This document shows positions 1 through 14,434 of a DNA stretch of 14,434 nucleotides, piece after piece. The stretch comes from Thermoplasmatota archaeon (lineage in GTDB: Archaea > Thermoplasmatota > Penumbrarchaeia > Penumbrarchaeales > Penumbrarchaeaceae). Below the pieces are notes generated by a model. It did not search any database, was not told the origin of the DNA, and worked only from the letters and a program-made list of their open reading frames with translations. Made by a program: the position numbers and the translations under genes. The stretch covers positions 1 through 14,434 of the forward strand of contig CBDDUX010000053.1 of the NCBI GenBank assembly GCA_965234725.1, read 5' to 3'. Numbering within the stretch: the stretch's first letter is position 1; each line of letters opens with the position of its first letter.

Positions 1-162
1 TCAAACCATATGGTGTCGTATAACTAAGGGTATGGTGTCGGGGACGGGGTTTGAAAGAATACTCAAAACTGTCAAAAATGATACTCAAAATGTAAGAATT
101 TCTTCTTGATGCCTTCAAGAGAGATCATAAGGAGCGATAGAAAAGGGCCCCTTCGGGGGCCT
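1..162 (+). repeat. Junction element J1 (TGTCG boxes + three-hairpin module)
   Basis: TATGGTGTCG occurs at 9-18 and 31-40 (22-bp period). GTGTCGGGGACGGGGTTT (35-52) is identical to 11625-11642, and ATGGTGTCGTATAACTA (10-26) is identical to 8099-8115. Stems: TTTGA/TCAAA (50-54/63-67), TCTTGA/TCAAGA (104-109/115-120) and GGCCCC-TTCG-GGGGCC (146-161). Confidence 0.75.
141..162 (-). terminator. Possible terminator function of the J1 terminal hairpin for ORF1
   Basis: On the minus strand the GC hairpin (161-146) is followed by CTTTTCT, ~50 nt after the ORF1 stop. It is also part of the repeat family, so this role is uncertain. Confidence 0.35.
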
Positions 163-211
163 ACATTTTCAACAAAGAATTGTTAAAACCATTCTTTCCC
201 GCTATCATAGA

Positions 212-3200
212 TTATAGGGTTCGATCCTGTATATCTGTACCTTCTAATTGGGATTTCTGAGGTGAGCCCAACTCCTGCTCAGATGGAGTAGATGGGATTT
301 TCTCCAATTCTAATTGGTCATTTTGAGAAGGTGGAGAATCGGATCCTTTCCTCTTTTTCAAAATGAGGAATACAACAATCCCGATTACTATCAGAATAAC
401 TAAAATGAGGATCACGATAATAACAAAAGGGAAACCTCCCTTGTCATCCTTCTTCTCTTTGATCAAAGGATCTGTCCCATCCTGATACTCTTGAAGATCG
501 GTCTTCCCGTCTCCATCAGCATCGTTATCTGCAGAAGGAGTTTTCGGATCCAGACCATGGCTGTCCTCCCAACCATCTGGCATCCCGTCATCATCGGTGT
601 CATCATTGAAGGGAAGGGTTCCATTCTTGTTTTCAAGTGCATTGGACATCCCGTCATTATCAGCATCGGCTTCTCCGTCAGATGGATCATCGATGGAGAG
701 GCCCCATTCGATCTCGATGAGGTCGGGGATGCCATCCGAATCGGTATCATGGTCTTGCGGAAGGACCTTCAGATTGAAAACAGTGGAATTGGTATTCCCT
801 TCTTCATCTGAGACAGTGACGGTTATCTCGTAATCTCCGGAAGAAGTCACGGTTCCCTTCAATTGGTTTCCATCAACACCGATCGGAGCTCCCTGCCATG
901 AATATGATACTATTCCAATATTGTCAGCTGCTGTGATCGTGACATCAACATCCTGTCCCTCATAGATCGTGATATCATCGATGGGTTCGATCTCCGGAAG
1001 AATAATATCTTCAATCTCCAGATTCAATATCTCGGTAATATTCTGGTTGTCACTTGAATCTTTCACAATAACATTGTAAAACAGAGGGCCAGCCTCATCA
1101 ATGGCTATAGATATCTCATGTGTGAAAATATTACTATCTGAAGAGAGAATTATCTTTTGATGAGTTGTGTTTGCGAACCAGTATTCGAGTTCCAGGTCAC
1201 TGATCTCGATATTATCCCAGACTTCAAAATAGAATTCGTAACTTCCACCTGTTTCCAGTTTTTGTGAATATCCTGTCAAATTAATCAAAGGAATAAAATT
1301 ATCTATTATAGTAATTTCACCAACATCTCCAGAAAACCAGTTCTGGGATGTATCTACAAACGAAATCTTATATGAAAGTGGAACTATGGATCTGAAAGGA
1401 AGTGCTACCTTCTTCCAGTATTCGTCATTCCCATTAAAGGTCATGGTAACATTTTTGTGCTCAGCATCCTCATACCAATATTCCAACATTGAAGACTCTA
1501 TCTCTACGTTGTCTGTTGCTCTAACTCTGATCTCAATGATCTCTCCGGTAGATCCTTGATCGGTGGACATATTCTCAAGGATCTTGGGTGACTCCATATC
1601 CAAAACGATCACTTGTCTGATCTTTGAGCTATTTTTATTGCCTGATGAGTCCGTTGAATGGAACATGTAGAACAGGGTTGAAAGGGAATCGCTTGGTAGA
1701 TCGATAGTGTAAGAATAGACTGTTCCTCCCATCAGTGAAATGTTTTGATGCTCACCATTGCCAAACCAGAATTCAAGATGAACACTTTCCACCTCTATGT
1801 TATCGATTATCTTAATCGAAATTGGGATTGAACTTCCGGTTGTTGAAGAATTGATTGGATTAATCTCAATAAATATTGGGAGATCATCATCCTTGACTGT
1901 GACTGTTTTCTCCATTGTCCTATTCCAATTACCAGATGTATCTACTGCAAGGAAAGAGTAATAAATTAACTCAATAGAACCTGACGGTATTGAAAGGCCA
2001 TAGGTCCAAGTGTCAGATGAAATCATATTCATTGTTAGATTACTTGATTCAGTAATCCCAAACCTATACTCTAAATGGACCTTTTCAACATCGATGTTGT
2101 CTAAAACCTGAACTTTAAAGAGAAATGAATTACCTGTTGATGCAATCGTTCCGGTCATATCATTAATAATTTTAGGACGATCGTAATCAAATATATCAAT
2201 CTCCATCTGCTCGGTTGTATTGGTGTTCAGATAAACATCCTGAGCCTCAAAGTAGTAGACCACTGATGAAAGGTCATGATGGATCAATAGGGATGTAGAC
2301 CAGTTGATATTATCTTCAGTCACTAGATCAATAGATCCGAACGAAGGAGATTCCTGTTTGAAAAATAACTTAACGGACATTAGTTTCACATCATCTGTTA
2401 CTGATGCATTGAGGACCAAGATCTCTCCGGTTCTTCCGTGTGTAATATTGCTGTAATAATCGTAGGTTGGTTTGATAGTGTCATCGGCGAGGTAAATATT
2501 ACTATGGTCTGATTCACCTATTAAATTTAAAGCTTTGACTGAATAATAGTATCTTGTTCCTATGGTTACATTTTGATCTATGAAGAAATTCACAGGATGA
2601 GAACTGTACTTCAGGGACATGCTGCCTATCGAGGTTCCTCTATAGATATCATATCCTATTATCTGAGAACCACCATTGGATATTGGCACCTTCCAACTCA
2701 GGTAGATACTATCGGATCTGACCGTAGCATTCAATCCGGTTGGAGAATCGGGAGGTGAATCTGATGTTATTTTGGTTACTCCCCAATCCTCCATCCCATT
2801 GAAGCTTGTATCATATGCTCCGGTAGTTGTAGGGTAACCTGTAGAATCAACTCTTCCGGTTGTGTAGACGAAATCGTTCGAATCCACAACGATTCCCTCT
2901 GAATAATCATTAGAGGTACCTCCAAGATATGTTGAAAACAATAATGATGAAGCATTTTTATCGAGTTTGAAAACCAATGAATCAGTCCCCCCAGAATTAA
3001 TAGAAAAATCTGAATCTTCTGACATCGGAAAATTGGTGGATTTAGTATATCCAGAAACCCAGATGTTACCCCTTGAATCGAAATCCAAATCACTTATTGT
3101 ATCTGACCCAGATCCTCCAATTAAAGTGGAGTATGATAATGAACCACCTGTAATATTCAAATTCGTAACGAAGCCATCTGAGTTACCCACTATTGAATTA

Positions 3201-4849
3201 CTATAAGCACCGGATGTAACTGGGAAATCGGTAGAAGAGGTATAACCAGCTACTGTAGCATTGTTATTAGTGTCCAGAGCAATACCTTGGATATAATCAG
3301 AAGAGCTTCCTCCGAGATAGGTGGAATATATCAATGAGGAACCAGCGGAGTTTATTTTGAAAATAAAACCGTCTTGACCATCATTCTTTGAGGTATCATA
3401 TGCTCCCAAAGTTGTTGGAAAATCTGATGATTTTGTATTACCTCCAACATATGCATTACCGGATGCATCCACAGCAATCTCATTACCAATATCAGTATCT
3501 GATCCACCAACCAAAGTAGAATAAGAGATAGCACCTGTACTTCTACTGATCTTCATTACGAATACATCACCTATTCCATCATAAGAGGTATCATAGGCAC
3601 CAGAACTTGTGTAGAAATCTTCAGAATATGTATATCCGGTGATATAAGCGGAACCTGACCCAAAAAGTTTGACTCCATTTGCATAATCGCTGCTCGTTCC
3701 TCCGATATATGAGGCATATGACAAGGCATTGCCTTTGGAGTTCAGAACCACAATGAAACCATCTGTTGTCCCTCCTATGCTAGTATCATTTGCACCTGAT
3801 GTCGTTGGGAAATCAGAGGATCTTGTATACCCTGCTACGTATGCATTTCCTGAGGAGTCAACATCAATACCATAGCCATATTCATTGCCGGTTCCACCAA
3901 TGTAAGTGGAATAATCAAGGGAATTACCAGAATAATTCAATTTAATGACAGCCACATCCTGACCGCCATTATGGCTTGTATCGTATGCACCAGAAGTGAT
4001 TGGAAATGCATTTGAACAAAAACCAGTTACGTAAGCATTCCCAAGAGAATCCACATGCATATCAAAAGAGCGGTCCCATGTGGTTCCACCCACAAAGGTG
4101 GAATATATCAATGGATCAATCACGATCTTCCTCGACTTGTCAAAATCACCAAGATCAAATGAATATCGATCTTCATTTATTCCAATGAACTTGCAATTAA
4201 TCGATTCCTCTATATCGTTTGAATAGAAAACGCGAAGATCATCTTCACAAATATCCGGTCCATTCTTAATCTGAATATTAATGAGGTCATCTTTTACCAC
4301 AAGATCATCGTGACCATCTACTTCGACAAGAATATCCCCTGGATCTGCACCTTGATTAATAATAAATTCATATTTCAGCTTTCCATCTGAACCTCTGAAA
4401 AGAAGGTCGATCCCTTCCCAAATATCCTCGTATAATACCTCTGAATAGCTCGGAATATCTATTGCCCATTTATCGGGATCGTCACCAATTAGAAAATTAG
4501 TATTTTTTGATATTACCTTCTGACCAACAGGTTCAACTCCATTTGCACCAATGAACGAATACTTGAGTACATGTCCTGAGCTTTGGTCCAAATTAATATC
4601 AAGAAAGAAAGAATCTTCAGATAGAGCGATCCTTCCAAATTCTGTGTTACTAATGAAAAAAATATGATCTTCCCATTGACCCTCGTTCTTAATAAAATGA
4701 TCGAAAGCCAAATTAAAGGGTTCGATAGCCCTACCACTATAGATGTAGGCATCTTCTAGGTCCGTGGTTGCACCTGTTTTAGAAATCTGGGTAGAACTAA
4801 TTACTATAATGATTAAGGCTACAAAGCTCATCTTGGAAGTATTATTCAT
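212..4849 (-). CDS. Large membrane-anchored cell-surface protein (1545 aa): SBBP beta-propeller repeats, fibronectin type III domain, ~6 Ig-like repeats, TSP3-like DxDxDG Ca-binding repeats, C-terminal TM helix
   Basis: N-terminal hydrophobic signal (MSFVALIIIVISS). The N-domain motifs FIKNEGQW, KYEFII..GADP and IDP are typical of SBBP-repeat proteins. Repeated 'YST(Y/F/L)(L/I/V)GG..D....I.VD..GNAYV.G.T.S.DFPTT.GAYD' units follow. The FN3 signature is PDSPTGL..IYLSW..GYDIYRG..YYYSVKA.N..GES. Later come DTDSDG/DADNDG/DTDDDG/DADGDG repeats, then TM FPFVIIVILILVILIVIGIVVFLIL followed by KKRK. Confidence 0.9.
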   Translation of the reverse strand: MNNTSKMSFVALIIIVISSTQISKTGATTDLEDAYIYSGRAIEPFNLAFDHFIKNEGQWEDHIFFISNTEFGRIALSEDSFFLDINLDQSSGHVLKYSFIGANGVEPVGQKVISKNTNFLIGDDPDKWAIDIPSYSEVLYEDIWEGIDLLFRGSDGKLKYEFIINQGADPGDILVEVDGHDDLVVKDDLINIQIKNGPDICEDDLRVFYSNDIEESINCKFIGINEDRYSFDLGDFDKSRKIVIDPLIYSTFVGGTTWDRSFDMHVDSLGNAYVTGFCSNAFPITSGAYDTSHNGGQDVAVIKLNYSGNSLDYSTYIGGTGNEYGYGIDVDSSGNAYVAGYTRSSDFPTTSGANDTSIGGTTDGFIVVLNSKGNALSYASYIGGTSSDYANGVKLFGSGSAYITGYTYSEDFYTSSGAYDTSYDGIGDVFVMKISRSTGAISYSTLVGGSDTDIGNEIAVDASGNAYVGGNTKSSDFPTTLGAYDTSKNDGQDGFIFKINSAGSSLIYSTYLGGSSSDYIQGIALDTNNNATVAGYTSSTDFPVTSGAYSNSIVGNSDGFVTNLNITGGSLSYSTLIGGSGSDTISDLDFDSRGNIWVSGYTKSTNFPMSEDSDFSINSGGTDSLVFKLDKNASSLLFSTYLGGTSNDYSEGIVVDSNDFVYTTGRVDSTGYPTTTGAYDTSFNGMEDWGVTKITSDSPPDSPTGLNATVRSDSIYLSWKVPISNGGSQIIGYDIYRGTSIGSMSLKYSSHPVNFFIDQNVTIGTRYYYSVKALNLIGESDHSNIYLADDTIKPTYDYYSNITHGRTGEILVLNASVTDDVKLMSVKLFFKQESPSFGSIDLVTEDNINWSTSLLIHHDLSSVVYYFEAQDVYLNTNTTEQMEIDIFDYDRPKIINDMTGTIASTGNSFLFKVQVLDNIDVEKVHLEYRFGITESSNLTMNMISSDTWTYGLSIPSGSIELIYYSFLAVDTSGNWNRTMEKTVTVKDDDLPIFIEINPINSSTTGSSIPISIKIIDNIEVESVHLEFWFGNGEHQNISLMGGTVYSYTIDLPSDSLSTLFYMFHSTDSSGNKNSSKIRQVIVLDMESPKILENMSTDQGSTGEIIEIRVRATDNVEIESSMLEYWYEDAEHKNVTMTFNGNDEYWKKVALPFRSIVPLSYKISFVDTSQNWFSGDVGEITIIDNFIPLINLTGYSQKLETGGSYEFYFEVWDNIEISDLELEYWFANTTHQKIILSSDSNIFTHEISIAIDEAGPLFYNVIVKDSSDNQNITEILNLEIEDIILPEIEPIDDITIYEGQDVDVTITAADNIGIVSYSWQGAPIGVDGNQLKGTVTSSGDYEITVTVSDEEGNTNSTVFNLKVLPQDHDTDSDGIPDLIEIEWGLSIDDPSDGEADADNDGMSNALENKNGTLPFNDDTDDDGMPDGWEDSHGLDPKTPSADNDADGDGKTDLQEYQDGTDPLIKEKKDDKGGFPFVIIVILILVILIVIGIVVFLILKKRKGSDSPPSQNDQLELEKIPSTPSEQELGSPQKSQLEGTDIQDRTL

Positions 4850-4856
4850 GAATGGA

Positions 4857-4910
4857 CCACCTGGGATAAGGGGATTTTTTCATTAGGTTGTTATCTATAT
4901 TAATTTTTTC
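4857..4910 (-). promoter_or_regulatory. Putative archaeal BRE/TATA promoter and ribosome-binding site of ORF1
   Basis: The minus strand reads GAAAAAA-TTAATATA (4910-4896), and AGGTGG (4862-4857) lies 7 nt before the ATG at 4849. Confidence 0.5.
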
Positions 4911-5031
4911 TCAGTTATTTCAGCAAAAATATCATTGATGAATAATTTATTTTCATTATTTGAAATTATTCCCATTTTAGATTACAACATAAAATACCTC
5001 TATGAAAGAGTGGAGATTCGGACCTATCTCC

Positions 5032-5211
5032 AAGTGTCGGAATGCAATAGATAAGTGTCGGAAACGGGGTTTATCTAGTTAAGTCAAATAACCTGGAAAA
5101 TGCCCCGAAAAACCCCTTTTCGAGAAAAGATTTCCGAGCGGATGACGGATGGAAACGGTCCGGACCAAGATGAAAAAGAAGCCCCTTTCAAATGTGTCGG
5201 AAGGGGCTTCA
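5032..5211 (+). repeat. Junction element J2; 158-nt copy (5054-5211) nearly identical to 11624-11779
   Basis: AAGTGTCGGAA occurs at 5032-5042 and 5053-5063 (21-bp period). Manual alignment with J4a shows 8 substitutions and 2 single-base indels in 158 nt. Stems: GGGGTTT/AAACCCC (5066-5072/5110-5116), TTTCC/GGAAA (5131-5135/5151-5155) around GGATGAC, and GAAGCCCCTT/AAGGGGCTTC (5178-5187/5201-5210). Confidence 0.9.
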
Positions 5212-5377
5212 ACATTTGAATATCTTTCATTATTCGTATGTATTGAACTACACAGTAATTTTTGATGTTATTTGAAGGCATATATCGATCGATTAGTGTC
5301 CAATTCAAATATGGATTCGTACTAAGGATGAGAAATGTCCATTGACCATCTTCGGAAAGCCAGTTTGCTAGTATCTT

Positions 5378-7915
5378 CTATGTTTGTGGTGCAAATGGAT
5401 TTTCCATTAATGGATAGTTATCTAGCCCTAGATGAGGCAATCCAATATCTCCGATTCCGTCTCCGGCGAATCGACCGTCAGCTCCATTATCAAGGCCTGA
5501 ATAATCATCCCAATAATTTCCCTCCCCCTGCCCGTCATCCCAATCATTGGCCATGTTTGAGATAGCCTGGATATTATTTCCAATGAAAGCGTTATGATGA
5601 ATATCATTCCCGGATGAATTGTCGATCTTTAGGCCAATTTCATTTTGACTCATTGCATTCATATTTATCGAGCATTCGTCGGAATAAAAGATCAATATTC
5701 CGGATTCATTATTATCCATACAACTATTTTTCCTGATGATACAATCATCCGAATCGCTCATCCTGATACCGACTCTGAAGGAAATACAGGTATTGAATAT
5801 GATCTGATTTTCCTTGGAGGAATATATCTCGATCCCGTAAAAGGAACCGTTGAAGCACAGATTATTCATTATACTATTATTCTCTGATTGATGCCCTACG
5901 AAAATGCCGCAGTTACTATTATTGCCGCAATAATTATCGAAAATTTCGTTGCCGGTCGATCCCTGGACCACTATGCCTCTTTCGTTTTCATTGCAAGTAT
6001 TTTTAACTATTTTGTTCCAAGAAGATGAAATGAAGATGTTGATCCCTCCCCCCCAATTGTTCATTACTTCATTCGAATTCAATTTATTGTTTGAACATCG
6101 ATCTCTCAACCATATCCCGTCCCCATTGTTCAGATTAATTGAATTCTTTGAAAGGATATTGAATGAGGACCTCTCCAATTTGATCCCTATTCCATCGAAA
6201 TTTGTACCGTACCCATTTCGATTGAACTGATTCTCCCTTAACAGATTGAGGTCAGCTTCATCCAGCCATATACCTTCATGATTGTCATTATACCGGTTGT
6301 TCGATAGAACATTATTTTTTGAATTTCGAATGATCATTCCTATCCATTCATTATTGGAGCAGCTGTTGTTCTTATAGGTGTTATTCGAGGAATCCCTGTT
6401 GATCATTCCCACCCTATTCTCCTGGATATTATTACCCTCTATTGAATTATGATCAGATATAACATCAACATTGATGCCGAAATATTGGTTTGATATTTGA
6501 TTACCGGTCAACGAGTTATCAACAGCTCTTTGCAGGTACATACCATTCCAGGTGTTGTTATCGATCATATTTCTTGTAATATCATTATTGGAGGACCCCT
6601 CCAGGAGTCCGATCCCTCCACCGTTGGTATTATTGCCGTTTTTATAAAATCCATTATTGTATATTGTATTCCAGGATGAGTTCCACAAATACAGCCCGAA
6701 CAGATGGTTCTTCTCGAAATGGTTCCTTTCGATCGTGATCCTATTCGAATGGATCAATCTCAGCCCATTTCCAAGAGGAGAAGAAAATGAAGAGTTCAGA
6801 ACACTCACATTTTCGGAAAATGCGATGATGGTTTCCGTTTTCAATTCAACAGAATCGATCATAAAATCAAATGAGCTAGCTACAATAAGTTGTCCGATGT
6901 CTTTTAAAATTTCCATGTTTTCCTGGTTGGATATGTAATGAATTGGTTTTGATATCACAGTGTTGGTCATATCCATTGAATGGGAATCGTAATGCTCCCT
7001 GATATCTCCATTTAAAATGATTCCAACACCACCAAAGGTATTGTTCACTAGAATGGATCTGCAGCAGGAATCAAGTTCCAATCCGGTTCCTATAAATTGA
7101 TTGTTTTCGAAGCTGATATCATCGGAATCTGTTATCACCACTCCCTCCCATCTTTGTGATTTGATCCGGTTGGAGGAGATCTCCATGTTCGTGGAACTTT
7201 CGATGTTGAGATCTGTTAATCCCTGCTGAGCAAAGGTGTTGTTCTCAATTTTCGTACCTGTAACATCTCTGATACTTATACCTTGATAATTCTCTTCTAA
7301 ATGGTTTGAATTTATCCTTACAATAGAGGATTCAACGGATTGTATCCCGATCTGAGAGTTCAATGAGATATCGTTACGGATCACTTCAATGTCCGACGAT
7401 CTGCCCTCAATGAAGATCCCGTTCCCTCCATTTTCAATGATCTCGTTTTCAATGATACTAACTGAAGAAGATCTCCTGATGATTATTCCCATTCCCTGAT
7501 TAGATCTGATGACATTTCGAGAAATGATCGCGTTGCTGACATTTTCAAATATCATCCCTGCTTCGTCGTAGTAATCATTCGGCGGCCATATCATATCTTG
7601 AAACATGGGGATAGAAGCGTTCTTGAACGTACAATTTCTGATCATGAAATGGGCATTCGTATCTTTCACGAGAATACAATATCTGCTCTCTTGAGGATCA
7701 GCAACAATATCCTCGATGATAAAAGGGTCCTCACTTGTGCCTGTGCCATCTGATATACCATTTTTAGAAATGAAATCTGAGTTGCTAGAAATTATAATGG
7801 GGATCTTGATATCGATCTCTTCTTTCTTTTCGTCACTACTTCGACTAATACATCCAGCAATGGAAACGAAAAGCAATAATGCTGCTGTTAGTGATACTGC
7901 TGCCTTTCTATTCAT
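5378..7915 (-). CDS. Putative lipoprotein with long right-handed parallel beta-helix (NosD/CASH/PbH1-like repeats)
   Basis: The ORF track gives 5378-7942, but the second ATG (7915, MNRKAAVSLTAALLLFVSIAGC) gives a classic basic-hydrophobic-lipobox (IAG-C) signal. Many 'GI.I..S.N..I..N.I..N' repeats follow. It also has GTGTSEDPFII near the N-terminus and a C-terminal NDWDDG..EGNYWDDY.G.D...DGIGD......DNYPL motif typical of archaeal NosD-domain surface proteins. Confidence 0.85.
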   Translation of the reverse strand: MNRKAAVSLTAALLLFVSIAGCISRSSDEKKEEIDIKIPIIISSNSDFISKNGISDGTGTSEDPFIIEDIVADPQESRYCILVKDTNAHFMIRNCTFKNASIPMFQDMIWPPNDYYDEAGMIFENVSNAIISRNVIRSNQGMGIIIRRSSSVSIIENEIIENGGNGIFIEGRSSDIEVIRNDISLNSQIGIQSVESSIVRINSNHLEENYQGISIRDVTGTKIENNTFAQQGLTDLNIESSTNMEISSNRIKSQRWEGVVITDSDDISFENNQFIGTGLELDSCCRSILVNNTFGGVGIILNGDIREHYDSHSMDMTNTVISKPIHYISNQENMEILKDIGQLIVASSFDFMIDSVELKTETIIAFSENVSVLNSSFSSPLGNGLRLIHSNRITIERNHFEKNHLFGLYLWNSSWNTIYNNGFYKNGNNTNGGGIGLLEGSSNNDITRNMIDNNTWNGMYLQRAVDNSLTGNQISNQYFGINVDVISDHNSIEGNNIQENRVGMINRDSSNNTYKNNSCSNNEWIGMIIRNSKNNVLSNNRYNDNHEGIWLDEADLNLLRENQFNRNGYGTNFDGIGIKLERSSFNILSKNSINLNNGDGIWLRDRCSNNKLNSNEVMNNWGGGINIFISSSWNKIVKNTCNENERGIVVQGSTGNEIFDNYCGNNSNCGIFVGHQSENNSIMNNLCFNGSFYGIEIYSSKENQIIFNTCISFRVGIRMSDSDDCIIRKNSCMDNNESGILIFYSDECSINMNAMSQNEIGLKIDNSSGNDIHHNAFIGNNIQAISNMANDWDDGQGEGNYWDDYSGLDNGADGRFAGDGIGDIGLPHLGLDNYPLMENPFAPQT

Positions 7916-8059
7916 ACTCGACTTCCATATATCAATGATCATGAAGAATTAATAATACTTTGGTACAGGAGTGTAACAAAGTTGATCTTCGTTTGTTTTT
8001 ACTAGTATTTTTTAAAGGCCTGGACTGAATAAATTGATTGACTCTGACCTGTTTGACTC

Positions 8060-8238
8060 TGTCGCGTTCTAACCCTGTTATGTCGGAAAACTAGGGTAAT
8101 GGTGTCGTATAACTACCCCAAATTTGGAAGATCAGGGTTTGTTTCCTTCCTCAAAGCTCAATAAAAACCCATAAAAATATTGAATATTGATTGGATGCCA
8201 ATATTCAGAGCTACAGGGGAAGGACCTCTTCGGAGGTC
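8060..8238 (+). repeat. Junction element J3 between the divergent ORF2 and ORF3
   Basis: TGTCG occurs at 8060, 8081 and 8103 (21/22-bp period), with a 17-nt identity to J1. Stems: GGGTTT/AAACCC (8135-8140/8165-8170), TGAATATTG/CAATATTCA (8181-8189/8199-8207) with loop ATTGGATGC, and GACCTC-TTCG-GAGGTC (8223-8238). Confidence 0.7.
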
Positions 8239-8330
8239 AAATTTTTTATTTCTTTATTTAGGATTTGGTAGAATTATTTAAAGAGAAGTCATTTAGACAT
8301 CTGTTCCATATACTATATTTAAATAAGAGA

Positions 8331-8346
8331 AAATGTCATTTATATA
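8331..8346 (+). promoter_or_regulatory. Putative TATA box for ORF3
   Basis: TTTATATA at 8339-8346 follows an A-rich stretch and lies ~43 nt upstream of ATG 8389. Confidence 0.4.
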
Positions 8347-8388
8347 TGTGGTTTGAAAAAACCAAGCATAAGTGTGGGATGGGATAAT

Positions 8389-11300
8389 ATGGGATTTAAG
8401 AATTATGTGAAAATATTAATCGTGGTCCTACTTGTAGCTATCGCATTTTCGCCCATGCTAATGGACATGGGGGCAGATGCAGAGGAAACAAGAGCCCCGA
8501 ATTATTACGGCCATATCACTTCCGATGCAGTCTGGAGTGGTATCAAATGGTTCGATGACGTGATAATCGATCCCGGAGTAACCGTGACTGTCAATAGCGG
8601 GACTGTACTCCACCATTACAGCGGCTCCTACCTGTGGGTGCAGGGAACCATGATAGTGAAGGGAAAGGAAGGGAACCCCGTAATGTTCGGGGATGAGGAC
8701 AGTATCAATACATGGGACGGTATAACTGTAAACGAAACCGGCCTGGTGGATTTCGATAACTTCACCATCCAAAAGGTTCACGACTCATATGATGTCCTCA
8801 CCCTACTTGGGCAGCCCAGTAGGGTCAAGAATGGTATGATAATCGGAGGATATAACGGGATCGCTACGGGCATTTCCGCCGGAGGGCATCAAATCGAGGG
8901 CATAAGATTCATCGGTCAGAATTCCATAGGAATGGTCTTTCGGGAGAATGTCGATGATATGATCGTGTCGAATGTTTCGATAATGAATGTCAAATGGGGG
9001 GCCATCGTAACCTCATCAAGCCAGAATATCACAATCAAAAATGCGGTCACAGATGGCGGATATTACGGATATGCTGCAACCGGAGATCCCAGTACACCGG
9101 GAAGAAACATCACCTTCATCAACTGCGTTCTCAACAACAGAAGCGCAGTCGGACCAACGAACGGGTTCTGGATGGAAAATAATATAGACAATATCCATGT
9201 CATTGGCGGAAGAGTGGAAAATTGCGCCCATGGGGTTTACTTCAACTGCTACGGTAACGCAGGGATCAAATTCGAGGATTTCAGCACCTCGAATACCGTC
9301 GATGATGCGATATATGGCTTTTCTACGGGTGAGTTCTCAGCTTCGTTCGTGAACTGCGATCTGGGGTCCTCCGTGAATACCGCAAATATGACTGCTGTGT
9401 CTCCTCAAAGGGTCGAGCTGATCAACACCTCCTACACCGAATTGTCTAATTTCGATCTATTCGGCGATTGCATCGTCAACATCAGCTATTTCACGAATGT
9501 CGAGGTCCTGAACGGAAACGGGGATCCCGCGGACGTGAACCTCGAGATCTATCCATGGGGACTCGGTAATGTATTCGATGACCGGCTGGCGGACGGATGG
9601 CTCGATAAATATCAGCTCCAAAGCGTAGTGATAGACGAGACGGATAGGTACAAGATCCTTCACGATTTCAGAGCGAAATCCGTTCTTCCTTCCGAATCCG
9701 AGGTTGAAATGAATGAGGTATGGATAACGGGATACGGCACCATCAGCCTGTTTATGGACCTGGCCCCGTACAACAACTTCTCCACAGAGATCGAATTTCA
9801 GGAGGATGACAAGTTCGATATCGGACTTTACGATTACTTCGTCGATCCGGAAGGAGAGGATTTCACATGGGATATTTCAACCGGACCGGAACTCGTTCAC
9901 CATCTGATCCAGGCTCAGAAGACACTCAGATTGGAATCTGCGGAGGTAAACTGGTTCGGGACCAGCTGGGTGTACATCAACGCAACCGACGCGGGAGGTA
10001 ATTGGACTGATGTGAACGCCACCGTAACCGTTACATCCGTGAATGATCCACCTGCCCTAGTCCAGAACCTTCCGGAGCTTACCACACCGGAGGATACGCC
10101 GGTATGGCTCAACTTCTCCGGAAGGGCCGAAGATGATGATGGAGATTCCCTGACCTGGAGCGCCGAAGAGATCGAAAACTGCATGCTGTCATGGGACGAA
10201 TCCGGGTTGAACCTCACTGTCACACCCGATGAGAACTGGTTCGGGATCCTTGAGATCCCGGTAAAGGTCTCGGACGGAACGGTGAACCCCGAATGGATCC
10301 TGACAGTGAACGTCACACCGGTAAACGACATGCCAATGGTGAAGGTCCTATGGTCAAACGGAACCGAAGCGGAGCAGGTTGAATACGCCTGGAACGAGAC
10401 AACCAACATCACCGTGTGGGAGATCGATACAAAGGAGGACGTCCCGATCGAGTTCGGATTCTACTACGACGACGTGGAGACGGATGAACCCGCTTCCATC
10501 CTCATATACAGCGATCTTATGCACGGAGCCTTAGATCTCACGGTCTATCAGCGGGAGGAGATCGTGAACGAGACAACCAACGAGACCGCAATGGTGGATT
10601 ACACCATTACCTCAAACTACACCTATACTCCGGATGCGGACGACTTCGCAGGGGATCTGATCCAGTTCAACATATCTGACGGAGTGGGGGAGGTTACCCT
10701 CTGGATCTGGTTCAACGTGAAGTCATTGAATGACAGACCCGTCTTCAATGCTCCCGACGAGTGGAACGTCAGCGTCGAGATCGACAACGAGACGGTAATA
10801 GATATCGGCACCTGGATATCCGACGTGGACGGAAACGTCCTGTCCATATCCGTTGATCCCGATGAATTCATAACCATCAACGGAACACAGCTCGAGATCC
10901 TCTACAACGATACATTCGAGGGGGATCACCAAAATGTTACCGTGACCATATCGGACGGTGTCCTGACCGCCGGAGCGGTCCTCCTAATCAACGTAACAAG
11001 AGGGGAGGGACCAGGTCCAGGTCCTGAGGGCGAATTCAATGTCACCCATCCCGAGGTGAAATCCACTGAGGACGGATGGACGATCACCGTGGAAGGTGAG
11101 GAAGGACAGAGCATCTACCTCGCCGTTGTGGATGATGACGGACCGGGGACATTTTTTGAGATGGACTACGAGGACGGAAAGTACATTGTTACCGTCGATA
11201 AAGACGATGCCGATGAGGGATTTGACTACTACTTCACAGACGAGGACGGGGGGGATCAGCTCCTTGACGGAGGGTCACTGCCCTCGCTCAAGAAGGAGGA

Positions 11301-11424
11301 GGAGAAGGACGAGCCTTTCCCGTGGTGGATAGTTGCGATGGTCCTCGCGATCCTCCTCATCGGTGTGATCATCCTCCTGTTCATCGTAATGAGTGCGGGC
11401 AAACCCGATATGGACGAGGAGTGA
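8389..11424 (+). CDS. Membrane-anchored surface protein: N-terminal parallel beta-helix, cadherin/tandem-95-like Ig repeats, C-terminal TM
   Basis: The ORF track starts at TTG 8353, but ATG 8389 (MGFKNYVKILIVVLLVAIAFSPML) gives a better signal peptide. Beta-helix motifs include IIDPGVTVTV..G, G.EGNPV.F and WDGI. Cadherin-like linkers include VTVTSVNDPP, VNVTPVNDMP, VKSLNDRPVF, T.ED and D.DGD.L. The TM FPWWIVAMVLAILLIGVIILLFIVM precedes a short acidic end (DMDEE*). Confidence 0.88.
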   Translation: MGFKNYVKILIVVLLVAIAFSPMLMDMGADAEETRAPNYYGHITSDAVWSGIKWFDDVIIDPGVTVTVNSGTVLHHYSGSYLWVQGTMIVKGKEGNPVMFGDEDSINTWDGITVNETGLVDFDNFTIQKVHDSYDVLTLLGQPSRVKNGMIIGGYNGIATGISAGGHQIEGIRFIGQNSIGMVFRENVDDMIVSNVSIMNVKWGAIVTSSSQNITIKNAVTDGGYYGYAATGDPSTPGRNITFINCVLNNRSAVGPTNGFWMENNIDNIHVIGGRVENCAHGVYFNCYGNAGIKFEDFSTSNTVDDAIYGFSTGEFSASFVNCDLGSSVNTANMTAVSPQRVELINTSYTELSNFDLFGDCIVNISYFTNVEVLNGNGDPADVNLEIYPWGLGNVFDDRLADGWLDKYQLQSVVIDETDRYKILHDFRAKSVLPSESEVEMNEVWITGYGTISLFMDLAPYNNFSTEIEFQEDDKFDIGLYDYFVDPEGEDFTWDISTGPELVHHLIQAQKTLRLESAEVNWFGTSWVYINATDAGGNWTDVNATVTVTSVNDPPALVQNLPELTTPEDTPVWLNFSGRAEDDDGDSLTWSAEEIENCMLSWDESGLNLTVTPDENWFGILEIPVKVSDGTVNPEWILTVNVTPVNDMPMVKVLWSNGTEAEQVEYAWNETTNITVWEIDTKEDVPIEFGFYYDDVETDEPASILIYSDLMHGALDLTVYQREEIVNETTNETAMVDYTITSNYTYTPDADDFAGDLIQFNISDGVGEVTLWIWFNVKSLNDRPVFNAPDEWNVSVEIDNETVIDIGTWISDVDGNVLSISVDPDEFITINGTQLEILYNDTFEGDHQNVTVTISDGVLTAGAVLLINVTRGEGPGPGPEGEFNVTHPEVKSTEDGWTITVEGEEGQSIYLAVVDDDGPGTFFEMDYEDGKYIVTVDKDDADEGFDYYFTDEDGGDQLLDGGSLPSLKKEEEKDEPFPWWIVAMVLAILLIGVIILLFIVMSAGKPDMDEE

Positions 11425-11562
11425 TCGTTTCGGAAGAGGAAGCCAGGGATTGAAGAAGAAAAATCTGAAAAAGAGACTTCACCTGAGGATACAGGTCAAT
11501 CAGAGGATGAAAAACAAGCATACGAGAAGCTCTATGATTCAAATTTAGATGACGTGTTCTAG
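11425..11562 (+). pseudogene. Orphan 45-codon cytoplasmic-tail-like reading frame, in frame with and directly after the ORF3 TGA
   Basis: It translates as SFRKRKPGIEEEKSEKETSPEDTGQSEDEKQAYEKLYDSNLDDVF* (TAG 11560-11562) and has no start codon. An RKRK stop-transfer cluster plus acidic tail resembles the post-TM tail of ORF1 (KKRKGSDS...). Confidence 0.55.
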
Positions 11563-11623
11563 TTCCGAACATTTCACCTAAAAATAGCGAAATAATATGC
11601 AATAAATACCATAAAAATAAAAG

Positions 11624-11779
11624 AGTGTCGGGGACGGGGTTTATCTAGTTAAGTCAAATAACCTGGAAAATGCTTCGAAAAACCCCTTTTCGAGAAAAGA
11701 TTTCCGAGCGGATGACGGATGGAAACGGTCCGTACCGAGATATAAAGAAGCCCCTTTCAATGCGTCGGAAGGGGCTTCA
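11624..11779 (+). repeat. Junction element J4a; direct repeat of 5054-5211
   Basis: About 94% identical to J2 by manual alignment, offset 6570 bp, same orientation. Terminal stem GAAGCCCCTT/AAGGGGCTTC at 11747-11756/11769-11778. Confidence 0.9.
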
Positions 11780-11809
11780 CTCATTTTTTCAGTTAATTTG
11801 TGACTTTAG

Positions 11810-11895
11810 AAACTGTAAAAAATGAAATGATCTCTTTTGGATGTCTTCAAGAGAAATCCAAATACATATCAGAAAAAGGCAAGGTTTCGGGGTCC
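11810..11895 (+). repeat. Junction element J4b; diverged copy of the J1 downstream module, tandem to J4a
   Basis: AAACTGTAAAAAATGA (11810-11825) matches AAACTGTCAAAAATGA (66-81) at 15/16. GATGTCTTCAAGAGAAATC matches GATGCCTTCAAGAGAGATC at 17/19, followed by the same 12-nt spacing to AGAAAA(A/G)GGC and then TTCGGGG. The stem TCTCTT/AAGAGA (11831-11836/11849-11854) is present, but the last hairpin is degenerate. Confidence 0.65.
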
Positions 11896-11917
11896 ATAAT
11901 TGTTCTAATTAAACACA

Positions 11918-11997
11918 GATAAATTTATTAACCATAGAAATGAAGTAGGACAAAGATTAATTATTATCCTCATGTTGAAATTTCTGAAACAGGGTGA
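11918..11997 (+). promoter_or_regulatory. Putative BRE/TATA and ribosome-binding site of ORF4
   Basis: GATAAA-TTTATTAA at 11918-11931, and GGTGA at 11993-11997 just upstream of ATG 12002. Confidence 0.45.
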
Positions 11998-12001
11998 ACA
12001 T

Positions 12002-14434
12002 ATGAAGAAATTACACATTTTGGTTATTGGAATGATATCTATTTTCTATTTGTCTGTTCTTACAATTTTTCCTTTGTATTCCGCTGAGATTACTTCAAGA
12101 CATTCTGGAGACATTGCTGATGCAACATATGGTTCTAACTCGGTAACTATCGATGGAACCATTACCACTGGAGAATGGAATGACGCAAATACTATCAACT
12201 TGGTCAGCGGAGGTGACTCTCTAACGATTTATATCAAGGAGAATGGAATGGATCTCTATGTTGGTTATCAATGTACATCGAAATTCATTTGCGATATTTA
12301 TCTTGATGTCGACAACAATGGTGGAACAACTCCTCAAACTGACGACTTCAGACTCCATGCATCCTACATGGTTTATGAAATGTCAGGGACAGGTTCAGGT
12401 TGGAATAATGGGATCAATCCTGTTGGGTGGTCTTCCACCATCGGTCACACAATGGAAAGAGAATTTCAAATATCCTATGACAAGATCGGTATTACAGCAG
12501 GTGAAGATAAAACAATTGGTATTGCTTTTGTCGTCATGTCTGAATCGGCGACATTCTACTGGCCCACTGGTTATACAAGAGATAATCCAACCACATGGGG
12601 AGATCTGACATCATCAGATTGGTGGACCACGGAAAAACCTACTCAAAATAATCCTCCCGTTCTTTCCGATAACAATGCCTCTCCCACTTGGGGAACCACA
12701 GAGATCGAATATACTTTTTCAGTTGAATACAGCGACAGTGATAATGATCAGCCCACCATTAGTTCAGTCTTCATTGATGATGTTGAAAGAATAATGACAA
12801 CTGGAGATACAACTTACGATGATGGAAGTGTTTTCACATTAACTACCAGTCTTCTCGAAGGGGACCACAATTATCATTTCCTGTTCAACGATTCCGAAGA
12901 AGAGGTGAGGTTCCCTGAAACCGAAGATTTTTCCGGCCCTACCATTGTGCTTCCAAATGAAGCTCCAGATCTCGATGAGGGGGGAATTCCAAATGGTACC
13001 TTTTTTATCGATGAGGATACCGGACAGGGAAATAATCTGGTTGACCTTGAAACCTATTTTTCTGATGACAGGGATGATGGATATCTTCTATTCGAGATTG
13101 TTTATCAAGAGAATTCCCTGAAACTCAATGGAGACATTGATGGGAATTATTTGGATATTGAACAGATTGAAGAGAATTGGTTCGGAACAATGACCTTCCA
13201 AGTAAAAGCAACTGACAAGGGAATCGATGGTATCAGTGGGACCATTGATGATGCATCCACGATCAGCAATTTATTCGAGATCTCGGTTAATGGAACCAAT
13301 GATATTCCATCAATTTTATCAATAGGTCCCAGAGATGCAGCAGAAGGGGAGATCGTAGAATTTGTAGGCCTTTCCTCGGCACAAGAGGATAGATGGTTCA
13401 ATCTCACTATTACTGCAACTGATATTGATATTGAAACCGGTGGAGATGATGAACTGGTTTTTTGGGTTAATTCCACCCTGTTTTCATTGGTGGAAGATCC
13501 TTATGATCCATTCATCGCCAACCTTTCTTTCCTGCCCACAAATATTGATGTGGGGACACATCATATTCAGGTTGGTGTTGAGGATCTTTCAGGAAATAAT
13601 GATACTGTTGATGTGGTCATTGAAGTTGAGAATATAAATGACGACCCATTCATAGAAAGCATCAACCTAAATGGGTTAAATATTGATGTTACAGAAGAAA
13701 CAATAACTTTTTCTGACACGATCTTTGCCGAAGAAGATAAATGGTTCAATTTCTCGGTTATCGCAAAAGATGATGATCAAAGTATCAGGGAACCAGATGA
13801 ACTTGAATATTCGATAAATATCTCCAATCCCAATTTGCAGATCGATAAATTGACCGGAAACATCTCCTTTTTACCCACTCAAGATGATGTGGGTTTCCAT
13901 TACCTGAATATCTCTGTAATGGATAGTTTCGATATGGACCCAGATGATCATATACATGTGATCATCGAGGTCAGGAATACAAATGATCCTCCTTCTCAAC
14001 CATTGGCCACCTTTGAAACAGGGGGTGAAAATATAATGGAAGGGGATTACCTGAACATGACAGCCTTTTCTTCTGATATTGATATGGAATATGATCCCGA
14101 TGAATCGCTTTATTTCACATGGGTGTCAGATATAGATGGTGTTCTTGGATCTGGTAACACGATACAGGTCAATACTCTCTCCTTGGGATCACATAATATT
14201 ACATTGACGGTAACAGATCATTATGGTGCAGGTTCCTATATCAAATTCAATGTGAACGTTTCAGCACTTCCCGTTATCAACGATACCATTCCTGACGATG
14301 ATGAGGTCTTGGAGGATAAAACAGAGAAAAGTCCATCGATATTTGGTTTCATAATTATTATCGCTGCTGTTGTTTTGATATTGATAGGTGGAAAGGTCCA
14401 ACACATCGTTTACCCTAAAAGGCTCAACACATCG
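12002..14434 (+). CDS. Secreted/membrane-anchored surface protein (partial, runs off window): N-terminal DOMON/CBM9-like domain, then cadherin/Ig/PKD-like repeats and a C-terminal hydrophobic segment
   Basis: It is absent from the ORF track, presumably because no stop codon is reached before the window end. I translated both ends by hand in the same frame and spot-read motifs in between. The N-terminus reads MKKLHILVIGMISIFYLSVLTIFPLYSAE...VTIDGTITTGEWNDA...LYVG...DIYLDVDNNGG...EREFQISYDKIG. Internal linkers include NNPPVL, VNGTNDIP, VENINDDP and VRNTNDPP. The end reads ...SPSIFGFIIIIAAVVLILIGGKVQHIVYPKRLNTS. An alternative in-frame ATG is at 11972. Confidence 0.85.
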   Translation, partial: MKKLHILVIGMISIFYLSVLTIFPLYSAEITSRHSGDIADATYGSNSVTIDGTITTGEWNDANTINLVSGGDSLTIYIKENGMDLYVGYQCTSKFICDIYLDVDNNGGTTPQTDDFRLHASYMVYEMSGTGSGWNNGINPVGWSSTIGHTMEREFQISYDKIGITAGEDKTIGIAFVVMSESATFYWPTGYTRDNPTTWGDLTSSDWWTTEKPTQNNPPVLSDNNASPTWGTTEIEYTFSVEYSDSDNDQPTISSVFIDDVERIMTTGDTTYDDGSVFTLTTSLLEGDHNYHFLFNDSEEEVRFPETEDFSGPTIVLPNEAPDLDEGGIPNGTFFIDEDTGQGNNLVDLETYFSDDRDDGYLLFEIVYQENSLKLNGDIDGNYLDIEQIEENWFGTMTFQVKATDKGIDGISGTIDDASTISNLFEISVNGTNDIPSILSIGPRDAAEGEIVEFVGLSSAQEDRWFNLTITATDIDIETGGDDELVFWVNSTLFSLVEDPYDPFIANLSFLPTNIDVGTHHIQVGVEDLSGNNDTVDVVIEVENINDDPFIESINLNGLNIDVTEETITFSDTIFAEEDKWFNFSVIAKDDDQSIREPDELEYSINISNPNLQIDKLTGNISFLPTQDDVGFHYLNISVMDSFDMDPDDHIHVIIEVRNTNDPPSQPLATFETGGENIMEGDYLNMTAFSSDIDMEYDPDESLYFTWVSDIDGVLGSGNTIQVNTLSLGSHNITLTVTDHYGAGSYIKFNVNVSALPVINDTIPDDDEVLEDKTEKSPSIFGFIIIIAAVVLILIGGKVQHIVYPKRLNTS
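14389..14434. mobile_element. Probable terminus of an IS481-family-like insertion sequence interrupting the 3' end of ORF4
   Basis: The sequence is TGGAAAGGTCCAACACATCGTTTAC-CCTAAAAGGCTCAACACATCG. It starts with TG and contains AAAGG(TC/CT)CAACACATCG twice (14392-14408, 14418-14434; 15/17 identical, 26-bp period). The ACATCG(T/G)TTAC motif ~14 nt in from a TG end resembles IS481-type ends as I recall them. The ORF4 hydrophobic helix stops abruptly here. No transposase is visible. Confidence 0.5.

Follow-up and report, generated by a model that had tools for sequence, protein, structure and literature searches.

What are the repeated elements that separate the large genes in a stretch of Thermoplasmatota DNA, and how did genes and elements come to be arranged in this way? 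The window analysed here is the whole 14,434-nt stretch, and related junction elements (J1 to J4) are found at all four of its gene boundaries, always on the + strand. Exactly one large open reading frame (ORF) lies between consecutive junctions, as the initial annotation had claimed, and the four encode 1545, 854, 1023 and more than 821 aa on the −, −, + and + strands, respectively. Cargo gene 1 (212–4849, − strand) encodes a 1545-aa surface protein with Pfam DUF7948, SBBP beta-propeller, fn3 and PKD domains, cargo gene 2 (5378–7942, − strand) an 854-aa NosD/right-handed beta-helix protein by Pfam, and cargo gene 3 (8353–11563, + strand) a 1023-aa Big_9/cadherin-like surface protein, likewise by Pfam. 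Gene 3 has an in-frame TGA at 11422–11424, followed by 46 more codons that read as a charged tail up to a TAG at 11561–11563. Cargo gene 4 (11972–14434, + strand) encodes an exported protein of more than 821 aa with a signal-like N-terminus and runs off the window; its sole Pfam match, Ig-like, is sub-threshold (22.2 bits against a cut-off of 27.8). Hydrophobic, signal-like N-termini are present on all four cargo proteins, and C-terminal membrane anchors are present in the products of genes 1, 3 and 4, that of gene 4 being a membrane segment near the window end. The earlier statement that all four are surface proteins is backed by Pfam surface-type domains for genes 1 to 3, whereas gene 4 has just the sub-threshold match. 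The GC content of genes 1 to 4 (0.39, 0.39, 0.51 and 0.40) differs, as had been noted. A sigma-70 promoter scan of the window returned 40 matches where 40.6 were expected, using a bacterial-type model that is not applicable to archaea.

The claim that related + strand elements stand at all four boundaries was borne out by alignment, by word counts and by the covariance-model scores given below. J2 (5046–5187) and J4 (11616–11757) share 89% identity across 142 nt, and GTGTCGGRRACGGGGTTT is present in three copies (at 35, 5055 and 11625), on the + strand only, against an expectation of 0.01. GTGTCG is present in eight copies, also on the + strand only, seven of which are inside junctions; shuffle controls gave a mean of 3.5 copies, with eight or more in 3 of 200 shuffles. 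The parts follow the order described previously, from one or more TGTCG boxes to a core ending in GGGGTTT, a hairpin whose loop contains GATGCC or GATGAC, an A-rich linker, a GC hairpin and a T-run.

The part made up of the TGTCG box and GGGTTT reads GTGTCGGGGACGGGGTTT(GAA). In reverse complement, this sequence is the 3′ end of a Thermoplasmatota tRNA-Met(CAU) gene that contains an intron. A genome scan with the 18-mer gave at least 80 loci, of which 31 archaeal loci (three being overlapping pieces of one contig) were examined; loci were sampled within 10 kb of exact 18-mer matches, using one genome per species, from genomes other than the one that the window comes from. In 23 of the 31 archaeal loci, the 18-mer formed the 3′ end of a tRNA that contains an intron and has CAT as its anticodon (ARAGORN with the -i option; without the intron option the program misses the tRNA in nearly all loci), and the Rfam tRNA model confirmed all three of the tRNA loci checked. 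What comes after the 18-mer at the remaining 8 of 31 loci (six contigs), and also in the window, is not the tRNA but a module or some other sequence. No tRNA gene was found in the window by ARAGORN with or without the intron option, and a conserved module of 120–170 nt stands after the core where the tRNA body would be. As direct repeats, the window cores at 35 and 11625 contain the exact tRNA 18-mer, the core at 5055 is 2 nt off, and the J3 core is split.

The window holds two types of module, all on the + strand: A (J1, J3 and a remnant at 11810–11900) and B (J2 and J4). The J1 upstream region (1–34) carries a partial core box, TGGTGTCG, at 11–18, complementary to the very 3′ end of the tRNA with its CCA, and TCAAACC at 1–7 may be a decayed inverted T-arm fragment. 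The J1 core (35–55) is 21 nt long, matches the reverse complement of the tRNA-Met(CAU) 3′ end with 0 mismatches and has TGG before it. It is followed by a type-A module (56–176) with two direct repeats, ACTCAAAA(C), a hairpin at about 98–128 with GATGCC in the loop, and a GC hairpin at 146–161 that lies between an A-run and a T-run and is terminator-like on both strands. J2 has a partial core box (GTGTCGGAAT, 5034–5043) and a core (GTGTCGGAAACGGGGTTT, 5055–5072) with two changes relative to the tRNA sequence, the two spanning 5034–5072, and a type-B module (5073–5217; 188.8 bits). This module holds an AAACCCC segment able to pair with the core GGGGTTT, another hairpin with a GGATGAC loop, and a terminal GC hairpin (5177–5210) with an extra core-like TGTCGGAAGGGGCTT in its loop and 3′ arm. 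The 'GGGTTT-started stem' of the initial annotation is a fragment of the tRNA T-arm and acceptor, and convincing pairing is found in the B type only.

The J3 core region (8060–8141) has TGTCG at 8060–8064, 8081–8085 and 8103–8107, the third of which falls within TGGTGTCG, and its core is split into GTGTCG at 8102–8107, a 26-nt insertion and AGGGTTTG at 8134–8141. J1 and J3 have a 16-nt sequence, TGGTGTCGTATAACTA, in common. The divergent A-type module of J3 (8122–8250) has GGATGCC in a hairpin loop and a GC hairpin at 8223–8238 followed by a T-run. J1 and J3 scored 145.7 bits and 66.6 bits (E 4.8e-13), respectively, with an A-type covariance model built from 14 copies that include J1 and J3 themselves. 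J4, previously described as one element, does contain a related element but consists of two modules in tandem. The first, J4a (11625–11788; 184.6 bits), is a core identical to the 18-mer (11625–11642) with a type-B module whose terminal hairpin (11747–11778) is followed by a T-run; the second, J4b (11810–11900), is a coreless type-A remnant covering profile positions 37–138 (E 2.8e-08). The covariance model scored the J4 core and the A-type remnant at 11810–11900, as a composite, at 52.1 bits. The AT-rich + strand stretch 5′ of the J4 core (11528–11624) is also kept 5′ of cores in two relatives (75.7% identity to L011 1117–1005 and 77.2% to L020 9744–9834), and is therefore read as a shared cassette end.

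The reading that we favour, with moderate confidence, is that the junction elements are att-type modules belonging to gene cassettes, which would enter the 3′ end of a tRNA-Met(CAU) gene through site-specific recombination. The core, an 18–21-nt copy of the T-loop/T-stem, acceptor strand, discriminator and first C of CCA, is the presumed crossover site and would restore the tRNA after insertion. Behind it lies a conserved arm of 120–230 nt, borne by the cassette, of type A or B in the window and also C in relatives; its hairpins fold on the + strand only, and it ends in a GC hairpin that is terminator-like both ways. This arm may function as a folded single strand, either of DNA or of RNA, or as a duplex to which protein binds. 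A circular cassette consisting of core, arm and one or two genes would recombine with the core in the tRNA gene; every new arrival would settle next to the tRNA and push older cassettes outward, which would give a co-oriented array with decayed distal cores. The cassettes would be integrase-less, with the enzyme acting in trans. By analogy with the relatives described below, the window's own array would be linked to a tRNA gene, expected past its right end (beyond 14434).

Comparison with relatives showed that the modules recur at 75–89% identity in six contigs from other MAGs, where a third module type, C, was also found. When the window was compared with the at least 80 loci, the junction elements were the sole BLASTN matches, and no gene matched. 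In one relative (CAWEDU010000013.1), about ten co-oriented modules lie between the acetyl-CoA carboxylase and the tRNA gene, with cores at 371, 2038, 3434, 4435, 5769, 8064, 10001, 12167, 17562 and 17742 of locus L030, all on the + strand. The first nine have, in order, 4, 1, 3, 2, 6, 2, 2, 0 and 6 mismatches to the tRNA 21-mer; the core at 17742 begins the tRNA gene, and all 19 bases before the contig end, which falls 19 nt into that gene, match. A further decayed copy is present at L066 7778. The intact target tRNA stands at the island end in relatives L069 and L056, and in L069 the interval between acetyl-CoA carboxylase and tRNA holds only one ORF and an insert of about 190 nt. Two module clusters, L051 and L060, do not adjoin a tRNA gene in the DNA examined, which counts against the tRNA-anchored reading. 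Modules within one array are 57–78% identical, as divergent as copies from separate genomes, which argues against recent local duplication. In relatives the modules line up in one orientation, about ten at most to an array, and synteny between relatives breaks at the modules, in line with the proposal that the elements are the cassette boundaries of an array built by recombination. Neither an excision junction nor an empty site was encountered.

Cargo in CAWEDU010000013.1 lies in both orientations and includes ParE with DUF7557, two AbiEi/AbiEii pairs, DUF2202, genes of unknown function and a DUF7948/SBBP surface protein. The initial annotation had limited the cargo to adhesin and surface genes, and this does not hold, as relatives also carry toxin-antitoxin pairs and small genes without a known function. 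It is highly improbable that the elements are ordinary terminator or regulatory sequences duplicated with paralogous surface genes by homologous recombination, with no site-specific system involved. Downstream of genes 1, 2 and 3, their GC hairpins do resemble terminators on either strand, and surface-protein genes of relatives do have common C-terminal tails and 3′ flanks. However, the four window genes come from different families, the modules are kept across species beside unrelated cargo that includes toxin-antitoxin pairs, J3 sits between two gene starts, so that no terminator is needed there, and duplication of terminators leaves the exact copies of the tRNA 3′ end unexplained.

One cassette was found in three MAGs with different neighbours in each. 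It carries an AbiE-like pair (204 aa and 282 aa; protein identity 83–90%, DNA identity about 85%), and the homology starts inside a B module and stops just before the next module, which is of type A in two MAGs and C followed by B in one; module and genes therefore moved together. The pair was considered as a recombinase and rejected, since it aligns as a wHTH protein and a nucleotidyltransferase with an AbiEii-like motif, with no Pfam hit, and on our reading of these sequences it is treated as probable toxin-antitoxin cargo. Movement of this cassette as a unit, from module interior to next module, bears on a different account, in which the modules are non-autonomous MITE-like or IS200/IS605 palindrome-type elements that insert themselves strand-specifically between the genes of an already variable island, the genes between them not being their cargo. 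The modules are indeed short (140–250 nt) and co-oriented, with subterminal hairpins and a one-strand fold, strand-biased insertion is known for single-strand transposons, and coreless or partial copies exist (window 11810–11900, L026 4595–4721 and L051 2302–2419). Besides the shared cassette, this account is opposed by the module 5′ end, which copies the tRNA 3′ end exactly in arrays that abut that tRNA, by the lack of terminal inverted repeats (best end-to-end complementarity 6–7/25) and by the absence of a nearby transposase in searches of the array loci with Pfam, NCBIfam and PHROGs, and we regard it as unlikely.

Folding of the junctions gave three or four separate hairpins, with z-scores of −3.3, −2.8, −1.3 and −3.2 on the + strand and −1.5, −1.0, −1.2 and −1.6 on the − strand. 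For the A type, two helices were set by hand and the copies realigned with the covariance model; in this structure-fitted alignment, which therefore biases pair counts towards structure, 81.8% of cells were paired, compared with 68.1% in shuffled controls (none of 500 shuffles attained the observed share) and 36–57% when slid, both sides changed in 12 of 14 pairs, and many pairs were U-G. RNAalifold on a MAFFT alignment of the 14 A copies returned no consensus structure because of one-column register shifts between copies, and on nine B copies it gave long-range pairing with 1 of 18 pairs covarying, which is not relied on. The module hairpins covary, and do so specifically on the + strand. Protein-binding att arms usually do not show compensatory hairpin changes, which counts against the reading favoured here.

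The same + strand-specific fold and U-G pairs would fit modules that are + strand small-RNA genes. Each RNA would combine a scaffold and a terminator hairpin with a 5′ end that is antisense to the 3′ end of tRNA-Met, and would act on the tRNA or its gene or guide a recombinase to it, with the array as a by-product. The guide-then-scaffold arrangement, the 3′ GC hairpin with T-run, and the 18–21 nt that are perfectly complementary to the tRNA 3′ end, with TGG opposite CCA in J1 and J3, point the same way. We nevertheless judge this quite unlikely: any tRNA-targeted att site shows such tRNA identity, no promoter was identified and the region 5′ of the core is not conserved, no Rfam family matches, and no linked gene for a partner protein was found. 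In Rfam 15, the window gave only sub-threshold matches at E≤10 (a Tetrahymena snoRNA, and PyrR on the wrong strand), and ten array loci gave only tRNA at the gathering threshold.

If the modules are recombination sites of the kind that we favour, a recombinase would act on them from elsewhere. Pfam detected no integrase, transposase or recombinase of another kind in the window, as had been stated, and the array loci gave none either, whether in a Pfam scan of their 85 ORFs or in NCBIfam and PHROGs scans of 17 unannotated ORFs; divergent enzymes could escape all these profiles. The integrase inside the element that is usual for tRNA-targeting islands was thus found in neither the window nor the array loci. 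None was found either among 146 ORFs within 6 kb of the tRNA at 20 other loci (E≤1e-10); these were 146 of 152 ORFs, four long ORFs and two overlapping the tRNA being left out. A 356-aa ORF adjoining the tRNA in L069, which is membrane-protein-like, was tried with a 344-aa cassette ORF of CAWEDU010000013.1 as a shared enzyme, and the two proved unrelated (E 5.1). The A and B modules had no match in phage and plasmid collections (distant mode), and no description of them was found in searches of open-access literature on archaeal integron-like tRNA cassettes or Thermoplasmata tRNA islands.

Integron cassette arrays, with attI/attC sites and IntI, have been reported in archaeal MAGs too. The attC consensus (R″ RYYYAAC and R′ GTTRRRY) is an imperfect palindrome folding into one bulged hairpin, and pdif modules are bounded by 28-bp XerC/XerD-type sites in alternating orientation. 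That the elements are canonical attC or pdif sites, or that the core is a retroelement primer-binding site, is scarcely credible, despite the one-gene-per-site layout and a core complementary to the tRNA 3′ end with CCA included. None of six window-wide R″/R′ pattern matches falls in a junction, the modules form several hairpins instead of a single bulged one beside genes on both strands, and the cores are tRNA-derived and co-oriented rather than alternating, in agreement with the initial annotation that the sites match neither consensus. Pfam found no IntI or Xer and no reverse transcriptase domain in window or array loci, and the long direct repeats are modules and gene-internal repeats, none of LTR type.

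The description of the system as integron-like stands for the layout, that is, co-oriented one-gene-per-site arrays, and fails for the site, as the core copies the tRNA-Met 3′ end and the anchor is a tRNA gene. As in integrons, co-oriented sites bound one or two genes each, toxin-antitoxin cassettes occur in the array, site architecture is kept more than sequence, the fold is on one strand, and the newest-looking sites are nearest the anchor. Unlike integrons, the anchor is not an attI beside intI and no IntI was found, the core is an 18–21-nt tRNA copy rather than GTTRRRY, there are several hairpins rather than one bulged, and genes of up to 4.6 kb lie on both strands, whereas integron genes are mostly promoterless and co-oriented. 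In streptococci, integrase-less, att-flanked cis-mobilisable elements accrete beside integrative conjugative elements; these resemble the present cassettes in being att-flanked, recombinase-less, tandem and thought to be moved in trans, and differ in being bacterial, in having a known and adjacent helper and in having no standardised structured module. IS200/IS605 palindrome or MITE derivatives are likewise short, hairpin-rich, strand-specific, co-oriented non-coding repeats, but the present modules have a copy of the tRNA 3′ end at their 5′ end, lie in arrays that abut the tRNA and travel with cargo.

Since the core is the tRNA-Met 3′ end and the array abuts that gene in relatives, the nearest known kind is tandem integration of tyrosine-recombinase elements at tRNA genes and not the integron. 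Tycheposons of Prochlorococcus integrate in tandem at tRNA genes, older elements being pushed outward and partial tRNAs left (10.1101/2020.12.28.424599), and tandem integration with integrase loss is described for archaeal elements (PMC8371274). Likenesses to the present arrays are direct repeats that are the tRNA 3′ end, variable cargo, an intact tRNA at one end (here in relatives), one site used for insertion again and again while older units are displaced outward and decay, and old units often without an integrase. The present arrays differ in that a standardised non-coding module of 120–230 nt, in three types, directly follows the core in every unit, units are of one or two genes and 0.5–6.5 kb, none of about 30 units has an integrase or a fragment of one, and hairpins covary strand-specifically. 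A more far-reaching version, which we put forward tentatively as a possibility, is a tRNA-anchored platform of some Thermoplasmatota in which the tRNA-Met 3′ end would serve as attI and the folded module as attC (perhaps as single-stranded DNA or guide-like RNA), with an unrecognised recombinase elsewhere capturing and shuffling single genes, toxin-antitoxin pairs and multi-kb surface proteins among them, which would move between species.

Even on an ordinary reading, the modules explain assembly breaks at these loci and gene-order differences there between close relatives. The sites are uniform enough for a covariance-model search, which offers a co-occurrence route to the missing recombinase, and they would provide short, naturally occurring recombination sites whose target on the chromosome is defined. 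If the favoured reading holds, the arrays would be a second, independent integron-like means of gene capture for comparison with the bacterial system, and an uncultivated group of archaea would diversify their cell surface and toxin-antitoxin repertoire via single-gene cassettes at one tRNA gene.

The non-coding DNA at all four gene boundaries in the window is related, which bears out the observation that opened the initial annotation, and a four-way alignment of the boundary elements (J1 from position 1, J2 from ~5034, J3 from ~8060 and J4 from ~11625) showed the order of parts described there, from TGTCG box and GGGTTT-started stem to the final GC hairpin. J2 and J4 share 142 nt at 89% identity. 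The 18-mer GTGTCGGRRACGGGGTTT is present at 35, 5055 and 11625, on the + strand every time (0.01 occurrences expected), and all eight GTGTCG motifs in the window are on the + strand, seven of them within junctions. Folding of the + strand of J1 to J4 was better than that of shuffled sequence (z of -3.3, -2.8, -1.3 and -3.2, respectively), and folding of the - strand was no better than shuffled (z of -1.5, -1.0, -1.2 and -1.6). Searches of the window gave no Rfam family matching the junction elements and no tRNA gene.

Pfam searches identified surface-type domains in three of the four genes: gene 1 (212-4849, - strand; DUF7948, SBBP and fn3/PKD), gene 2 (5378-7942, - strand; NosD/beta-helix) and gene 3 (8353-11424, + strand; Big_9/cadherin-like). 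Gene 4 (11972 to the window end, + strand) has only a sub-threshold Ig-like match. Hydrophobic N-termini are present in all four and C-terminal membrane anchors in three, and the GC content of gene 3 is 0.51 versus 0.39-0.40 in the others. Within gene 1, diverged repeats of 195 nt (65 aa) recur at 2808-4113 (five repeat families), presumably tandem Ig-like domains. Gene 3 is closed by an in-frame TGA at 11422-11424, after which a further 46 codons stay open as far as a TAG (11561-11563). These codons encode a charged tail resembling the tails that follow the membrane anchors in gene 1 and in surface proteins of relatives; the TGA may have arisen by recent nonsense mutation, or it may be read through.

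A scan of a 596 Gb genome collection with the 18-mer returned at least 80 loci (numbered with the prefix L), of which ~49 are bacterial and inside unrelated sequence, by our estimate roughly the chance number for such a pattern in 596 Gb. In 23 of the 31 archaeal loci examined (excluding L031, a fourth piece of contig CAWEDU010000013.1), aragorn with introns showed the 18-mer to match, in reverse complement, the 3′ end of a tRNA gene, from the T-loop end through the 3′ strands of T-stem and acceptor to the discriminator A and the initial C of CCA. The anticodon of this tRNA is CAT and an intron follows position 39; its sequence fits both elongator Met and Ile2, and the Rfam tRNA model confirmed all three genes checked. 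In the window and the remaining eight loci (six contigs), non-tRNA sequence follows the 18-mer. The "TGTCG box plus GGGTTT stem" is therefore a tRNA 3′-end fragment; the initial annotation had the parts right and missed their nature. The additional TGTCG boxes upstream repeat this terminus in shortened form, some as TGGTGTCG, the complement of CGACACCA.

The sequence following this core, here termed the module, is also kept between species. The only parts of the window that BLASTN matched in the 80 loci retrieved, which did not include its source genome, were the junction elements (75-89% identity); none of the window genes gave a match. Searches of the phage and plasmid collections gave nothing similar to the modules, and literature searches of an open-access library turned up no account of them. 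Profile searches and a covariance model defined types A and B. On the + strand of the window, type A is represented by J1, by J3 in divergent form and by a remnant lacking the core (11810-11900), and type B by J2 and J4; elsewhere, type A is found in L011, L026, L060 and nine copies in CAWEDU010000013.1, and type B in L026, L051, L060 and the CAWEDU contig. A long A subtype carries a ~50-nt additional insert with two hairpins, whose stems differ among copies with pairing kept. In the B-module terminal hairpin, the 3′ arm and loop (window 5192-5210 and 11761-11778) contain a second direct core-like sequence (TGTCGGAAGGGGCTTC vs TGTCGGAAACGGGGTTT), so that two core-like sites bracket each B module. 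An AT-rich stretch of ~90 nt precedes some cores (window 11528-11624; L011 1005-1117; L020 9744-9834) and follows the region encoding the C-terminal tail of a surface protein; as it is kept at 75-77% between species, some cassettes have common sequence on both sides of the core.

Covariation was counted for two A-type helices, the hairpin with the ATGCC loop and the terminal GC hairpin. In the model-fitted alignment, which biases the counts toward structure, 81.8% of cells pair versus 68.1% when shuffled (none of 500 shuffles as high) and 36-57% with the partners slid, and both-sided changes occur in 12 of 14 pairs. RNAalifold found no structure in the plain A-type alignment because of register shifts. 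U-G pairs are frequent, so the fold works solely on the + strand. The terminal hairpins have an A-run before and a T-run after, making them terminator-like in both directions.

A third module, type C, is absent from the window and lies directly downstream of the tRNA-Met gene in four relatives (L069 9741-10000; L051 464-718, - strand; L030 17562-17740; L056 10025-10231, - strand). Its long stem (GGTTGAGCATTT/AAATGCTCAACC pairing with CCTTGAGCATTT/AAATGCTCAAGG) covaries, and it also contains a D-arm-like GCTCAGGTTGAGC. The module ends in an inverted T-arm/acceptor-like sequence, GGTTCAAACCCCTACGTCAC, which is broken by ~70 nt in L069 and L051, and in a small hairpin immediately before the next core. 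Neither Rfam nor aragorn called type C a tRNA; it may represent a tRNA-like element that is degenerate or non-canonical.

CAWEDU010000013.1 carries an array in which cores occur at L030 371, 2038, 3434, 4435, 5769, 8064, 10001, 12167, 17562 and 17742, all on the + strand, with an additional decayed copy upstream at L066 7778 (L030 and L066 being pieces of this contig). The final core is the start of a tRNA gene at the contig end, and mismatches to the tRNA 21-mer are more numerous far from the tRNA and zero beside it. Intervals hold one or two genes apiece, on both strands, including ParE with DUF7557, two AbiEi/AbiEii pairs, DUF2202, a DUF7948/SBBP/He_PIG surface protein and several function-unknown genes. 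The modules share 57-78% identity, no closer than copies from different genomes, and are thus not recent local duplicates. The left neighbour of the array is acetyl-CoA carboxylase; in L069, from another species, just one ORF and a ~190-nt insert bounded by two cores lie between the same carboxylase and the tRNA. The CAWEDU carboxylase (L066 1301-7643) is broken into five ORFs versus a single 2108-aa ORF in L069, and the DUF7948/SBBP gene (L030 12309-14852) is likewise in pieces, which suggests frameshift errors in the assembly, so that its cargo genes may or may not be intact.

One cassette was found in three MAGs. A pair encoding a 204-aa wHTH protein and a 282-aa nucleotidyltransferase-like protein (motif GSRDVDLGFH) is 83-90% identical between L026 (483-1884), L060 (8525-9926) and L051 (791-2192, - strand); it has no match in Pfam, NCBIfam or PHROGs, and from its sequence is probably a divergent AbiE-type toxin-antitoxin (TA) system. 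DNA homology of ~85% begins ~60 nt inside a B module and ends just before the next module (an A module in L026 and L060; in L051 a C followed by a B), indicating that module and genes moved as one unit into differing contexts. L026 (WJMJ01000040.1, 4797 nt) is labelled Promethearchaeota and carries four modules and this TA cassette, at ~85% DNA identity to the Thermoplasmatota copies, reflecting either mis-binning or transfer between phyla. Two MAGs differ by a rearrangement of the genes surrounding tRNA-Met, Glucodextran_B and SNF2-SWIM-PRiA4_ORF3, with breakpoints at modules: one has tRNA-C-SLFN-B remnant-Glucodextran_B (L056) and SNF2-DUF488-B-TA-C-B (L051), and the other carboxylase-ORF-C-tRNA (L069) and SNF2-Glucodextran_B-B-TA-A-PAS kinase (L060). 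The change in order fits recombination between module copies at separate loci.

The simplest account would be site-specific integration at the tRNA 3′ end, in which a cassette circle made up of core, module and genes crosses over at the tRNA gene's own core; insertion would restore the tRNA and place the newcomer beside it, and older cassettes would shift outward as their cores decay. A tRNA-Met gene is accordingly predicted to the right of the window. Restoration of the tRNA with older units pushed out is established behaviour of tRNA-targeting integrative elements. Tycheposons are described as accumulating in tandem alongside partial tRNAs (10.1101/2020.12.28.424599), and the same build-up, with integrase loss too, is described for archaeal integrated elements (PMC8371274). 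Unlike in such elements, every unit here is tiny, and directly at the core all units have a standardised module with a strand-specific fold. This module may work in the form of folded single-stranded DNA, of an RNA whose 5′ end is guide-like, or simply of an arm plus terminator. Pfam, NCBIfam and PHROGs searches found no integrase or integrase fragment in any unit of the window or of the array loci, the latter sampled over 10 kb around exact 18-mer matches in one genome per species, beyond which copies or a recombinase may lie. That the system is a platform dedicated to cassette capture, with an enzyme of its own, appears doubtful to us, and accumulation of cassettes at the tRNA 3′ end through tRNA-derived att modules is the reading we hold to be probable. 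The initial annotation had proposed an integron-like system, and its architecture and dynamics are in part supported: like an integron, the system has one fixed point of entry in the chromosome, folded sites carried by the cassettes, and cassettes with toxin-antitoxin genes. It departs from integrons on every diagnostic feature compared: no IntI was found in the window or the array loci, the junctions have no attC core pair, and genes lie on both strands. With the sites read as tRNA-derived att modules, we regard the system as a variant of tRNA-targeted tandem integration and not as a categorically new one.

Follow-up and report, generated by a model that had tools for sequence, protein, structure and literature searches.

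Conserved hairpins in tRNA-Met-bounded cassette arrays of Thermoplasmatota archaea: a probable attachment-site arm

The hairpins that recur between surface-protein genes of an uncultured Thermoplasmatota archaeon are a real, conserved feature, and the region that contains them is very probably the attachment-site (att) arm of elements that target a tRNA gene. The window analysed here is a whole contig of 14.4 kb (C53) from the genome termed G000; related genomes are termed G001–G011. It holds four long surface-protein genes, with related junctions (J1, J2, J3 and J4a/J4b) between them. The reading of the whole system, which we consider likely, is that these junctions are hybrid att sites produced by tandem integration at tRNA-Met, with an integrase supplied in trans and a hairpin that serves as a terminator. 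Established elements of this account are the identity of the junction-opening tail to the tRNA end, arrays that start at the tRNA, a recent transfer bounded by tails, and an integrase-bearing member with the same arm. The interpretation offered by the first-pass annotation, which saw in each junction a new structured RNA or a folded single-stranded DNA, is supported in part.

The cargo genes of the window lie in both orientations. On the minus strand, positions 212–4849 encode a 1545-aa surface protein (DUF7948, SBBP propeller, fn3, PKD), and positions 5378–7942 encode a beta-helix (NosD-like) protein of 854 aa. The plus strand carries a 1023-aa Ig/cadherin-like surface protein at 8353–11424, whose GC content is 51% compared to 39–40% in the other three cargo genes, and a surface protein with an Ig-like domain at 11972–14434, which is open at the contig end.

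The motif that opens the junctions corresponds, in reverse complement, to the 3′ terminus of a CAU tRNA gene that has an intron and lies on another contig of the same genome (C75, positions 14887–15005); C53 and C75 are separate contigs, unjoined in the assembly. ARAGORN calls this gene Ser in G000, which is a miscall, and Met for the near-identical genes of G005, G007 and G011. Elimination of the other two CAU genes points to elongator tRNA-Met. In J1, the tail copy occupies 33–55 on the minus strand and consists of the T-loop, T-stem, acceptor 3′ strand and CCA, with 20 nt identical to the tRNA end plus CCA; it would be the att core. A second copy of CGACACCA, at 11–32 on the minus strand, forms the P′-side repeat 22 nt from the tail copy, with CGAC at offsets 11 and 33. 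The corresponding minus-strand region of J2 (5034–5072) contains a repeat at 5034–5040 and a tail copy with two mismatches at 5055–5072, spaced 21 nt (offsets 11/32). J3 features three phased CGACA repeats (offsets 32/54/75) and a variant core, with a tail ~21 nt longer, at 8059–8140 on the minus strand, while J4a has an exact 18-mer of the tail at 11625–11642, again on the minus strand. A search of G000 for a 17-mer of the tail, with ≤2 mismatches allowed, gave 20 sites on 11 contigs, of which 18 belong to array contigs.

The tail is followed on the plus strand by an end module. In J1 this module begins with a spacer (53–97) containing A-tracts 9 and 13 nt apart, continues with a middle dyad or weak hairpin around GATGCC (98–125, motif at 108), and ends with a last hairpin around c(TTCG)g at 146–161, flanked by an A-tract on its 5′ side and a T-tract on its 3′ side. 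The A-tracts of the arm are spaced 9–13 nt in J1, J2, J3 and the integrase-bearing element of G009 described below, with 9–11 nt in the checked copies other than J1 and one additional gap of 17 nt in J2, and the spacer is possibly bent DNA. The B-type module of J2 (5073–5211) has GATGAC at 5141 and a long last hairpin at 5178–5210; that of J4a (11643–11779) has its last hairpin at 11747–11778, followed by a T-tract. The diverged module of J3 (8141–8238) has a stem at 8181–8207 around GATGCC (8194) and a last hairpin at 8223–8238, followed by T6. J4b (11814–11895) is a truncated A-type module without its own tail copy, with GATGTC at 11840 and a decayed last hairpin (−0.7 kcal/mol).

The hairpins and motifs annotated at first pass are all found at the positions given for them. 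The last hairpin is GGCCCC-TTCG-GGGGCC in J1 and GACCTC-TTCG-GAGGTC in J3, which amounts to two double changes (G-C to A-T and C-G to T-A), and the arms GAAGCCCCTT..AAGGGGCTTC are present in both J2 and J4a. GATGNC stands at all four named positions, 29–38 nt 5′ of the last hairpin in J1–J3; as a general loop motif it holds less well, being the best loop match in just 32 of 73 ends. Similarly, the cUUCGg loop is present in J1 and J3, but TTCG closes only 10 of the 31 rows that pass a hairpin filter; this filter missed most B-type hairpins and took in two unrelated ones. The remaining loops are TTT, TTTG, TTCA, TAAT, GAAA, CTCG and others. The gene for tRNA-Thr was considered as the source of the last hairpin and rejected, as the sequences mismatch; the tRNA-Thr tail has one further copy only, with 3 mismatches.

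In G000, the post-tail module takes two main forms, A with 21 matches (including J1 and J4b) and B with 10 elements (including J2 and J4a), the latter count leaving out two rows that are palindrome self-matches. The A and B modules align with each other and with J3, and A/B hybrids occur. When genomes were searched with a covariance model, 11 of 24 from the family contained the module, compared to 0 of 13 from elsewhere in the class. It is this recurrence, within G000 and across the family, that makes the hairpin module more than chance. Of 67 ends, 37 have a co-oriented tail ≤260 nt upstream; no such tail accompanies 28, and the other 2 lie at the edge of a contig. Neither of two end patterns nor the G009-type integrase had any match in viral contigs, and a metagenome pattern scan gave 2 short loci only. 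No description of these Thermoplasmatota elements was found in the literature by titles and abstract openings.

The module also occurs in a complete element of ~4.75 kb on contig C69 of G009, which was reached via a PF00589 search of the family. Its order is tail, A-type module, cargo, a transcription-regulator-like gene, a 94-aa gene, integrase and tRNA-Met. The tail is at 24–38 and the module at 70–159 (covariance model E 1.9e-4, outside the training set), and the distance from tail to hairpin end is 110 nt compared to 109 nt in J1. Phased tail-like repeats, at offsets 11/32/53/75, stand between the integrase and the tRNA, and these offsets agree with those in J1 (11/33), J2 (11/32) and J3 (32/54/75). 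Because this element has the same module at the same spacing, the hairpins are assigned to the far att arm of tRNA-targeting elements. The integrase itself is a PF00589 tyrosine integrase of 388 aa, in which the catalytic motifs R, K, HxxR, H and Y are visible; it is the single integrase-bearing example. It is encoded on the plus strand and reads toward the tRNA, so the plus strand of the window corresponds to the integrase sense strand. For the 94-aa protein encoded directly upstream, the nearest Atlas clusters have the histone fold (0.92; 29% of the first cluster carries PF00808), and PDB and Pfam searches with it returned nothing significant; a histone-like protein is a lead only.

The G009 integrase belongs to a small family, with six other homologous proteins at 54–63% identity. 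Of 37 genomes of the class, a single one has it; a profile search of 401 genomes from the phylum gave two, one of these a distant match, and a scan of the genome collection matched the G009 element alone. The family profile did not find it in G000, whose assembly is fragmented and which has seven other PF00589 genes. One candidate for the mobiliser was a XerA-like integrase behind tRNA-Thr (C44, C102), which is disfavored: it is present in 3 of 24 genomes and was not found in three same-genus genomes with tRNA-Met arrays. It keeps some plausibility because, in G000, B-type junctions come directly after it. Two A modules are preceded by a 407-aa ORF, which is not an integrase.

Arrays of these cassettes start at the tRNA gene itself. 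Tail copies or modules follow an intact tRNA-Met in C75 of G000 and in G001, G003, G005, G007 and G011, and an intact tRNA-Met stands at the array start in G009 too. In G004, a 20-kb array on C13 runs up to a tail at the contig end. The cassettes between such junctions are without integrase and carry, among others, toxin-antitoxin genes of the AbiE and ParE types as well as genes for surface proteins and enzymes. An AbiE cassette of 1875 bp on C106 of G000 is 99.3% identical to one on C13 of G004, and the match ends 0 and 13 nt from the tails in G000; another match begins exactly at a tail. Cassettes have moved from tail to tail between species in recent times. Many older, more diverged cargo matches end away from tails. 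Contigs of two DNA runs (X1, X2) contained no excision joint, either as a circle or as an empty site.

In the proposed mechanism, each junction would be a hybrid attachment site that arose as elements integrated one behind another at the 3′ end of this tRNA-Met gene. In the orientation of the window, a junction would then consist of the P′ arm of the left cassette, the tail copy as core, and the P arm of the right cassette. The P′ arm would often carry phased repeats of 21–22 nt, and the P arm would be the structured region of 110–160 nt. A tyrosine integrase supplied in trans may excise and insert the cassettes that lack one, and the phased repeats, A-tracts and middle dyad may be sites at which the integrase and an accessory histone-fold protein bind and bend DNA.

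Several known systems resemble this arrangement. The ssrA islands of Dehalococcoides, as described in PMC3146451, likewise consist of units in a stack, each delimited by ~20 bp copied from the 3′ terminus of the gene, some with a reverse-strand integration module beside attL and many without. However, that system uses a serine recombinase, whereas the one described here has a tyrosine recombinase, an archaeal host, a conserved multi-hairpin arm in each unit, and no integrase in nearly all units seen. Prochlorococcus tycheposons, in the account of bioRxiv 10.1101/2020.12.28.424599, also integrate repeatedly at one tRNA, with tRNA-Met among the targets, push older units away and leave partial tRNAs; they carry an integrase and often replication genes, while none was identified here for replication. 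The classical, non-suicidal tyrosine integrases of archaea covered by PMC8371274 have their att sites in tRNA 3′ ends, restore an intact tRNA and use intron-containing tRNAs as well. The G009 integrase differs from them in its small family and in the histone-like gene that immediately precedes it. The junctions thus fit tandem accretion at tRNA or tmRNA ends.

The same arrays could in principle be non-autonomous casposons or MITEs, with tail copies as target-site duplications. A solo Cas1 does adjoin tRNA-Leu on C59 of G000, and tandem integration is possible for casposons according to PMC10359463. However, the three complete window cassettes have no terminal inverted repeats (best local score 4–6 in 40 nt), the C59 element starts with another kind of end, which is G-rich and set behind the tRNA end and some bases downstream of it, Cas1 of any kind occurs in 5 of 24 genomes only, and the complete G009 member has a tyrosine integrase. 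This reading is largely refuted and hardly credible.

In integrons, the attC core follows the consensus RYYYAAC...GTTRRRY and lies in a hairpin that spans the crossover. The arm might likewise fold as single-stranded DNA and serve as the recombination substrate, like the attC bottom strand. This would suit the integron-like arrays, the folding bias to one strand, the degenerate tail-like sequence inside the B-type hairpin, and the copies, several in number, that retain the 5′ arm of the last hairpin without its 3′ arm. However, a search of four junction regions on both strands gave 0 attC core pairs, the hairpins lie 40–150 nt from the tail, where cassette homology ends, the cargo is not co-oriented, and DNA folding is nearly alike on both strands. 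A single-stranded DNA substrate is therefore very unlikely; the attC test failed, as did the casposon test. The likeness to integron cassettes and to the archaeal CALINs described in bioRxiv 10.1101/2022.02.06.479319 lies in arrays of one- to few-gene units that code for toxin-antitoxin systems and surface proteins and in many cases have no integrase linked to them. Unlike those, the present cassettes have tRNA-tail boundaries, no attC cores and cargo in both orientations.

With the module placed in an att arm, the remaining question concerns the conservation of its hairpins, which had been described as covarying stems. The main alignment is an unfitted MAFFT alignment of 43 ends, with five weak matches left out and J3 added. 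In this alignment the last hairpin is 78% paired and shows double changes at 7 of 7 pairs, so that it keeps pairing while its sequence changes; there are 35 double-change cells compared to 16 expected, a number reached in 0 of 500 shuffles. The middle stem is 82% paired, but double changes occur at 3 of its 11 pairs only and mismatches are of many types; shuffles matched it in 9–20 of 500 cases on three measures and in 453–474 of 500 on two. The middle stem is weak, and covariation holds mainly for the last hairpin. Eleven copies outside the covariance model are 86% paired (0 of 500 shuffles), in a fitted alignment that leans toward structure. Since the copies are related, all shuffle counts overstate significance, and a tree on 56 columns has support too weak for counting independent pair changes. 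RNAalifold returned no consensus structure on the gappy alignment.

The strand on which the hairpins act bears on two further alternatives. The plus strand had been taken as a folding RNA, and it is indeed the likelier strand by wobbles and folding: with RNA parameters it gives the better fold in 38 of 43 copies, and with DNA parameters in 31 of 43. Whole-junction folding of plus-strand RNA is modest compared to shuffles (z −2.7 in J1, −1.8 in J2, −1.3 in J3, −3.7 in J4a and −1.0 in J4b). G-T wobbles favor the plus strand 14:1 among 36 A/C hairpins in a polarity-neutral register, a set in which some rows hold non-homologous replacement hairpins; for the 18 B hairpins the ratio is 18:7. The bias is weaker on MAFFT columns, at 12:4 (P 0.08), or 7:3 (P 0.34) without the outer pair, and middle-stem wobbles show no strand bias by pair type (8:8).

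Tetraloop types such as UUCG are typical of RNA, and the loops in the last hairpin, together with wobble intermediates that lie mostly on one strand and the T- and A-tracts that flank the hairpin, tell against a role as DNA alone. Under such a role, the hairpins would be protein-bound dyads or cruciforms whose arms are kept matched by template switching or gene conversion. GGGCCC is self-complementary, the loops vary widely, the phased repeats and A-tracts suggest double-stranded DNA binding, and wobble polarity is non-significant in one of two counts, all of which would suit this explanation. On balance we regard it as unlikely.

The alternative at the RNA level is that the arm encodes a discrete plus-strand small RNA, antisense to the tRNA end, with a role in regulating or guiding integration. 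The covarying last hairpin with UUCG, plus single CUCG and GAAA loops, the plus-strand preference under RNA parameters and the terminator-like 3′ end are consistent with it. However, the stand-alone guide or recognition RNA first proposed is not supported; that proposal overlooked the antisense tRNA-Met 3′-end copy at the start of each junction and the nature of the junction as an attachment-site arm. There is no upstream promoter at a fixed distance: a TATA-like motif lies <70 nt upstream of 9 of 35 tails, at scattered distances, and the upstream DNA belongs to whichever cassette adjoins. In addition, the middle stem is weak, and folding of the G009 copy does not exceed that of shuffled sequence (z −0.8). 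Searches against Rfam 15 gave sub-threshold matches only, none at gathering score. The positive support for a free noncoding RNA is one covarying, terminator-like hairpin, and a small RNA of this kind is quite unlikely. A bolder version must be considered most improbable: the transcript across attP of the excised cassette, with the antisense tRNA tail and then the structured arm, would be a cis-encoded RNA controlling, or even addressing, a tyrosine integrase assisted by a histone. If true, it would mean gene-less, integrase-less modules docked behind many tRNA ends, and an RNA-dependent, integron-like cassette system on tRNA genes.

For the last hairpin, the best reading is a terminator or 3′-end element carried by the mobile packet, to which we give an even chance. 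A T-tract lies 3′ of the last hairpin in 16 of the 31 filtered rows compared to a 25% background, and an A-tract lies 5′ of it in 25 of 31, a count that is biased because the anchor required A. Intrinsic-terminator scoring picks J3 and J4a on the plus strand and J1 on the minus strand, with 9 sites window-wide compared to 9.8 expected. At two other places in G000, an ordinary gene is followed by a similar tetraloop hairpin with a U-tract. It had been argued that J3, lying between divergent genes, needs no terminator. This argument fails because cargo orientation is mixed (the next gene is on the plus strand at 34 of 67 ends, on the minus strand at 26 and unknown at 7) and the hairpin accompanies the att arm irrespective of the gene next to it.

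On this terminator reading, the last hairpin would work at the RNA level on plus-strand transcripts. In the excised circle, the integrase operon would read across the core into the P arm, where hairpin and U-tract would end or stabilize the integrase transcript that crosses attP. The A-tract, which is a U-tract in the opposite direction, would insulate neighboring cargo. Phage lambda has its sib/tI element beyond attP. In the description given by PMC5300877, this is also a structured element downstream of int that is reached in the unintegrated state only; the likeness is one of working, with no sequence relation.

Archaeal terminators, as far as those treated in PMC8716108 are concerned, are U-tracts for which a hairpin is not strictly needed. 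Because studied archaeal terminators are mostly without hairpins, selection for a hairpin-type terminator in the att arm of an archaeal element would come as a mild surprise. The G009 element provides a candidate integrase, a candidate accessory protein and complete att arms, and so makes the system testable in vitro. What was a candidate orphan RNA thereby becomes a defined part of a cassette system whose cargo, moved between uncultured archaea of sediments, includes very large surface proteins and toxin-antitoxin pairs as well as a CRISPR-Cas operon and a single-chain acetyl-CoA carboxylase.

Hairpin modules without genes, 125–220 nt in length, lie behind many other tRNA genes of the source genome (G000:C20:24850-25491 and on contigs C2, C5, C10, C14, C63, C76, C77 and C109), each ending in a copy of the 3′ end, or tail, of the tRNA concerned. 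The tRNA-Arg GCG gene is followed by four such gene-less units of 143 nt, and the tRNA-Met array also contains one gene-less hairpin module of this kind.

Contigs from two DNA sequencing runs touch the window itself. In X1, a contig joins the final 50 nt of the window (14385-14434) to a tRNA-Ala-like tail sequence. The end of the window contig may therefore form part of a further tRNA-tail module, with the last ORF possibly truncated at this point. In X2, a single 151-nt contig at depth 2 matches the middle stem of junction J3 (window 8159-8207) and then runs on into another hairpin, whose loop is GAAA.

The tRNA-Thr loci (G000:C44:19666-21807, C102:5401-8345 and C20:1-668; L136 and L137) all have a related gene of about 175 codons after the tRNA gene (3/3). 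On C44 and C102 there follows a XerA-like recombinase, and then a B-type junction and array. No copy of the tRNA-Thr tail turned up.

Unusual forms of the ends are also found. One A-type end (G000:C27:35679-35808; L138:10089-10195), whose tail is degenerate, occupies a position common to G000 and G004, beside a putative aminoacyl-tRNA synthetase gene, and is a possible secondary insertion site. One cassette (G000:C106:13994-14030; L049) lacks the usual last hairpin and has in its place another tail, similar to that of tRNA-Leu, which pairs with an inverted repeat of itself. A degenerate tRNA-Met-like tail is also present inside B-type hairpins.

Further observations concern cassette cargo and other genes. 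A single-chain acetyl-CoA carboxylase of 2108–2145 aa (G000:C22:7553-13990; L052, L059, L048 and L054), in which ACC_central was identified on the G003 copy, is held as complete or partial cassette cargo by five genomes, with DNA identity of 75–88%. Immediately behind an A-type end lies a putative CRISPR-Cas operon (G000:C106:251-11777) with a Cas1 fusion gene matched by PF01867. At tRNA-Leu CAG, a casposon-like element (L102; G000:C59:1-2396) encodes a solo Cas1 of 407 aa; the element's G-rich end is present again on C55. The third cargo gene of the window (8353-11424) has a GC content of 51% vs 39–40% in neighboring genes, a contrast that fits a separate origin. Finally, immediately upstream of the integrase in the complete element of G009 (G009:C69; L177:3302-3586), a gene encodes a 94-aa protein with histone-fold likeness of 0.92 in the Atlas of protein clusters and no support from Pfam, PHROG or PDB. 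This histone-like protein is a candidate DNA-bending accessory factor.
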